Source: an uncultured Thermoplasmata archaeon
Lineage (GTDB): Archaea; Thermoplasmatota; Thermoplasmata; UBA10834
Length of the DNA stretch: 64,000 nucleotides
Direction: 5' to 3'
Assembly (NCBI GenBank): GCA_963719945.1
Contig: CAVRDX010000003.1
Span: forward strand, 32,001 to 96,000
How positions within the stretch are numbered: the stretch's first letter is position 1; each line of letters starts with the position of its first letter. The notes under the pieces are model-generated. The model had not been told where the DNA came from. It saw nothing but the letters and a program-made list of their open reading frames with translations, and did no database searches. The translations under genes and the position numbers were made by a program. Positions 1 to 64,000 of this stretch are shown here, in pieces.

Positions 1-256
1 AACATCTCGACGCGCCAGATCTTCACAACTGGCTGGCCGAGAATCATTCTACGTTCGTTCGATTTTTTGATACTTGCACCACAACGGGTATAGTATGTGT
101 TTGTAGGTGGCACCTCAGACACGCAAAGAGAGGTATCTAGGGGACATCCGAGACTACTCGGATATGATTGAACGCCTCCGCAGTTGCGTGCATCAGGCGG
201 GTTGTCTGCTCTCTCAGGTATGAAGAGCAGTCGTTCGCCAACCCAGAGGTGTAAGA

Positions 257-991
257 ATGGAAAGGAAGTTCGAAAGTGAGCTGGCGGAAAAGGTAGCACT
301 TCGTTCGAAGGGCAGTTTTTCCGGCAGGAAGGCTAGTGTATTGGTGCTGGCCATTATCTCGAGCGCAATCATGATCGGTGCAGCGGCGGTCACGTTCTCG
401 ATGAAGGCAAGCGCGGAAGATGGTATATGGACTAATTACAGTCCCTGTGATGAATGCTGACTACGGATTATCTGGTGTATGACCCCGCTGAGGAAGCGGA
501 ATACACTGATCTAGTCTATTCGGATGACCCAATATATGCGGATGACTTTGTCGTGAAACGGAGTTCTGACTTGAAGACTGCGTTATTCGACACTCCGATG
601 GCAATGGACCGACATACACCAAGATCGTGTATTCAGTGAACGTGAAGTTGCGCCATACGGCGCCGTTCTGGGAGATGTAATTCGGACTGCGGGTTGCCAG
701 TCTCGTCGTTACGGTCAGCGGGCTTCGATCAGATTCCGGGCCTGTGGCAAGGTCATATCGCTGAATGGTTTCGAAATCTCCATGGAAGGGAATATCAGTA
801 TGATACCGTCTTCGGTGATGGTACGATTTCAGTGGACTTGTCATGCCCGACTTGACGGGACTGGATTCGAATACACATCATATGATTCGATATCCTTCTT
901 CGTCATGTTCAAGGTGTCTCAACTGGCCATGAATCTATCGCGGAGGAGATCGGATTCCCGTCATACTCAATCTACACGGAAGAGTAACTAG
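257..991 (+). pseudogene. Probable decayed gene for a secreted protein, split over several short frames
   Basis: SD-like GAGGTG before ATG 257; signal-peptide-like N-terminus (VLVLAIISSAIMIGAAAVTFSMKASA) stops after 67 aa; protein-like fragments continue in other + frames (454-639, about 715-853, 782-991). Confidence 0.4.
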
Positions 992-1185
992 TCATGCCTG
1001 AGTGATCGACGATCGTCGGTAGAAAACTATTTCAAGGGCGTCCTCCTGGCTAATACGCCGGGATGAATGCCTCATTAATGTTTTCCGTGATTGACTCATA
1101 CAATGCAGGTTTGAGATTTGAAAATGTAGAAAGTGTTGAGGGGGTTTGGTGGACCACTGACTCTTCCCAGTACCATCGTCGTCGA

Positions 1186-2658
1186 CTACTTCTTGTTGTA
1201 GTACTTGGACCAGTCACCTGGCTGTGAGCTCTTGCCCTTCTCGTAGCTCTCTCGTGATCCTTTGCGCGGCTTGTTGCCACCTGTCGCTGCGACAGCTATG
1301 GCGGCGATAATTATGACTATGATCACACCTGCAAGCAACAGCATCAGGCCTGGAAGCTGGAATCCACCATCTTCTGAAGATATGTCGACGAGAGCTTCTG
1401 TGGTGAATGTCGGGTCGTGCATTATCATATCCCCGCCGGGGAACACCATGCCTCCGAGGACGACGAATCCATTGAACGTCGCCCAAGTGCCTGCGACCTT
1501 CGCCATTGCGAGCACTCTGTGACCCGCCATGATCTGAGCCATCACCTGCTCCGGCTCTCCATCGACCGTGACATCATCGACCCATGTGAGGGCACCTACG
1601 CTGTTCCAGTCCGTTCCGAACTCAAGGCTCGTCCTTATGAGCTGCTTCGGAGCGATGAATGTGCCCGTGGTCTCGTTCACTTCGAGTTCGCCCGCGGTAG
1701 ACTCACAGTTCATGACGCTGATCTGGTTCATGTAGGTGTACATCTTCATCTCCATCCATGCGGCCATCAATGGAGATACGAAGTTGCCGACGATGCTATG
1801 GAATTCGAGCAGCAGTGCAGGGTTGGTGTTGTTCAGGTCGTAATCCCAGCCCTCTATCATCTGGTCCCATTTCACATCGTACTTGAACACCTTTCCGCTC
1901 ACCTGCATGTCGTCGAGTCTCTCCGCGCTGATTACGGTCATCGGGCCCTTGCTCACAATGATCCTCCACTGTGGCATGTCCATATCGTCGACCTGGACCA
2001 GATCGGCCTCAAGGTGGAAAGTCAGTGTGAAGTTGTTCAGGACATTGTCTCCTACGTCCTCAGTAGCATTCGCATCGACCAGTTCGTATGGCAAGTCATT
2101 TGCTGTCAGGCTGAACTCCCAGGTCTTGAGGTCATCCGTGGATTCCTCGATCACCTCGGATGCATTCCACGATGTGGTCAGGGCAACCTTCTTGTAGATG
2201 GGTTCGAGGGACTGATAGTCCGTGAATTCGTCACCATCGTAACTCCTGTTATACTGAAGCAGACCGTTATCGTCAAGGTCGTTGAATTCTATGATAGAAT
2301 CCAGCTTCACCGCGTACATGGAATAGATCTTGATCGTCCTGTTGCTCTCAACAAGCTCGCCCAAATTGTCATAGACCTGAGCCATGCCGAGATATCTCGC
2401 CTTTATTGCGACGAAGTAGACGTTGTTCTCATACTCGTCAGAGCCCCATACGATGCCAAAGGCCGCATCGGTGCCGAACTTCACGAAGAAGTGGTCTCCA
2501 CCGCCAAGTATCTCGGTGGCTCCGTCTTCAATCGTGATCTGATCCTCAAGCGCGACGGTTGCCGCAGATGTAGGGGCAGGTATGGCGATAGCCCCCAACA
2601 TCATCATGAGGACGGCTGCCAATGCGACAGGCATCTTCAATCCGATTTTATTCATCAT
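1186..2658 (-). CDS. Secreted, C-terminally membrane-anchored hypothetical protein (~490 aa)
   Basis: N-terminal signal peptide (MPVALAAVLMMMLGAIAIPAPTSA), acidic beta-rich body, C-terminal TM helix plus basic tail; start chosen after SD-like GAGGA. Confidence 0.8.
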   Translation of the reverse strand: MMNKIGLKMPVALAAVLMMMLGAIAIPAPTSAATVALEDQITIEDGATEILGGGDHFFVKFGTDAAFGIVWGSDEYENNVYFVAIKARYLGMAQVYDNLGELVESNRTIKIYSMYAVKLDSIIEFNDLDDNGLLQYNRSYDGDEFTDYQSLEPIYKKVALTTSWNASEVIEESTDDLKTWEFSLTANDLPYELVDANATEDVGDNVLNNFTLTFHLEADLVQVDDMDMPQWRIIVSKGPMTVISAERLDDMQVSGKVFKYDVKWDQMIEGWDYDLNNTNPALLLEFHSIVGNFVSPLMAAWMEMKMYTYMNQISVMNCESTAGELEVNETTGTFIAPKQLIRTSLEFGTDWNSVGALTWVDDVTVDGEPEQVMAQIMAGHRVLAMAKVAGTWATFNGFVVLGGMVFPGGDMIMHDPTFTTEALVDISSEDGGFQLPGLMLLLAGVIIVIIIAAIAVAATGGNKPRKGSRESYEKGKSSQPGDWSKYYNKK

Positions 2659-2838
2659 AAGTTCTTCCTCTGCTGTTATTGATTGCTTATTCTCGATGAG
2701 GCGCATTCAAGGTATATGAACAGTCACCGTGGTTTTGCACTAGTTTTGCAGTAGGTTTTCGGGGTAGCTGGGTATGGCTGGCGAACTGATATCTGTCCCG
2801 AAAGGAGTATTAAGTAAACAATCGGTTCTCTGTCTGCA

Positions 2839-5580
2839 ATGGCACGCTTGGTTGTGTCCCAGAACGAGAGGCTGCTCATCCATCTGATGGAGTTCGACGA
2901 ACATCGCGATGAGCCAGATGTTCCATTGGCAGTCTGCCAGGAAGGCATCGCTCAGAGGTTGCATATACAGGTCCACGCAGTCTCAAGAGCCCTATCCTCT
3001 CTTCAGGCAGAAGGTCTCGTCAATGGGCGCCTAGCTCATGTCAGAGGCGCGCCGAAAAGACGGAAGACTTATTTCCTCACCGAAAAGGGTCACCAGACAG
3101 CCCATTCCATTCGAGACCAGCTCCTCAAGGGGCGGGTCATCTTTGAGGAGAATGGGAGGACAGTCGAAATCAATCTCTCAGAGATATCCGACCGCCTCTC
3201 AACGGGACGAGGGGGTACGATTCCATTCCTCAACCTGGTGGATCATGCTTGTGAAAACGATATTCTTCGCTTAGGGACGATTCTGGCTATGTATGGCGTC
3301 GGCGAAAAGGTTCGCCAATGTGTTACGGTCGGAATCGGTCGCCCAATCGCAGAAACACTATTTGGACGAGATGCGGAACTCGGCCATCTGCTGGAACGGA
3401 TCGGAGACGATTCGACTCATTCCATCCTGATATCTGGTATGGCAGGGATCGGGAAGACGTCACTTGCATCCAGGTTTTTCGAGGACCTATCTGGCAAGAA
3501 CCATGTCTTCTGGTATTCCCTGCATGCCTGGGATACAGAGGAGCGCGTATTATCCGTCCTGACCAGCTTCTTGAAATCATTTGGCCGGTCAGAGGCCAGC
3601 GAGTGTGTGAAGCGGGGCTATTCTCTCGGGGACTTGTTCACTCCTCTAGTATCTGACCTCAACGGGACTGGTGCAGTCATCTTCCTGGACGATGTTCATA
3701 AAGCATCCGATTCGCTCCAATCGCTATTATCCGTACTTCAGGATGCGGTAGGCGCATCGGGTTCATCGAAGCTTGTGCTGATGTCTCGTTCTCGCCCGCA
3801 ATTCTATTCCAAGGCATCCGCAGGCAGCTACGAAATCGAGCTCAAGGTCCTCGACGATACATCAGCTCGCAGATATGCAGAGATCGCGAAAGCGGCCGAC
3901 CCGGCCCGAGTAGTCAGTATGAGCAGAGGCCACCCGCTGCTGCTGAGCCTGATGTCCCGAGGCGGAATCACGGCCGTCACGCAGAACTTGGCCACCTTCA
4001 TAGAACAGGAAGTCTGTGCCATCCTTTCACCAGAAGAGAGATCCCTGCTGGAATTACTCTCGATATACCGTCATCCTGTCGAGGCCGTGGCGATTATTGA
4101 CAACGATGATCGTTCTCTTATCAGTCTCAAGAGCAAAGGATTGATCATGGAACAAGAGTCGGGCTTATGGACACATGATTTCCTCAGGGATTTCTTCCGC
4201 TCGCGGTTGAGCCTTCAGGCCAGGCTCATGATGCACAAGAAGGCCGTGTCCTATTGCAGCCAGAACCCGGGGATAGATTGGCAGTTGGAGACTCTGTTTC
4301 ATCATATCGAAGCACGCGATTGGAGCCCAGCGCTCAGATATTCCCTCGAGCACGCGATCGATATCGCGCATGAATTCCCAGGAGAGACCCTTTCGTTGTT
4401 GTCGAGGATTCCATTCGATGAATTGGATGATGGAACCAGGGCCGAGATGACATTCTTGCGCGGTCAACTGAAGGAGATGAATAATGATGACGTCGGAGCA
4501 GCGGATGATTACTCTTCCGCGCTCGGATTCATAGCCGGTGACGACGAATTCAGAGCGAGCATATTGGAGAGTTTAGGCAATCTAAAATCTCAGCTGGAGG
4601 AATGGAACGAGTCATTCCAGGCTCATGAATCCGCATTGAAGCTCTATGAGAAATCCCACAACGTCGACGGACAGATCCGTGAATGGCTGAATATGGGCGG
4701 GGATTTCAGGAATCGCAGAGAATATGGGGAGGCTCGAGATGCGTATTCGCGCGCTTTGACCGTTGCAAGCAAGAAGGAGGATCGTCCTGCCCAGGCGGCC
4801 TGCCTGAACAATATCGCACTTTTAGATTGGGACGAGGGCCGTATGAGAGATGCCGAGATGAGGTTGAAGGAATCAATAGGTCTTGCACACGCGGTCAAGG
4901 ATCATAGTGGGGAGGCAAAAGGGCTCGAGAATCTGGCCGAATTGCTGCGAGTCCAGCTCCGTATTCCTGAGATGACGAGCCTTCTCCACGAATCGGCCGA
5001 GGCGTTCAGAAGGGCGAATCAGGTAGAGGATTACAAGCGGCTTCTAGCGGCATGCGCGGAATCTCTCGGTTTGCAGGGGATGGGCGATGAAGGCGTTGAC
5101 TTGTGCATCACAACGTTCTCGAGGCAGGAGCTCAGGAAGCGAAGAGGGCTGATGGGCCGACCATCATACGATTACGGTGATGCATCACTCTCATTTGCGC
5201 TGACTGGACTGTTCCGCAACTCAGGCGACATCAAGCGCGGCCTTGAAGAATCGAATAGGCTGATGGATATTGCGGAGTCATTGGATGACCCCACTCTAAG
5301 AGCAAGGGGCATGATCGAAATCGCTCTCTTCAAGGAGGAATCTGGGGACATAGACGCTGCAGTGGATGAGCTCAAAACAGCGGAAGAACTTCTGCTTGCA
5401 GCAGGTGACAAGGAAGGGCTCATAGCAGTCCGAATGATTCGCGGTCGAATTGACGAGGAACGCGGCGAAGTCCAATCTGCAAGAGATCATTATAGGGTCG
5501 CCATCAGTCACGCCGAGACTTCAGGCAATTCAGATGCGCTGGCGATTGCGAACGAACGCATCATGAATCTGGATCGTTGA
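2839..5580 (+). CDS. wHTH - STAND (NB-ARC/AAA-like) ATPase - TPR repeat protein
   Basis: N-terminal MarR-like wHTH (QEGIAQRL..VSRALSSL..YFLTEKG), FGRDAEL motif, Walker A GMAGIGKT, Walker B IFLDDVH, GHPL motif, C-terminal TPR-like repeats. Confidence 0.85.
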   Translation: MARLVVSQNERLLIHLMEFDEHRDEPDVPLAVCQEGIAQRLHIQVHAVSRALSSLQAEGLVNGRLAHVRGAPKRRKTYFLTEKGHQTAHSIRDQLLKGRVIFEENGRTVEINLSEISDRLSTGRGGTIPFLNLVDHACENDILRLGTILAMYGVGEKVRQCVTVGIGRPIAETLFGRDAELGHLLERIGDDSTHSILISGMAGIGKTSLASRFFEDLSGKNHVFWYSLHAWDTEERVLSVLTSFLKSFGRSEASECVKRGYSLGDLFTPLVSDLNGTGAVIFLDDVHKASDSLQSLLSVLQDAVGASGSSKLVLMSRSRPQFYSKASAGSYEIELKVLDDTSARRYAEIAKAADPARVVSMSRGHPLLLSLMSRGGITAVTQNLATFIEQEVCAILSPEERSLLELLSIYRHPVEAVAIIDNDDRSLISLKSKGLIMEQESGLWTHDFLRDFFRSRLSLQARLMMHKKAVSYCSQNPGIDWQLETLFHHIEARDWSPALRYSLEHAIDIAHEFPGETLSLLSRIPFDELDDGTRAEMTFLRGQLKEMNNDDVGAADDYSSALGFIAGDDEFRASILESLGNLKSQLEEWNESFQAHESALKLYEKSHNVDGQIREWLNMGGDFRNRREYGEARDAYSRALTVASKKEDRPAQAACLNNIALLDWDEGRMRDAEMRLKESIGLAHAVKDHSGEAKGLENLAELLRVQLRIPEMTSLLHESAEAFRRANQVEDYKRLLAACAESLGLQGMGDEGVDLCITTFSRQELRKRRGLMGRPSYDYGDASLSFALTGLFRNSGDIKRGLEESNRLMDIAESLDDPTLRARGMIEIALFKEESGDIDAAVDELKTAEELLLAAGDKEGLIAVRMIRGRIDEERGEVQSARDHYRVAISHAETSGNSDALAIANERIMNLDR

Positions 5581-5609
5581 TGCCGGTATGTTCTTCAATG
5601 CAGCCGAGG

Positions 5610-6515
5610 TCATCTGAATGTGTACTCCGCTATTCCGAAACCCGTTCGTTCTCCCAAGTCATATTTCGCAAGCGTCATGAAAGCCGTCGCCCCATCCGCA
5701 TCATCGGCGTTCATGGCGGGCAGCTCCAGATTCTTCACGACTCTCCCAGTTATGACGTAGACCTGCCCCTCCTTATCATTGAGTGACAGTTTGAACGACC
5801 TGGGCTTCCTTCCAACATGGTAATCAGTATCGATTCTGGCTGATGTTATGGCGAAGTTCTTCCCTCCGTCAAACACGAATCCCGCATCGATCTCGGAATC
5901 GTCCGTCATCAGTTTGGATACACTCAGAGCACACTCATCCGAGAATTGACAATTGAGCCACTTCCGAGACTTCATCTCAGCCATCTCGCGGACTCCCCAC
6001 GAATGATATCTTCCACCCAGTGCTACGATCTTGAACTCATCGAGTCCGATGGAGAGCGTTCCAGTCAGCCTGCCAAACTGCTCGACTTGCTCCAGGGCAT
6101 GTTCGCCATCTTCTTCCTTATCAGTGCTAGTTGTGCATTCTCTATGATCGAAGACATCGTTCACACAATCGAACCTCAGGTCCATTTCGACCTGAGATTG
6201 TCTGAGCTTGCTGCCCATGGTCCTTGTCATCGTTCCTGTGTGTGCAAGTCTCCAGCTCTTCTCTGGTATTATCGGTTCGAACCGCAGATTTCTCACCTCG
6301 AGATCCGCTTTGTCAAACCCTACCTTATGCCGCGAACTGACAACAGAGCCATCTGGCATCATGAAGTGGCAGGACATGGTCTTCATCTTTCGATTCGGTA
6401 TCAGGGATATCATCATGGTCCCGCAGATGTCGTTCTTCCCGTCGTAGAAATTGAAGAAGTGTGTCTCGTTCCAATCTGGATGATTCCCGAAAGCGTGTAT
6501 GATGTCCGTCCCCAT
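5610..6515 (-). CDS. Hypothetical protein, probably AttH/tocopherol-cyclase-like beta-barrel
   Basis: 301-aa ORF with WNETHFFNFYD, EQFG, HSWGVR and C-terminal GFGIAEY motifs; family recalled, not searched. Confidence 0.55.
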   Translation of the reverse strand: MGTDIIHAFGNHPDWNETHFFNFYDGKNDICGTMMISLIPNRKMKTMSCHFMMPDGSVVSSRHKVGFDKADLEVRNLRFEPIIPEKSWRLAHTGTMTRTMGSKLRQSQVEMDLRFDCVNDVFDHRECTTSTDKEEDGEHALEQVEQFGRLTGTLSIGLDEFKIVALGGRYHSWGVREMAEMKSRKWLNCQFSDECALSVSKLMTDDSEIDAGFVFDGGKNFAITSARIDTDYHVGRKPRSFKLSLNDKEGQVYVITGRVVKNLELPAMNADDADGATAFMTLAKYDLGERTGFGIAEYTFR

Positions 6516-6586
6516 CCGATCAACTCCCTATAATCGCACGTGCTGATCTTGCGAAATCACTGTGCGTGTCCAAATATCGCGAGCGG

Positions 6587-7063
6587 TCACTCCCAGTGGT
6601 CTGCACTGAGTTTGAGGATATCAAGGCCGTTCAGTTCTTGGACGAGCTTATTCTGATTATCGACGACCGGCAGATCATTGAGATGGTTCTCCACCATGAG
6701 TTTGGTGACATTGGTCAACAATTCGTTCTCGAGCACCCGGACGGGCTTCGCCATGATGCTACTCGCCTTGTCGTTGGACATCTCAGCAAGCATCCTCAAG
6801 AATGAGGTCATGCCTGTCTCCCTTATGCCCATCCTATATGCTGCATGTCTCATCAGCGTCTCAAGGGTTATGGTTCCAACCAGTTTGCCCTGGTCGTCCA
6901 CTACATAGACTTTCCTCGTTTCACTGTCCTTGATTATCGCCATGACCGCATCCCGCAGGTTCGCATCCGAACGAACGGTTGCAGGCTCGACAATCTTACC
7001 TGCCCTCTCAAGAACATCGGATACTCTAATGTCACTTATTGGCTTATCAATGGGCATGCGCAC
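6587..7063 (-). CDS. CBS-domain pair protein
   Basis: Two CBS motifs (VYVVDDQGKLVGTIT; LPVVDNQNKLV). Confidence 0.9.
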   Translation of the reverse strand: MRMPIDKPISDIRVSDVLERAGKIVEPATVRSDANLRDAVMAIIKDSETRKVYVVDDQGKLVGTITLETLMRHAAYRMGIRETGMTSFLRMLAEMSNDKASSIMAKPVRVLENELLTNVTKLMVENHLNDLPVVDNQNKLVQELNGLDILKLSADHWE

Positions 7064-7076
7064 AATCCTCCAGCAT

Positions 7077-8636
7077 TTAACTCTCCTCCTTCTTCAGATG
7101 AACCACCCTCTGCGGGAATGGGATCTCTATTCCAGCATCATTCAGTTTGAGATATATCTCCTCGATCAACCTATCTCTCGCTGCCATTCTGCTACCGTTG
7201 TCATTGATCCAACATAGGACCTTGAACACTAGAGCCGAATCTCCCATGGAATCGAACAGGATCAATGGTCTCCGGTCATCTCTCGTGAGCAGCGAGTAGG
7301 GGCTGGCTTCTATTGCCTTCATGATGGCCGCTCGGACCTCGTTGGGATTGGAGCCATAGCCGACCCCGACATCCACATTGACCCTCGCGGGGTCGTTGAC
7401 ATTGCTGACTCTCACGATCTTCTCGTTGACCAGCTTGTTATTGGGTATGCTGATCATGGTCGCATCGGAGAACCTGTACAAACGCGTGGTCCGCAGTCCT
7501 ATCCTCCTGACATCGCACCAGTCTCCATCGGACAGTATTATCATGTCCCCTTCGCCAAAAGGCCTGTCGAGCAGCAGGAAGATGCCGCTGAAGAAGTTGG
7601 AGATGGTTTCCTGGGCCGCATATGCCAACACCATTGAAATGACAACGCCGCCAGCTACGAACATCGTCAGATCAACGCTCAGGACGTTGAGCGCGTAACC
7701 CAATCCTGCGATGCCAATCACGACGACACCGATCTTCTCCACCACGGGGATGAGGACATCGTCGATCTTGCTGGCGGTCTTCTTTGCAATCATCTTGCCA
7801 TAGTAAACGAGTATCTGTTTGAACAGTTTGTATGCCAGATAGAATATCACGAGGACTATGACGGCCCCGTATAGTGAAAGGACGAGGTCTCGAACCTCGA
7901 TCGGGATATGCATGTGCAGGGCGTCCAGAGACTGAACTACTCCATATGCGAACACCAATAGCAGGACAGGGGTCCTGATTATCCCAAGGATGATGTCATC
8001 CAACATAGTCGTCGTCTTTCGTGTCACGGCCAGAGCGATGCCATCCATGACATAGGCGATCCCGAAAGCGATCGCCAGCCAGATGATCACGTCTAGCAGG
8101 AAGACGCCCCATTCGTTGTCCAGTGGGTCTGGGAGAGGGTTCTCGAAGTATCCGAGGACTTTGTTCGCGCTCGCGAACGCGCCTATGATTCCTGTGTAGG
8201 CGTTGTCTGACGCGACCTGAACGAGATATCCGTTCTCATATACTCTGAATACTACCGTGAAGTTCGAATCTAGATCTCCGCGCTCAAGAGGCGCATGGAT
8301 CGTGGCGGTGATGGTGGTGAGATCACCTGGTTCGAGCAGAACCGAAGGGGTGCTCAGGTCCGCGGACCATCCATCGTTTGCTATGCTAGCTTCGATCTCT
8401 ATCGTCAGATTGGCCCCGGAGTCGACGTTTCTTATCGTCCAGTTATAGAGTGCGCTTTCCCCTGCGTGGACTTCCTTTTCGTAATTGTCGATTTCTATTA
8501 TCTGCATGAACTCGGGAGTTTCTGCAGAAGCACAGCTAGACAATGGAGCGGTCAATGCTATTGCTGCGAAAACCAGAACTGCCCATGAGATCATCAATCG
8601 ATTATGTACTTCTGCCAAGTGGTTCATCCTCCGCAC
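7077..8636 (-). CDS. mscS: Small-conductance mechanosensitive channel (MscS family) with N-terminal extracellular Ig-like domain
   Basis: MscS core (AAQETISNFFSGIFLLLDRPF..GD, IGLRTT, IPN, GIEIPFPQR); signal peptide, beta-rich domain and extra TM helices in front. Confidence 0.9.
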   Translation of the reverse strand: MRRMNHLAEVHNRLMISWAVLVFAAIALTAPLSSCASAETPEFMQIIEIDNYEKEVHAGESALYNWTIRNVDSGANLTIEIEASIANDGWSADLSTPSVLLEPGDLTTITATIHAPLERGDLDSNFTVVFRVYENGYLVQVASDNAYTGIIGAFASANKVLGYFENPLPDPLDNEWGVFLLDVIIWLAIAFGIAYVMDGIALAVTRKTTTMLDDIILGIIRTPVLLLVFAYGVVQSLDALHMHIPIEVRDLVLSLYGAVIVLVIFYLAYKLFKQILVYYGKMIAKKTASKIDDVLIPVVEKIGVVVIGIAGLGYALNVLSVDLTMFVAGGVVISMVLAYAAQETISNFFSGIFLLLDRPFGEGDMIILSDGDWCDVRRIGLRTTRLYRFSDATMISIPNNKLVNEKIVRVSNVNDPARVNVDVGVGYGSNPNEVRAAIMKAIEASPYSLLTRDDRRPLILFDSMGDSALVFKVLCWINDNGSRMAARDRLIEEIYLKLNDAGIEIPFPQRVVHLKKEES

Positions 8637-8726
8637 TGGCTCGGTCTATGCGAAGAGACAATACGGAGAGACCACTTAACGGTTTTGGATGTCCATCCCT
8701 TGCAAGACTGGCCCAATCGATGCATC

Positions 8727-9473
8727 CTATGTGCTGAACTCCCTGAAAAGGGTGCATCTTGCCCTTCCATCGCTGATATTCTGTTTATAATCCGAGCACA
8801 TATGACAGAACGGACAGTTGTCTGTGCAGTCCATTTCTGTGATGTCCTGACCAACCTCATCATGTGTATCCTTCCAGGGTTGGGTGGCCATCATCGTCCC
8901 ATGGCTAGTAGGAATCTTGGCACAGACAATGGAGCGTTCGATATGCGCAGATTCGATGGCCTTCGTGGCTTCCGGAGAAGTCTCCAGGCCTGTAACGAGG
9001 ACCTTGCCAATATGCACGCCCATGGCTCTGATCTCTCTTTCGTGTCTCATCCTGACCTGAACAGCCCGAGAAAGGTTCGGTCCGCTCACAAGCACATCTT
9101 CGATGGGCATCGTCCTGATCTCATCCCGGATCAGGTCGGCCATGATGCACCGGATCCGATTTCTGATACTGTTCATCGAATCGGATCTGTGCTTTCCAGT
9201 GTATGGATCCAGCTCGAAGTCGAATGCCGAGGCAGCCATTCTCGGATATGCTATCCTGAAGATGACGTCGACATCTGCGCTGACAGGTTGCATGTCCTTC
9301 GATCGCGCCTTGGCTTTCGTTCTGATATCTGAAGATTTGATCGGGACGGATATCAAGTTCGTGAACCTTGGAAGATAATGAAAATCCATTCCCCTTCCCT
9401 CGTTCACGAGCTTCCCCTTGACAAATCTCATGGTGTGGCTTGCGCTATCTGCCTTGTGATGTCTCAATATCAT
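8727..9473 (-). CDS. SPFH/band-7-like domain protein with C-terminal Cys-rich motif
   Basis: SPFH-like segments (VSADVDVIFRI, IRDEIRTMPIEDVL, MGVHIGKVLV); C-terminal CTDNCPFCHMC...C. Confidence 0.6.
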   Translation of the reverse strand: MILRHHKADSASHTMRFVKGKLVNEGRGMDFHYLPRFTNLISVPIKSSDIRTKAKARSKDMQPVSADVDVIFRIAYPRMAASAFDFELDPYTGKHRSDSMNSIRNRIRCIMADLIRDEIRTMPIEDVLVSGPNLSRAVQVRMRHEREIRAMGVHIGKVLVTGLETSPEATKAIESAHIERSIVCAKIPTSHGTMMATQPWKDTHDEVGQDITEMDCTDNCPFCHMCSDYKQNISDGRARCTLFREFST

Positions 9474-9869
9474 GAGAATCCCCTCGTCTGGAATGCGGAT
9501 TCATGATACTGGCTATGATATTGTGCTTGATCACTGGCCGAGACTGTGCCGCAGGGATCAACCTGCAGGTTTGCTTGCGAATGCCTAGCTTCACTCACGG
9601 TGAAGACCCCTCCCCCGAAATGGGCCACGACTCGGAAAGTCACGGCACTCAATAGTACGGTCAGTCCGCTCTTTGAGTCCTGGCCCGCCACCAATATCTG
9701 TAAACTGACCCTTAAAACTTGGTGAAGCTGACCTGCAACCTTGTTCCCCTTCCGGAGCTCTCATTCTGATATGTACAAATCTGAGCATTTATCTGCATAT
9801 TGTTGGTCAATAATGGGCAATACTATACTACAAGGATATTAATAATACATCAAACATCACATAATTGCG

Positions 9870-9935
9870 ATGGCACACAGGGGAGATTTATTTTGGCGTA
9901 TCGAACGCAGACACTCAGCCTTCGCCAGTATCTGA
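9870..9935 (+). CDS. Candidate trp leader peptide MAHRGDLFWRIERRHSAFASI (21 aa)
   Basis: ATG about 27 nt downstream of AT-rich TATA-like box (9836-9846); one Trp codon; stop 7 nt before in-frame TTG of trpE. Confidence 0.4.
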   Translation: MAHRGDLFWRIERRHSAFASI

Positions 9936-9942
9936 TTCTCAC

Positions 9943-11322
9943 TTGACGACGAGTCTGTCAATCGAGAAAGAGTGCAGCCTGGATGCAATATCTGTATTCT
10001 CATCCCTAAGGTCGAGCTTTGCTGGCGAGTGTTTCCTGCTCGAGTCAGTGGAAGGTACGCGGAAGAACGCGCGCTACTCGTTTGTAGGGGTGGGTCAGGT
10101 ATCTCAGTTCAAATCGATAGGCAACAAGATCGAGATAGGGGGCCAGGCTGCGACGGTCCCCGATCCCTATGGCGCGCTCCGATCCTATTTTAAATCGCTT
10201 AGATCAGGGGCATCTGAGGTCGCGCCTTTCTCTGGGGGGATGGTCGGCTACCTCGGATATGGAATGGTCAACCAATTCGACGGCATCCCGATGCCTCCCA
10301 CAGACGGCGAATCCCTGCCCGATATGCATTTCATGGTTCCAGAGCACCTGGTCTGTCTCGATCACCTCAATTCACGAACATTCCTCGTATCTCATGGAAA
10401 AATGGCTGACCTCAAGGAAGCACTTTCGAAGGCTCGCCCGGCGCCTCCTTCCGATTTGAAGATAACTGCCGGAAGATCCTCGGTGAACCAGGCAGAATTT
10501 GAGAAGATGGTCTCGACCGCAAAGGATGAGATTCTTGATGGGGAGATCTTTCAAGTAGTCCTTTCCCGCAGCACAGATTTCACCGTGGATGGCGACCCTC
10601 TTGAGATGTATCGAACACTCCGCGCCCTCAACCCTTCACCGTACATGTTCTATCTTGATTTCGGGAAGGTGAAGCTGCTGGGCTCCTCGCCAGAGATGTT
10701 GGTCAGGCTCGAGGGGAACAGATTGACCACCCGTCCTCTGGCAGGCACCAGGCCTAGATCTCCTGACATCGAGGATGATGAGAAGCTAAAGAACGAGCTC
10801 CTCCTCGATGAGAAGGAGCGGGCGGAGCACTTGATGCTGGTCGATCTTCATCGGAACGATATGGGACGAGTGTCCAAGTATGGTACTGTGAAAGTGACTG
10901 AGCTGATGGAGATCGAGAAGTACTCTCATGTTCAACACATCGTCAGCAACGTGGAGAGCGAGATACGGCCGGATGCTGATGGCTTCTCTGCGCTTCGTTC
11001 TTGTTTCCCAGCAGGTACCGTTACTGGCGCCCCAAAGATCAGAGCCATGGAGATAATATCTGCTCTGGAAGGTTCGCACAGAGGACTCTATGCCGGAACC
11101 GTCGGTTACTTCGATTTCACAGGTAACATGGACTTTGCCATCACCATCCGTTCAATAGTGGTCAACGGGAACCGTGCGAGACTCCAGGCAGGTGCTGGGA
11201 TAGTGGCCGATTCCGTGCCGGATCGAGAGTTCTCAGAGACCGAGCACAAGATGGGTGCCACACTGGAAGCTATCGAATCAGGGGACCCGAGGAGGGAAGG
11301 TCATGCGCATCTTACTCGTTGA
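9943..11322 (+). CDS. trpE: Anthranilate synthase component I
   Basis: LLESVEG, RYSF, NPSPYM, PLAGTRPR, KERAEHLMLVDL, FPAGTVTGAPKIRAM; start uncertain (TTG 9943 or 9865). Confidence 0.95.
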   Translation: MTTSLSIEKECSLDAISVFSSLRSSFAGECFLLESVEGTRKNARYSFVGVGQVSQFKSIGNKIEIGGQAATVPDPYGALRSYFKSLRSGASEVAPFSGGMVGYLGYGMVNQFDGIPMPPTDGESLPDMHFMVPEHLVCLDHLNSRTFLVSHGKMADLKEALSKARPAPPSDLKITAGRSSVNQAEFEKMVSTAKDEILDGEIFQVVLSRSTDFTVDGDPLEMYRTLRALNPSPYMFYLDFGKVKLLGSSPEMLVRLEGNRLTTRPLAGTRPRSPDIEDDEKLKNELLLDEKERAEHLMLVDLHRNDMGRVSKYGTVKVTELMEIEKYSHVQHIVSNVESEIRPDADGFSALRSCFPAGTVTGAPKIRAMEIISALEGSHRGLYAGTVGYFDFTGNMDFAITIRSIVVNGNRARLQAGAGIVADSVPDREFSETEHKMGATLEAIESGDPRREGHAHLTR

Positions 11323-11875
11323 CAATTATGATTCATTCGTCTACAACATCGCGCAATACCTGGGCGAGATCGGTGTCGATATTGAGGTGGAGAGGAACGA
11401 TTCAGGACGCATCGATGAGTTGGTTGATATCGTGGATGGGTTCGTGATTTCGCCAGGCCCTGGCCATCCAAGATCCGCCAGAAAGAGTCTCGATATTCTG
11501 AATCAGGGTGGATTCGGAAAACCGATACTCGGTGTCTGTCTCGGTCATCAGGCAATCGCGCATGTGCATGGTGGGTCGGTCGTTCGCGCGGACCAGGTAA
11601 TGCACGGCAAGGTCAGCAGGATAACGCATACGGAAGACCCACTTTTCGAGGGAATACCTCCATCGTTCACTGCGACCAGATATCATTCTCTATTGGTCGA
11701 TAGAGCAACTATTCCAGACTCCCTGGCGATCCTGGCTGAGACAGATCGGGGGGAGATCATGAGCCTAAGGGTGAAGGGGAAACCGATCTTTGGAGTTCAA
11801 TTCCATCCGGAATCCATAATGACCTCACACGGGAAGCGCCTGCTCCATAACTTCGCAAGGATGTGCGAACGATGA
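11303..11875 (+). CDS. trpG: Anthranilate synthase component II (glutamine amidotransferase)
   Basis: DNYDSF, SPGPG, GVCLGHQ, RYHSL, QFHPES. Confidence 0.95.
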   Translation: MRILLVDNYDSFVYNIAQYLGEIGVDIEVERNDSGRIDELVDIVDGFVISPGPGHPRSARKSLDILNQGGFGKPILGVCLGHQAIAHVHGGSVVRADQVMHGKVSRITHTEDPLFEGIPPSFTATRYHSLLVDRATIPDSLAILAETDRGEIMSLRVKGKPIFGVQFHPESIMTSHGKRLLHNFARMCER

Positions 11876-13833
11876 TACAGCAGGCGATTCGGGAAGTCAT
11901 CGACGGCAAAGACTTGGGTGCAGATGTGGCACAACAAGTGATGCGCGAGATGATGAGCGGTACTTCTACCTCGAGTCAGATCGCAGCCTTCGCGACCGCT
12001 ATGCGGATGAAGGGCGAAACTCAGGAAGAGCTACTGGGCTTCGCAAAGGCCATGCGAGAAAGTGCAACCCCTGTTTCATGTCCTCCGAATGCTGTCGATC
12101 TCTGCGGTACAGGAGGGGATGGGTGTAGCACATTCAACATCAGCACCGTCTCTTCGTTCGTCGTTGCTGCCGCTGGAGTCCCAGTCGCCAAGCACGGCAA
12201 CCGTGCCGTCTCAAGCAGGTCTGGCTCGGCGGATCTACTGGTTGCCCTCGGCATCCCAGTCGACCTCGGTCCTGATCTGGTTGAGAAATGTGTGGAAAAG
12301 GTCGGGATCGGCTTCATGTTCGCCCCGAGATTCCACGAAGCGATGAGAAACGTCGCTGCCACTAGACGGGAGATTGGGTTCAGGACATTCTTCAACATCC
12401 TGGGCCCAATCTCCAATCCCGCCAGCGTAAGGCACCAGCTGATGGGTATCTACGATCCCGAACTCGCCACGAAGGTTACAGGAGTCCTCCGAGATCTCGG
12501 GACCAAGAGAGCGCTTGTGGTCCACGGGAATGGGTTGGATGAAATCACGGATACTGGTCCGACCAGTGTCGTTGAATTGAGTTTGGGCAGAATCAATCGA
12601 TATGAGATCACACCAGAATCGTTCGGGTTCGAAGTCAATGATCCTTCCACCCATGTCGGTGGGAGTCCAGAAGAGAATGCAAGGATTGCTCTTTCCATTT
12701 TGAAGAATAGAGATCATATGAGGTCTCCAATCGTCGCGATGAATGCCGGAGCTGCTCTCTACGTGTCCGGTCACTCATCGACTATCGAGGACGGGGTCGA
12801 GACTGCCAAGAAAATGATTCACAATGGCCACGCGCTGAAGAAATTGGTGGAATTCTCATCTCTCGCAAATGAACTCGAGAAGAATCGTCAGATGTCGGAA
12901 GATGCATCCAACCTCCGAGAGTCCCGGATACATCCTGATGTTCTAAGGTCGAGATGCTCCGACCTGACTGCCGATATGCTATCGATGATAAGTGAGACCG
13001 ATCAAGGCGATGACATCCTAAGCACGCTCGATCAAGCATTATTCACCGCTCCTAATGTCCTCTCCGTCATAGTCGCTCGTCGAATTTTGAGCCTATCCCA
13101 GAGGTCGGGCATCGAAGGTGTCCAGCTTCCTCGTTCGAAGACTAGGATGTCCGAATCGATATCTTCGGAGGGTGGGATATCGCTGATAGCCGAATACAAA
13201 CCGCGATCACCTTCGACCCCACCACTAAGGGTCCCCCCGAATCCGTCCTCTGCTGCTCGAATACTGGATGAATCAGGATCCTCAGGGGTATCTGTTCTAG
13301 TTGAACCGGACTTCTTCGGCGGTGGGGAAGACCTGTTCGCAAGTTTCCGTTCGATAGTGTCCAAGCCCATGCTGTTCAAAGATTTTGTCGTGACCGAAGA
13401 CCAAGTCAGAATCGCCAGATCGCTTGGGGCCGATGCGATACTCCTGATCGCAAAAGCGCTTACTAGCCAATCTTTGGATGGGCTCATCAAGGCATGTATA
13501 TCAAATGGAGTCGAGCCTCTCGTCGAGACGCATGATTCCGAAGATATCGCTAAACTGTCCTCATGTCGATGCATGGATGCGGTGGACATGATTGGGATAA
13601 ACAGCAGGGATCTACGAACCCTCGATGTTGATCTTGCACAAGTGAACGAGTTGAGAAAACAGGCTCCACCAGGGAAGATACTCATTGCCGAGAGCGGACT
13701 CCGCTCTCCTGCAGATCTTCGCATGCTCCGAGGATTCGACGCGGTTTTGATGGGCTCCACCCTGATGGATTCAGATGATCTCCAAGTCATGCTGAGTGAT
13801 ATGGTATCCGTCGGGCGGAGCGTGGTCCGTTGA
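11872..13833 (+). CDS. trpD-trpC: Fused anthranilate phosphoribosyltransferase / indole-3-glycerol phosphate synthase (TrpD-TrpC)
   Basis: N-half: CGTGGDG, FNIST, KHGNRAVSSRSGSAD, GLDE; C-half: IAEYKPRSPS, LFKDF, GADAILLI, GINSRDL, AESG. Confidence 0.93.
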   Translation: MIQQAIREVIDGKDLGADVAQQVMREMMSGTSTSSQIAAFATAMRMKGETQEELLGFAKAMRESATPVSCPPNAVDLCGTGGDGCSTFNISTVSSFVVAAAGVPVAKHGNRAVSSRSGSADLLVALGIPVDLGPDLVEKCVEKVGIGFMFAPRFHEAMRNVAATRREIGFRTFFNILGPISNPASVRHQLMGIYDPELATKVTGVLRDLGTKRALVVHGNGLDEITDTGPTSVVELSLGRINRYEITPESFGFEVNDPSTHVGGSPEENARIALSILKNRDHMRSPIVAMNAGAALYVSGHSSTIEDGVETAKKMIHNGHALKKLVEFSSLANELEKNRQMSEDASNLRESRIHPDVLRSRCSDLTADMLSMISETDQGDDILSTLDQALFTAPNVLSVIVARRILSLSQRSGIEGVQLPRSKTRMSESISSEGGISLIAEYKPRSPSTPPLRVPPNPSSAARILDESGSSGVSVLVEPDFFGGGEDLFASFRSIVSKPMLFKDFVVTEDQVRIARSLGADAILLIAKALTSQSLDGLIKACISNGVEPLVETHDSEDIAKLSSCRCMDAVDMIGINSRDLRTLDVDLAQVNELRKQAPPGKILIAESGLRSPADLRMLRGFDAVLMGSTLMDSDDLQVMLSDMVSVGRSVVR

Positions 13834-14417
13834 AGATCAAGATATGCGGGATCACCAATCTGTCCGATGCCGCAATGTGCGAGGAACTTGGAGCGGACAT
13901 GCTCGGTTTCGTCCATGTAGATGGCCGGGCCAGAAGCGTGACACCCGAGGCGATCTCCGAGATTGGATCTTGCCTCGGACAAGGTCTGACCAAGATTCTC
14001 GTATGCTATCCACAGTCCGCATCAGATGCAATCGATCTTGGTAGAAAGAGTGATGTGGATGCTATCCAATTGCATACTCTCTCTCCGGATGATATGAGCG
14101 ATATACGCGATGCAGGGTTCATGGTGATAAGGGCCGTGAAGGCTGATCGTTCCACCGCCCTTCCGTTCTCCGAAGCGGTCGATGCGCTTCTATTCGAGAA
14201 TGGGCTTCCGGGCACGGGAAGCGCATACGACTACAGTTCCGTTCCCATGGATTGTCACCCTAGAACGATTATTGCGGGCGGACTCAGACCAGCGAATGTC
14301 CATCTGGCCAAAGCAATGAATCCATATGCAGTGGATGTTTCGTCTGGAGTTGAGCGGATCATCGGTGCGAAGGATAGGGGACTATTGTCTGAATTCATCA
14401 GGAGATGCAGGGAATGA
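13830..14417 (+). CDS. trpF: Phosphoribosylanthranilate isomerase
   Basis: [23 protein letters not shown]. Confidence 0.95.
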
Positions 14418-15592
14418 ACAAGAATGGTTACTTTGGAGATTTCGGCGGGTTCTTCGTTCCAGAGATACTTGTCAGCGCATTGAAGGAGCTAGAGCGAGAA
14501 TATCAATCATTGTCAACTGATACAGAGTTCGCCGATGAACTGAATCATCTCCTTGAGACATATGCAGGCAGGCCTACCCCGTTGTTCTCCGCAAAGAACC
14601 TGTCGAAAGAATGCGGGGGCGCGAAGATATATCTCAAGCGCGAGGACCTATTGCATACAGGATCCCACAAGATCAACAATGCGCTCGGTCAGGCGTTGCT
14701 GGCGAAGCGGATCGGAAAGACTCGCATCATCGCAGAGACAGGCGCTGGTCAGCACGGAGTGGCCACCGCGACTGCATGTGCGCTTCTAGGTCTGAGATGC
14801 GAGATATTCATGGGCGAAGTGGATGTCGAGAGGCAGAGTTCCAATTGTTATCGGATGAATCTGTTGGGTGCGAAGTTGAACGTGGTCAGGGGCGGTTCGC
14901 GCACCCTCAAGGACGCCATCAACGAAGCCATGCGGGACTATGCAGCGACGAGTGAGGATACGCACTATCTCATCGGAAGCGTCGTCGGCCCCCACCCGTA
15001 TCCGACGATGGTCAGAGATTTCCAGTCTGTCATTGGTCGAGAGGCTAGGTCTCAGATACTGTCGATTGATGGTAGACTGCCTGACGCACTTGTAGCCTGC
15101 GTCGGCGGAGGCAGTAATTCCATAGGGCTCTTCCATCCTTTTGTGGCCGATGCCTCCGTCCGCATGTTCGGGGTTGAGGCAGGTGGGAAAGGGATCGATT
15201 CAGATATGCACTCCGCAAGTGTTGTCAGGGGAACGGAAGGCGTTCTTCATGGAGCCAAGAGTCTGGTTCTTCAGGATGAAGATGGACAGATAAATGAAAC
15301 GCATTCTGTTGCAGCGGGACTCGATTATCCTGCAGTCGGCCCTGAGCACGCATTCTTCAGCAGGTCGAAGCGGATCGAGTATAGCGCGATAAACGATGAC
15401 GAAGCGGTGTCAGCTTTTCATCATCTGTCGGAATCGGAAGGAATCGTTCCAGCATTGGAGAGCGCACATGCGATCTCCTTCGCATCAAAGTTGGCCAGCG
15501 ATATGAGCCCAGGGCAATCGATCATCGTATGTCTCTCTGGACGCGGTGATAAGGATGTCAATCAGATAGCTGCAATGGAGGGGAAATTGTGA
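14414..15592 (+). CDS. trpB: Tryptophan synthase beta chain
   Basis: [43 protein letters not shown]. Confidence 0.97.
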
Positions 15593-16398
15593 GCAGACTT
15601 GCCGATGCGTTCTCATCACTCGAACATCAGGGGTCGTGTGCCTACATCCCGTACATATGTGCTGGCGATCCCGACTTGAAATTCACCGCTGAATTGGTGA
15701 GGACTCTCGATAAGAATGGAGCCGACATCTTCGAGATCGGTCTTCCCTTCTCCGATCCAATCGCAGATGGCCCGGTCATTCAGGCTGCGATGAAGCGATC
15801 ATTGGTTGCCGGATTCCGAACAGAGAAGGTCTTCGAGCTAATATCCGACTTGAGGAAGTCCTCTGTGTCAAAGCCAATCGTCGTAATGAGCTATTTCAAT
15901 CCGATCTTCAAGTACGGTGTGAAGCGATTCTGCGAGAACCTATCATCTTCTGGCGGTGACGCATTATTAGTGGTGGATCTGCCACCTGAAGAATCCCAAT
16001 GTCTCCGAAACCATTGTCGAGACACTGGCCTTGACATAATCAGACTGGTTACCCCTACGACTGAAGAGTCCCGTCTGGACTACCTTTTGTCTGATGCGTC
16101 CGGTTATGTCTATGCCGTATCAGTCGCCGGAACGACTGGTCAGAGGGACAATGTCCACAGCAATGTGCCTTCACTGATACAGAAGATAAGGGGTAAGACA
16201 AGTCTGCCTATCGCCATTGGTTTTGGGATATCCTGCCCTGAGCATGTACGGTCGGCAGTATCGATGGGATCGTCAGGAGTCATCGAGGGATCTCAACTCA
16301 TCTCGATTTATTCCGCGAATTTAGATGACAGAAATCATGCACTCATCAATGTTGCAGAGCATGCTAGGTCCATGAAATCCTCCACGGGAACTGAGTAG
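15589..16398 (+). CDS. trpA: Tryptophan synthase alpha chain
   Basis: [28 protein letters not shown]. Confidence 0.97.
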
Positions 16399-16421
16399 TT
16401 GATTCAGATGTCTTGATGGAT

Positions 16422-17828
16422 TCACGCCTCGTTGAATCTGAATTTGCCATCGGGGACAAGAATCTCGAATCTCGCGTTAACGCCAAACTTGCCGTTCTCG
16501 GAAATGGTGATGCCAGTGATTCCAAGAATCTCCCTGATTAAGAACAATCCCATCCCTGTATTACGTCCATGGCCAGCTTCGAATATCTTCGTTTTCTCAT
16601 CGTCGGGGACTCCCTGACCATCATCTTCAATTATCAATACCAAGCCGTCCCCCCGCATCTCGGTCCCGAACCTGGTCTCGGTCACGCGGCCCCCATGCCT
16701 TTTGGCATTGTCAATCAGATTCCAGATCACCTTCTCGAACATAGGATCTGCGAACAGTTCGAGGGTTCGTACCTGATGGGGGATGATCACATTGGTGAAA
16801 TCAAAAGCGGTGGTCGCAGTCTTGATCGCAGTGAACACATTGGTCCAGCCCGGATTGCTCGTTCCCGCCTTCTGATAGTCTGCGGCGAACCTCAGTTGGA
16901 CATTTATGGCGCTCAATGATTCCTGCGCCTTCTTCATAAAATTCTTCTTCGAGTCTTCGCCAGAATCTCCTTCCAACAATTGGATGTAATTGGAGACGGC
17001 TGTGATTCGGTTGGCAATATCATGCCTCGTTATGGAACCCAAGAGACTGAGCTTTGCGTTGGCCCTCATCAACTCGTTCTCCATCATCTTCCTGTCTGTG
17101 ATGTCTCGGATGATTGTGAGCACGCGGGTCTCACCATCAATCTCTATGAGTCTTGCGTTTATCTCCGAGTATATGGTCCTGCCTTCAGGCGTAATGCCGA
17201 CGCTCTCTGCTATGAGCTTTCCTTCTTTCAGCAGAACAGCCATTCTATCTTTGAACCCTGTCGCCGACTCTGGTGTATTCATATCCAAAGGAGTCTTGTG
17301 GAGCAATTCATCTCGGCTCATCCCATATCTCTCACACATGGTCTTGTTTACTTCGATGAATCTTCCATTCACTTCATGGATGGCGATTCCATCTCCCGCA
17401 CTCTCGAACAGCGCCCTATACTTTGCCTCAGACGATCTGAGTGCCGTTTCGATTCGTTTGTAATCAGTGATGTCCCTTGCCACTGCGAGGATGGCGGGCT
17501 CATCAATGTAAGGGAATCTCGATAGCTTGATGTCTACTGGGAAGCTCGAACCATCCTTCCTGATGTGGGTGACTTCGAATCGTTCCTCTCCCTTTGAGAG
17601 TAATCGGTCGGTCCTTTCTCGAACCTTTGATGATGAACTTGGGTCAGTGATGTCCCTTGGTCCGAGCTCAAGCAATTCATCGCTGGTGTATCCCAGACTG
17701 GCGCAAGCTTCCCTGTTCACGACGAGGAATTTGCCACCTGGCCGATGGATGAATATCGAGTCACCTGCGCTATCGAGCAGGCGTCTATAGATTTCATCCA
17801 TTCGGCCATTAGAATCTGTCTGGACCAT
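16422..17828 (-). CDS. Cytoplasmic PAS-PAS sensor histidine kinase
   Basis: Two PAS/PAC repeats (..ARDITD, ..IRDITDRK), H-box RHDIAN, NLIDNA, DDGQG, GMGLF. Confidence 0.92.
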   Translation of the reverse strand: MVQTDSNGRMDEIYRRLLDSAGDSIFIHRPGGKFLVVNREACASLGYTSDELLELGPRDITDPSSSSKVRERTDRLLSKGEERFEVTHIRKDGSSFPVDIKLSRFPYIDEPAILAVARDITDYKRIETALRSSEAKYRALFESAGDGIAIHEVNGRFIEVNKTMCERYGMSRDELLHKTPLDMNTPESATGFKDRMAVLLKEGKLIAESVGITPEGRTIYSEINARLIEIDGETRVLTIIRDITDRKMMENELMRANAKLSLLGSITRHDIANRITAVSNYIQLLEGDSGEDSKKNFMKKAQESLSAINVQLRFAADYQKAGTSNPGWTNVFTAIKTATTAFDFTNVIIPHQVRTLELFADPMFEKVIWNLIDNAKRHGGRVTETRFGTEMRGDGLVLIIEDDGQGVPDDEKTKIFEAGHGRNTGMGLFLIREILGITGITISENGKFGVNARFEILVPDGKFRFNEA

Positions 17829-18091
17829 CTCACTCAACCGCAATACGGTGCATATTGCCTCGCAGAGTATTATAATATTCGACGACCGATTATTAATGTC
17901 TCGGATCATCACTGTCGACGAATCAACAAATCAATTGCGTTATCCTCTTCTCTGGTTGGTTATTGGATATTCATCATCCGCTCCAAATCTACTTATTCTT
18001 TTGATATCACCTGACTATAAATACTGGTTGATGTTGGAGAATCGCAAGCATAATGTAACAATTCACCTGTTACTGGATGGGGGAGAGGATT

Positions 18092-19120
18092 ATGAATCTC
18101 GGGAAACACGCAATGGCAGGGGCACTTGTGATATTCATGATGCTATCAACCATGATGCTGTCAATACCGGCATCTGGTGGAAAGACCACATACGAGTACT
18201 ATGTTGCTGGAGACTCGGCTGATGTGGTGACACCGACCACTGGAGGCTTATTGCTGGCCGGTGGAAGCAACGACATCGCTGCGGCAATGAAATGGATGAT
18301 TGACAAATCCGGTGGCGGAGATTTCGTCGTGATTCGTTGCGCTGGAACAGATGCTTACAATCCATGGATATACAAGCAGCTCGAAGGAGTTGATTCCTGC
18401 GAGACCATTATCTTCCTGTCTTCTGAGGCGTGCGACGATCCCTTCGTCCTAGAGAAGATACGGAATGCGGAGGCACTCTTTATCGCGGGTGGCGACCAAT
18501 GGGATTATGTCAGCATGTGGAAGGGAACACCGGTCGAGGACGCGATACATTATGTCGCCAGCAAGCCGGCTCCTGTCGGTGGCACAAGCGCGGGGCTCGC
18601 CATACTGGGAGAGTTCGTGTTTACCGCCGAGAACGATACTATCGACTCCGATGATGCACTCAAGAACCCGTACAACCGCCGTGTTGCTATCGACAACAAC
18701 TTCCTCAGCCTGTCCAACATGGATGGAAAGATCACTGATAGTCATTTCGTCGCAAGGGATCGTATGGGCCGGCTCGTGACATTCTTGGCCCGCATTGTCG
18801 AGGATGGATTGGCCACCGAGGCCAAAGGTATCGGCATTGATGAGAAGACGGCGCTAGGCGTAGAATTGAATGGGGATGTGACCCTGTTCGATTTGTGCAC
18901 ATGCGAAGGAGGAGCGGCATACTTCCTGAGCACGCCAGGTCGGCCGGAAGTCTGCGAACCCAAGACCCCGTTGACCTATCTCGACGTCTCCGTGTATCGG
19001 ATAACTGGAACGGCTACGTTCAACCTTGCGACATGGATTGGGGTCGGAGGTACTGCATATACCTTGTCCGCAGAGGATGGTGTACTCACTTCTGATCAGT
19101 TGGGTGGAAACATCTACTGA
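18092..19120 (+). CDS. Secreted cyanophycinase / peptidase S51 family
   Basis: Signal peptide; LAGG, IAGGDQ, GGTSAG (catalytic Ser), DSHF..RDRMGRL, GIDE. Confidence 0.88.
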   Translation: MNLGKHAMAGALVIFMMLSTMMLSIPASGGKTTYEYYVAGDSADVVTPTTGGLLLAGGSNDIAAAMKWMIDKSGGGDFVVIRCAGTDAYNPWIYKQLEGVDSCETIIFLSSEACDDPFVLEKIRNAEALFIAGGDQWDYVSMWKGTPVEDAIHYVASKPAPVGGTSAGLAILGEFVFTAENDTIDSDDALKNPYNRRVAIDNNFLSLSNMDGKITDSHFVARDRMGRLVTFLARIVEDGLATEAKGIGIDEKTALGVELNGDVTLFDLCTCEGGAAYFLSTPGRPEVCEPKTPLTYLDVSVYRITGTATFNLATWIGVGGTAYTLSAEDGVLTSDQLGGNIY

Positions 19121-19270
19121 ACGATGTTGTCGGTCAGAATGCCATACGCCCTCTCTCATCCATAATGAGAGCTGTAGACGATTCCAGTGATTGTCCACAG
19201 AGGGTGTCCGTGACGCGTTCAGATTCTCCGCCCCTTGGGCATGCTATGACTGACGATGTCGTATGACAAA

Positions 19271-20782
19271 TCATCCCCAGAGTGCAGAGTGCTTTTTCTC
19301 CAGATACTTCACGAACGGTTCCGATGTGAGAGAGCTCCCTGTGACCTTCTCCACTAGCGTCGCTGGATCGTACAGTGCGCCATATCGCTGGACGTTGTCC
19401 CTGAGCCACTCGATGACCATGCGGGGTCTGCCCGCTTCGACCTCGTGAGACCATTCAGGCATGACCTTCTCGAGCTTCTTCAAATACATCCCGTCGTACA
19501 CGTTCCCCATGACATAACTCTGCCAGTAGCCAAACGCCCCCGCACTCCAGTGGATGTCCTGCATTACTCCCTCGGCATCGTCCATGATCTCAACATGCAG
19601 GTACCTGTCGTACAGGTCGTTCCACATCTGGGGCAACTCCTTGACTGTCGCGTTGCCAGAGAAAAGCTCCCTTTCGATTTCGAATCTGATTGCAATGTGC
19701 AGGGAGTAAGTGACTTCGTCCGCCTTGACCCGTATCTTCGACCGTTCGACCTTATTGAGCGCCCTGACCAGATCATGGAGAGGGACGTCAGAGAACGCAG
19801 TTCCGGTCAATCTCTTCAGCCTCGGTAGATAGAATCTCCAGAATGCCTCGGATAGCCCGATCATGTTCTCCGGAAACCGCGACATGGATTCGTGCACTCC
19901 CATGCTTGCGCCGCTCGCAATTGGCTGGTACATCCAATCATGGTTGATATTCTGCCCGTATAGAGCGTGCCCGGCTTCGTGCAGACCTCCCATCATGGAA
20001 TCCATGATGCCAAGATCGCTGAACCGGAGCGCTATCCTCACATCGTCCAAGTAACCGGTCGTGAACGGGTGCATCGTGTCATCGATTCGTCCACGTGCCT
20101 CATCCGAGGTCGTGTCATAGCCCAGGAGGCTTATAGCATCCCTTACGACTTCACGTTGGACTGGCAATGGCACGGGCCGTTTGATGCATGAAACATCTAC
20201 ACCTTTGGACGCCTCGCTGAATCTGTCCGCGAGTGGGACGAGGGCCGTTCTGAGGTCCGTCAAGAGACTCGCAGCCTGCTCATTTTTCATCCCCAGCTCA
20301 TAGTCGTCAATCATAGCATCGAAGACGCACGCCGCCCCTCTAGCTTCCATGGTTGCCTCGGCGCGCTTGATGCTTAGCTCGACCAGCTTTTCCAGTTCGG
20401 GCTCGAATATACTCCACTTCTTTGCTTCCTTAGCCTTGGCCCAGGCACTTCTTGATACTGCTTGTTGGGTCGCCAGGGCAGCCACGAGTGTCTCGGGCAT
20501 GCTCACGGCTATCTCGCGCTCCCTACGGATGAGGTACAGGTTCCTGGAGGTAATCTCGCCGGTTGAGTCATTGTTCTTCTCCGACTCCTTGATGAGATTT
20601 GCGAGTTCGTCGCTCGTCAGCATCCTGTGTCTTAGGCGTTCCAGAATGCCAAGCTGATCACTCCTGAGCGTTATCCCTTTCGGGGGCATGTATGTCTCAA
20701 GATCCCAGTTCATCATCTGGATGGTCGTGTCGATGAGCGTAATCTCCCGGTACTTCTCAATCAACTTGTCGTAAGCCTTCAT
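19271..20782 (-). CDS. Carboxypeptidase, M32 (Taq) family
   Basis: HPF, HEAGH (HEXXH), HESMS, IRVKADEVTY, QDIHW motifs. Confidence 0.95.
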   Translation of the reverse strand: MKAYDKLIEKYREITLIDTTIQMMNWDLETYMPPKGITLRSDQLGILERLRHRMLTSDELANLIKESEKNNDSTGEITSRNLYLIRREREIAVSMPETLVAALATQQAVSRSAWAKAKEAKKWSIFEPELEKLVELSIKRAEATMEARGAACVFDAMIDDYELGMKNEQAASLLTDLRTALVPLADRFSEASKGVDVSCIKRPVPLPVQREVVRDAISLLGYDTTSDEARGRIDDTMHPFTTGYLDDVRIALRFSDLGIMDSMMGGLHEAGHALYGQNINHDWMYQPIASGASMGVHESMSRFPENMIGLSEAFWRFYLPRLKRLTGTAFSDVPLHDLVRALNKVERSKIRVKADEVTYSLHIAIRFEIERELFSGNATVKELPQMWNDLYDRYLHVEIMDDAEGVMQDIHWSAGAFGYWQSYVMGNVYDGMYLKKLEKVMPEWSHEVEAGRPRMVIEWLRDNVQRYGALYDPATLVEKVTGSSLTSEPFVKYLEKKHSALWG

Positions 20783-21116
20783 GTCAGTTGCCCTCCACAT
20801 GCGGTGGCGAGGTGATTGGGATTGCAGATGATTATGTTTATCTATGGTGTGATTTCCTCGTCCGCTATTGCGTGAATGCCTAGCCATTTCAATGAGCCAA
20901 TCTTAACATTGATGAGCCTGCGATCTGAGGCGAAATTTACATGAACCTCTAGCACATTGTGTGGACTGGTCGTGTGACCAGGAGGTTCCCGGTGATGATG
21001 ATGTCCGAATTGGTTCTAGCCACTGCGCCGGGAGCCGTATGATTCCCAGCGAATCTCCTGGCGTTTGGTGATTGTTCAGCTTGCACTGCGAATGCCATCG
21101 ATAGATTCAACATGAA

Positions 21117-21860
21117 ATGCCAAACGATCCTTACTTGGACGCCAGCGTCGTCTGGCGGATCAAATCCGGAACCCTAGACCTCCACGAGGCAGGGTATCGC
21201 ACGACCAAAGAGACCATCCTATCTTCTGGGCTGGCAATGGATGTCATCGGACTCATCAGTACTGGGAAGGAGGCGGATGTGTATCTTGCTCTGTATCGTG
21301 ACGTTCCGATCGCTGTGAAAGCCTATCGTCTGTACCGTTCTTCGCATCGTGGAGGTCGACCTGTGAAACTGGATTCAACAGGACGCCTAGCAGCCCACGA
21401 ATTCGAGATGACTCGGCAGGCATGGAAAGGCGGGTGCCGCGTCCCCGCAGTCGCCAGGAGGGTGGAGAACCTGTTCTCGATGAGGTATCTCGGGGACGAG
21501 AACGGCCCCGCGCCTAGACTACACGACACCGAACCGGATGATCCAGAAGCGTTCCTTGAGGAGGTGCTGCGCGGAGTCGAGGCCCTTGCGGGAGCGGGTG
21601 TTGTGCATGCTGATCTGAGTGATTACAACATACTGGTCTACAAGGGACAACCATGGTTCATCGATTTCTCGGAGGCGATTCGAGTCGATCGAACCGGCTC
21701 AGTGCCATGGATGCGACTAGAGGCGGCAAGAGTGGCATTGGATCGAGGCATGGGTGCGTTGCGCGTCTACTTCGGCAAGTTCGGAGTCGAAGTCGAGTCT
21801 GAACCTTTTATATCTCGCGTGCTGAAATCATTGGACCGATTCGGTGTCCTTGATGATTGA
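21117..21860 (+). CDS. RIO1-family atypical Ser/Thr kinase
   Basis: STGKEADVY, AVKAY, VHADLSDYNIL, IDFSEA. Confidence 0.9.
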   Translation: MPNDPYLDASVVWRIKSGTLDLHEAGYRTTKETILSSGLAMDVIGLISTGKEADVYLALYRDVPIAVKAYRLYRSSHRGGRPVKLDSTGRLAAHEFEMTRQAWKGGCRVPAVARRVENLFSMRYLGDENGPAPRLHDTEPDDPEAFLEEVLRGVEALAGAGVVHADLSDYNILVYKGQPWFIDFSEAIRVDRTGSVPWMRLEAARVALDRGMGALRVYFGKFGVEVESEPFISRVLKSLDRFGVLDD

Positions 21861-21919
21861 CCTCTGAACGTGATACATGAGGTCATGCTGCGTTCAGCTG
21901 GCTTCATTAAATATGATTC

Positions 21920-22420
21920 TCAACGAAGAGTTCGGTCGAATTCATTCACGGCAATGGTTCTGCAGATTTCATCTTCTGCGAACCGTACATGCTCCTCGCG
22001 ATGAGACGCCACGCCTCCCTTGACCAAGTATGGCTGGAGGTCATGATCCATCGCTCCGAAGTATGTTGCCAGTATGCAGCCGCTTGCGCTCAATCCTTCG
22101 ATGATAACCGTATCGCAACCTTCTCTCTTCAGTATGGAAGCCAATTCGGTCTTACCGAACGAGTTGGGGTAGGGTTTCGTGACTTTGATGTCAGACTCCT
22201 CAATCTTGACGGTATGGTGGACTTCGAAAGGCTTCGTCCCGGGCAACGATCCATACTCCTTTTCTTCGTGGTAGACTACTATGATCGGGAGCCTGTTGCG
22301 TCTGAACCATCCAATCGCTTCATTGATAACATCGATGCGCTTCTCGATCGATTTCTTCAAATCTTCGTTTTCGTCCAACCAGGCGTTTTGGATATCTACG
22401 ACGATGAGTGCTGGTTTCAT
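21920..22420 (-). CDS. Isochorismatase-family cysteine hydrolase
   Basis: ALIVVDIQN, K.YPNSF..T.L, catalytic Cys in SGCILAT. Confidence 0.9.
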   Translation of the reverse strand: MKPALIVVDIQNAWLDENEDLKKSIEKRIDVINEAIGWFRRNRLPIIVVYHEEKEYGSLPGTKPFEVHHTVKIEESDIKVTKPYPNSFGKTELASILKREGCDTVIIEGLSASGCILATYFGAMDHDLQPYLVKGGVASHREEHVRFAEDEICRTIAVNEFDRTLR

Positions 22421-22506
22421 GTCCTATTCCATCAGCCTTATGCACTCAGTATTATTACATCTTTCAGTGGAGCAAACAGAAATCCGATTGTCAAAGATGG
22501 ATCAAG

Positions 22507-22578
22507 TGGACCGGGCGAGATTTGAACTCGCGACCTCTCGCATGCCAAGCGAGCGATCTTCCGCTGATCTACCGGCCC
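22507..22578 (-). tRNA. tRNA-Ala(GGC)
   Basis: Minus strand GGGCCGGTAGATCAGCGGAAGATCGCTCGCTTGGCATGCGAGAGGTCGCGAGTTCAAATCTCGCCCGGTCCA; cloverleaf, G3:U70, anticodon GGC. Confidence 0.95.
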
Positions 22579-22636
22579 ATTTGAGTGGCGATGTATATGG
22601 TAGGTGTAGTTAAATGTTGCCGAGAGCCACATCGGA

Positions 22637-24058
22637 TTAGGCGAAAGAATCCAGCTTCCTCTGGTACCTGACCTTCTCTCCCGGAACCGGGATGGGATAC
22701 TCCTCTGTGAGGCACCCGAGGCACAGGTCATTCGCATTGTGTCCTATGGCCTCTACTAGTCCTTCGACGGATAAGTATCCGAGGCTATCTGCCGTCAACA
22801 TCTTGCCTATTTCTTCTACTGTACGTCCCGTGGCCGCGAACTGGTCCCTGGCCTTCATATCGATGCCGAAATAACACGGAGCGATGATCGGCGGAGACCC
22901 TACCCTCACATGGACTTCCTTCGCACCTGCATTCCTTACGAGTTGTACTATCTTTCTCATAGTCGTGCCCCTGACTATGGAATCGTCAACCAACACCACT
23001 CGCTTGTCCTTGAGGACACTCTTTATGGGGTTCAGTTTGAGCATGACGCCAGTCGTTCGTTCAGCCTGATCCGGCATGATGAATGTGCGCTCAACATACC
23101 TATTCTTCATCAGTCCTTCCGAATACCTCATGCCGGAAGCTTCGGCATAGCCCATTGCATGCGACCTTCCCGAGTCCGGGATCGGGACCACTACATCGGC
23201 TTCCACTGGCTGTTCCTTCGCCAGCTGCTCCCCTATCCTGCGCCTGGCCTCATACACGAGCGTTCCATCCATGAAGGAATCCGCCCGGGCGATGTATACC
23301 CACTCGAACATACAATGGGCCTGTCCTTTGGACAACCCTGTCTTAATGGATTTTATCTCGCCTGGCAGCAGTTCGACGATCTCTCCTGGCTCAACGTCCC
23401 TTATCAGCTCTCCTCCAAGGGTATCGAACACCACGCTCTCAGAGGCCGCTGCATAACCAGTCTTCGTCCTGCCGACGCAAAGCGGTCGTATGCCATACGG
23501 GTCCCGCACTGCGAATACACGGTTATCGATCATTATTGCCAGGGAATATGCTCCTTGTATGGTCGACATCAGATTCCTTATCGATTTGATCGGGTCGCCA
23601 GTGTTCGCTATGTCGTTGGCGAGCAGTCTGATGACGATCTCTGAATCCGAAGATGTGATGAACGCCCATCCTTTCTTCTTGAGGTCGTTCATGATCTTGT
23701 CCGCGTTTACTATCTCACCGTTGTGTGCAAGTGCGATATCGCCATAGTTGGTTGAGACTACTATCGGCTGGGCATTCTCGATCGTGGACGAACCTACCGT
23801 CGAATACCTGACATGTCCGATGCCGAGGTCCCCTTTCAGGTTCTGGATGTCATCAGCCTTCAACGCCTGATGTGCCAGACCCATTCCCTTGATCGATTTG
23901 ATGCCGTTGTTGTAGACGGATATGCCCGCGGACTCCTGACCCCTGTGCTGGATTATTCTGAGAGCATAGAAAATATCAATTGAAACACTGGAAACCGACG
24001 CTATAGCGAAAACACCGCACTCCTCACGCGGGTGGTAATCGGGCTCCGTTAACCTCAA
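22637..24058 (-). CDS. purF: Amidophosphoribosyltransferase
   Basis: EECGVF propeptide/Cys1, QHRGQESAG, GHVRYST, HNG, VDDSIVRGTT, Fe-S cysteines. Confidence 0.96.
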   Translation of the reverse strand: MRLTEPDYHPREECGVFAIASVSSVSIDIFYALRIIQHRGQESAGISVYNNGIKSIKGMGLAHQALKADDIQNLKGDLGIGHVRYSTVGSSTIENAQPIVVSTNYGDIALAHNGEIVNADKIMNDLKKKGWAFITSSDSEIVIRLLANDIANTGDPIKSIRNLMSTIQGAYSLAIMIDNRVFAVRDPYGIRPLCVGRTKTGYAAASESVVFDTLGGELIRDVEPGEIVELLPGEIKSIKTGLSKGQAHCMFEWVYIARADSFMDGTLVYEARRRIGEQLAKEQPVEADVVVPIPDSGRSHAMGYAEASGMRYSEGLMKNRYVERTFIMPDQAERTTGVMLKLNPIKSVLKDKRVVLVDDSIVRGTTMRKIVQLVRNAGAKEVHVRVGSPPIIAPCYFGIDMKARDQFAATGRTVEEIGKMLTADSLGYLSVEGLVEAIGHNANDLCLGCLTEEYPIPVPGEKVRYQRKLDSFA

Positions 24059-24088
24059 CCCCCCAAATCATAGGAATGAGTTTGTCCT

Positions 24089-24256
24089 TCAATGCTGCTT
24101 GGCCCAGTTGTAATGCCTTATCTTTGCCGAAGCTCCGAAGCCACAGGACGCACAGGTCTTGTGCCTGACATGGTACGCTCTTCTTCCGCACCTTCTGCAT
24201 ACTATGTGCGTCTTCTTTGAGCTTCTCTTACCCATCGACGGAGTACCCTTTGTCAT
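24089..24256 (-). CDS. rpl37e: 50S ribosomal protein L37e (55 aa; not in ORF track)
   Basis: Manual translation [55 protein letters not shown]; follows the Sm gene as in many archaea. Confidence 0.95.
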
Positions 24257-24267
24257 CTGATCCTACC

Positions 24268-24483
24268 TCATGGGGATATGTAAATCACATTATCGCCGCG
24301 GACGATAATCGAGTCGACCTTGCGGGTGACCTGACTTTCACGGATTTCCTCTGCGTTCTTCAGCACCAGGTTCATGTGAGGATCGTATCCGTCGAGGATA
24401 CCGCGGTATCCCCTCTTCCCCTTCAGCTCTACGATAACCTGCTGATTAATCGCCTTGTTCAGAACCGCCAGGGGTTTCATCAA
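24268..24483 (-). CDS. Sm-like archaeal protein (SmAP1/Lsm)
   Basis: Sm1 ([16 protein letters not shown]) and Sm2 (IIVRGDNV) motifs; synteny with rpl37e. Confidence 0.95.
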
Positions 24484-24571
24484 ATTAAATCACCTGAATC
24501 CCGATAATCTGGTGCCGTACTTAAAGCTTTCCGAGCTGCTAACACGGCAATCCAAGACTCCTGGCACCCCT

Positions 24572-27500
24572 TCAAATCGTTTTGGGCCGCCTCTTCGGAG
24601 GACCTGCCGGACGACGTTTGGCTTGCATGCTCCTACGGTCTTCTTCAGCCTTCCTCTGCTTCATGACCGCTTTGCGTCTGATCAGAAGGAAGATGACGAT
24701 TCCAACCGCTGCCGCAGCTCCTGCGATTGCTATTATGACATATATGTTGAGCCAGGATGGGGCCTTCTCAACGATTATGATGATGTTCTCGCTGACCATC
24801 ACGGTAGGGTCGATCAGGGACCCGATATCGATATAGAGTTCATACGCTCCGAGCGGAGCGTCGCTCTCGATTGGGATCATGAGCATGACCGTGATCGAAT
24901 CTCGTGGGCTCAAGGAGACCTGCGGGAGCTGATCGGATTCGAGATCGTACTCTCGCTCGTCAATCACAGCCACCGAAGTGTTGAATATGTCCAGGTAGAC
25001 ATAGAGGTCGACAACATCCACTATGTTGCCCATGTTCTCTATCGTAAGGTTGACGAATATCGTGTTTCCCTTTCGCGCGTGTATCTCTGCAAAGTCGACG
25101 CTGGCGTACAAGTCATAAAATGGCAGCACATTGACACCCATTTCCTGAATGTCATATGCCTGGGAGTTGGCTTCCGAGACTGCACTGACATTGAATTCAT
25201 AGAACCCCGAAAGTATGTCCGTGCCGGGAATCATGGTCAATCTGAGGCTGCCGTTCTCTCCCGGTCCCAAGAACAGGTACGAAGTGTTCAGGTACATCCA
25301 GAACGAGGATGTCCCTGAGAGATCGACGCTGAATGTATCATTCGAGTTTCCAAGATTCTGCACCTGGAGCACATATACAATCTCCCTGCTCGATGGCACG
25401 GATAGGTTCGTGTATGCCTGCTGAGTCACTCGCAGGTCGACCTCCCTATGATGCCCTTGAAGGCACAAGAGGTTCGCTTCAGCCGTGTTCTCCGATAGAT
25501 TGGTTGATTCGACACTGAATGTGATCATATTGGATGTTCCTGGCGGATCGTATCTCGCAGGGATGACTGTTAGGGATATCTCCGCTCTCTCCTCTGGCAT
25601 AAGCTCCACTGATTCATGGGAGAGTTCGAGGGACCATCCTCTCTCGTCCATAGCTGATATCTCAAAACTGTCGTTCGAGTTCGCGGTATTCCACACCGTG
25701 AACGTGTATGTGACCGGGATTGTAGGCTCCACATTCCCTCCTGTGGGGGATATGATGGACAGAGCCCCGGTCTTGACCACGTCTATCATGAGTGTCAGGT
25801 TTGCATTTACGGAACCCCTCTCAGTGCAGTTGGTTTCTATGTAGAATCGCCTCGGGCCTGGCAGCGTATCCTGCGGGACTGAAACGATTACATGTGCGAT
25901 TGTGCTGGTTGCAGCAGGAATGGTGTACTGGTCTGCAGGACTGCCGCCGAGATTGATTTCCCAACCTTCTTCGAGAGTCGAATTCGATAGAGCGAATGTG
26001 AATGTCGAGGACCCCTCGTTCATGATCGTCAGGTTGAATTCGACATCCTCTCCCGGATTCGCTTGTCTGCTGGTCGCATCCGAAATCACGCTGACCCCAA
26101 GCATCCTGACTGCGATGGAGACTGTCTGGTCGTTATTATCGTCGTCTATCTCCCTGACCTGCTGATACGGATCGACGGCGATCCCGATGCTCGTATCGCC
26201 TTCTTGTGCCACATAGCTGAATGAGACTGTGATCGCAGACCCACTTGACAGCGACGTTATATTCGTTTCCTGTACGATGACCGAATCGACCTTCAGTGCC
26301 ACGACAAGATGTGGGATAGTGTCTCCTTCGAGATTCCTGACGGTCGCATTGAGCCAAATGGTCGAATCGACCAGCGGCTGGGTGGTGGAGACCCGCAGAT
26401 CCGGAGCAAGGATGCATGGGTCTGGCCGGTGAGTCCTCTGGAAGAAGAGTTCCTGATTCGGAGAATCGCCTATGAACAACACGAATGTGTTGTTGTCCCT
26501 CGCACACATGACGACTGGTCTGGTTGCATTGCCGACCAGATCCGCCGTTAGTGACTGGTCATAAACCTCGATGGTCCCTATGTATGACATCGCCGAGTAA
26601 TGAACGGTCCACGATTCTGTCGCGTTGTCCTGCCACACGACATCGACCGCATCAGAATCGCTCAGCGATATCCTCGGGTATCTCGATTGATAGTCATCCT
26701 TTGGGGAGATGTTCCTGTCATCGACCAATGTGTTTCCATCCTGGTCCAACAATGTGTAGAATATGTCGAAACTGGCATATCTGTCATCGTCGAACACAAC
26801 ATGGACATTTCCATCAGTATCGACTGCTATGTCCGGCCTTGATATTGGCGATGCGAAGGTGATTCTTGTTTCGTTCGTGACGGGGGTCCCGTCTTGGAGA
26901 ACCTTCCGATAGAAGACGCCATGGTTGATTACGAGTCCACTGCTCGAATCTCTGAAATCATACCAGACGATGTGGATCATATCATCAGGGCCAATGTCCA
27001 GCTTCGGATGTTCCGACATGCCAACGTCGCCGGTTATCCTCGTATCCGTGGTGAGGGATACGCCTGTTGCTCTCAACCTCTTGTAGTAGATCTCGAGGTT
27101 GCCATCACCGATGTCGTTTCTCGCGTCCGTCCATACCATGGCCACATTTCCGTCTGGGCATACGATTATGTCAGGTTCGGTCGAATTCGCCGGGTTCGAG
27201 TCAGAGACCCTCAACCCATTCTCGAGGAACGTGATATTGCCTGCGTAATACCATAGCTTCGCGAAATACAGTTCAGAAGTGCCGTTGGTCACGCTCTCCC
27301 AGACGATATAGACATGTCCGTCAGCGTCGACCGCGATGACCGGGTGTATTGATCGAGCCGAATCATTGGATATCTTGGCATCATTGGTCAGTTTGTTTCC
27401 TTCAGCATCTAACTTGACATAGTATATGTCCCCGTTGCCCGATCGATAGTCCTCCCATACGACATGGATATCTCCGTCGATATCCACGGCGGATGAGATA

Positions 27501-27673
27501 TTCGTCGTCACGTCCGGATTGAATGTGAGTCTGATGCTATCTCCAAAATCATCTATGGGAAATGCGTGAGCGGACGGCGCGGACGGTCCTTGGAGCAGGA
27601 CCATTAGCGTCATCGGAAGGAGCAGGACGCAGAGCAAACAGCTCGCGAGCGTCGTCCGACTCACGGTGGCCAT
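24572..27673 (-). CDS. Large cell-surface protein: beta-propeller-like repeats, CARDB/Ig-like repeats, C-terminal TM anchor
   Basis: Signal peptide; about 6 repeats of P.IAVD.DG.VH(IV)W.D.R.G..EIYY..L; CARDB-like VDP...V.E.D..NN; repeated N.G(N)..D.F Ig modules; TM plus basic tail. Confidence 0.8.
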   Translation of the reverse strand: MATVSRTTLASCLLCVLLLPMTLMVLLQGPSAPSAHAFPIDDFGDSIRLTFNPDVTTNISSAVDIDGDIHVVWEDYRSGNGDIYYVKLDAEGNKLTNDAKISNDSARSIHPVIAVDADGHVYIVWESVTNGTSELYFAKLWYYAGNITFLENGLRVSDSNPANSTEPDIIVCPDGNVAMVWTDARNDIGDGNLEIYYKRLRATGVSLTTDTRITGDVGMSEHPKLDIGPDDMIHIVWYDFRDSSSGLVINHGVFYRKVLQDGTPVTNETRITFASPISRPDIAVDTDGNVHVVFDDDRYASFDIFYTLLDQDGNTLVDDRNISPKDDYQSRYPRISLSDSDAVDVVWQDNATESWTVHYSAMSYIGTIEVYDQSLTADLVGNATRPVVMCARDNNTFVLFIGDSPNQELFFQRTHRPDPCILAPDLRVSTTQPLVDSTIWLNATVRNLEGDTIPHLVVALKVDSVIVQETNITSLSSGSAITVSFSYVAQEGDTSIGIAVDPYQQVREIDDDNNDQTVSIAVRMLGVSVISDATSRQANPGEDVEFNLTIMNEGSSTFTFALSNSTLEEGWEINLGGSPADQYTIPAATSTIAHVIVSVPQDTLPGPRRFYIETNCTERGSVNANLTLMIDVVKTGALSIISPTGGNVEPTIPVTYTFTVWNTANSNDSFEISAMDERGWSLELSHESVELMPEERAEISLTVIPARYDPPGTSNMITFSVESTNLSENTAEANLLCLQGHHREVDLRVTQQAYTNLSVPSSREIVYVLQVQNLGNSNDTFSVDLSGTSSFWMYLNTSYLFLGPGENGSLRLTMIPGTDILSGFYEFNVSAVSEANSQAYDIQEMGVNVLPFYDLYASVDFAEIHARKGNTIFVNLTIENMGNIVDVVDLYVYLDIFNTSVAVIDEREYDLESDQLPQVSLSPRDSITVMLMIPIESDAPLGAYELYIDIGSLIDPTVMVSENIIIIVEKAPSWLNIYVIIAIAGAAAAVGIVIFLLIRRKAVMKQRKAEEDRRSMQAKRRPAGPPKRRPKTI

Positions 27674-27698
27674 ATGGAAAAATCACGCTCCTATACTC

Positions 27699-27741
27699 AT
27701 AAGCGTTAGGGCTCAATTCTCGCTCCTGACTATCACCAGGG
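27699..27741 (-). promoter_or_regulatory. Promoter with TGA-N3-TCA box, near-duplicate of 31451-31493
   Basis: ATAAGCGTTAGGGCTCAATTCTCGCTCCTGACTATCACCAGGG; 36/43 identical to the arlI/arlJ promoter region. Confidence 0.7.
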
Positions 27742-27997
27742 TCAAACGGCGCGAAATATGGCCAGACATGCGTCATTAACATCGATGAAAGAATCTCGAG
27801 AGATTTTCATCGAGGATATTTCTGAACAAACGCTTATCTCACGATTTCAGGATTGTGCATCTAAGCGCCTGTCGTAAACCGGCGATGGCTCAAAGATTCA
27901 CGTTCTCTGTCCCGAGAACGATGTGGAAAGGCAAATTCGGTGGCCAAATTCTTTATCTGGGCCGCGACCGGGATACGCAGGCGCTTTCAACCATTCT

Positions 27998-29659
27998 TCA
28001 TGCTAGATTGAGGACCTTGTCCAGCATCAATTGGGTGACGATCGCGGTCACAGTGCATATCCATGTGAGTATCGCGAAATTGATGTAGAAACTGTGTTTG
28101 TGGCTGCCACTTGCGAATGATATCAGGTTCGCTGAGATGAGTGCATGCGCGAGCATGATGAGCAGGAATATCGTCTCTGCGAGGTCCAGATTGAACCCTT
28201 TCAGCGCAATGGGCATGGCGATGCTCGTCTCCGAGAGAGCGAACTGGTCGTTCATCTGATTAAGGAGTTGCATAAGGGATAGCGCCGAGAAAAGAGTGAA
28301 CGTTATGCCAACGGACATGCCGTACAGAGTCCCAAGCATGTTATCTGCTGACTGGTATCTCTTCCTTCGAACTCCCATCAACTTGACAAAATTGTCGCTG
28401 ATTATCTCTATGACCTCGTCTACCTTCCCACCGACCGACAGTCCGACTACGTACATCTCAGTGAACTTCGAGATTAGGTTGCTTCCGCTCTCAGCCGCGA
28501 AAGAGTTCCACGCACGTATCTGGTCGATTCTAGTCAGGAGTCTCTTGAACAATGTCACTACCGCGTCGGTCAGTTCCCCGAAATCATGCTTGCTCAGCCG
28601 CCCAACACCTTCCGTCACTGCGGATCCTGATGTCGATGCATAGCTTCCCACAGCTCGCATGAACGAATCATAATTCTCATCTCTGGCCCTTACTCTGCCC
28701 TCTTCCTTCCGGATGAGATATCCTGGATAGAGTAGCGGCGTGACCACCAATGCCACTATGGCCGTGAGCGGTACATTCACCATTATTCCAAACACAGCGA
28801 GTGATATGCAGGCGGCGTAAGTTGCGGGAAGGACCGTCTTCAGAGTCCTATCCACACCAGTTTTTTCTTCCATATTATGCCATATTGGGTCCGATGGTAA
28901 CAGCGATTTTACCATGTACAGCACCATCGACTCTATGACGACGAACAGGAGGGCTACTCCTGGCAGGATCAGCTCGATTGAAATGTCTATGAACACAGGC
29001 AGTAGTGATACGAAGACAAGCATGAACATCAATGAGATCAGGACTGCGACGAATATCTCGTTGAGGAGATCGAGGTCCTTCAAAGCCGTCTCATACTTGT
29101 TGATGTAGACGCTCATGGCGACATCCCTCTCCTTGTTGAGAAACTCCTCGAGATCCTCACCAGCGTCAGATGAGTGTGCAAGCCTGTCCAGGAAATCTGC
29201 CAGCATAGGCGACGGCGTCTTCCTGGCGACTGTTCTGGCGGCATCTGACAGGCCCATGTTCCAGTATTCCATTAGTTTGTAGATCTTCTCGACCTCAATG
29301 CTGAGCGCCTCGTACTCCTTCACTTTAGAGAGGATCTCCAGCATCTTCTTCCTCGGGAGCTTGGAGCTCGCAAGCACGCTCATTCTGATTATGAATAGGT
29401 GCATATTCCTCTCTATCTGCATCTTCCGCCTTTCTCCCTGGAGTGCCGGGAATATGACTGCGATTATCGAGAAGAGGATGGGAATGGCTATGATCACGTA
29501 TCTGAAAGTGGGATCGGTTGCCAAGCCTGGGAATATGATGACCACGGCAGCAGTGATCCCAATCCCAAGGATCATCATCGGGAGTGCGTACCTCGTGAAG
29601 TACTTCTCGATAGGCATGTCGAGGGACTGATAAAGCCGTTTGAAATTGCTGCCTTGCAT
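27998..29659 (-). CDS. arlJ: Archaellum membrane platform protein ArlJ (FlaJ)
   Basis: 553-aa polytopic membrane protein with two T2SSF-like cytoplasmic domains (DFLDRLA, PSDPIW), downstream of arlI. Confidence 0.9.
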   Translation of the reverse strand: MQGSNFKRLYQSLDMPIEKYFTRYALPMMILGIGITAAVVIIFPGLATDPTFRYVIIAIPILFSIIAVIFPALQGERRKMQIERNMHLFIIRMSVLASSKLPRKKMLEILSKVKEYEALSIEVEKIYKLMEYWNMGLSDAARTVARKTPSPMLADFLDRLAHSSDAGEDLEEFLNKERDVAMSVYINKYETALKDLDLLNEIFVAVLISLMFMLVFVSLLPVFIDISIELILPGVALLFVVIESMVLYMVKSLLPSDPIWHNMEEKTGVDRTLKTVLPATYAACISLAVFGIMVNVPLTAIVALVVTPLLYPGYLIRKEEGRVRARDENYDSFMRAVGSYASTSGSAVTEGVGRLSKHDFGELTDAVVTLFKRLLTRIDQIRAWNSFAAESGSNLISKFTEMYVVGLSVGGKVDEVIEIISDNFVKLMGVRRKRYQSADNMLGTLYGMSVGITFTLFSALSLMQLLNQMNDQFALSETSIAMPIALKGFNLDLAETIFLLIMLAHALISANLISFASGSHKHSFYINFAILTWICTVTAIVTQLMLDKVLNLA

Positions 29660-29668
29660 GGAGCTGGC

Positions 29669-31321
29669 CTATACTGGGAACGGCAGGCCACTCACCCCCT
29701 TCTTCTGGAATTCAGCAAACAGCTTGGCAACCTCGCTATATTTGAAAATCTTCCTCGCGACCATCTCTTCCAATATCTTCGTTCTCAATGCCAGATCGGA
29801 ATAGATTCTGCGCTTGTCACTATATCCTCTCTTGATCGCGATCTTCTCTTCCAGAATATACGAATTGTTCATTCCCTTGAAGACATGGCTATCGTCGGCG
29901 GCGTTCCAGAGGAAGATTGTTCTCGTCATTATCCCACCGAGCGCCTCGTTATACCCAACGATCTCATCTATGAACTGGGTCCTTCTGAGGAACTTGCCTT
30001 CACGATATATGCCCGCCTGGAAGAAAGCGACATTGAGGTTATCGATGAATGTAATCGGGACATTGATTGGGTCGCTCGTGAACCTCTGGATTAGCTTCCT
30101 GGTGGACGCTGCGTGGAAGGTGGAGAGGACAGGATGCCCTGTCTGCATTGCCTGGAATGCGACGCTTCCTTCTTTCCCTCTGATCTCACCCACTATTATG
30201 TAGTTCGGCCTGGATCTCAGCGCCGCCTTCAGAAGAGAGAATGTGTCGACCCTGCTCTCCTCTGGGCCGAAATCTCTTGTAGCAAGACGCTGCCAGACCT
30301 TGTGTGGTACTTGCATCTCGATGGTGTCTTCGGCCGTGTAGACTTTGCTGTCATATTTGATGAATGGCAGAGCAGCGCTCATCGTCGAAGTCTTTCCAGA
30401 TGCAGTTTCTCCGCAGAAGAATATACTCATTCCTTCTTCCAGACAAATCCAAAGGTATGCCGCTTCTTGAGCGCTGATGGTATTCCACATTATGAGTTGA
30501 GTGATGCTTATGGGGTCCTCTGCGAACTTTCTGATGGAAAAGCTGGGTCCCTTGACGCTGACATCGTCAGCGTAGATCAGGTTGATTCTAGACCCATCCT
30601 CAAGAGTGCCGTCGATGATCGGTCGTGCCATCGACGCGGGCCTCCCGATCCTCTCGCTCAACGCCCTCACGTAATTGTCAAGCTCTTCCATCGATTCGAA
30701 TTTGACATTGGTTGGCATAGCCTGGAAGATCTTGTGAACGAGGGATACATTCTCGTGACCTATGCAATGGATATCCTCGATGTACGGGTCGCGTAGGAGC
30801 GGTTCCAGAGGTCCTGCTAAGATTATACTCTGTTTCGCATGATATCTTATGAGCTCCCATTCTCTCTTGGTGACGTACACCTTTGGCTCGGTGAAGAGGT
30901 CTCCGAATAGTCTCTTCTTCGGATTGGCGTCCCCTGCATCCTCTGTCACCTCGGTCGATTCGTCTATCAGTTTCATCAGATTCGATTCGAACTGCTGGGT
31001 CGATTCATGGGGGTCCATGTATACTGCCTTGTTGTAGACCTGCTGGATAATCGCCCTGAACCTCTTTTGCAGATCTTGATTGAGCTGGGGTTGCACCGAG
31101 GTGTAACTGAGGGGGATACTCTTGGTGGAGAATATGTGTACGAACAATGGGTCTCCGATGGGGTGGATGACATTGATGTCCTGTTCGTCTCCCATCTCTC
31201 TGGTCAGTGCGACGTGGAATTCTGGAGGAGACCTATGTTTCCTTACGAATTCTTGAACATAGGTCATCAGGTGCGGGTTCTTCCTCATGGCCCTCTTGAG
31301 GCCCGCATCTTCTGCTGGCAT
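29669..31321 (-). CDS. arlI: Archaellum motor ATPase ArlI (copy 1)
   Basis: NPHL..Y, DPYIEDIHC, Walker A GETASGKT, ALRSRPNYIIVGEIRG, QAMQTGH..TFHA. Confidence 0.92.
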   Translation of the reverse strand: MPAEDAGLKRAMRKNPHLMTYVQEFVRKHRSPPEFHVALTREMGDEQDINVIHPIGDPLFVHIFSTKSIPLSYTSVQPQLNQDLQKRFRAIIQQVYNKAVYMDPHESTQQFESNLMKLIDESTEVTEDAGDANPKKRLFGDLFTEPKVYVTKREWELIRYHAKQSIILAGPLEPLLRDPYIEDIHCIGHENVSLVHKIFQAMPTNVKFESMEELDNYVRALSERIGRPASMARPIIDGTLEDGSRINLIYADDVSVKGPSFSIRKFAEDPISITQLIMWNTISAQEAAYLWICLEEGMSIFFCGETASGKTSTMSAALPFIKYDSKVYTAEDTIEMQVPHKVWQRLATRDFGPEESRVDTFSLLKAALRSRPNYIIVGEIRGKEGSVAFQAMQTGHPVLSTFHAASTRKLIQRFTSDPINVPITFIDNLNVAFFQAGIYREGKFLRRTQFIDEIVGYNEALGGIMTRTIFLWNAADDSHVFKGMNNSYILEEKIAIKRGYSDKRRIYSDLALRTKILEEMVARKIFKYSEVAKLFAEFQKKGVSGLPFPV

Positions 31322-31450
31322 CCTCTCCCATCCATTGAGGCATGATCGTGTCGCGCCCACTGGTGCCCTTTCCGGTGCATGACATGATTAGAGGTGAACC
31401 TGTGGAGCGTATGCTCGGTGGCCTCGGATACTCATCCCTGGCCAGCCGTT

Positions 31451-31493
31451 ATAAGTATTAGTGCCCAATTCTCACGCCTGACTATCACTAGGG
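31451..31493 (-). promoter_or_regulatory. Internal promoter for arlI(1)-arlJ with TGA-N3-TCA box
   Basis: TATA-like CTTATAA on minus strand; ATAAGTATTAGTGCCCAATTCTCACGCCTGACTATCACTAGGG matches 27699-27741. Confidence 0.7.
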
Positions 31494-31513
31494 GGAAATA
31501 AGGTCGTCCCTCT

Positions 31514-33145
31514 TCATACGGTGAATGGCAACCCAGAGACACCTTCTTTCTGGAACGCTCTGATTATTTCGTTGGCGGTCTTATATGCCGTCATATTCGT
31601 CTCGATCATCTTCTCGATTATGCGCGTCCTCAGAGCGAGCTCCTTGTAGATGTCCCTCTTATCCTTGTATCCCCTCTTGACCGCAATCTTCTCCTCAAGA
31701 ATGAACGAATTGTTCATGCCTCTGAAGACATGTTGGTCGCTGACAGGGTTCCACACGAACACGGCTCTTGTCATCACACCGCCCATAGACTCGCTGTAAC
31801 CGAGGATCTCCTCGACAGCCAAGGTTCTCCTGATGAGTTTGCCTCCTCTGTAGACCCCTGCCTGGAACACTGCGACATTAAGGTTGTCCATGCTTGTGAT
31901 GGGAACGCTGATCGGTGCGCCAGTGAACCTCTGGATCATCCTCTTCACGGATGCGGCGTGGAAGGTGGCCATGACTGGGATACCGGTCTGCATCGCCTGG
32001 AACGCGACATTACCCTCCTTCCCTCTGATTTCACCGACTATGATGTAATTCGGTCTCGATCTCAGACCTGATTTGAGCAGCGCAAAAGTATCCACTCTGC
32101 TATCCTCGGGGCCGAACTCTCTCGTGGACAATTGCTGCCAGACTGCATGAGGTGGCTGCACCTCCAAGGTGTCCTCTGCGGAGAATATCTTCTGATCATA
32201 CCTTATGAATGGGAATATCGCATTGAGCAGCGTGGTCTTACCCGAAGCCGTCTCACCGCAGACGAACACGCTCATTCCGTTCTCGAGACATAGCCAGAGA
32301 TAGGCCGCTTGCTGTGGCGAGATGGTGTTCCACCCTGAGAGTTGTGCGACGCTGAGTGGTTCGGTGGAGAATTTCCTGATCGTGAATGTGGGGCCGTTGA
32401 CGCTGACGTCATCTGCATAGATAATGTTGATACGCGATCCATCCGGAAGGGCACCGTCGATTATCGGTCTTGAGATCGATGCAGGTCTCCCCATCCTCTC
32501 GCTCATTCCTTTTGCGTATTTGTCCAATTCCGCCAATGCGTCGAATCTGACGTTCGTCTCCACCATTCCCATGACCTTATGGTATAGATTGACCTTTCCA
32601 AGACCGACACAATGGATATCTTCTATGTACGGGTCTCTGAGCACTGGCTCGAGCGCGCCGTTCTGTAGAATGTTCCTCTTGATATAATACTCGATTATCT
32701 CGAAATCACTTTCTGTCATGTAGATTTTGCTGTTCGGTTTGAACAGCTGTGCGATCTTGGATGGAGGTCGCCCTTCGGTGACTTCCACGATCTCTCCAAG
32801 GAGCTTATCGAGCACTTCATTGAATTCAGCATCCGTGGTATGGGTCTTCTCATTTCCAGACTTGATGAATATCTGATTGACAGCACTGTCATAGAGTTTC
32901 GTCAGCTCAGGGGTCAGCAAGGGTTGTATGGTGTCGTACTTATGCCCCTCATCCTTTGAGCCATGCAAGTGTATGAATATGGGATCTCCCACAGGATACA
33001 CGACATCCACAGTGGCCTCCTTGCCGAGATCTCTACTGAGTGTGTCCATGAACTTCGGGGTCTGCGTCGTGTTCTGGGCGTACTCCTGGAGATACACGTT
33101 GAGATGTGGGTTGCGCTCAAGTACTCTGCTGAATTTGGGAGGCAT
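31514..33145 (-). CDS. arlI: Archaellum motor ATPase ArlI (copy 2)
   Basis: Same motifs: GETASGKT, RSRPNYIIVGEIRG, ATFHA; clearly diverged paralogue of copy 1. Confidence 0.92.
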   Translation of the reverse strand: MPPKFSRVLERNPHLNVYLQEYAQNTTQTPKFMDTLSRDLGKEATVDVVYPVGDPIFIHLHGSKDEGHKYDTIQPLLTPELTKLYDSAVNQIFIKSGNEKTHTTDAEFNEVLDKLLGEIVEVTEGRPPSKIAQLFKPNSKIYMTESDFEIIEYYIKRNILQNGALEPVLRDPYIEDIHCVGLGKVNLYHKVMGMVETNVRFDALAELDKYAKGMSERMGRPASISRPIIDGALPDGSRINIIYADDVSVNGPTFTIRKFSTEPLSVAQLSGWNTISPQQAAYLWLCLENGMSVFVCGETASGKTTLLNAIFPFIRYDQKIFSAEDTLEVQPPHAVWQQLSTREFGPEDSRVDTFALLKSGLRSRPNYIIVGEIRGKEGNVAFQAMQTGIPVMATFHAASVKRMIQRFTGAPISVPITSMDNLNVAVFQAGVYRGGKLIRRTLAVEEILGYSESMGGVMTRAVFVWNPVSDQHVFRGMNNSFILEEKIAVKRGYKDKRDIYKELALRTRIIEKMIETNMTAYKTANEIIRAFQKEGVSGLPFTV

Positions 33146-33155
33146 CGTCGCTACC

Positions 33156-33854
33156 TCACACAACTGATGTGATCTCAATGACCATTCCGACGTTCGGCTC
33201 TATCCTGAATCCAACCACTGGCGATACCCTGAACTGTGTGCCCCCGAATCTCTTCACCATTATGCTCCTCGATATCATTCCGCCAACCTGCGAGACGACG
33301 ATGCTCAGGTAGACATGACTGTCAGATTCGAAAGGAGCGAGTGATTTCGCTTCGATTTCCTGCGGGTCGACTGTGATGACGATGCTCTTCCCCATCCCTG
33401 TCAACTTCTTGAAGAATGAAAGGACCCTTATGCTGTTATCTCCTCCTTGGAGACTGTTGCTAACGAGGCTGGAAAAGGTGTCGATTATCGTTATGTCGCT
33501 CTTGTACAATTCCTCCGAACTCATCAACATGCCCAGGAAGTCCTTTCGGCTATTGCCTGTCCCTACCAGAGGGTATACGGGCACGAATTTGAGTTTACCA
33601 TTCAATAGCCACGATGCGATGGGATAATCCAAGGAATACATCTGGTTGATGAAATCCTTGACCGTCAGCTCCGTGGAAATGCAAGTGACTGAATACTGGT
33701 TCGATAGGAATCCGTAGATCATACGCTGTACGAGGGCGCTTTTCCCATTGCCATGAGCGCCTTCGATCAGAGTGATAGTTCCCGCAGGGAGACCTTGACC
33801 TAACTGATCATGCAGGTCGTCTCTTGGTATCTGGAGCTTATAGGTCTCTCCCAT
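33156..33854 (-). CDS. arlH: Archaellum KaiC/RecA-like ATP-binding protein ArlH
   Basis: GLPAG, Walker A GAHGNGKS, STELT..F..QM.SL.Y, IIDTFS, FRIEP..GM.IEI. Confidence 0.92.
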   Translation of the reverse strand: MGETYKLQIPRDDLHDQLGQGLPAGTITLIEGAHGNGKSALVQRMIYGFLSNQYSVTCISTELTVKDFINQMYSLDYPIASWLLNGKLKFVPVYPLVGTGNSRKDFLGMLMSSEELYKSDITIIDTFSSLVSNSLQGGDNSIRVLSFFKKLTGMGKSIVITVDPQEIEAKSLAPFESDSHVYLSIVVSQVGGMISRSIMVKRFGGTQFRVSPVVGFRIEPNVGMVIEITSVV

Positions 33855-33869
33855 TGGAGAGCCACCTCA

Positions 33870-34307
33870 CTAGATCCGGAAGCTGAGTCTGTCCATTATG
33901 CCGTTTTCCGTCGTGATAGTGACCGTGTGATCACCAGATGTCAGAGTCTGGTCGATGGTGATCGATATCACGCTAGACGGATCCCAAAACGACGATGTGT
34001 TTCCACTCAGCGAAAGGGTGTAATCCGTGACCACCATGCCATCCAGCATTACAGTGATATAGTTTTGGTTTAGAACCGTATTGCCGAGGTTCTTGGCATA
34101 TATCCTCACCGGATCGTTAGGCACGTTCGTGGGATCGTTGATGATCGCTATGTTCGTCAGCATCTCCTTTTCGATATTGTCGCTCTTCTGATTGATTCCA
34201 CTCGTGATGCCATATACGCCGTTGGCAGCTACTGCCACGACAGCGGACGCTACCATGATGGCTGACACGAAGAATATCAACTGTGTCGACGCACCGCTTG
34301 CGCCCAT
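33870..34307 (-). CDS. arlG: Archaellum stator protein ArlG
   Basis: N-terminal hydrophobic helix (STQLIFFVSAIMVA), IINDP, YAKNLG, W.P, TENG. Confidence 0.88.
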   Translation of the reverse strand: MGASGASTQLIFFVSAIMVASAVVAVAANGVYGITSGINQKSDNIEKEMLTNIAIINDPTNVPNDPVRIYAKNLGNTVLNQNYITVMLDGMVVTDYTLSLSGNTSSFWDPSSVISITIDQTLTSGDHTVTITTENGIMDRLSFRI

Positions 34308-34319
34308 TATTCCCACCTC

Positions 34320-35513
34320 TCAGAGCATGATGATATCTGATATTCCATTCTCCACCACCACCTTCACGCTCGTACCGAGTCTCTCGATCACGAGCCCATT
34401 CACACTGTCTGACACGAATATCTTGCCCGTTGCGTCCACCCCCCATACCGAATCGCTGAGTCCATCATCTATTGTGCCTCTCATCGTTCCGTTCTCATAG
34501 AAGACGAGTATCTCGTCGCTGTTGTTCGCTACGAACAAGTTCCTTTCGTCGAGAGCGTAGGCACTAGCGGATATGTCCGTTGTCGATGAGAGCATGTTCG
34601 ACCCGATTATCTGAGCTCCTTCACTTCCGTCGAGTCCGTATCTGTCCATATGGTTGCTTCCGGAGCTGTTGTCAAGGACGAATATGTATCCGCCTACGGA
34701 GATGTCTATCGGGCCAGTCATCGTGCCTCCGTTGGCGATTAGTTGATCGACGAAGACGCCAGTCGATTTGTTGAATCTGTCAATATGGTCGAAGTTGTCG
34801 ATAACGTAGATGTAATCCGAATCGACTGCAAATGATGTCGGTGATGGCGCGTTCGTTCCATCCGAGATGAACACATCTATCCAGTTTCCGTCTGTGTCGA
34901 ATCTGTCAATGTGTGAAGCTTCATCTAGAACGTATAGATACTCACCGAATACCTTGACATCACTGGGCGCCACCATATGTGTGGCGTCTGTGATTGTGAA
35001 ACTGAATGTGCCAGTTAGTGTGAAAACCTCAATGCTGTTTCCGTCGAGGACATATGCGCATTCGCCCACCGATAGACTGGTCGGCGAGGAAAGTCGGGCA
35101 TCGTTCGCAACGAGGTTCCTTAGACCTACGTCAGGATCGAAATCAATCGATGGGTCGTTGACGGTGATTGTGAGTACCTCTAGTGGCAGCCAGATATCTG
35201 TCGTCTTGCCTTCGATCGCTGTGGTGAATGATGACAAGAACAGGCCGTCGATGAGGAGATTCGATTCGCTTATCTCAAGAGCGATGCTTCCAGTATTCTG
35301 TACAAGGACCTCGAGCTCATTCGTGTCGCGATAGTAATTCACGTCGATTATGCTGATCTGAGTCTGCGATCTTTCACTCATATCATCGTATCTTTCGTCC
35401 AGAGATACGGTTACTTTATCAAACGCATCGGTTACCGAGGCGTAAAGAATAGAAAAAAGAACGAGAAAGGCGGCGAAGAAAATCGCCATTGTAGCCGAGA
35501 CACTAAACCCCAT
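34320..35513 (-). CDS. arlF: Archaellum stator protein ArlF with inserted beta-propeller
   Basis: MGFSVS N-terminus, NTGS..L, LLIDG, WLPLE and C-terminal VKVVVENG; ~240-aa insert of NHL-like YVLD...IDRF..DG repeats. Confidence 0.82.
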   Translation of the reverse strand: MGFSVSATMAIFFAAFLVLFSILYASVTDAFDKVTVSLDERYDDMSERSQTQISIIDVNYYRDTNELEVLVQNTGSIALEISESNLLIDGLFLSSFTTAIEGKTTDIWLPLEVLTITVNDPSIDFDPDVGLRNLVANDARLSSPTSLSVGECAYVLDGNSIEVFTLTGTFSFTITDATHMVAPSDVKVFGEYLYVLDEASHIDRFDTDGNWIDVFISDGTNAPSPTSFAVDSDYIYVIDNFDHIDRFNKSTGVFVDQLIANGGTMTGPIDISVGGYIFVLDNSSGSNHMDRYGLDGSEGAQIIGSNMLSSTTDISASAYALDERNLFVANNSDEILVFYENGTMRGTIDDGLSDSVWGVDATGKIFVSDSVNGLVIERLGTSVKVVVENGISDIIML

Positions 35514-36687
35514 GAAAGCCCTCCAGACTCTCCTTGAACTTCGATATATTCTGTTCGAGGGAGTTTAGCCTATCCTTGTCGACTTCGAGCCCTGCGATCT
35601 TCTGGACGAACAGGAGAGACTTCAGATGGTCGTCGGCTGACAGGCGCCAGTCTTCGACCTTCTTGTAGGGTGCGGCTTGTGGCGGGGGTAGATCCCTGAA
35701 GACATCCTCACGGACCTCTTCTTGGCCCATGTATTTCGTGATGTCTTGCATCTCACCGCGTGCGTAGGACATGATTTCTGATTTCACATCCTCGCTGATC
35801 CATCCTACGTCAACATAGTAGTCAAGGACGAGCGATATCTTGTCTCTCGTAACGCGCTCGAACAGGAATTCTATCCAGCGCATGACAAGGACGAGTGTGA
35901 GGTAATCGTGTGGTATGTATGCGAGCAACGGTTTCTTATTGTGCTTGCTCCTCGCTGCCGCACGTACCTGTCTCTCATATCTCTCGTCGGTCGATGTCTT
36001 ATCCATCGTCGGTGGAGTCTCTCTCCTTTCTCCAATAGATACAGTCCCCAAGGGCATTGTCGACGTCCCTGGCTCCCACGGGGTGGCGTCCCTACTTTTC
36101 TTTGATGCCGCGCTCCTAGCTGAAGATGGCGTTTCGATCTCTCCTTCGCCAAACGGTCTGAACTCTGGGATATCTCCGTCGAGTTCGATCGTTCCGAACG
36201 AGATCTCGTCAGCTGGTTTCTCCATCTGCTTCTCCGCCGGTTTGGGAGGAGACTGTTCCTTCGGAGGAGCTTCTTTCTCTGACATATCAATGAACGGGTT
36301 GAACTTCGCGGAGACGACTTCGTATACTGACAGGAGCTTTCTGATGTCCTGGTCCATCTGGGTGAGTTTGTCTCGGACCTTCGAGTTCTCGTTCCGCTCA
36401 TTCGTCAGAGCGGAGTCGATTCTCCCGATCTTGTCTTCGATCTCTTCCAGGCGACCAAGGAGCTCGCTGAGCTCCTTCACACCAGTAAGTCCTCCGGCAC
36501 CCGAACTATCGTCTTCGAGGTAGTCCTCCTCGTCTGTGGGCGACACTATTTCTGATCCGTCGCCCCCTTCTGCTGCGTCATCGAAAGTCTCCTCTTCCGT
36601 ATCATCGAACTCGTCCTCGAAGTCTTTCAACTTCCTACGAGCTGAGGAACCATCTTTTCCAGGTTTCTTGCGGAACAGGCCGGCCAT
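35503..36687 (-). CDS. arlCDE: ArlC-ArlD/E fusion (archaellum switch-complex protein)
   Basis: Coiled coil plus LLSVYEVVS..FNPF (ArlC-like); WIEFL, LDYY...GWIS, L...DHLKSLLF (ArlD/E-like). Confidence 0.85.
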   Translation of the reverse strand: MAGLFRKKPGKDGSSARRKLKDFEDEFDDTEEETFDDAAEGGDGSEIVSPTDEEDYLEDDSSGAGGLTGVKELSELLGRLEEIEDKIGRIDSALTNERNENSKVRDKLTQMDQDIRKLLSVYEVVSAKFNPFIDMSEKEAPPKEQSPPKPAEKQMEKPADEISFGTIELDGDIPEFRPFGEGEIETPSSARSAASKKSRDATPWEPGTSTMPLGTVSIGERRETPPTMDKTSTDERYERQVRAAARSKHNKKPLLAYIPHDYLTLVLVMRWIEFLFERVTRDKISLVLDYYVDVGWISEDVKSEIMSYARGEMQDITKYMGQEEVREDVFRDLPPPQAAPYKKVEDWRLSADDHLKSLLFVQKIAGLEVDKDRLNSLEQNISKFKESLEGFHGV

Positions 36688-36729
36688 TTTCGATACACCT
36701 AACCCCGTGCAGTCATGGGAAAACATCTT

Positions 36730-36771
36730 CCCTCACCTCTTAGAAAAGAGGTGAGGGGGAGAAATCTCCCC
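36730..36771 (-). terminator. Tandem hairpins between archaellin A and arlCDE (partial terminator or mRNA stabiliser)
   Basis: 12-bp perfect stem CCCTCACCTCTT/AAGAGGTGAGGG (36730-36757) overlapping GGGGAGA/TCTCCCC stem. Confidence 0.55.
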
Positions 36772-36800
36772 AAATTGGGATTGATTGAGCTAGTGTCTCT

Positions 36801-37421
36801 CTACTTGAGCACCACTACGCTGCTAGCCTCGAGGGTCGCAGGAGCGGTTATCTCCAGGTATGTCGGCACACCGTGCTTGGGCATCAACAGGAGCGTCAGC
36901 TGTTCTTGTGGGTCGAGCTCCATTGTTATTCCCGTCGCGGTGGTGAGGTCGATTTGTACCTGGAATACATCTCCGGCGGTCATCATGACTGCAGCTGTTG
37001 CTGGGTCCATGTCTCTGAGCTCAGTTGCGGTGAACTCTGTGGCGGATGCTGCAGCTGCGTATGAGAGCGTGATTTCAGACGCTACTCCTCCGCCGATGGT
37101 CTGCGTAACCTCAATTATCGTGTTCTCGAGGTTGATCCCAGGGCTACCAGCGATCAAGGCTATCTTGATGTAGATCGTGTCGATGGCTGGAGTCGCATCT
37201 GTCGATCCCCATACGGCAAGGACCTTGAATCCACAGGCAACGTCCTGCAGAGCCTCGTCACCAGTCGACTCGGCCTGCTGTTGCAGCTTGTATGCAGTCT
37301 GGACCAAGACACCCGCTGCCACAGCGGCAACGATTATCATGGCAATGAAGATAAGAAGGGTTCCAACACCCATCTCGCCTTCCTCTTCCATTTTTCTCTT
37401 TTTCCACGCTAGTTTGTTCAT
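36801..37421 (-). CDS. arlB: Archaellin A (206 aa; first gene of the arl operon)
   Basis: Class III signal peptide G/EMGVGTLLIFIAMIIVAAVAAGVL; L.AGS..INL; GD; P..G.P motifs; SD GGAGG. Confidence 0.93.
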   Translation of the reverse strand: MNKLAWKKRKMEEEGEMGVGTLLIFIAMIIVAAVAAGVLVQTAYKLQQQAESTGDEALQDVACGFKVLAVWGSTDATPAIDTIYIKIALIAGSPGINLENTIIEVTQTIGGGVASEITLSYAAAASATEFTATELRDMDPATAAVMMTAGDVFQVQIDLTTATGITMELDPQEQLTLLLMPKHGVPTYLEITAPATLEASSVVVLK

Positions 37422-37431
37422 TGTTTCTATT

Positions 37432-37797
37432 CCTCCAACTTCGCATCTCTTCTCGAGTCACGTACCCGAGGGACGTTCGGCACCCTGCCGACGAGGAGAT
37501 CTTCCGAGCCGATCCTAGCTCTCCTGCCTATTGACAGGACATCGAGAGCATCCGCTACCCGATGGTTTGTCCAAAAAGCACGGTTTTTCAACGCCCGCCG
37601 TGAATCTTGTCTAGCACTGGGGCGATTACACAACTCCTGGCGACAGCCAGACCGTTCCATCCTAACTGGTCTTCTCGCCTCACCTCCGATGGCAACCGCC
37701 GCCGTGCCCTGCAGCGGGGAGTGAGAGAGATGCACCCCTCAAGGTTGTGCTTGAGAGGCACTATCCACAGGGCATGTAGACCTCTCTCGAGTCTACT
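37432..37797 (-). ncRNA. Candidate ~350-nt structured leader or sRNA upstream of archaellin A
   Basis: Lies between TATA-like box (37805-37818) and SD; at least 8 hairpins visible by eye; long-range GCATCTCT/AGAGATGC pairing; complementary to other arl leaders. Confidence 0.6.
37755..37782. repeat. 28-bp element, perfect inverted repeat of 39752-39779
   Basis: GAGGCACTATCCACAGGGCATGTAGACC is the reverse complement of GGTCTACATGCCCTGTGGATAGTGCCTC. Confidence 0.95.
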
Positions 37798-37845
37798 ATC
37801 CAGAATATATATCTTAAACATTAGTATACAAATGTCTAGAAAAAT

Positions 37846-37865
37846 TATGAGAAGTGATTCTCATA
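37846..37865. promoter_or_regulatory. Palindromic operator upstream of the archaellin A promoter
   Basis: TATGAGAA-gtga-TTCTCATA (8-bp perfect arms), containing the GTGATTCTCAT box. Confidence 0.6.
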
Positions 37866-37890
37866 GGTGATTTGCGCATTCGTCAAATCA

Positions 37891-39612
37891 TCAGACGAGA
37901 TTCACATATCTGTAAGCCCCAAGATATGGGATTGTACAGTCCTCTATCGTAGGCTGGCCTATGCTCGGAATGAATTTCATCGAGAACGATGATTCGGCGT
38001 GAAGGTTCAGTCCTATCTCGCCGGCGTCGACGAATATTTTCACGAGTCCTCCATCCGAGAGAGAGAATGTGCTTGCGAATTCGCTATCTGGATCCCTAAG
38101 TATCTGGACAGAGAAGCTGTCAGCAGTCGCCCCGGCTGGCCCGAATTCTGCAGCATTGAATGCCAGCGTGACATCCTTCTCCCCGTCAGTGATCTCTATC
38201 ATCAGAGACGTGAACAGGATCGGCATGCTTCCAGGCACTGTCTTGACCTTGATCTCGATCATCTGGATGGTGTTCGATGGTATCACTGGTTGTGCATAGT
38301 TGTCTGCCGCATCCACAGCTACTACGGTATAGTAGTACAGGGTTCCAGACACTCCTGAGTAATCACAGTACTGGGTCGTGTTGCTGCTGACCGATGCGAT
38401 GGGGGTGGAGTTCCTCAACTCCTCGACGCTATCGAGCGCGGACATGCTGGTACTCCTGTAGATTAGGTATTCACCGATGTACGTCTCACTATCGGACGCT
38501 TCGTTCCAGTTCATCTCGACAGATTGTATATATTGCGTAGCACCAAATGCCTGCACTGCGGACGGAGCGATGGAATCCACGACTTCAGCATTGTATGTGA
38601 GCGTTCCCAATGAAACCTGGTTCCCCGCTCGGTCTTCGACTATTACATAATACGTATAGGTCCCCTCATCACTAGGGGCGTCAGAATAGCTAGACGCAGT
38701 GGAATTAAGTGCCGCAATGAGCTCCGCTCCGATCGATATGGAGATGACCCTTCGTCCATCGACCATCTCGCTAGATAGCGACCCAACCGATACGGTGCTC
38801 CTATAGAGCAGCTGCTGGTCGACGCCACTGCCCGCATCGGTGGCTGGAACCCAGAAGAGCATGACAGAATACTCATCAGGTCTCGATGTGCTCGTCATGG
38901 ATCCACCTGCGGGTATGGTCTGATCCTCATCATGACTTGCTGCATCCGTGGATGCAGAACTGTCAATCGGAGTATAGAGGGCACGGTTTCCAGCTGCGTC
39001 CACTCCGACTATTGCATACGCATATGACGTGGAATTATCGTCCCTGGCGGTATAATCCATATACTGTCTATCTGACCCGAAGCCAGTTGTCAACGTTGCC
39101 AATTCATAGGATGGATTGAGTTGATCGAGTGTCAATAATCGATTCCTTGCGATCTGTTCGTTGAACGCGGCAGGATTGGTCGGGTCATATACCGAGGTCC
39201 TGTAGATGATCTCCTCAGCCAACCCAGAGCCATAATCAATGGCGGAGGTCCAGTTCAGAACTATTCGGAGTGGTGCAACTCCGTCGTTTGAAGCAGTTGC
39301 GTTCCATAATATGCCACCAGTCGGCGGTTGATCATCTCTCGATGGCATATACCCGGAAGCGATTGAAGAATCTGCACCGTCAGGGTTCCTGTCGCCTGCG
39401 ACATTGACGACGGTAAGTCCTCCAGAGACCTCTGAAACGGCATCGTCGACAGTTCTCTGTGCCTGTTGCTGCAGCAACGCTGCAGCATAAAGTATCAATG
39501 ACGCTGCGATTGCAGCGACCAGCACCATCGCAATGAAAATGATAAGTGTACCTATACCGACATCGGCTTCTTCATCCGTCTTGATGCTCGTTCTTGCTTT
39601 TTTGAGCCCCAT
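37891..39612 (-). CDS. arlB: Archaellin B, giant (573 aa) with about 3 fibronectin-III-like inserts
   Basis: A/DVGIGTLIIFIAMVLVAAIAA N-terminus; archaellin C-terminal half (PGS.PI, IEITDG, RDPD, IP..G.P); three W..A.D..SG/T...IYR(S/T)...Y.Y.(IV)..VD.A.N repeats in between. Confidence 0.88.
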   Translation of the reverse strand: MGLKKARTSIKTDEEADVGIGTLIIFIAMVLVAAIAASLILYAAALLQQQAQRTVDDAVSEVSGGLTVVNVAGDRNPDGADSSIASGYMPSRDDQPPTGGILWNATASNDGVAPLRIVLNWTSAIDYGSGLAEEIIYRTSVYDPTNPAAFNEQIARNRLLTLDQLNPSYELATLTTGFGSDRQYMDYTARDDNSTSYAYAIVGVDAAGNRALYTPIDSSASTDAASHDEDQTIPAGGSMTSTSRPDEYSVMLFWVPATDAGSGVDQQLLYRSTVSVGSLSSEMVDGRRVISISIGAELIAALNSTASSYSDAPSDEGTYTYYVIVEDRAGNQVSLGTLTYNAEVVDSIAPSAVQAFGATQYIQSVEMNWNEASDSETYIGEYLIYRSTSMSALDSVEELRNSTPIASVSSNTTQYCDYSGVSGTLYYYTVVAVDAADNYAQPVIPSNTIQMIEIKVKTVPGSMPILFTSLMIEITDGEKDVTLAFNAAEFGPAGATADSFSVQILRDPDSEFASTFSLSDGGLVKIFVDAGEIGLNLHAESSFSMKFIPSIGQPTIEDCTIPYLGAYRYVNLV

Positions 39613-39751
39613 CCCAGTCCTCTCCGGTGTGCGAGGGCATGGAACGTAGCGTTGTTGAGCCTAGAGCATCCGCTAACTCATGGCACCATCAGAAATTATC
39701 CCGACTTGTTGAGCCGGTAATATATTACTCGTCAGAAAGACGAGAGTCTAC

Positions 39752-39794
39752 GGTCTACATGCCCTGTGGATAGTGCCTCGAGATGCGTTGGAGG
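39752..39794. repeat. Composite antisense element in the archaellin B leader
   Basis: 39752-39779 is the inverted copy of 37755-37782; 39780-39794 (GAGATGCGTTGGAGG) is the inverted copy of 37432-37449 lacking 3 nt. Confidence 0.9.
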
Positions 39795-39978
39795 CTAGTG
39801 ATTATCATGCGTTTGAAGATTATATAAGACAACAAGCCGTGATTTTCATGCAAGATAATCAGATTATTTGAATCAAAAATATCAATTGTAAGGGGTTTCT
39901 TTGGGATATTCCCAGACGCTGATATGCCCTGTTTGTCAGTCTCTCTCAATTCTCGTTGTTCGGATCAACCATCGCCGG

Positions 39979-40461
39979 TCATACTCTGTAATAATCGGCA
40001 AGGCTGGTCTCGAATCGACCGATCCGTTCCTGCACTTCACACCAGATGTTCTTGTCAACATCGATGCCCGCCAGCTCCATGACGAACATCCAGGACTTCA
40101 TATGGTCTTCCGGTGTGAGCCTCCACTCCTTCTCCTCCGTCGCAAGCGCGAGGGCATCCAAGGAGCTTTTCCTTCCGGGCCGTTTCTTGGTCACTACGAG
40201 ATTGTGGTCTATGATCTCATCGTCCAGGATCGCCTCTGCCATCTCCGGTTCGGCTTTCTTTGTGCCTTGAGATACAGATGCCAAGTACTCTGCGATGTCC
40301 TCTCCTATCCATCCTATTCTGCTATAGAAGCTGAACAATCTGGGAATGGCTTCGATGTCTATCCTGTCCATCAGGAACGACATCCATCGCATGATGATCA
40401 TGTTGGTTCTGGAATCTATGTCGAAACTCTCCAGTGCCGAGTACCGTTCTTCTGGATCCAT
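39979..40461 (-). CDS. arlD: Stand-alone ArlD/E-family protein
   Basis: MRWMSFL, FYSRIGWI, WRLTPEDHMKS motifs, paralogous to the C-terminus of 35503-36687. Confidence 0.82.
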   Translation of the reverse strand: MDPEERYSALESFDIDSRTNMIIMRWMSFLMDRIDIEAIPRLFSFYSRIGWIGEDIAEYLASVSQGTKKAEPEMAEAILDDEIIDHNLVVTKKRPGRKSSLDALALATEEKEWRLTPEDHMKSWMFVMELAGIDVDKNIWCEVQERIGRFETSLADYYRV

Positions 40462-40490
40462 GCACGTTCCTCCTTTCTTGAGATCCCTCT

Positions 40491-41135
40491 TCAGGTCAGT
40501 ATCTCATATGTGTTCGACAGGACCGAAGGTGTGGTGATTAGCACATAGGTCGGTATCCCGTGCTTCGGTATCAGGAGTATCGTAGCGTCCTGCTGGGTGA
40601 CGAGGCTCATGTCCGTAGGCAGTTGTTCAGCCAGGTCGATGTGCAACAGCGCAACATCTCCCTGAGTGATTCCCACATCTGCTGCGGTCCATGCAGCGAT
40701 ATTCAAGGGATATGTGTCCCTCAGACTCGCCACATCGAAAGTGCCATCCGTGGATGCGACAGTGTAGTCTGGACATGATAGCGTCTCATCTGCCTCTCCA
40801 TTTGATATCTCGATTATCAATGTGGCCAGGTTGATCACCGGGCTGCCCGCTGTCAGCGCCACCTTCAGGTACACATCAGTGATGACCAATGCACCCGTGC
40901 CATCATCCGCCGTCATTCCATATATCGCCAACACTTTCAGACCCGTTGCTACTTCCTGCAATGCCTGGTCGCCTGTCGCTTCTGCCTGTTGCTGTAGTTC
41001 GTATGCGGTTTGGACTAGGACGCCAGCTGCTACGGCGGCGACTAATATCATCGCTATGAAGATCAACAACGTGCCGACCCCCATCTCCCCTTCCTCACCC
41101 ATACGAATCCTTCTGGGCTTGGGTATCTTTTCCAT
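40491..41135 (-). CDS. arlB: Archaellin C (214 aa)
   Basis: G/EMGVGTLLIFIAMILVAAVAAGVL; LTAGSPVINL; IPKHGIPT; close paralogue of archaellin A. Confidence 0.93.
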   Translation of the reverse strand: MEKIPKPRRIRMGEEGEMGVGTLLIFIAMILVAAVAAGVLVQTAYELQQQAEATGDQALQEVATGLKVLAIYGMTADDGTGALVITDVYLKVALTAGSPVINLATLIIEISNGEADETLSCPDYTVASTDGTFDVASLRDTYPLNIAAWTAADVGITQGDVALLHIDLAEQLPTDMSLVTQQDATILLIPKHGIPTYVLITTPSVLSNTYEILT

Positions 41136-41284
41136 CTCTTTCCCTCCTCTGTGGTCGCGGAGAGGTCAGTCATCCAAAATCCAGACTGCATGAGTTGAGA
41201 ATGTCGTGTGCGGCGTGGAGCGCCCACTCTCAATTCTCAATCATCACCAGAATCATGGTGCCTGGCCTATCCGCGTAGTGTGAT

Positions 41285-41329
41285 TCTCTTTCACTCCCGA
41301 GGTAGGTCTACAATTGCCCTGTGGATAGT
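41285..41329. repeat. Third, imperfect copy of the element in the archaellin C leader
   Basis: AGGTCTACAatTGCCCTGTGGATAGT (41304-41329, 2-nt insertion) and TCTCTTTCACTCCC (41285-41298; 13/14 inverted match to 37717-37730). Confidence 0.85.
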
Positions 41330-41509
41330 CCAAGCGTCTTTTCTCTCGAGTGCGTTAGTGCCGCCTCTGAGAGCTATATCTGATTCTCATGTATGATAAA
41401 AATGGTTGTGTCGTGATTCTCTTTTTAGAAAATGACAAAATCAGTCCGAAAAGAATAGAACGTGAAATGGAGGGGAGTTAAAAGGCCCCCTTAATTTAGG
41501 AAAGGTTAT

Positions 41510-41887
41510 TCAGAGCTCGCCTCTTGGTTTCGGCGTAGCCATGTTCTGAACTATCTCCAGCGGTGCGGATCTGTAGTTCATATCCACTTTCATGTGCAGC
41601 GTGCCTCTCTCGTAGACAAGGGTGACGCTGCCTATTCGGGACTTGTATACCTTGTATCTTTTCCCATCCGCCGTTAACTCGCTGCCTTCCTGTTCGATCA
41701 GACCTGCCGCGGACAGCTCTCGAAGTTTTCGATAGCAGCTCGCAAGCGGTATGTCGAACATGAACGCGAGTTCTCTTGCGCTCCTAGCTTTATGGCTAGA
41801 CGCTGCAAGGATGTTCATGTTGTATTGGTCCGTCAATATCTGAGCGATGCCGAGCTTAGCATGCGCTATATCTGTATCGGTGGCCGT
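41510..41887 (-). CDS. ArsR-like winged-helix transcription regulator 1
   Basis: SARELAFMFDIPLASCYRKLREL...GLI...GKRYKVYKS; nearest canonical start is TTG 41836, but similarity to the paralogue extends upstream towards ACG 41887. Confidence 0.8.
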   Translation of the reverse strand, partial: TATDTDIAHAKLGIAQILTDQYNMNILAASSHKARSARELAFMFDIPLASCYRKLRELSAAGLIEQEGSELTADGKRYKVYKSRIGSVTLVYERGTLHMKVDMNYRSAPLEIVQNMATPKPRGEL

Positions 41888-42138
41888 TTTATCCCCTCAC
41901 ACCAGGGGGGAGTTAGAGCTATATCCCGTCCCTTATCCTGGGGAAACTAATTCTAGGATATATATAATTGTCTTTTTGTTTCTAAACCATGAGAATCATT
42001 CGTACTCCTCAGATCGTAGATCTGTCGTTCGATTCTAGAGCATCCAAGTGAGGGGACCACTATTGATGATCATGCTCGACTTATCGTCGGTGATATTCTC
42101 TGATTGGAATTGAATGAGATTGTTTATGAACAGTTATC

Positions 42139-42507
42139 ATGAATGTAATGCAGGAGGCTCCCCCTTCGATGAATGCCTACGAACTGTCGAAACTCTTGAT
42201 CGACGAGTATTCCGCGAAGATACTCACGTATGCCAGAGACAAACCTCGATCAGTTCAGGACATGTGCCAGAGGCTCGACATACCCGTGACGCTCGGATAT
42301 CGGAGGGTCAACACACTTCTTAACGAAGGCCTCCTGAGTTGTGAGGGGAGATCCCTAACTCAGAGGGGCAAGTGGACCAAGCTGTATGTTTCTCAGGTCC
42401 GACGAGCCCAGATCTTCTTCGATGATGGTAAGGTGCGTCTGAAGTTCGAGTTCAAGACGGGTCAGGTTCGATGGTCGGATGATTGGGAAGCTGCCCCGGC
42501 CGTATGA
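42139..42507 (+). CDS. ArsR-like winged-helix transcription regulator 2 (divergent paralogue)
   Basis: DEYSAKIL, SVQDMCQRLDIPVTLGYRRVNTL...GLL...GKWTKLYVS. Confidence 0.85.
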   Translation: MNVMQEAPPSMNAYELSKLLIDEYSAKILTYARDKPRSVQDMCQRLDIPVTLGYRRVNTLLNEGLLSCEGRSLTQRGKWTKLYVSQVRRAQIFFDDGKVRLKFEFKTGQVRWSDDWEAAPAV

Positions 42508-42666
42508 TCATGGGCAACTGGATCTATTCAATCCAGAGATACTGATAATCATATCCGAGATTTGACCGGAAACCTATTTCATGGCTTCCGACGATGCCCC
42601 CTGCATAGCCTGCCTTTCCGCTGTTTGGGTTGTCATAGCCCAGCGCGTGCCTGGCCTGGTGCGGAC

Positions 42667-43839
42667 ATGAACGCGCAACAGAGTAGCCAGAAGGATCGGG
42701 GTCCCACAGACATCGACCTCGCCAATTACGCAAAGGCCTATATGGCCGCTTACATGAGCGCTGTACAGAGCGAGAGCCCTGAACATATCCCTCAGTTCTA
42801 CAAGAATCACCCTTACGGTGTCGAAGTCTGCTACATGCCGAATGGCAGTTTCTGCATGCTTTTTGAGAGAGCCGACAGGCCCACGATAGCCGTCTCAGGC
42901 CAGGAATGGGACTATGTCATGGGGAAGATCATGTCTGGCGTGTTCTATCTGGCCACAGTATATTCACACGAAGGAGTCTCGGTCGAGGACGCTTCCGCGA
43001 GGGGCCGCCGGGATGCGATACGGGACATACGAGCGATGGAGAGCTCTGACATCGTGGACGCCACTCGTCAGCTCGAGAGCATTGTGCGCGAATTGAGCGA
43101 CGTGAATCTATGGATGAAGAATCCGGTCAAGATGGCCGACAATGCAGTGGCGAGACTCGAGCCATTGAAGCAGATGATCGCCCGCTCCGGCCCGATAATG
43201 GACAAGATGTCCATGGTGGATGGCCTGAGACGATGTCCTTCCGGGCCATCGGAGATGAAGCTGGATTCAGACGGAATTGAGATGCTCTCGACCGTGGTGA
43301 AGCAGATGACGGACCTGTCGGAGCTGCTCAGGGACGTGAAACTACAGGGAGAGAAGCTGGAGGAAATCGAAAGCCATCTCAGAACCGAGGTCCACGACTT
43401 CAAGATAGAGCTTGACAAGAAAGTCGCGAAAGGCCTAGGTGTGATACTGTCCACCACGGATAGGAAGATCGACAAGGCGTTCGCTTCCATACAACCTGGT
43501 CAACAGGAAGATGAAAGCGACGATTCATTGGATGATCTGTACGATGAGGTGAACTCCCTCAGGGAAGCGGTTGATAAGCTGCAGGCCGAAGAGAAAGACG
43601 ATACCGACGAAAAGATAGCTGCCCTTTCCGATGAGCTGCTGGCGCTCAAGGATGCGCTCAGCAACATCAAGATCCCGGTGATCGAGCCTCCGGTTATGCC
43701 TGAGCCAAAGATCCCTGCGGAACTGCTCATGGGGATCAAGGATGTCCGAGGAGATGTCGGCAAGATCAATCTGCGAGTCAAGAGGATCGAGGAATATCTC
43801 ACCGCTCTTTCGGCGGCGAGGCGGTCATCCAACAGATGA
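42667..43839 (+). CDS. Hypothetical coiled-coil protein (~390 aa)
   Basis: Long ORF with acidic heptad-rich C-terminal half and Pro-rich linker; no TM segment. Confidence 0.7.
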   Translation: MNAQQSSQKDRGPTDIDLANYAKAYMAAYMSAVQSESPEHIPQFYKNHPYGVEVCYMPNGSFCMLFERADRPTIAVSGQEWDYVMGKIMSGVFYLATVYSHEGVSVEDASARGRRDAIRDIRAMESSDIVDATRQLESIVRELSDVNLWMKNPVKMADNAVARLEPLKQMIARSGPIMDKMSMVDGLRRCPSGPSEMKLDSDGIEMLSTVVKQMTDLSELLRDVKLQGEKLEEIESHLRTEVHDFKIELDKKVAKGLGVILSTTDRKIDKAFASIQPGQQEDESDDSLDDLYDEVNSLREAVDKLQAEEKDDTDEKIAALSDELLALKDALSNIKIPVIEPPVMPEPKIPAELLMGIKDVRGDVGKINLRVKRIEEYLTALSAARRSSNR

Positions 43840-43840
43840 T

Positions 43841-44311
43841 TCAGAGCTGAACCGTTATGTCTTCTTTGATCCTGTCGAGGATCAGATAGGTATTGCTTCT
43901 TTCGACCTCGTCTATCTTTATGATCGAATCGATTATGTCCTTCAACTCCTCTCTTGAGGACGCTCTCAGAAGGATGGCGAAATCTATGTTCCCGAGCAGA
44001 AAGTAAGCTGCCCATACTCCAGAGATCTTGGATATCTTCTCACCGATCTTCTTCGAGTAATCTGGACCATATCTGCCAGTGATCAATGATATCGCCAGGA
44101 TCTCCTTTCCGACCTTGAGGGGGTTCACGCACGCCTTGAATCCGGTGATCACTCCTTCTTCGACCAGTCTGTTCACTCGGTAGTGGACTGTGGATGACGA
44201 CAACCCAGTCTTCTCTCCGATCTTCTTCAGACTCACGTTGCAGTCGTCTTGAAGCATTTTCAAAATGATCCGATCGCTCTTGTCAAGTGTCGCGGGATTC
44301 TCTTTCTCCAA
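43841..44311 (-). CDS. Lrp/AsnC family transcription regulator
   Basis: LDKSDRIILKMLQDD...IGEKTGLSSSTVHYRVNRLVEEGVI; G..D in RAM domain; TTG start after GGGAGG. Confidence 0.92.
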   Translation of the reverse strand: MEKENPATLDKSDRIILKMLQDDCNVSLKKIGEKTGLSSSTVHYRVNRLVEEGVITGFKACVNPLKVGKEILAISLITGRYGPDYSKKIGEKISKISGVWAAYFLLGNIDFAILLRASSREELKDIIDSIIKIDEVERSNTYLILDRIKEDITVQL

Positions 44312-44513
44312 ACGAGGCGCCTCCCTCAAGACGTTCGAAAAGGTAAGATGAAATTCGGATAGATAACGCTTTCGTTGACTCATACTTGAATCGAAAGGGA
44401 ATCGAAGCTTTTTGAATGTGATGAGCCACCACATTGTACAGATATGTGTCTCCACTTGGAGTCTCGACACATGCATATATGGACCATCGGCAGACCCATT
44501 CGCAGATGGTGTA

Positions 44514-45680
44514 TCAGATGAAAGCTCCGATGGTGGGCAGGTCGAGAAGGTCCATGTCGAAGAAGATTATCCCTTCCCTCACTTCATCACGTCCGAGCGT
44601 CTGTCTATCTCTCAGTTGCGCAAGGAATGATGATCGCCACCATAGGTCCACGATGGTATTCGCCATTGCGCCTAGATAGACCTGCCCGAAGTTGTATTCG
44701 TAGCCGTCCTCGTCACAGAGATATGCGGCGTGACCGAGGAAGCAATCCCTCGAGTTCACCAGCATCAGATATCTCTCCATCTCCTTCTTGCCATCTTCCG
44801 ATAGCGGCAGCAACGAGATGCCCATAGGATCAACTTTCACGAACTCGTTTAACGATCCATCCTCCGAGAGGTCATATCCAACGATGTTTCTTCCGCTTAG
44901 TTGGAAGACCCTCCAATCCAACCGTTCATCGACATAGACTGGAAGGTAGCTCAGGTCTGGCAGGTCGAACAGTTCCGTGCCTAGCAAAAGGGCCAGTTCT
45001 TCGACGTTCGTCTCTGGCTCTGATATCCTTGCCCTCCTCGCGATGTCCTGTGCAGTGGAGTTCTGCCTCGTGTTTCCGTGTTCGGCATAAGTCAGTACCC
45101 TGCTGAGGCCGATCTCGTCGAGGAGGTCATCTGAAAGGAATCTGCATGCGTCGCGTACAGAACCAGCCGATTGGATGGTCTTGGTATCCTTTGCGTTATT
45201 GGAGAATTGATAGAACACATTCCGGGCCGATTCGAGCTCCTCATCTACCCTTGTCCCGCCTATTGCGTCGAGTATCTCGATACCATGATCTGCCAGGCGC
45301 TTCCCAGGCAGTCCTATCCCTCTGCAGGATAGGTTCACGTTCAACTGTATCCTCCATCCAGCGAAGACACTTATGGGGAATGCCTTGCAGAAATGGAGTC
45401 GGTTATCATACACGCCGCATCTCCTTTCCTTCAGGAAATGGCATGCGCCATGCGCTCCCTGCAGTTTTATGGCGGCCCCGTCGACCTCTGGAGATATATG
45501 TTGGTCAGTGACGCCTGACATCAACTCTGGATCGCTACGGAACTTCTTCTCTTCATTTGGGAGCAATTCTGGCTGACACAGGCAGCAGAGGGCACAACCA
45601 TCGATGCATTCGTAGGTCGTATCGCCCAGTTCAGATAGATCCAGTTCGGTCTTGTATGATGATTCGCTTCTATTTGCCAA
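44514..45680 (-). CDS. YkgJ-family cysteine-cluster protein (CxxxCxxCC)
   Basis: CIDGCALCC, C.FL...RC.VY..R...C..FP. Confidence 0.85.
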   Translation of the reverse strand: MANRSESSYKTELDLSELGDTTYECIDGCALCCLCQPELLPNEEKKFRSDPELMSGVTDQHISPEVDGAAIKLQGAHGACHFLKERRCGVYDNRLHFCKAFPISVFAGWRIQLNVNLSCRGIGLPGKRLADHGIEILDAIGGTRVDEELESARNVFYQFSNNAKDTKTIQSAGSVRDACRFLSDDLLDEIGLSRVLTYAEHGNTRQNSTAQDIARRARISEPETNVEELALLLGTELFDLPDLSYLPVYVDERLDWRVFQLSGRNIVGYDLSEDGSLNEFVKVDPMGISLLPLSEDGKKEMERYLMLVNSRDCFLGHAAYLCDEDGYEYNFGQVYLGAMANTIVDLWWRSSFLAQLRDRQTLGRDEVREGIIFFDMDLLDLPTIGAFI

Positions 45681-46941
45681 TGACTTCCCTTCCCATCCGG
45701 TCCCCTGACTGCGATCCATCTTCCATCATGAGTTCTCCTCCGGCAAAGACCGCTTTCGGGAATATACAGGGCATCCCGTCGAACGCGCTCCATCCGCACT
45801 TGGTGAGGAGTCTGTCTCCCCTTATCTCGCTTCCTTCCATGAAATCCACGACGACTAGGTCCGCATCATATCCAGGCTCGATCTTGCCCTTCGGTATTCC
45901 GAATATCTCACCAGGTCTTTCGCACATCGCTCTGATCACTGTGGCGAGGGCTAGATGTCTCTCCCTGACCAGCTGTAGCATGAGCGGATACATGGTCTCG
46001 ACACCCGGCATTCCACAAGGTGCATACTGGAAATCCTCACTCTTCTCGGCCATCGTATGAGGTGCATGATCGGATGCGACCATGTCGAACCTGCCCTGTT
46101 TGAATGCGAGGTACAGTGCCTGCCTATCTGCACGTGACCGGAGCGGGGGATTCACCTTCCCCAGAGCTCCTATCGGTCGATCCTTATCGAGCAACAGATG
46201 ATGTGGTGAGACCTCGGTGGTCATGTTCCTCTGCCCAGTCACCAGTGGTATGGATTCCCTGGCTGAGACATGACAGATATGCAGCCTGCAATCCGGAGCA
46301 GCATCTGCTATCTTTCTTATCGCGCTAGTCTCGCAATCATTGTTCCTTGCTGCGAGATGGTCGTGCAAGTTCTTCTCGTCTCGTTCCTTGTCCCTCAACG
46401 ACTCGTCCTCTGCATGCACCGCGAGTATCTTGCCACATGCGCCGATTCTTGAGAGTTCAGATGCGATGGACCCAAGTGATGGAGCCAGCAGGTTGCCTGT
46501 GGTTCCTGCCATGTATAGCTTGAAGCCTATCGCTTTCTCAGCCAACCCCTCGACATCTATCCCTGGCTGGACTCCTACAAAGAGTCCGAAATCCACAAGT
46601 GATCTCGAGAGTGCGATCTCTCTCTTCCCATTCAGAGAGTCAATGGTGGTCGTAGGCGGTTTGGTGTTGGGCATATCGAACACGCATGTGACGCCTCCGT
46701 GGAGTGCGGCGAGCGATCCGGACCCGAAATCCTCTTTGTGAGTCATCCCAGGGTCACGGAAATGGACATGAGGATCGATCGCAGCAGGTAGTATCTTCTT
46801 GCTGCCGAAGTCCATGCGTTTGTCGCAGTCGATGCTCTTCGCGACCTTGACGATTCTGCCATTATCTATCCCAATCTCGAGGTGTTTGAATTTACCATGC
46901 AGATAGCAGTCGCCTGCGATGACCAGATCCATTTCATTCAC
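45670..46941 (-). CDS. pyrC: Dihydroorotase (amidohydrolase family)
   Basis: DPHVHFRDPG..HKED, DMPNT.P, HAED, CHVS, KVNPPLR, SDHAPH. Confidence 0.88.
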   Translation of the reverse strand: MNEMDLVIAGDCYLHGKFKHLEIGIDNGRIVKVAKSIDCDKRMDFGSKKILPAAIDPHVHFRDPGMTHKEDFGSGSLAALHGGVTCVFDMPNTKPPTTTIDSLNGKREIALSRSLVDFGLFVGVQPGIDVEGLAEKAIGFKLYMAGTTGNLLAPSLGSIASELSRIGACGKILAVHAEDESLRDKERDEKNLHDHLAARNNDCETSAIRKIADAAPDCRLHICHVSARESIPLVTGQRNMTTEVSPHHLLLDKDRPIGALGKVNPPLRSRADRQALYLAFKQGRFDMVASDHAPHTMAEKSEDFQYAPCGMPGVETMYPLMLQLVRERHLALATVIRAMCERPGEIFGIPKGKIEPGYDADLVVVDFMEGSEIRGDRLLTKCGWSAFDGMPCIFPKAVFAGGELMMEDGSQSGDRMGREVIGK

Positions 46942-47536
46942 TCAGTCTTCTACGTTTGACCTTCCCTCTGGGTGATTCTTCCGAGAATACCTCTGCTGTG
47001 AACTTGAAGACCTTCGTGTCCCCATCGAGCCAGGTATCTGGTGGAAGACCTGCCTTGACGCAAGTCTGCGACAGGAACTCCCGCGCATCCCACCCCCATT
47101 CTACTGGCACCTGTGGGAGCAACAGGCCGCGATTCCATCCCTTCTGGACGATCAACCCATCGTCTCCAATATGAACCTGATTCGGCAGGTCCTGACATCT
47201 CTTCGCTTTGATCTCTTCGGGTGGAGTCAACAGACTGACTTCCACCTTGATCTCCCCTAGTTCATGCGCTTTCACCGGGGGGAACCTGGGATCCCGCGAA
47301 CTCGCACTTATTGCGGAGTCCTTGAGCGCATCTTCGAGCGGGATAATCGGCTCAGGGTAGCCTATGCACCCCCTCAATTCATCGTGGGGGTGTGTCGTCA
47401 GTGTCACGAATACCCCCATCTTGTTCTTGAATGACTCCGGAAGGCCGAGATCAGAGATCTTCTCCCTCTTGACATGACTCTCGACGACTCTCCTCGCAGC
47501 CGTCACGGCCAGTTCGCCATCTTCATCGGAGAACAT
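46934..47536 (-). CDS. AMMECR1-domain protein
   Basis: GVFVTL, LRGCIG, RDPRF, GLLLPQV, C.KAG. Confidence 0.93.
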   Translation of the reverse strand: MFSDEDGELAVTAARRVVESHVKREKISDLGLPESFKNKMGVFVTLTTHPHDELRGCIGYPEPIIPLEDALKDSAISASSRDPRFPPVKAHELGEIKVEVSLLTPPEEIKAKRCQDLPNQVHIGDDGLIVQKGWNRGLLLPQVPVEWGWDAREFLSQTCVKAGLPPDTWLDGDTKVFKFTAEVFSEESPRGKVKRRRLSE

Positions 47537-47695
47537 GATGGTATTCCCTTGGTCCTAACGAATCTGGTGGATATAGACTTTTCAACAGGTATGAGCGTCC
47601 GATCGGCCTTTTCGGCCAAGAATCCCCCATCGCTGGCCTGTGACTCATGAACCAAACCTTAAATATCCTCAATACGAATCCATAGACCGGATTAG

Positions 47696-48106
47696 ATGAA
47701 GTTCGTCAAGCTCTCCCAGTCCGAGTTCGAGGAGATACGGAAGCTGTACGAAGGTGTCATGTCTCAGGCATGCCACGGGCTGTTCTTCAGAGAAGGCATG
47801 ATCCTGGGAGAGGAGATCTCCAAGATCGCACTTCAGGAGCCTGAGAAATACTTCGAGATATGTGGCAATCTGCTCAGGGCGCGAGGCTGGATCGATAATA
47901 TCGTCTTCGAGGAATCCACGGCGACAGCAGAAGGGTCCGTCGAGGCGACCCAATCGGATATCCCGACTTGTCACAGGCTGAGAGGTATTGTAAAGAAGGT
48001 ATACGAGGCCAAGACTCACAGGAGATTCCACTGCGACGAGATCGAGTGTGTGAGCAAAGGCGACAAGCACTGCGTTTTCAAGGTAGAACAGGTAGGAGGG
48101 GACTGA
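47696..48106 (+). CDS. V4R-domain protein
   Basis: RGW, PTCH...G, E.EC...GD..C.F zinc ligands. Confidence 0.85.
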   Translation: MKFVKLSQSEFEEIRKLYEGVMSQACHGLFFREGMILGEEISKIALQEPEKYFEICGNLLRARGWIDNIVFEESTATAEGSVEATQSDIPTCHRLRGIVKKVYEAKTHRRFHCDEIECVSKGDKHCVFKVEQVGGD

Positions 48107-48107
48107 A

Positions 48108-48455
48108 TTGGAGCTTAAGCCAGCCCTCAGGGCGTTGAGGGAGAGTTGCGGGGCAATAGCATCTGCGATCATAAGCAGGGACGGACTCGTCATTGCAGCT
48201 GATCTGCCCGATGGTGTATCTATGGACACATTCGCTATCATGTGCGCTACTCTCATCGGCGCGGCGTCTACTGCCAACTCTGAGCTGAGAGTCGGCACGC
48301 CGCAGTCCGTGGTGGTCGAGTGCGAGGATGCGAAGATGGTCGTCGTCGGCGCCGGAAGAAAGGCTCTCGTCGTCACAGTCATCTCCATAAAGAGCGACGA
48401 ATCGGTCGCGAAGAAGGAGCTGCTGAAGCTAGCGGATTCCATCAAGATGATCTGA
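48108..48455 (+). CDS. Roadblock/LC7-domain protein
   Basis: SAIISRDGLVIA, FAIMCATL.GAA, VVVEC; coupled to the V4R gene. Confidence 0.9.
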   Translation: MELKPALRALRESCGAIASAIISRDGLVIAADLPDGVSMDTFAIMCATLIGAASTANSELRVGTPQSVVVECEDAKMVVVGAGRKALVVTVISIKSDESVAKKELLKLADSIKMI

Positions 48456-48518
48456 TTCCAGAATCTTCGAATCCGTCTCGACTCATTCACGTTTTGAGAA
48501 ATCATAAGGTGTTTCAGA

Positions 48519-48545
48519 GGGTCAGAGCGCGAACCGCCCTGACCC
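48519..48545. terminator. Hairpin between convergent genes
   Basis: GGGTCAG...CTGACCC stem between roadblock (+) and AOR (-). Confidence 0.35.
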
Positions 48546-48571
48546 GGTCTGGTTTAGTTTCCAGCAAAGGC

Positions 48572-50407
48572 TCAGACGATCTCCAGTTCCTTGAGCTTCT
48601 CCGGGGTGGGTGCGCCATCAGAGGTCCAGCCGCGGACAGCCATGTAATCGTCGAGCATCTTGTTCATCTCCTCGACGGTTATCCTGGAGCCCTTGGACGG
48701 TCCCTCGGGGATCGGGTCTTCGAGCACTCTCGGGGGCAGGAGCCAGTCCTTCCTGGTGACTCCATGCTTCACATTGAAGTCCCCCTTCATGTTGTGTAGG
48801 CGCTCGCCGATCTTCAGGAGTTCTTCTTCCGTGAACTGCAGCCCGGATATCGCCTCGATGACTTCCCTGAGCTTATCGATCAGGAAGAAGCCTCTCGAGA
48901 ACTTGCACAGGCCGACCGAATCGTAGACGCACATGAAGTTCTCCATCGTGGCGACCTTCTCGCCCTTTCCTTCAGTGGAGAACCGGTCGATGCCCTCCCA
49001 TCGCCAGAACTTGCCCACGAGCTCAGGCGCGTACATTCCGGCCCTTAGGTGGCAAGCGCCACGGGTGGATGTCATGAAAGAGAGTCCATGCCCCTTCATG
49101 CCTCTGACATCGTATGCGGGAGGCTCCATGCCCTTGGTGTGTATCGCATATCTCTCAGAGCCCTTGCCGATCTTCTCGGCGGCCCTCTTGACGCCTTCGG
49201 ACAGGATGTCTCCGAATCCTTCGCGCTTTCCGATCATCTCGCACATCTTAGGCACGGAGTCGGATGCATTGTCCCAGGTCAGCTTCAGACCGACTTCCTC
49301 CTCGGTGATTATCCCTCTCTGGATGAGTTCCATCGCGAATCCGATGGCCACTCCGGCGGAGATCGTATCGATACCTACCAGGTCACAGACCTCGTTGGCC
49401 TTGGCCACGGATTCGATATCGGCGTTGCCACAGTCTCCTCCGAGTGAGTAGAGCGTCTCGTACTCCAAGCCATCTATCGCGACTCCGGAGAACTTGCCGC
49501 TCTTGATCTCGAACAGCTTGCCGCAGGGCTTAGTGCATGCGAAGCACGCCTTGTTCTTGCTGACATACTTGGGTGCCCAGTAATACGGGTCGATCTGCTC
49601 CCTCTCCTTGAAGAAGCCTTCCTGCCAGTTCCTGGTCGGGAACACTCCCTTCTCCTTGTTGATCCAGCCTAGGAACTCGCCAGTACCGTATTTCGTATCC
49701 TCGTTGAACGATGGAGCGGCTTCCATTATCTTCTGGTATCTGAGCGCAATCTCCAGCAGTTTCCCTGGGTCCGCAGGTTCCAGATCCCCGGTGCCTCGGA
49801 CGACGATGGCTTTGAGGTTCTTTGACCCCATGACTGCTCCGAGGCCAGCTCTGCCCGCCTGCCTGTCGTCACAGTCTATGCAAGCCATCCTGACGAGTTT
49901 CTCGCCAGCGACGCCTATGCAAGCTACCTTGACATCCCAGCCATGCCTCTTCTTGAGGATCTCGGGAACCTCTCTGGTATCCTTTCCCCAGATGTCCTCG
50001 GCTTCATTGATCTCGATCTTGTCGTCCTCGATGAAGATATATGACGGCTTCTCGGCGACTCCGAATATCTCAAGCGCATCATAACCCGCATGTCTGAGCT
50101 CAGCACCGATGGAACCTCCCATGATGCTCTCAGCCAGCGTGTTGGTGGCCGGAGACTTCGCAGCGAAGGCGGTCTTGCCGCCCGTCGGCACTGCAAACCC
50201 GTCGAACACTCCCGGAGCCATGGCCAGCACGTTCTCGGGCGAGAGCGCGTCTGCACCATCGGGGACGCCGTGATATACGAGTTCTATCGCGAACCCTGAT
50301 CCTCCGAGGTACTTCCTCACGTATCTCTCATCGGTCGATTTGATGGAATCCTTGCCAGAGCTGAGGTCTATCTTCAATATCTTGCCTGAAAAGCCCTTCA
50401 TGCTCAT
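48572..50407 (-). CDS. aor: Aldehyde:ferredoxin oxidoreductase family (W/Mo-pterin)
   Basis: KSP.T, IG.AGE, GR.GLGAVMGSKNLKAI, CFAC..PC, EYET, D..GIDTIS, RGACH. Confidence 0.93.
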   Translation of the reverse strand: MSMKGFSGKILKIDLSSGKDSIKSTDERYVRKYLGGSGFAIELVYHGVPDGADALSPENVLAMAPGVFDGFAVPTGGKTAFAAKSPATNTLAESIMGGSIGAELRHAGYDALEIFGVAEKPSYIFIEDDKIEINEAEDIWGKDTREVPEILKKRHGWDVKVACIGVAGEKLVRMACIDCDDRQAGRAGLGAVMGSKNLKAIVVRGTGDLEPADPGKLLEIALRYQKIMEAAPSFNEDTKYGTGEFLGWINKEKGVFPTRNWQEGFFKEREQIDPYYWAPKYVSKNKACFACTKPCGKLFEIKSGKFSGVAIDGLEYETLYSLGGDCGNADIESVAKANEVCDLVGIDTISAGVAIGFAMELIQRGIITEEEVGLKLTWDNASDSVPKMCEMIGKREGFGDILSEGVKRAAEKIGKGSERYAIHTKGMEPPAYDVRGMKGHGLSFMTSTRGACHLRAGMYAPELVGKFWRWEGIDRFSTEGKGEKVATMENFMCVYDSVGLCKFSRGFFLIDKLREVIEAISGLQFTEEELLKIGERLHNMKGDFNVKHGVTRKDWLLPPRVLEDPIPEGPSKGSRITVEEMNKMLDDYMAVRGWTSDGAPTPEKLKELEIV

Positions 50408-50853
50408 TCCTCCGCCTTGAGAAGCTTTCTGACGGCCTCGTACTGCTCGGGTTTGGGCTCCTCATACTTGATAGCGCCCATCGAGCAGAACTTCACGCAG
50501 GTCGGGTCCCCTCCGCAGAGGTCGCACTTGAATGCGGTGTCCTCCATCCTCATGACCCCGAATGGACAGACCTCGACGCATGTTCCGCAGGCAGTGCATT
50601 CATTCTCATCGACGCGCACGATCCCATCTTCGATCTTGATCGCTTCGACGGGACAGGCGGTCACACAGCATTCGTCCTTACAAGCTACGCAGTGCGTACA
50701 AACGGACGGGAAATCGATCCTGACGTCGCGCTTGTGCACCTGCAACCTCGCGTCTGCGTGGTTGATCTTACCCTCGTGATACAGAGTGCAGGCCATCTCA
50801 CAGAATCTGCACCCAGTACACTTGTCCGGGTACGGTACTAACATCTTTACCAT
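50404..50853 (-). CDS. 4Fe-4S multicluster ferredoxin subunit of AOR
   Basis: Four Cys clusters (CTGCRFCEMAC, CTHC, CTACGTCVEVCP, KCDLC..DPTC..FC). Confidence 0.92.
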   Translation of the reverse strand: MVKMLVPYPDKCTGCRFCEMACTLYHEGKINHADARLQVHKRDVRIDFPSVCTHCVACKDECCVTACPVEAIKIEDGIVRVDENECTACGTCVEVCPFGVMRMEDTAFKCDLCGGDPTCVKFCSMGAIKYEEPKPEQYEAVRKLLKAEE

Positions 50854-50943
50854 ACGGTAATACCCCCTGGTGGTCTTGTCTGTGTGAGGTAATGGGGTCT
50901 ATGTAAAAAAGCTGTGCCCTGTGACCACTTCAATCTCGGAGCA

Positions 50944-51276
50944 TCACTTCGATTTCCGCTTGATCTCGACCTTCTTGAGCTCGGACTTCTGCTTGGGCAT
51001 CTCCTTGTCCACCTCTACGAGGATCGCGTCTATGAAGCTCCTCGCGGCCAGAAGGACCTCCTTCTCGGCCCTGTGGATCCTGATCTTCGTCTCCTCCGGC
51101 ACGTCCAGATGCTTCATGGCCGAATTCGCAGCCTGTACGACCTCCATGCCTGCGTTGACGAAATGGGTCATGGTTTCCTTGGTCGTGACCTTGGTCGCTA
51201 TCTCCTCAATGTGCCTTTCGAGACGCTTTGCTGCCTCTACCCCTTTTTCTACCCTTCTTCCTGCCAATTTCCTCAC
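50944..51276 (-). CDS. Small helical hypothetical protein overlapping the ArsA-family gene
   Basis: 110-aa ORF with PEET..RIHRAEKEVLLAARSFID motif and basic C-terminus. Confidence 0.7.
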   Translation of the reverse strand: MRKLAGRRVEKGVEAAKRLERHIEEIATKVTTKETMTHFVNAGMEVVQAANSAMKHLDVPEETKIRIHRAEKEVLLAARSFIDAILVEVDKEMPKQKSELKKVEIKRKSK

Positions 51277-52441
51277 CTTCGAACCTGACTTTCAACCAGG
51301 AGCCATCCAAGTCGGCACCCAGTATCTCTTTGCTTGTAAGAGCGTATGGGAGCACAATTGATTTCTTGAACGCCCCCAACTGCACTGTTAGAACATCCTT
51401 GCGTGTATATAGCTCTAGTTTCTGATTCATCACGAACGGCATCTTGATGGCGAATACGCTTGCTCCATCCTCCTCGTATACTTTCATCGGGGATTCTGTC
51501 GAGTACACCTGGGTAGGGTCATCGTCCCCGAACAGCTGAAGGGCTAGCGACTCAAGGGATCTTCCTCCGAGCACCTCTCGAGGCATCAACGAAGCCTTGA
51601 ATGTCTTCAATGGCGCGAATATGCTCTCTATGGTAGCCAGGTGCTCTTTCTGCTCCTTGAGCTTTCCATCGAAGAACTCATCCGACAGCCCCTCGGGTAT
51701 GATCCTGTTTATCACCAGACTCTCGACGGTGTATCCGTACATGCACAGGTACGTGTATGCTCGCTGGGTCTCCGTTATGACCATCTTCTCCGGGTTCACC
51801 ACCAGCCTCACGGAGGTGATCTCGGGGTCCGTTAGGAGGTCCCGGACATATCGGAGCCGCTCCCTGAGGTTCTCCAGGTCTTCGAGGAATTTGTCAGAGG
51901 GCAGCGGGGTGGACACTATCTTCCCGACCGTCACCCTAGCTATCTTCAGCACATTCCTGACCATGTGGAACAGGTGGTCGAAGTACCAGCTCGCGATGTC
52001 GGGGAATGAAAGGAGCCTGAGCGTGTCCGCCGTTGGGGCGGTATCGATTATGACAACGTCATAGGCGTCCGATTTATGGAACTCCTCTACATAGAACAGT
52101 GCCGACATCAGTTCCATGCCTGGGAAGACTGCCATCTCCTTCGCTGTGACGCCATCCATGCCCTGCGACGCCAGGAAGTCTGATAGATATGTCTGGATCT
52201 CCTTCCAACGCGTCTCGAGCTCGAGCTGTATATCCACCTCTAACCCGTCGAGGTTCTTCCGTATCCGCTCTATCTTCCCGGACAACGGTACCTCGAGGGA
52301 ATCGGAAAGGCTGTGCGCAGAATCGGTGCTCACCACGATCGTCCTGTGGCCTAACACGGCCGATCGGAGCGCTGTGGCAGCGGCAACGGAGGTCTTCCCC
52401 ACGCCCCCCTTGCCCGTATAGATTATCACTCTCATATCCAT
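51206..52441 (-). CDS. ArsA/Get3-family ATPase with C-terminal alpha-crystallin-like domain
   Basis: GKGGVGKT, STDSAHSLSD, PGME, DTAPT, LVVNPEKMV; beta-rich C-terminal extension. Confidence 0.9.
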   Translation of the reverse strand: MDMRVIIYTGKGGVGKTSVAAATALRSAVLGHRTIVVSTDSAHSLSDSLEVPLSGKIERIRKNLDGLEVDIQLELETRWKEIQTYLSDFLASQGMDGVTAKEMAVFPGMELMSALFYVEEFHKSDAYDVVIIDTAPTADTLRLLSFPDIASWYFDHLFHMVRNVLKIARVTVGKIVSTPLPSDKFLEDLENLRERLRYVRDLLTDPEITSVRLVVNPEKMVITETQRAYTYLCMYGYTVESLVINRIIPEGLSDEFFDGKLKEQKEHLATIESIFAPLKTFKASLMPREVLGGRSLESLALQLFGDDDPTQVYSTESPMKVYEEDGASVFAIKMPFVMNQKLELYTRKDVLTVQLGAFKKSIVLPYALTSKEILGADLDGSWLKVRFEGEEIGRKKGRKRGRGSKASRKAH

Positions 52442-52480
52442 CCCTCGAAAGCGTTGCTAGAATACACTCTCGCTGGATAA

Positions 52481-52588
52481 TGGTGTCGGGGACGGGAATC
52501 GAACCCGTGACCTCCGGATGTCCTAGGAGCATCTGGTCAGAAGAACTCCCTATGAGTCCGACGCTCTACCAGGCTGAGCCACCCCGAC
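52481..52588 (-). tRNA. tRNA-Met(CAT), elongator type, with 31-nt intron (52520-52550) and encoded CCA
   Basis: GTCGGGGTGGCTCAGCCTGGTAGAGCGTCGGACTCATA[intron]ATCCGGAGGTCACGGGTTCGATTCCCGTCCCCGACACCA; intron at canonical 37/38 with GGGAG/CTCCT helix. Confidence 0.92.
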
Positions 52589-52625
52589 ATGGTCCCCATC
52601 GTCATGAACGCGGGGTATGTGTGCC

Positions 52626-53393
52626 CTATTCCTCTTTCTCTTCCTTGGATCCGTCCTCGGACTCGGCGGGCTGCTCATCAGATGCCACTTCTTCCGTCGG
52701 TGCTTCTGCGGGCTTCTGTTCCTCCGTCTCTGCGACGCTCTCGTCCTGGGCGGGTTCTTCAGCAGGGGCGATGATCGGCTGTTCGTCCGGTTCTGGCATC
52801 TTGCCAGCTCTCAACACCTCGCTCTTGCCGATCTCTATCTTCTTGATGGGCACAATGATCTTCGATGCGTCGGAGATCGCCTTCGACATGTCCCCCATGA
52901 TTATCTTTCGGACAAGGTCGCTGATAGTGGATTCGGCCGCCATCTTCGCGACGGACTCCTTCATGATATTCCTTATGGCGGTTTCCTGCGATGCCTGGAT
53001 CCTCTGCTCGGACACAGCCATCGGCTTGACGCGGACTTCCCAGCCATCCTTTGTGATGACATCCACGACGGTGTCGGTCTTCGTCCTCTTCCTCCTGGTG
53101 AGCCTCCTGACATAGTCGCTTGTCAGGTTGTGCCCCTCATAGAGGGTGAACGCGTCGAAACCTCTGACGTCGTGAACCTTGAATCTGAGCTTGATATGCA
53201 TCTTGGAGAAATCACCGGTCAGGTCCTGCACGGTCGCCTCGGCGATCCTTCCCATAACACCTTCGGATGCGTTGGACGGTGTTTCCCCGAGCTGCATGCG
53301 GCTGAACATATCAGGCGCGTAGATCTTGTACCATTCCTTTGCACGCCACCTGTCTTTGATCTTCTTGGCAGCAGCCCTCGCTTTCTGAGCCAT
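52626..53393 (-). CDS. rps3ae: 30S ribosomal protein S3Ae (eS1) with acidic C-terminal tail
   Basis: KDRW..KEWY.IYAP..F, LTGDFSK, GH.LT.DY.R.L.RR, I.PI..IEI.KSEV. Confidence 0.96.
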   Translation of the reverse strand: MAQKARAAAKKIKDRWRAKEWYKIYAPDMFSRMQLGETPSNASEGVMGRIAEATVQDLTGDFSKMHIKLRFKVHDVRGFDAFTLYEGHNLTSDYVRRLTRRKRTKTDTVVDVITKDGWEVRVKPMAVSEQRIQASQETAIRNIMKESVAKMAAESTISDLVRKIIMGDMSKAISDASKIIVPIKKIEIGKSEVLRAGKMPEPDEQPIIAPAEEPAQDESVAETEEQKPAEAPTEEVASDEQPAESEDGSKEEKEE

Positions 53394-53496
53394 CTAATAC
53401 CTCTGGTTGACTGATTAGGATGCTCGATAACAGATTTCTATATTAAAAGCTTGCTGTGGAAAATGAAATGGTTGAAAGGGGTTTGGGTGGTCTCGA

Positions 53497-54447
53497 TCAC
53501 CTCTTCCTGAGCTTGGGGTTCAGAACCTCATCCATCGCATACCCGATGAATGTGAATCCTAGCACCACCATGACGATGCACAGACCGGGCATGATTATGA
53601 ATGCATACGGTCCACTCGTCGCGGCATGCCACGAATACGCCTCATCGAGCAGTCTGCCCCATGTCTCGACATCCTGGGGTCCCATCTTCAGGAAACTCAG
53701 GGTGCTCTCAGACAGGATTGATATCGCAATTGTCAGGATGGCATTTGCGAATATGAGGGGAACGACATTCGGGAAGATGTGCTTCTTGATTATGTGTAGA
53801 TCCCCTGCTCCTATCGCCTGTGCCCTCTCGATGAACTGCCTGGTCTTGATGGACAGCACCTGGGATCTGACGATCCTTGCCGTGGTCGACCAACCAGTGA
53901 CTCCTATGACCAAGATGACCGCTAAGAGACTCCTGGCGTTCAAGACGGACGATATGACCAACATCAGGACCAGCCACGGAATGGACAGGAAGACATCGTT
54001 GACCCTCATGATCACTTCGTCCTTCCAGCCGCCCCAATATCCTGACAGTAATCCTACGCCTGTACCGATACCCATCGAGATGGCCATGGCGACGAATCCC
54101 ACGGTCAGGGAAGCTTTAGTCCCGTGAAGGGTCCTTGTCAGAACATCTCGTCCGATCTGATCGGTTCCGAACGGGTGCTCCCATGAGCTTTCCTCAAGGA
54201 TGTCCATGGTCGAATAATATCGATTATAGGGCACGAACAGTTCCGCGTAGATCACTATGCAGAGGAAGAATATGATTATGGCCACTCCAATCTTCCCCAT
54301 CCATGTCTTCAGGAATAGATCGGTAGTCTTGCCAAAGTTCCTGGCCGAGAGACCAACCTTGTCCGAGAGTATAGGATTGAATTTGAACGCCCGTCTTCCC
54401 CACCTCTCGAATCTTGCCTCGAATCCGGATTTCTTCTTGTGTACCAT
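53497..54447 (-). CDS. Peptide ABC transporter permease (DppC/OppC-like)
   Basis: HPFGTDQIGRD, F.ERA.AIGA (EAA loop), HIFPN. Confidence 0.92.
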   Translation of the reverse strand: MVHKKKSGFEARFERWGRRAFKFNPILSDKVGLSARNFGKTTDLFLKTWMGKIGVAIIIFFLCIVIYAELFVPYNRYYSTMDILEESSWEHPFGTDQIGRDVLTRTLHGTKASLTVGFVAMAISMGIGTGVGLLSGYWGGWKDEVIMRVNDVFLSIPWLVLMLVISSVLNARSLLAVILVIGVTGWSTTARIVRSQVLSIKTRQFIERAQAIGAGDLHIIKKHIFPNVVPLIFANAILTIAISILSESTLSFLKMGPQDVETWGRLLDEAYSWHAATSGPYAFIIMPGLCIVMVVLGFTFIGYAMDEVLNPKLRKR

Positions 54448-54459
54448 TGTGATGCCCCC

Positions 54460-55446
54460 TTACGTTATGCTCACCCTCGGATCGAGCTTCAAGATGACTA
54501 TATCCGCAATCAGGTTCGCAATGACCACTGCGACCCCTCCTATGAAAAATATGAATTGCAGCATAGGGAAGTCGTACTGCCAGATTGCCTCTACTGTCGT
54601 CCAGCCCAGACCTTTGTAGCTGAAGACGACCTCGACTTGGAATGCGCCGCCTAATATGAATGCCGTATCCATGGCGATAGTCGTCACGACCGGAAGTCTG
54701 GCATTCGGTGTCGCATGTCTCTTCAGCACCTGCTTCTCCGTCAGTCCCTTCGCATAAGCTGTCACGATGTACTCTTCGGTGAGCACATCGACGAGCGAGT
54801 TACGTTGGATCAATATGATTCCTGCAAGAGATCCGACCACCAGTGTAGTCGCAGGAAGCGTCATGTGCATCAGTACATCTATCACCTTGTCTAAAGTCAG
54901 AGGAAACAGGGTCGTACCAGATTCCATGTATCCTGCGCCAGGGAATATCTCGAATGTGCTGACGAATATGACCATCAGGACGATGCCGAACCAGAATATC
55001 GGCATGCCATAGAAGAACAGGCCGAAACCCGTTATCGCCACATCGGTCGGCTTCCCGCGCCGAAATGCCGCCATCTTGCCGAGGACTATCCCCACCGCGA
55101 AGGTGATTACCGATGAGACTCCAAGTAATAATATGGTCCATGTCGCAGCAGTCGAAAGAACCTCGGTGACCGGTTTCTCCCAATAATATGATATTCCCCA
55201 GTCTCCGGTGAACGTCCCGATGAAGTACTTGTATAGCTGGACATATAGCGGCTGATCTAGTCCCATTGTCCTGATGTTCTTCTCATAAATCACGGACATG
55301 TCTACTCCCGGCACTCTGGGTGACATCAGGAGCGCGGGGTCTCCTGGCATGACCCGGAACAGCAGGAAATTGACAAGCATGATGAGCAATATCGTAATGA
55401 TTGCATTGAATACTCGTTTGGTCAATATTTTTCTGAAAGAGGCCAA
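54460..55446 (-). CDS. Peptide ABC transporter permease (DppB/OppB-like)
   Basis: PGDP, GLDQPL..Q, GDWG.S, Y..TAYAKGL, E.VFS..GLG. Confidence 0.92.
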   Translation of the reverse strand: MASFRKILTKRVFNAIITILLIMLVNFLLFRVMPGDPALLMSPRVPGVDMSVIYEKNIRTMGLDQPLYVQLYKYFIGTFTGDWGISYYWEKPVTEVLSTAATWTILLLGVSSVITFAVGIVLGKMAAFRRGKPTDVAITGFGLFFYGMPIFWFGIVLMVIFVSTFEIFPGAGYMESGTTLFPLTLDKVIDVLMHMTLPATTLVVGSLAGIILIQRNSLVDVLTEEYIVTAYAKGLTEKQVLKRHATPNARLPVVTTIAMDTAFILGGAFQVEVVFSYKGLGWTTVEAIWQYDFPMLQFIFFIGGVAVVIANLIADIVILKLDPRVSIT

Positions 55447-55593
55447 ATGTCACACCGTCCAAATAGTAATTTCATCTCATCGGCCACATTTGCCCGTTCT
55501 GGTTCAACTCATTCGTGTGTTCTGTCCGGTTTCCCCCATTCAATTAATGAAATGGTGGAAAGGGTTTGATTTGGTTTTCACTGTATGACGTGC

Positions 55594-58500
55594 CTATGCC
55601 TGCGGTGGTGGAGGTTCTTCCGCGAGAGCCATGCCTTCCATTCCGCTCACGCTCTCCATACCATCAGCGCTGCCGCCCTTCTTCTTGCGCTTCATCAGCA
55701 ACACCGCGGCCACTATGGCAGCGATCACGGCTATTGCGATTCCTCCGATCAGCGCAAGGCTGATACCCTTCTTGTTGACGGTGATGGTCTTAGTGTCCAT
55801 CTTCAGGGTGGTGTTGGAGTGGCTCTGGCCATCGTCTGCGGTCGCGTTGACGACGAATGTGCCGCTCTCTTCGAAGGTGTGGTTGAAGAATACCACGAAG
55901 TACGAGGTCGTCCCGAACTTGACGTTCGCAGTGCCAGTGGTACCGTCGCCGTATGAGATGGCTATGGTGACGTTGTCTTTCTCGAGGTCGGAGACATTCA
56001 CGGTGAACATCACAGACCCTCCGGTCGTAATCTCATACAGATCCGCCTTGAGGGAAATGCCAGTTCTCTGGTTCGCCTCACTGACTGTCACGGTCGCCAC
56101 ATCGCTGACGTTGTTACCCATTCCGTCGTCGGCATACACGGTCAGAGTGAATGTCCCTGTGGCCATGTATGTGTGCACGGCCGCGTATGCCTCGTCCACG
56201 TCGCCACCCATCGTCCATGCCGATCCGTCGCCCCAATCGTACCATACAGTTATTGTGTCATCCTCTTCATCGGTGAGAGAGACTGGCTGGTATGACCTCT
56301 CCACATCGTACAGTGCGGAGAATGTCGACTGGACCTCTAGCACCGGCGCAACGTTAGGGACAACCTCGACTGTGAATTCAGCTGATTCGTTGTATTCACC
56401 GTCGTATGCGTATACGGTCACCGTGTATGTTCCCTCGGCTACGTATGTGTGCTCAAACTCGGCATATTGGGTCTCCGTGGTTCCGCCAGCGGTAGTCGCA
56501 GAGAGCAGGTCACTCTCATCGCCAAAGTCGATGGTCAATACGAGCACGTCTTCATTCGCATCGGATGCGCTCGCGTTGAATGTCGTTGCGACATCGATGT
56601 ATGTCGGGTATGGTGTCAGGACGAGTTCGAACGATCCCGGAGCCACATTACCTTCCGCGATGACTGCAACGCGAGAGGCCGTCTCGTTGTGGTCGTTTCC
56701 ATCATCCACATATACATTCACAGTGTAGTTGCCTACAACATCCCATGTGTGCGACACAGTTGATGTCACTGTCGCGCCCACTGAGCTTGGTGTCAAGGAC
56801 TGCACAGTGTATGTGCCGTCGTCCCATTCCCAAGTGAATTTCAGTGTGTCAGGGTCCACATCCGATGAGCTGGCCTTGCAGGTCACTGCACTACCCGGGA
56901 TTCCATTCATTGCTTGGATGGCCGGTTCGGTCGGTGGCTGGTTGACTTTGATCGTATATTCTCTGTCCGTCGAGACATTTAGGCTCCCCGTCTCCAGACC
57001 ATAGTTTTCATACACCCAGACTGTCACAGTGTATGTACCTACGCTGGTCCATGCGTGGGTCGCGGTGTCCGTGACCTGCGTCCCAACCGGAGTTGGTTCA
57101 TTGACATCATATGTGCCGTCGCCCCAGTCCCATGTGACCTTGGCTCCATTTGGCCAAGACTCAACATCCGTGGCCGTTACGGTCCATGTGGTTATCTCGT
57201 CGACATATTGTGAGCTCGATGGGGTGCTGACCAGACTGATAATGTCTGGAGCCTGGTTGACAACTCCCTGGACTTCGACAGTTGCTGATCGGACTATTGG
57301 GTCTCTCAATCCAGTCACGGGGTCGACATAGTTGTCGGTCACAGTGACATTGAGCTGATAGACGCCCTCAATCGAGTAGTGGTGCGAAGAAGACACAGAT
57401 GTCTCCGTGGTCGCATCGAGGATGGATTGTGGTGGGTCCTCGTTGCCATCGCCCCATTCGAACACTACATCGAGAGGATCTCCCTCTGAATCCGAGACCC
57501 CAACTATGATCTCAAGGTTCTCACCGTCACTGGTGAATGTGAGGTACGAATCATCTGGGACTGTATTGAATACAGGCGCCCTGTTCGTGACCTCCTTTAC
57601 ATTGAACCATATCCAGAGCAGATCGGATGCGACGTTAAGACCCGAGTGTCCAGAGACATCTCCCCAGTTGTCGAAATTGGCATCAGTGTATCCATACAGG
57701 CCCAGGTCGTAGTATGGTGGGTTCTCACAGTACGAGTCATACACCATCTGCTGGAGCTTGTCAACGATGAGCTTCCTCGCATCTTTGTCGAGGGTGGTCA
57801 TCGCTTCGCTAATGTTCTGGTCATAGGACGACCAGGCTCCGGTGAGTTCCCACTCTGCGGGAGCGTCCGTGTAATTCACGTTGTCATACCACCATTCACC
57901 CATGGGCATCTGACAGTTGTCGCCGCCGCCCTCTATCTCGGAGGTCAGCCAGCAGCTGAGTGCGCCGCCAATCGGCTCAGGGCCCCAGCCCCAGTGCCAG
58001 ACCCATATGTCGTAATCTGCCTTGTACCATGCGATGTTGATCATGGTGATCTCAGATTCCGTAGAGGATGTGAATCCAATTCCGGCTTCGAGTGCCCAAC
58101 CCTGCCACATCTCCGTGATTGCGCCATAGGTCGGATCGGTGTCCGGTGCCTGGCATCTTATGCCGGAAAGCTCCGTGCCTGCAGGCACTCCATAAAGGTT
58201 GCCCGCTTCCGCTTCTAGGTATGCATCACCATCTGCATTGGCGCTCCATCCGTGGTCCATGAGCCATTCTCTAGCTTCAGCGGTGTCGAATGACACTTGG
58301 TTCTCGATGGTCGCCTGCCAGAATCCTGGTTGCACTACGGACGATCCTTTCTGGGCGTATCCCTTCAGGGGACCGTTGACTATGCTGTCCTTATCAAGGG
58401 TCATCATGATGGCTTTTCTGACATTCGGGTCGTTCAGTGCAACATGGTGGACTCCGTAGCTTCCCTTCTGGAAGCTCGCTGGAATGGCGTTGATTGCAAT

Positions 58501-59442
58501 ATCGCATATTCCGGGTTCCTGGACCGCCGCCTTGTAGACATTGACACTGGCTCCATCACCCAGTTTTCCATCGAAGGATGGCACATCGCCAGTGAGAACG
58601 ACGAAATCCTCATCTCCACTGTTGACGGCCGAGCACAATGCATCCGTGGATGTGTATACGGTATACAATATTCCGTCAATGTTGACGGTACGTTCTGCAC
58701 CGTAATCTGTCGATCCGTGGTAGTTATCAGCCCTCAAGAATCTGTACCATGACCCCTTGTAGTAGTCATCGAAGATGAACGGTCCGCTGCCGACGATATC
58801 CTCAGGATCCATCGAAGCAAGCGCATTGGGGTAGGTCTCCCAGATGTACTTGGGAACGATTGGCAGGGATGCGATATCATCAATCAAGGTCGCCTTCTCG
58901 TAAGGTGTGTCCATGGCGAACATGAACATGTCCCCAGTTTCATTCGGATCATATCTTATGTTGTCTACTTCGAGTAGGTACCAGTCAAAAGCTCCTCCGG
59001 AGTTGTCTTTCATGGTCTGGAACGAGAATGCGACATCCTCTGCGGTCAACTGGTGGGATTTGTCGCCTGGGTTGGCCGCGTTCCTGAAGTATGCATTTTC
59101 TGTGATGCTGATGTATGTCGTCATCACGCCCGTATCTTCATTGATCTCTTGGTAGAGGCCAGTCGCCAAGTCCGGGATAGGTCCGTTCCAATCCTGGTCG
59201 TACGTGAAAAGCGCACTGTACATCAGATAGCAGACGACGTAATCTTCTACCATCTCCATGGCCAGTGGATTCCAGTTGACGACTTCGCTCAACCATCCTA
59301 CTCTAACAATACCATCTCCATCGGCCGCACTCGCTTTGCCGGCCGCAGGAGACCCGGTGAGTAGCACTGACATGGCTGACACGGCCAGTACCATCACTAT
59401 CATAATCGCTAGCACACGTATAGCTTTTAGACTCATTTTCAT
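55594..59442 (-). CDS. Family-5 ABC substrate-binding protein with about 6 PKD-like repeats and C-terminal TM anchor
   Basis: Signal peptide; PDLA, LTAEDVAFS, GSGPF, L.D..VRKAI; repeated (W/F)(D/E)WGDG...H.(Y/W)...G.YTVTV...D modules; TM plus KRKKK. Confidence 0.9.
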   Translation of the reverse strand: MKMSLKAIRVLAIMIVMVLAVSAMSVLLTGSPAAGKASAADGDGIVRVGWLSEVVNWNPLAMEMVEDYVVCYLMYSALFTYDQDWNGPIPDLATGLYQEINEDTGVMTTYISITENAYFRNAANPGDKSHQLTAEDVAFSFQTMKDNSGGAFDWYLLEVDNIRYDPNETGDMFMFAMDTPYEKATLIDDIASLPIVPKYIWETYPNALASMDPEDIVGSGPFIFDDYYKGSWYRFLRADNYHGSTDYGAERTVNIDGILYTVYTSTDALCSAVNSGDEDFVVLTGDVPSFDGKLGDGASVNVYKAAVQEPGICDIAINAIPASFQKGSYGVHHVALNDPNVRKAIMMTLDKDSIVNGPLKGYAQKGSSVVQPGFWQATIENQVSFDTAEAREWLMDHGWSANADGDAYLEAEAGNLYGVPAGTELSGIRCQAPDTDPTYGAITEMWQGWALEAGIGFTSSTESEITMINIAWYKADYDIWVWHWGWGPEPIGGALSCWLTSEIEGGGDNCQMPMGEWWYDNVNYTDAPAEWELTGAWSSYDQNISEAMTTLDKDARKLIVDKLQQMVYDSYCENPPYYDLGLYGYTDANFDNWGDVSGHSGLNVASDLLWIWFNVKEVTNRAPVFNTVPDDSYLTFTSDGENLEIIVGVSDSEGDPLDVVFEWGDGNEDPPQSILDATTETSVSSSHHYSIEGVYQLNVTVTDNYVDPVTGLRDPIVRSATVEVQGVVNQAPDIISLVSTPSSSQYVDEITTWTVTATDVESWPNGAKVTWDWGDGTYDVNEPTPVGTQVTDTATHAWTSVGTYTVTVWVYENYGLETGSLNVSTDREYTIKVNQPPTEPAIQAMNGIPGSAVTCKASSSDVDPDTLKFTWEWDDGTYTVQSLTPSSVGATVTSTVSHTWDVVGNYTVNVYVDDGNDHNETASRVAVIAEGNVAPGSFELVLTPYPTYIDVATTFNASASDANEDVLVLTIDFGDESDLLSATTAGGTTETQYAEFEHTYVAEGTYTVTVYAYDGEYNESAEFTVEVVPNVAPVLEVQSTFSALYDVERSYQPVSLTDEEDDTITVWYDWGDGSAWTMGGDVDEAYAAVHTYMATGTFTLTVYADDGMGNNVSDVATVTVSEANQRTGISLKADLYEITTGGSVMFTVNVSDLEKDNVTIAISYGDGTTGTANVKFGTTSYFVVFFNHTFEESGTFVVNATADDGQSHSNTTLKMDTKTITVNKKGISLALIGGIAIAVIAAIVAAVLLMKRKKKGGSADGMESVSGMEGMALAEEPPPPQA

Positions 59443-59761
59443 ACAAACAGTCCCCTTGCTGTCTTACTGTTCCCCAATACGTTTGATAGGGGTAAACACC
59501 ATTATCTGGCCCCCCATATCGCGGGGATTAGACTTGATGCTATATAAATGATTTGCGTGCGGGCGCGTCGTGGCTGAACATTGTCTAAATGATACTGCAC
59601 ACATCGGGTCATCACGATGTCTATTGGGGGTTTCGGAGATGCCTCGGTAGTTGGATGCTGGGTAGCATCTGATGATGAAAGTCTGCGGCGGAGAGTTTTC
59701 TACCTGTTCGAATAAAATACAATCCCTGCGGAATTCGTACGAGTCGTCGGATATTTTACAT

Positions 59762-61171
59762 CTATACACGCTTCGACGAAATCTCGAAGTATTTCCAAAA
59801 CACCGTTATAACACTCTTCTCGAAATCCTTCATTCCCTTTACGACCGCGAACTCGTTAGGTGCATGAGCTCGTCCACCATGTCCTAGTCCAGCACAGGTC
59901 CACGGAACCCCCAGGACCTGATCGAAGAGATAGTACGGTGCCGATCCGGCATGCATCGGCCACACCTCCGGCTCCTTTCCATGATATCTCATCGTCTCGA
60001 CGCACGCTCTGGAGACATCGGCGGTCGGTGATACTTTCGACCAAGGATAGTCCTCATAGTTCCTCATCTTGATGTCCGTGAACCCTCTCCTCTTCAGATG
60101 TCCCATGACCTTCGCCCTGGTCTTCTCGATGGTCATGTCCGGGACTATCCTGATGTCGATCTTAGCCTTGGCCCTCGGCGGCAGCACCGTCTTCGTGCCA
60201 TCCTCGGTGAACCCTGCGAGTAGCCCGTCTATGTTGACCGAGGGTTCGAACAGATACTTCCTGAGCATATCCTCCTTGCTGCCATCGGCCTTGAATTTGC
60301 TCGCTCCCAGATCCTTCATGTATGCATCAGGATCGAACTTCTTCGCGAGCTCCTTGACCAGCTCCAGATCCTCGGAACTCGGAGAACGCACGTCATCCCA
60401 TAATCCGTCGATCGTAGGCTGCTGATTCTCGTCGACCATGGTCGATATGGCATGCACGAGCCTCCACACGGGGCTGTGTATCCACACGGCCTCGCTACTG
60501 TGTACCTCGCCTTCCATGGGACCCCCTGTCTGCTTCGTCCCTTCGGCCTCGAGGTCGAAATATACGCACCCCTTCATCCCGAAGGCTATCACTGGAACCC
60601 CGTCAGCATTCTCGCCATAATCGAAGGTGAACGCTGTGTCGGCCTTCGACAGCTTCCCCTTGTTCTTATTCACGTATTTAGGTAGGCTGAGTCCGCCCAG
60701 TTCTTCCTCGCCTTCTATAAGGAAATGAACGTTCATGGGCATCTCATCATTGTCCACCATCGTTCGGATGGCAAGGAGGGACCCAGCGAGCGCACCCTTT
60801 GAATTGGCGACTCCTCGATTCACTAGAATTTCCCCGTAGGGTTTCTTCCGGACTATAGTCGCCCCGAACGGTGGGTGATCCCATTCTTTGATGTCTCCCA
60901 CAGGCATGACATCGTACATTCCGTACACGAGAGCGGTCTTCTCTGACCCCACATCGAGATATCCCGTGACCAGTGGGTGGCTCTTCTTCCCCGCCCTGAA
61001 AAACTTCGGTTCGGCGCCGAGTTTCGAGATCATATCTCCTACAGCGTGAGCGCTTTCTTCGATCCCCTCACCTGTCATCGAGACGCTCGGTATCTGCAAC
61101 AATCTCCTTGTCTCGCTCAGATGCTGGTCCCAGGACTTGTCTATCTTGCCGTGAAGTTTCTTCAGAGTCAT
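59762..61171 (-). CDS. M20 family metallopeptidase/deacylase
   Basis: YGMYDVMP, W..PPF, RG..NSKG, EGEEE, AHAPNE. Confidence 0.9.
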   Translation of the reverse strand: MTLKKLHGKIDKSWDQHLSETRRLLQIPSVSMTGEGIEESAHAVGDMISKLGAEPKFFRAGKKSHPLVTGYLDVGSEKTALVYGMYDVMPVGDIKEWDHPPFGATIVRKKPYGEILVNRGVANSKGALAGSLLAIRTMVDNDEMPMNVHFLIEGEEELGGLSLPKYVNKNKGKLSKADTAFTFDYGENADGVPVIAFGMKGCVYFDLEAEGTKQTGGPMEGEVHSSEAVWIHSPVWRLVHAISTMVDENQQPTIDGLWDDVRSPSSEDLELVKELAKKFDPDAYMKDLGASKFKADGSKEDMLRKYLFEPSVNIDGLLAGFTEDGTKTVLPPRAKAKIDIRIVPDMTIEKTRAKVMGHLKRRGFTDIKMRNYEDYPWSKVSPTADVSRACVETMRYHGKEPEVWPMHAGSAPYYLFDQVLGVPWTCAGLGHGGRAHAPNEFAVVKGMKDFEKSVITVFWKYFEISSKRV

Positions 61172-61215
61172 CGACCCAACTCCCCCAGGACGGAGTATAT
61201 GCTGCAATGTCCGTT

Positions 61216-61356
61216 TCAGTTGCCCAGGAACCTTGGCTTGGACGCCCTCTCGTTCTTGGCTATCTGCTGGACGGGTCCGTTGTGACACTTCACCGCGCTC
61301 TGCTCATCAGAATAAACCTTGCCGCATGTGAAGCACTTATACATGGTCTGAGTCAT
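61216..61356 (-). CDS. Small zinc-finger-like protein (46 aa)
   Basis: YKCFTCGKVY.....A..CH motif. Confidence 0.65.
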   Translation of the reverse strand: MTQTMYKCFTCGKVYSDEQSAVKCHNGPVQQIAKNERASKPRFLGN

Positions 61357-61438
61357 GTGGGCATCTCCTAGACTGGTCTCCGTGTCCTGCTGCTTCCGCA
61401 TCAGCGACATGGATAATTAATCTTGTCAGTTACAGCCA

Positions 61439-61708
61439 TCAGGATAGATGCTTCGCCAGGGCGTTCCTCGCCTCGGCCGTGAGTTCTGCATCCTGTTTCC
61501 CCAGGGTCTCCTCTAGAGTGGCCAATGTGACCGGGGCTTTCAAGAATACAGGGATGTAGCTCGTGGTCGTGTCGATTACGAGTACCGCCACTAACTCGTT
61601 CTCTTCCAGCTTCCTTTCTTCGATCATAGCCTTGAACTCGACGAAAGGTCGGATGTCCGGAGGTACATTCTTCACCTCCGTGATGGTCACAAGGTTAGCT
61701 TTGTACAT
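61439..61708 (-). CDS. DUF749-like protein
   Basis: MYKANLV...P.DIRPFVEFKA..E.R.L...E.VA...TTSY.PVFL; directly downstream of hdrB. Confidence 0.7.
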   Translation of the reverse strand: MYKANLVTITEVKNVPPDIRPFVEFKAMIEERKLEENELVAVLVIDTTTSYIPVFLKAPVTLATLEETLGKQDAELTAEARNALAKHLS

Positions 61709-61728
61709 CTCCGGACACCTCATGGTTT

Positions 61729-62580
61729 CTACAGGTTTACCTTGGTCTGGTGCACTTCCAGTCCGAGTTTCTCCTTGTCCATGCCGAAAGCAAGTCCCAG
61801 GAGCTGTGACAGGTGCAGCACCGGCGTGTGGTATTCCTTCAGCTGCATCTGACCGACATCGTACTGTAGGTGACAGAACGGACAGCAATCGACGATGACT
61901 TCCGCTCCAGCGGCCTTCATGTTGTCGAGGTTCTCTTTAGTCATCTTGAGTGCGACATCAGGTGTCCTCGCCCTGACTCCGCCGCCTGCTCCGCAACAGG
62001 TGCCCTTGTCCTTGTATGGGACGCTCGTCATGCCCGCGGCCTCGACTATATCGTCGAACACATGAGGTCTTTCCGCGTCATCGATCTTCTTGATGTTGCT
62101 CGGCTTCAGGAAGTGGCAGCCATAGTGGACGGCGGCCTTGAGGTTCCTCCCTCCCTTCACCTTCGCTCTTACAGCCTCGACGCCGATGTCTTTGTAGATG
62201 AGTTCGACGAAGTGCCTGACGTTCACAGTGCCGTTGTATTCCATGCCCGTCGCGTCCTTCAATATCTTGTTGACCTTCTTGCGGAGCTCAGGGTCGTGGT
62301 TGAGCTTGTGTGCGACCTCGAACAGCGTGTCGAAGCATCCGTTGCAGATGGTGAGCACGTCCATGCCCATCCTCTCGGCTATCGCGAGGTTCCTGGCACC
62401 GACGCTCATCCAATACATCTGGTCGAACGACCTCATGACACCGGGAGCTGGGCAGCAGCTGGCCCCTTTCATATCCTCGAGTTCTACGCCCAATGATTCC
62501 AAGACCTGTCTCGTGGAGCTCTCTATCCCGGGATATCTGAGCGGCATGATGCATCCCAGGAAGAATGCGTACTTCGCCAT
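61729..62580 (-). CDS. hdrB: CoB-CoM heterodisulfide reductase subunit B
   Basis: FLGCIMP.RYPGIE, CCPAPG, C.GC, HYGCH, CCGAGGGVR, CPFCHLQYD (two CCG domains). Confidence 0.94.
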   Translation of the reverse strand: MAKYAFFLGCIMPLRYPGIESSTRQVLESLGVELEDMKGASCCPAPGVMRSFDQMYWMSVGARNLAIAERMGMDVLTICNGCFDTLFEVAHKLNHDPELRKKVNKILKDATGMEYNGTVNVRHFVELIYKDIGVEAVRAKVKGGRNLKAAVHYGCHFLKPSNIKKIDDAERPHVFDDIVEAAGMTSVPYKDKGTCCGAGGGVRARTPDVALKMTKENLDNMKAAGAEVIVDCCPFCHLQYDVGQMQLKEYHTPVLHLSQLLGLAFGMDKEKLGLEVHQTKVNL

Positions 62581-62581
62581 T

Positions 62582-63103
62582 TCACTTGCCTCCTGTCACT
62601 AGCTTGTCGAATCCGCACAGCGCGCTGATCTTCTTCACTTCCTCCAGAGCCTTTGGGTCGGAGAAGACCGTCGGTGGGGTCTCGAGAAGCCCGAGTTTCT
62701 TTCTCAATGCCTTGTCCTCGTCCCTGAGGGACACTAGGTGGCCTGTCTTCGATATCAGTTCCGCGACCTTCCTGTGCGGCTCTGCCATGTATCCCTTCCT
62801 GACGGCCATGTTCCTGAGGGCCATTATGATATCGACGATCTCGACACCCCTTGGGCACCTCTCATAGCACGTGAAACAGGTAGTGCAAAGCCAGAGATCA
62901 TCGGATGGCAATACATCCTCCTCGAATCCCAGCTGCGCCCTCCTGACGACCTTCCTCACCCTGAAGGCGGTCTGCCTTCCGGATGGGCAGCTGCCAGTGC
63001 AGGTGCCGCATTGGAAACAGAGATTGACTGTCTTGCCTCCCGCTTCTATTACCTTACGTGTGAATTCCGGATTGGGTTCCTTAGCTTCCGCCAAAAGACT
63101 CAC
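62582..63103 (-). CDS. hdrC: Heterodisulfide reductase subunit C
   Basis: CFQCGTCTGSCPSG, LW.CTTCFTCYERCPRGV. Confidence 0.94.
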   Translation of the reverse strand: MSLLAEAKEPNPEFTRKVIEAGGKTVNLCFQCGTCTGSCPSGRQTAFRVRKVVRRAQLGFEEDVLPSDDLWLCTTCFTCYERCPRGVEIVDIIMALRNMAVRKGYMAEPHRKVAELISKTGHLVSLRDEDKALRKKLGLLETPPTVFSDPKALEEVKKISALCGFDKLVTGGK

Positions 63104-63158
63104 CGGGCGAGGAACCGATGCCGCCGTATATGAGGGTTTTGCTGAAATGGGTCATGCA

Positions 63159-63980
63159 TTATCCTTTGGGATAAAGCCCTGCTCTCCTGGCCTCATCGAT
63201 GAACGCGGCGACATCCGCATGGTCCGAGAACGGGATCGCCATGATCGAATGAATCGACCATCTCTGCTCGGTCGCATCCTCCGCCTTCACTATGCCTCTC
63301 CTGACTAGACTCCGGTTGACGAAGTAGCTCAGTTCGGTATAGTCGAGCATCGCGGGCTCGAATACCTTGAAGACGACTTGGTGTTCGACCTTCTTCTCTT
63401 CCAGATGTCGGAACCCCAACCTCTGCGCTCCGAACGCCAGATTCAGGTATCTCGGACCGGAATCTCTGTGCAGGAGCAGATCGCTGCCAACCTCAGTCCC
63501 AACGACCTCCTGGGACCGCTCCATTGCGAAGAGCGCATCGTCCAGGACCATGCAGTCCATGATTCCCTGATCCGCCATCCTCAGATTCTCATCGTCGGTC
63601 GAGATCCATATGCTGCAATCGATCCCCTTCTTCGAGAGCGCCGTGGCGGCGGTCAGGAGGCAGCTCTCCGAAACGAGGGTGCCTGCGACCTTTAGCTGCG
63701 GTTGGTCGTCGAGCCTCTTCTCATACGATGCGAATCTGTCGATGAGTTCCATGCCTTGAACTGTCAGTTTCGATCCTTTACTGTTCGATTCGACGAGCGA
63801 TACCCCGATCTTCGCTTCCACTTCTCTGATATACTTATACAATACAGGTGTCGATATCCCCAACTCTTCCGCGGCCTTCTTCATGCTGCCCCTTCTCTTC
63901 AGGGCGGATAACGCTACCAATTGTCTATGGGTGATGTTCTCGCCATCGACCACCAATGCTGCGCGCGCTCGCACATTCAT
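63159..63980 (-). CDS. LysR/ModE-type HTH transcription regulator
   Basis: GSMKKAAEELGIS.P.L..YI...E...G..LV.S...GS.LT..G. Confidence 0.8.
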   Translation of the reverse strand: MNVRARAALVVDGENITHRQLVALSALKRRGSMKKAAEELGISTPVLYKYIREVEAKIGVSLVESNSKGSKLTVQGMELIDRFASYEKRLDDQPQLKVAGTLVSESCLLTAATALSKKGIDCSIWISTDDENLRMADQGIMDCMVLDDALFAMERSQEVVGTEVGSDLLLHRDSGPRYLNLAFGAQRLGFRHLEEKKVEHQVVFKVFEPAMLDYTELSYFVNRSLVRRGIVKAEDATEQRWSIHSIMAIPFSDHADVAAFIDEARRAGLYPKG

Positions 63981-64000
63981 GGCTCATCTCCTCCTTCTGA

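Follow-up and report, generated by a model that had tools for sequence, protein, structure and literature searches.

A candidate RNA pairing module in archaellin mRNA leaders of an uncultured Thermoplasmata archaeon

A short element (E) that recurs in the leaders of three archaellin genes may serve as an RNA pairing module in the 5' leaders of these paralogous mRNAs, a reading based on sequence comparison and folding models and held with slightly better than even confidence. As the element is inverted in leader A, the start of the giant-archaellin (archaellin B) mRNA can base-pair with leader A, and antisense control between mRNA leaders at this locus is probably real. The stretch of DNA analysed, referred to as the window, comprises 64,000 nucleotides.

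The archaellin locus

The preliminary description had placed three archaellin genes on the minus strand, each with its own TATA-like box. Both statements were confirmed, the first by matches to Pfam PF01917 and the second by AT-rich boxes lying 27-65 nt upstream of each element. The genes and promoters are as follows.

36801-37421, minus strand: archaellin A gene (Pfam PF01917), start codon at 37421-37419
37805-37818, minus strand: TATA-like box of the archaellin A promoter
37855-37864, minus strand: conserved GAGAATCA motif upstream of the archaellin A TATA-like box
37891-39612, minus strand: archaellin B gene, a giant archaellin of 573 aa (Pfam PF01917)
39820-39861, minus strand: archaellin B promoter, comprising a TATA box (39828-39820) and, at 39861-39840, the dyad TGATTATC...GAAAATCA
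40491-41135, minus strand: archaellin C gene (Pfam PF01917)
41510-41836, minus strand: gene of a winged-helix regulator of 108 aa at the head of the locus, with weak HTH_20/TrmB matches

Three copies of one element

Each archaellin leader carries one copy of the element.

37755-37782, minus strand: E'(A), the inverted copy in leader A, at predicted nt ~+8 to +35
39752-39779, minus strand: E(B), a sense copy, predicted nt ~+18 to +45 of the giant archaellin B leader
41305-41329, minus strand: E(C), a sense copy consisting of a 15-nt core, a 2-nt insertion and then 8 nt

E'(A) and E(B) are reverse complements over 28 of 28 positions, a match that was found 0 times in 100 shuffles of the window. 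The coordinates and matches described earlier thus hold, with an inverted copy in A, direct copies in B and C, and a 2-nt insertion in C. In relatives, E(C) has 17-25 nt of unbroken complementarity to E'(A), and it is constrained over a core of 12-17 nt only. A 12-nt core of E is invariant in all three copies and all lineages; it therefore yields no covariation signal, and it is also compatible with recognition by a protein.

Apart from one chance match with 1 mismatch, the 15-nt core was not found elsewhere in the 1.78-Mb assembly, and with no further copies in the genome an origin as a genome-wide repeat or mobile element was ruled out. An assembly artefact, named earlier as a possible refutation, is excluded by the same layout in about 25 independent assemblies. 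Small open reading frames spanning the elements (e.g. 37588-37821) were rejected as coding on account of non-triplet indels and covarying stems in the region.

In leader alignments, a variable promoter spacer gives way to a conserved block 25-30 nt past the TATA box in each leader. The elements lie in these conserved blocks, which begin at the predicted transcription starts; for the B mRNA the predicted start is ~17 nt ahead of the element. Covarying hairpins of the sense strand overlap or abut the elements, namely P2 in leader A and a 3' hairpin in leader B. From these hairpins and the promoter geometry we infer that both partners are transcribed on the strands that would pair; starts, ends and co-transcription of the leaders are likewise predictions.

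Structure of the leaders

The following features were delineated in leader A.

37422-37790, minus strand: whole archaellin A leader, structured, roughly 360 nt
37732-37761, minus strand: hairpin P2, overlapping the 3' end of E'
37716-37731, minus strand: invariant pyrimidine block of the AUCUCUCUCACUCCCC type, containing an anti-SD-like CUCC
37432-37449, minus strand: target close to the ribosome-binding site (RBS), made up of GAGAUGC, a 3-nt bulge and GUUGGAGG, the latter including the Shine-Dalgarno (SD) sequence

The fold of leader A comprises 54 pairs, of which 15 are changed on both sides; pairing across relatives is 98%, compared with 36-50% in slid controls, and 0 of 500 shuffles did as well. 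Covariation supports hairpin P2, where 4 of 11 pairs are changed on both sides and pairing is 100%. The last 7 nt of E'(A) form the 5' arm of P2, and E'(A) can also fold into a small hairpin by itself. E'(A) is partly sequestered in local hairpins, a point against leader-leader pairing. No covariance model of Rfam 15 matched at E <= 1 in 36500-42500, and the covarying leader of roughly 360 nt is by itself a candidate new cis-regulatory RNA.

In leaders B and C the relevant features are these.

39780-39797, minus strand: 5'-terminal segment of leader B, consisting of AGC, CCUCCAAC and GCAUCUC, complementary to the A RBS region
39728-39744, minus strand: leader B hairpin that immediately follows E on its 3' side
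39633-39643, minus strand: mini-E' of leader B (UCCAUGCCCUC), with which the E core is predicted to pair in cis
41286-41298, minus strand: purine block of leader C, of the GGGAGUGAAAGAG type, complementary to the leader A pyrimidine block

The 5'-terminal segment of leader B pairs in cis with the initial 5 nt of E to give a 5-bp hairpin. The stem of the hairpin 3' of E is preserved while its sequence varies between lineages, and mini-E', ~20 nt ahead of the B start codon, is nearly invariant. Possible partners for the pyrimidine block of leader A are a 5' GAGAGAG, GGAGGUGAG in the interior, GAGAUGC near the RBS and, in leader C, the purine block. Pairing of the last with the pyrimidine block, considered as a conserved second C:A helix, was rejected, as the block order is not collinear with E:E' and the complementarity is lost in two relatives (G013 and G026).

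Complementarity between leaders

Besides the shared element, leader B was found to be complementary to the ribosome-binding region of leader A. Positions 39794-39780 of B match 37449-37443 and 37439-37432 of A in 7 + 8 bp with a 3-nt bulge, which agrees with the 15 bp described previously. The A site of this second duplex lies 10 nt ahead of the A start codon and overlaps the Shine-Dalgarno sequence. RNAduplex gave -25.3 kcal/mol (z -3.6, p 0.003 versus dinucleotide shuffles). When whole leaders were run against the A RBS, RNAduplex returned long, loop-ridden optima that were uninterpretable, and short segments were used for these analyses.

This second duplex recurs in all lineages of the family, in its near relative M301 and in G026/M323, with energies of -21 to -25 kcal/mol and z values of -3 to -5. 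In one clade CCAAC/GUUGG is replaced by CCAC/GUGG, and in G026, from a second family, the duplex is formed by CUCCGUGCAC with GUGCACGGAG, another sequence in the same place. Cognate pairs are stronger than cross-family pairs (-22.0 vs -14.6 and -24.1 vs -16.5).

Across 12 distinct haplotype pairs, E(B) and E'(A) keep 94.6% standard pairs in their duplex, compared with 30-48% in slid controls. Five of the 28 positions are changed on both sides, all by transitions, and six are wobble-only. Within the family and M301, all six independent single differences (6/6) are G-U compatible for pairing of sense strand with sense strand, and no mismatches of the opposite polarity were found there; two of these six are equally compatible with the 5' hairpin of B itself. 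Gene conversion between copies could mimic compensatory change.

RNAcofold of a 47-mer of B with the whole of leader A gave 43 intermolecular base pairs in two blocks of A. In four lineages ddG amounted to -43 to -55 kcal/mol, versus -8 to -12 (sd 3.7) for shuffles, in line with the proposal that the 5' end of B can pair with both ends of leader A.

The preliminary description had expected compensatory changes for A:B and A:C alike. They were found for A:B; the differences of the C copy from A outside the core are not biased towards wobble pairs. The idea of antisense leaders is supported in part, as regards conserved complementarity, wobble and compensatory changes and the anti-RBS segment, and not as regards an equal involvement of C. 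Exclusive or stoichiometric archaellin expression, suggested in the preliminary description, would be a hypothetical consequence.

Distribution in relatives

The layout with direct copies in C and B and an inverted copy in A was present in 17 of 17 archaellin-bearing species genomes of the order and on about 8 further metagenome contigs, and in none of the 31 genomes of the order without a detected archaellin. A scan of metagenome and genome collections with a 14-nt pattern returned mostly chance matches and two additional real loci.

Three distant lineages (M302, M303 and M324) lack the anti-RBS segment and carry true mismatches in the B copy, while leader A retains all its blocks. The link between B and A is thus dispensable in some lineages, and the persistence of the A blocks where the B side decays indicates that they are under other, cis constraints.

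Proposed mechanism

The first ~45 nt of the B mRNA would comprise an anti-Shine-Dalgarno-like segment followed by E, and leader A would carry E' at its 5' end and the complement of the B anti-SD segment at its 3' end, before the start codon. RNA of the B leader could then zip onto both ends of leader A over ~43 bp, in two helices stacked across a junction, and this pairing would open the local hairpins of A and bury its ribosome-binding site. With the site buried, the presence of B-leader RNA is proposed to lower the translation of A. Its source may be a separate B mRNA, acting in trans, or the upstream portion of a transcript reading through from B into A, acting in cis. We infer the duplex in cells, its cis or trans nature and the sign and size of the translation effect.

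Leader C, with its shorter copy, would pair with E' only. As E in leader B has a short cis partner beside the B ribosome-binding site, pairing with A may also remodel leader B. A toggle of three leaders is a possible, tentative extension: the 5' end of B would serve as a built-in antisense RNA and clamp the 5' end and RBS of the riboswitch-like leader A, the RBS-proximal partner of E in B would be freed, and C would act as a competitor or sponge for E'. If true, it would mean that which archaellin is made is set post-transcriptionally. Although the organisms are uncultured, the model is directly testable in vitro, given how short and well defined the sequences are.

Alternative explanations

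A serious rival, though weakened and on the whole unlikely, is that E is a double-stranded DNA operator, for instance for the winged-helix protein at the head of the locus. A factor bound downstream of each archaellin promoter would act as a repressor or roadblock, orientation would be irrelevant and the RNA complementarity a by-product. The invariance of the 12-nt core is in line with this, as are its weak dyad (TCCACA, 5 nt, TGTAGA) and the regulator gene that heads every locus bearing E with an identity of 79-98% (mostly 83-88%) within the family. However, the best-conserved part is one half-site plus spacer instead of two half-sites, a 2-nt insertion is accommodated within the spacer of copy C, and the distance from TATA box to element varies by leader (about 27, 41 and 65 nt). 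Homologues of the regulator also occur in archaellin-less loci without E, where they adjoin ArlC/D/E genes, and a more ordinary candidate operator exists in the GAGAATCA-type dyad that precedes each TATA box. An operator footprint would also leave the 28-nt sharp-edged identity of B and A, the wobble-only differences and the covarying anti-RBS segment unexplained.

The nearest known system for such an operator is transcriptional activation of archaellum operons by EarA in euryarchaea (PMC10665913), which resembles the present locus in a small helix-turn-helix regulator gene by the arl genes and short repeated motifs at archaellin promoters. No NCBIfam model named the winged-helix protein or identified it as EarA. 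A TACAT-like string in E recalls EarA sites (PMC10665913), yet these sites (TACATA type) precede the BRE of the first archaellin at a fixed distance and are not within the leader, the 5' UTR being ~30 nt long (PMC10665913). E, in contrast, is found 27-65 nt downstream of the TATA box, in both orientations and in long leaders, and not at a fixed distance upstream of BRE/TATA.

Less probable still is an explanation without any interaction of leaders, in which an old inverted duplication left blocks that are each kept for their own cis structure, with occasional gene conversion. In A these structures would be P2 and the hairpin of E', and in B the pairing of E with mini-E'. Every copy does have predicted cis partners, the partner of E in B covers the core, and the A blocks are conserved where the B side decays. 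However, in B the partners cover just 5-8 nt of E, in A 7 + 7 + 7 nt, and such short stretches do not account for a sharp-edged, exact complementarity of 28 nt across several genera. Unrelated cis constraints would not keep an RNA block and its complement identical, and the anti-RBS segment of B in G026 has no homologue in A, yet matches the A RBS.

Inverted repeats flank a segment with a filament-protein gene or promoter also in the Hin/hix system of Salmonella and in invertible promoters, where DNA inversion leads to flagellar phase variation. That the inverted copies are crossover sites flipping a 2-kb segment with archaellin B and the A promoter is nevertheless very improbable: perfect 28-bp inverted repeats do flank a flagellin-type gene and promoter, and their identity is typical of active invertons, but gene order and orientation are identical in all ~25 assemblies from several genera, with a single orientation seen, and the contig has no match to PF00589 or PF00239. 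Two tyrosine recombinases are on other contigs, and no serine recombinase was found in the 87%-complete genome. The arms further lie inside covarying RNA hairpins that are predicted to be transcribed, and in several lineages they are set apart by wobble-type changes; deletions would be expected from the third, direct copy, and flipping would deprive A and B of a correctly placed promoter.

Relation to known systems

To our knowledge, regulation of the archaellum is known almost only as transcription (EarA, the Arn network and CsmR) together with terminator read-through. RNA-RNA control of the choice of filament subunit appears not to be described for archaella in the literature searched. Leader-leader pairing over the RBS, if true, would be the first post-transcriptional mechanism of archaellin choice found in that literature, and a rare case of archaeal mRNA-mRNA regulation without a dedicated small RNA.

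Pairing between the 5' and 3' UTRs of icaR is a case similar to that of yabJ-spoVG. In Staphylococcus aureus yabJ-spoVG, a cis-encoded long-range RNA-RNA interaction takes place within the operon transcript (bioRxiv 10.64898/2026.09.18.752551). Distant segments of one polycistronic RNA pair there and control the downstream cistron, which corresponds to the cis version of the B-A read-through model. The yabJ-spoVG and icaR duplexes are RNase III substrates. Processing of the B:A duplex by RNase III was considered, but a search of this genome (87% complete) detected no RNase III domain. Each gene of the archaellin locus also has its own conserved promoter.

A further parallel is offered by Listeria monocytogenes, in which the hly 5' UTR is reported to pair with prsA2 mRNA and to couple the expression of both genes (PMC8722363). 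As in the archaellin model, the 5' UTR of a coding mRNA pairs with another mRNA, the genes being functionally linked, and no dedicated small RNA gene takes part. The Listeria case is bacterial and involves a short single site, whereas the present one is archaeal and concerns leaders of paralogues with an inverted shared element, where two predicted sites bracket a structured domain of 300 nt, one of them over the SD.

Genes and promoters of the archaellum locus

The archaellum locus is headed by a small winged-helix regulator gene, and each of its three archaellin genes has its own intergenic region.

41510-41836, minus strand: small winged-helix (wHTH) regulator, head of the locus
42139-42507, plus strand: second small wHTH gene, divergent from the first
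40491-41135, minus strand: archaellin C
39979-40461, minus strand: ArlD/E-like gene
37891-39612, minus strand: archaellin B, 573 aa
36801-37421, minus strand: archaellin A
after archaellin A, minus strand: ArlC/D/E fusion and more arl genes
34320-35513, minus strand: ArlF/G-like protein, 397 aa
37855-37864, 39840-39861, 41381-41390, 41414-41432 and near 41990: GAGAATCA-type dyad sites

Archaellin B combines an archaellin N-terminus with a large insert containing a weak Ig-like (Big_13) match, and its identity in all relatives is 54-90%. The ArlF/G-like protein is unusually long and has a weak archaellin-domain match. The two wHTH proteins share about 31% identity with each other. The one at the locus head is 79-98% identical across the family (83-88% in most cases), far above archaellin conservation, and its homologues adjoin an ArlC/D/E-like gene in relatives without archaellin genes at that place (loci L304-L316).

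Alignments of intergenic regions A1, A2 and A3, one per archaellin gene, revealed a common layout of a conserved upstream GAGAATCA-type dyad or half-dyad, an AT-rich TATA box, a variable spacer and a conserved block, in agreement with the TATA-like box that the preliminary description had assigned to each gene. The conserved block begins 25-30 nt past the TATA box, at the distance expected for an archaeal start site. With starts placed there, the elements described below would span about +8 to +35 in leader A, +18 to +45 in leader B and +45 to +70 in leader C. The dyad, of GAGAATCA or TGATTTTC-N6-GAAAATCA type, lies upstream of each archaellin TATA box, is conserved in relatives and is likely a binding site of a locus regulator.

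Leader elements and their distribution

The leaders (5' untranslated parts) of B and C carry an element in gene orientation, E(B) and E(C), and leader A carries an inverted copy, E'(A). The inverted match claimed earlier is exact: 37755-37782 is the perfect reverse complement of 39752-39779 over 28 nt, and in all genera the resemblance breaks off sharply at either edge of the 28-mer. The copy in C (41329-41305), previously described as having a 2-nt insertion, was found to consist of a 15-nt core, the 2-nt insertion and eight more matching bases. No further occurrence of the 15-nt core was found elsewhere in the 1.78-Mb assembly.

The comparison covered a small order of uncultured Thermoplasmata (49 species genomes). 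Wherever archaellin genes were found in the order, the elements were present as well, and none was detected in the 31 genomes without detectable archaellin, several of which are incomplete assemblies. In most archaellin-bearing genomes the copies occupy the same places, two of them in gene orientation and the third inverted; a few genomes have a degenerate C or B copy. All assemblies, contigs of other metagenomes included, agree in gene order and orientation, with one variation: a second family (loci L058, from genome G026, L323 and L324) has two genes between B and A, one for a KaiC/ArlH-like ATPase and one a 150-aa ORF, as well as a duplicated archaellin A, and keeps the leader elements. This constancy places the inverted A copy before the divergence of lineages in which the archaellin A proteins share only 50-79% identity.

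Predicted pairing between leaders B and A

The complementarity of the leaders is probably a real conserved RNA feature, with a putative regulatory output. The stronger argument for selected complementarity is the duplex between the B 5' segment and the ribosome-binding site (RBS) of A, rather than the 28-nt duplex. As had been proposed, the 15 nt directly 5' of E(B) (39794-39780) are complementary, with a 3-nt bulge, to 37449-37432, a region that includes the GGAGG of archaellin A and ends 10 nt upstream of its start codon. For this duplex, all family lineages, the close lineage M301 and the second family (G026/M323) have energies of -21 to -25 kcal/mol (z -3 to -5). In one clade, the CCAAC of B lacks one A, and the matching A leaders have GUGG, not GUUGG. 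In G026 and M323, the B segment CUCCGUGCAC faces the A site GUGCACGGAG, a different sequence at the same positions with the SD still covered, and cognate pairs surpass cross-family pairs by 6-8 kcal/mol.

The suggested RNAcofold comparison with shuffled controls supported B:A pairing: in four lineages, ddG, the net gain after unfolding of the cis structures, was -43 to -55 kcal/mol versus -8 to -12 (sd 3.7) when the B segment was shuffled. Between the first 47 nt of B and the complete leader A, 43 intermolecular base pairs were predicted, falling on two blocks of A, namely E' at its 5' end and the one close to the RBS. The pairing would join either two separate mRNAs or two parts of a B-A read-through transcript; a T5 run lies between B and A in some lineages only.

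For the 28-nt duplex, E(B) was compared with the reverse complement of E'(A) at 25 loci, which reduced to 12 distinct haplotype pairs. Standard pairs made up 94.6% of cells, and controls slid by 1-3 nt were 30-48% paired. Among the 28 positions, five had changes in both partners, all of them transitions, and six varied by wobble only. All six independent single differences in the window's family and M301 have the G-U polarity of a sense:sense duplex and none the opposite; transitions alone would give this with a chance of 1/64, but two of the six also suit B's own 5' hairpin, so that the independent evidence is nearer 1/16. Gene conversion could mimic compensatory change, and the 12-nt core gives no covariation signal because it never varies. 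Compensatory changes of the kind sought among orthologues were seen, together with wobbles, for A:B. Copy C is constrained over 12-17 nt only, and its remaining differences from A lack wobble bias.

Leader structures and alternative explanations

Leader A (37422-37790, minus strand) extends over about 360 nt and is highly conserved. Its consensus structure comprises 54 pairs (98% paired, 15 changed on both sides), was equalled by none of 500 shuffles and collapsed when partners were slid; it is rich in G-U pairs, where the opposite strand would have mismatches. The last 7 nt of E' form the 5' arm of one of its best-supported hairpins. Leader B has a hairpin directly 3' of E, the stem of which is retained despite sequence changes. 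Its 5'-terminal GCCUC pairs with the first 5 nt of E, and the predicted partner of the E core is a nearly invariant complement about 20 nt upstream of the B start codon. These structures show that selection acts on the DNA around the elements as sense-strand RNA.

No Rfam match was obtained for leader A, which has a riboswitch-like layout: an internal GGAGGUGA is invariant, and a pyrimidine block resembling an anti-SD has alternative partners. In the window genome, a same-sense stretch of about 13 nt (AGCGGAUGCUCU type; 37545-37565 and 39663-39683) is shared by leaders A and B; it is conserved in leader A of all relatives and in leader B of the closest relatives only.

That E is a DNA operator is unlikely, although it deserves weight: the invariant 12-nt core could equally be a protein site, and the regulator gene is conserved. 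However, the distance from element to TATA box varies, conservation covers one half-site plus spacer, copy C tolerates a 2-nt insertion, and regulator homologues sit in loci without E. The sharp-edged 28-nt B:A match and the covarying anti-RBS segment would be left unexplained, and the GAGAATCA-type dyad upstream of every TATA box makes a more ordinary candidate for the operator. In Thermococcales and Methanococcus, EarA sites are located upstream of the BRE (PMC10665913).

Purely cis roles without interaction between leaders are quite improbable, since an RNA block and its exact complement staying matched over 28 nt would be unexplained.

The distant lineages M302, M303 and M324 have real mismatches in the B copy outside a 14-25-nt core and lack the B anti-RBS segment, and all leader A blocks are retained there; the A blocks are therefore also under cis constraint. 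A candidate cis pairing in A joins the RBS-proximal GAGAUGC to GCAUCUC in the pyrimidine block of the same leader. Not all lineages have the B:A link. At loci L302 and L303, where leader B lacks the anti-RBS segment, the C leader contains GCAUCUCA, complementary to the RBS-proximal block of A, and the pairing partner may have switched from B to C.

A DNA inversion switch is hardly credible, as no rearranged assembly and no nearby recombinase were found and both genes would be orphaned from their promoters.

Relation to described systems and further observations

The closest described systems are both bacterial: the mRNA-mRNA leader pairing of hly-prsA2 (PMC8722363) and the long-range pairing within an operon transcript in a preprint on yabJ-spoVG. 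A literature search on archaella returned transcriptional and terminator-based control only.

In the genome search, in-frame stops were found within the archaellin A match of L045 (genome G019) and L044 (genome G016); the gene may be disrupted or carry a frameshift in these two genomes, and the leader is conserved. Contig C140 of genome G001 (locus L059) has a second fragment with regulator and archaellin C, similar to the G016 lineage and not to G001's own locus, which suggests that G001 is a mixed bin.

Follow-up and report, generated by a model that had tools for sequence, protein, structure and literature searches.

What is encoded in the 469-nt gap (37422..37890) that runs from the stop codon of arlB to the ATG of arlA in the archaellum cluster of an uncultured Thermoplasmata archaeon? 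We analysed a 64,000-nt stretch of this genome (GCA_963719945.1; a 1.78-Mb assembly in four contigs, 87% complete), hereafter the window, whose minus strand carries the cluster for the archaellum, the archaeal flagellum. The genes follow one another in the order winged-helix regulator, arlC, an ArlD/E-like gene, arlB, arlA, and then ArlC/D/E-, F/G-, H-, I- and J-like genes, with Pfam matches to FlaC/DE, KaiC-like ATPase, T2SSE and T2SSF on the 3' side of arlA. Neighbours of the cluster include two helix-turn-helix (winged-helix) regulator genes and some proteins without a Pfam match. The archaellin genes are:

41135..40491, minus strand: arlC, archaellin
39612..37891, minus strand: arlB, a 573-aa archaellin with Ig-like inserts
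36801..37421, minus strand: arlA, a 206-aa archaellin (Pfam Arch_flagellin, E = 8e-27), the first gene before the arlC/D/E-F-G-H-I-J-like genes

The gap consists of an AT-rich, promoter-like part with a GC content of 0.39-0.45, followed by about 367 nt at 0.56-0.58, which is above the GC content of other intergenic DNA in the window. Several blocks of the upstream part are conserved:

37811..37863, minus strand: arlA promoter, with blocks conserved in 15 genomes
37863..37855, minus strand: arlA upstream box TGAGAATCA, a conserved block
37833..37825, minus strand: arlA promoter block ATTTGTATA, a conserved block
37818..37811, minus strand: arlA TATA-like sequence TTTAAGAT, a conserved block

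The spacer between the TATA box and the GC-rich part varies among the 15 genomes, and in the alignments conservation then sets in abruptly at CGAGAGAGG, 23 nt 3' of TTTAAGAT. Judged by the usual spacing of archaeal promoters, the first invariant base, G 37788, is the likely transcription start of arlA, and the predicted transcript would begin with a long untranslated segment:

37422..37788, minus strand: arlA 5' leader RNA, about 367 nt, from the predicted +1 at 37788 to the base before the ATG at 37421

A sequence-only reading of this DNA had described a large, densely structured non-coding RNA with no credible ORF, and the comparison with relatives bears out both parts of that description. 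The gap of this genome contains ORFs of 102 and 77 aa whose products are arginine-rich, of low complexity and without a Pfam match. No reading frame in the leader is conserved even among relatives that are 95% identical, and single-base indels fall inside well-aligned leader blocks. For these reasons we rejected a protein-coding reading, and the alignments show the leader to be non-coding. Covariance-model searches with Rfam 15 at gathering thresholds found two tRNAs in the whole window and nothing in the leader; at E<=10 over 37300-38000 they returned two snoRNA models that scored well short of threshold and matched the other strand, and thus no family was reached at either setting. An origin from a mobile element or plasmid was also rejected, as plasmid and phage collections held no match to the leader.

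Full-length homologues of the gap occur in three genera at 70-95% identity, and BLAST against relatives also found a partial homologue in one genome of the sister family (G038). Of the 46 species genomes in the family, 17 contain an arlA homologue, and these 17 are precisely the ones with the leader. When a covariance model built on the 5' domain was searched across the order, 18 of 49 genomes gave a match, a single one each and always before arlA; 134 genomes of other Thermoplasmata orders gave none. Metagenome contigs yielded six further loci (L185, L186 and L188-L191). A 17-mer scan of metagenome contigs returned mostly chance matches; six were true leaders, and all but one of these are >=98.9% identical to species already sampled. 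A scan of genome contigs with a 14-mer core gave chance matches only, for example to the CxxC coding sequence of a Methanoperedens ferredoxin. Across these comparisons the leader proves to be conserved wherever archaellum genes occur; it lies directly 5' of arlA, at the head of the main archaellin operon, and is found only in archaellated genomes. We regard the arlA leader as an RNA family without known relative that is specific to one uncultured Thermoplasmata order. Lineages independent of one another are few (about 5-6 clades), and several of the evolutionary events counted below may share descent.

We modelled the fold of the leader with RNAalifold on 15 sequences and then curated the model on 21 leaders, arriving at 60 pairs in nine helices; the central ~115 nt, variable in length and sequence, are largely left out of this model. 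Across the 21 leaders, 95.1% of 1255 cells at the proposed pairs are paired. Double (compensatory) changes occur in 28 of the 60 pairs, a number that none of 500 shuffles reached, and the covariation score is 0.283 compared to 0.164 in shuffles (0/500). When the partners were slid by 1-3 columns as a control, pairing fell to 39-52% and covariation to 0.05-0.09. The folding energy of the leader in this genome is only modestly better than that of shuffles (z = -2.2 in sense, against -1.9 in antisense), but all 13 lineages have a negative z, ranging from -1.7 to -7.2 with a median near -3.6. The structured parts are:

37732..37761, minus strand: hairpin P2, GUGCCUCUCAAG/CUUGAGGGGUGC, 12 bp, six pairs changed on both sides, 96% paired
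37565..37679, minus strand: variable central region with lineage-specific hairpins, which aligns poorly
37650..37637, minus strand: central hairpin CUGGC/GCCAG, elsewhere CAGG/CCUG or GCGG/CCGC
37452..37564, minus strand: 3' domain of five consecutive hairpins, each with 3-5 compensated pairs and 89-98% of cells paired
37564..37540, minus strand: hairpin P5, CATCG../..CGATG, with compensatory changes
37539..37522, minus strand: hairpin P6, CCTGTC/GGCAGG, with compensatory changes
37515..37497, minus strand: hairpin P7', GGATC/GATCT, with compensatory changes
37491..37477, minus strand: hairpin P8, TCGGCA/TGCCGA, with compensatory changes
37470..37452, minus strand: hairpin P9, CTCGGGT/ACTCGAG, with compensatory changes

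Supported hairpins are P2, which is retained with a different sequence in G038 of the sister family, P5, P6, P7', P8, P9 and the central CUGG/CCAG, and the alignment shows at least seven leader hairpins to be kept through compensatory changes. The central region forms 2-4 hairpins per lineage. Among the stems listed from the single sequence, CCTCTCAAG/CTTGAGGGG (P2), CCTGTC/GGCAGG, TCGGCA/TGCCGA, CTCGGGT/ACTCGAG and CTGGC/GCCAG all show compensatory changes in the 21 homologues; P5 and P7' were absent from that list and are new here. GCTCTC/GAGAGC is able to pair but competes with P5, P6 and P7'. The other listed stems are local: GTAGAC/GTCTAC is restricted to this genome and its close kin, with a 5' arm upstream of the predicted start, TGCCCTG/CAGGGCA to genus g1, and GACC.GTT/AACGGTC and CACGG/CCGTG are confined to a species or genus and not conserved among the 21 homologues. 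A long-range helix proposed to close next to the Shine-Dalgarno (SD) sequence keeps a 5-6 bp core, CAUCUC/GAGAUG, whose sole variation is a wobble-compatible A-to-G change, but its remainder is lost and no double changes occur in it. In addition, the invariant GAGC at 37521..37518 is complementary to GCUC in the loop of P7', which makes a candidate pseudoknot. Both the position of the leader, for which promoter and +1 are predicted only, and its covariation are those of the generic class of structured cis-regulatory leaders, and we consider it very probable that the arlA leader is a functional structured leader.

On what, then, would such a leader act? In the 3' domain, loops and junctions are more conserved than base pairing would require, which is what a purely cis-acting sensor leader would show, be it a riboswitch, a thermometer or a protein-binding RNA. 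With regard to a riboswitch, conserved loops are present; no Rfam aptamer or other known riboswitch matches the leader, and the gene context suggests no ligand. As for RNA thermometers of the ROSE or fourU type, we found no consistent SD hairpin with a U-rich or UCCU stretch, and the leader is about ten times larger. The parts of the leader that never change are the 5'-terminal GAGAGAG with the 28-nt element behind it, a pyrimidine tract, the internal GGAGGUGA, and GAGAUGC..GUUGGAGG at the ribosome-binding site:

37788..37782, minus strand: invariant GAGAGAG at the leader 5' end, preceding the 28-nt element
37755..37782, minus strand: 5' docking element GGUCUACAUGCCCUGUGGAUAGUGCCUC, leader nt 7-34, the exact reverse complement of 39752-39779
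37716..37732, minus strand: pyrimidine tract CAUCUCUCUCACUCCCC, nearly invariant
37680..37687, minus strand: internal SD-like octamer GGAGGUGA, GGAGGUG invariant in 21 leaders and the final A in >=90%
37432..37449, minus strand: 3' docking region made of GAGAUGC (37449..37443), a spacer and GUUGGAGG, complementary to the first ~16 nt of the arlB leader
37436..37432, minus strand: arlA SD GGAGG, within GUUGGAGG

The pyrimidine tract has several candidate partners within the leader, namely the 5' GAGAGAG, the internal GGAGGUGA, the 3' GAGAUG and the SD, all of them invariant. The corresponding helices (GAGAGAG/CUCUCUC, CUCC/SD, CAUCUC/GAGAUG and tract/GGAGGUGA) are made of invariant bases, with no compensatory changes for or against them. 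The two conformations suggested for the tract from the single sequence likewise involve invariant bases throughout. On our reading of the alignment, GGAGGUGA is followed by neither a conserved start codon nor a small ORF. Partition functions of single sequences give the SD a pairing probability of 0.20-0.92 with a partner that differs between homologues, and because these folds disagree we do not take self-sequestration of the SD as established; the homologues do not consistently place the SD in a helix with the pyrimidine tract of the leader itself.

A partner of the 5' element lies in the leader of the neighbouring archaellin gene. In this genome the element and the arlB leader form a 28/28 inverted match, with the two repeats 1969 bp apart. 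Genome-wide, sites of this kind number three, all at archaellin leaders, and looser matches occur at control level. The arlB side comprises:

39827..39820, minus strand: conserved arlB TATA box TTATATAA, with the conserved block starting ~24 nt later
39796..39780, minus strand: predicted 5' end of the arlB leader, AGCCUCCAAC-GCAUCUC, antisense to the arlA SD region
39779..39752, minus strand: arlB anti-element directly after GCAUCUC, antisense to the arlA 5' element

The conserved block of the arlB leader reads AGCCUCCAAC-GCAUCUC-GAGGCAC...GUAGACC. As it starts ~24 nt after TTATATAA, the predicted arlB RNA would begin with the sequence antisense to the 3' end of the arlA leader. This antisense (to GAGAUGC, a 3-8-nt spacer and GUUGGAGG) runs without a gap into the anti-element. 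In arlA and arlB alike, the conserved block starts at the +1 predicted from a conserved TATA box and the spacer in between varies.

Across 22 loci the 28-nt element is either invariant or altered in concert with its partner. Where the full two-arm partner is present (19 loci), all 28 positions of this first arm pair without a mismatch. Differences on one side alone all produce G·U or U·G pairs; six positions are affected, and at least six events can be counted (in the g4 clade, G017, G024 and G019/G016, plus two in L191). A random change in a Watson-Crick pair gives a wobble in 1/6 of cases, and by our own estimate, which carries no phylogenetic correction, six out of six would arise by chance with a probability of ~1e-3 even allowing for transition bias. 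Concerted double changes are seen in G016, where the arlC copy has changed too, in G038 (two positions) and in L185 (two positions), and an indel in g3 is likewise a concerted change in both partners. One pair can be followed stepwise, from U-A to U·G in G019 and to C-G in L189/G013. Extended complementarity at the 5' end and at the SD, maintained by compensatory or wobble-only changes, is the pattern of an antisense RNA-RNA pair.

Concerted change of the copies by itself would also suit a shared DNA-binding protein. If the 28-bp element were a DNA operator for a common transcription factor, such as one of the two winged-helix regulators that adjoin the cluster, the RNA could still be a sensor acting purely in cis. 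In favour of this, TCTACA-N5-TGTGGA within the element forms an imperfect dyad, and at each promoter the element coincides with the predicted start or is close to it. The two divergent metagenome loci L185 and L186 are informative here: their arlB leader keeps 14-20 nt of the element and no SD arm, and the arlA leader nevertheless retains GAGAUGC and GUGGAGGC. Persistence of these 3' motifs despite an eroded arlB partner is what a sensor leader would predict, and it indicates that the motifs also act within the leader, probably, to judge from the complementarity, with the leader's own pyrimidine tract. On the other hand, an asymmetric 28-bp site far exceeds the length of a dimer operator, conservation sets in with the predicted +1, after a variable promoter spacer, and recognition of DNA does not predict that every one-sided change keeps an RNA pair through G·U. 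The second, co-varying arm between the arlB 5' end and the arlA SD has no account as an operator either. The wobble pattern and the SD arm lead us to argue for the RNA level over a shared DNA-binding protein, and we consider the combination of sensor leader and operator unlikely.

Perfect 28-bp inverted repeats that bracket a promoter and a gene at a distance of 1969 bp could alternatively be the sites of a phase-variation switch, which would flip the 2-kb segment containing arlB and the arlA promoter, the supposed leader being merely DNA downstream of one recombination site. Gene order and orientation are the same in 23 of 23 loci, and no recombinase domain is found among the neighbouring genes, which makes DNA inversion unlikely. 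About nine loci also have one-sided differences between the repeats that frequent recombination would homogenise, both genes would lose their promoters on inversion, and the SD-arm complementarity, the third copy and the covarying hairpins would be left unexplained. Taking this together, we give inversion almost no credence.

The second arm, between the 5' end of the arlB leader and the arlA SD region, is ~15 bp long. Its duplex has an energy of -21 to -25 kcal/mol compared to a shuffle mean of about -11, and 0-5 of 2000 shuffles are as good. Its two sides change together: GUUGGAGG occurs with CCUCCAAC and GUGGAGGC with GCCUCCAC, and a third combination, GUGCACGGAG and CUCCGUGCAC, is that of the sister family. 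Pairing is cognate-specific in G038, where the arlB end reaches -22.0 with its own arlA leader and -9 to -16 with others. Cofolding of the full arlA and arlB leaders predicts the two arms wherever a lineage possesses them, and the net gain amounts to -27 to -42 kcal/mol. The arlA pyrimidine tract mimics part of the arlB sequence, as GCAUCUC and CUCC are present in both, and may thereby offer an intramolecular alternative to it.

The same complementarity and covariation would be expected if the two arms met inside one molecule. Read-through from the arlB or arlC promoter would then give a polycistronic RNA with a 2-kb long-range stem and arlB in its loop; the stem would silence arlA as a signal for processing or insulation, comparable to the stems that flank archaeal rRNAs as processing signals. 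In every locus the genes share one orientation and lie close together, and a T5 run that follows arlB in g1 is absent in g4, making read-through plausible in some lineages. Against this arrangement, a conserved promoter of arlA's own immediately precedes the element, the helix is perfect and shows no bulge-helix-bulge motif on inspection, and the arlC and arlB copies would compete on one transcript. We therefore rate such a processing or insulation signal as a distinctly unlikely explanation.

Further copies of the element occur within the arlB leader and in front of arlC:

39634..39642, minus strand: sense copy of the element core, CCAUGCCCU, in the arlB leader, 28-36 nt before the arlB AUG
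41305..41329, minus strand: arlC leader partner, an anti-element with a small insertion in this genome, the third copy, in arlB orientation

Every arlB leader that has the full two-arm partner contains CCAUGCCCU, and its only changes (G026 and G034/L190) are wobble-compatible; it is a candidate internal partner of the arlB anti-element. In most genomes the complementarity of arlC extends over the extreme 5' end of the arlA leader, CGAGAGAG, and cofolding of the arlC and arlA leaders gives a net gain of -14 to -29 kcal/mol. The regulatory hub suspected from the single sequence thus takes shape as predicted complementarity of the arlA leader with both the arlB and the arlC leaders. Two further contacts with arlC were not adopted. 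A purine tract of arlC, GGGAGUGAGAGAGA, is complementary to the arlA pyrimidine tract, but where the tract changes (G013) it does so without compensation; part of the GGGAGUGAGAGAGA stretch instead lengthens the duplex with the arlA 5' end. Masking of the arlC SD and AUG by the arlA tract was left aside because the context of the arlC SD and AUG is not conserved between genera.

Could the conserved object be a small RNA instead of an mRNA leader? The 5' domain alone is conserved across both families, and in g1 and g4 a T4-T5 run in mid-leader supplies the 3' side of a small A/U hairpin. An independent sRNA, or one derived from the leader by termination at the U-run 37578..37574, might act in trans on the other leaders and not in translational control of arlA. 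The U-run is, however, absent in g3 (G013, G016, G019), and within the family conservation is just as strong in the 3' domain and in the motifs near the SD, which extend right up to the start codon. An sRNA in place of translational control of arlA seems very unlikely to us. Production of such an RNA would also be compatible with the leader-leader pairing proposed here.

Based on these results, we propose that the arlA leader probably represents a new family of leader RNAs, which would act through leader-leader pairing on the translation of arlA, the stability of its mRNA, or both. The first ~45 nt of the arlB leader would constitute one continuous antisense splint, whose 5' half would pair with GAGAUGC..GUUGGAGG and cover the arlA SD and whose 3' half would pair with the 28-nt element at the 5' end of the arlA leader, while the 310-nt hairpin body between the two paired arms would be looped out. 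A splint over the SD would block ribosome access to arlA for as long as arlB RNA is present; we propose SD occlusion as the effect on arlA only tentatively. Pairing with arlA would also free the arlB anti-element from its own putative partner CCAUGCCCU near the arlB SD, and this displacement could have a reciprocal effect on arlB. The arlC leader is predicted to pair with the same arlA 5' end. All of this pairing could take place either between separate mRNAs or inside a read-through arlB-arlA transcript. Whether the outcome would be repression, activation or stabilisation is at present a guess. In its most elaborate form, the proposal amounts to a toggle made of RNA only, in which the arlB splint hides the arlA SD, the arlA 5' end displaces the internal helix beside the arlB SD, and arlC competes for that 5' end, so as to choose the archaellin and with it the type of filament; we put this forward as a somewhat speculative possibility.

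Known systems supply the principles and not the arrangement. Riboswitch expression platforms and RNA thermometers are 5'-UTR switches that sequester the SD. Like them, the arlA leader is structured, precedes the start codon, and has pyrimidine tracts complementary to the SD with alternative partners. It differs from them in its ~367 nt, its at least seven hairpins and the lack of an aptamer match; moreover, the best-supported partner of the arlA SD lies on another leader, and masking by its own tract is inconsistent. Regulation between mRNAs is found in Listeria, where the hly 5'UTR pairs with prsA2 mRNA. Rli51 is a trans-acting leader (PMC11394854). In both these cases and ours, an untranslated region pairs with an mRNA of the same functional module and would couple expression. 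Unlike the bacterial examples, the present case concerns an archaeon and the 5' leaders of paralogous filament genes; it involves three leaders, connects the two ends of the target leader through arms of 28 bp and ~15 bp, and is built here from sequence comparison.

The hag leader of Bacillus subtilis places flagellin under the control of CsrA-FliW, and resembles the arlA leader in belonging to a major filament subunit, in having its control point at the SD, and in tying synthesis to the state of assembly. The proposed effector for arlA is an RNA and not a protein; CsrA-type control through GGA loop motifs was rejected, since these motifs are not conserved and no CsrA homologue was found in this genome (87% complete). 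Bacterial flagellar phase variation uses invertible promoters of the hin/hix type, in which, as here, inverted repeats flank a segment with a filament gene and its promoter; unlike those, the present repeats occur in no inverted state in 23 loci, have no recombinase nearby, and diverge by wobble-compatible changes.

Known regulation of the archaellum is transcriptional, through EarA and the Arn network, and to our knowledge few structured leader elements of the present kind are known in Archaea. The arlA locus may share the transcriptional layer, as conserved boxes upstream of the TATA box, TGAGAATCA and TTTGTATA, suggest a transcription factor. In Pyrococcus furiosus, the activator EarA acts at the arl promoter and intergenic terminators contribute to archaellum regulation (PMC10665913); the arlB0 leader there is 30 nt (PMC10665913), in contrast to the long, structured arlA leader described here. 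The literature that we searched contained no long structured archaellin leader and no archaeal mRNA-mRNA or leader-leader pairing. Because the closest systems are SD masking, mRNA-mRNA pairing and CsrA-controlled leaders, we class the arlA leader as a new RNA family that follows known principles in an unusual arrangement.

With its alignment, structure and taxonomic range, the leader is a defined new RNA family for curation of the Rfam type. It also offers a case in which post-transcriptional control of archaeal motility can be tested. If the toggle is real, we know of no earlier description of a regulatory circuit between mRNAs in Archaea, and pairing among archaellin leaders may offer an answer to how organisms with multiple archaellins choose among the paralogues.

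In addition to arlA, arlB and arlC, one species (G001) has a fourth archaellin gene, which lies on a separate contig (G001:C140:1507-2401, locus L210). This gene is preceded by a copy of the anti-element, the complement of the arlA leader element that lies in the arlB and arlC leaders, with 93% identity over 30 nt, so the element accompanies archaellin paralogues.

At a locus of the sister family (genome G038, L036:3260-4700), arlA is duplicated in tandem and two extra genes, encoding a KaiC-like ATPase and a protein of 153 aa that has no Pfam match in a related contig, separate arlB from the arlA leader. Despite the extra genes and the duplication, the locus retains the 5' domain of the leader as well as both pairing arms, through which the first ~45 nt of the arlB leader (the splint) are complementary to the two ends of the arlA leader. 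Two genomes of genus g3 have arlA homologues that are disrupted by in-frame stops or frameshifts and whose leaders are intact; these disruptions could reflect assembly errors or recent pseudogene formation:

G019:C1:293883-294492, disrupted arlA homologue (loci pair L028, L035)
G016:C21:58919-59479, disrupted arlA homologue (loci pair L028, L035)

The other two leaders also contain conserved sequence. Beyond the splint, the arlB leader (window 39613-39751) has conserved blocks AUUCUGAUGGUG and GUCCCAUGCCCU, and a copy of AGCGGAUGCUCU that occurs there only in the species group of the window's genome; AGCGGAUGCUCU is also found at 37555-37545 within the arlA leader and ahead of the HTH gene (~42046). 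arlC likewise has a conserved leader of ~240 nt (window 41136-41375), with GCUCUCAG at the predicted start, the anti-element, CUCGGGAGUGAG, GCGGAUAGGCCAG and AUUCUG as its conserved blocks, and looks like a second structured leader.

All three archaellin promoters share a TGAGAATCA / TGAAAATCA / TGATAATCA box across genera (window and homologous loci L022-L036), found in the window at:

37855-37873, box region
39797-39806, box region
39838-39848, box region
41380-41390, box region

Upstream of the arlA TATA box it occurs as a direct pair (AATCA-N7-TGAGAATCA), and at arlB and arlC copies lie upstream of the TATA box or between it and the start. The box is probably a transcription factor operator, and the factor acting there is perhaps one of two adjacent HTH proteins. 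Elsewhere in the window, a 105-nt tRNA gene (52484-52588) presumably carries an intron; tRNA introns are typical of archaea.

Within the family the archaellum cluster occurs patchily: 17 of 46 species genomes carry it, and these are spread across all four genera. Besides the genome studied here, 5 of the 11 other species of its genus (g1) have the cluster, and the remaining three genera have it in 1/19, 3/3 and 7/12. This distribution suggests that motility has been repeatedly lost, or gained, within the family.
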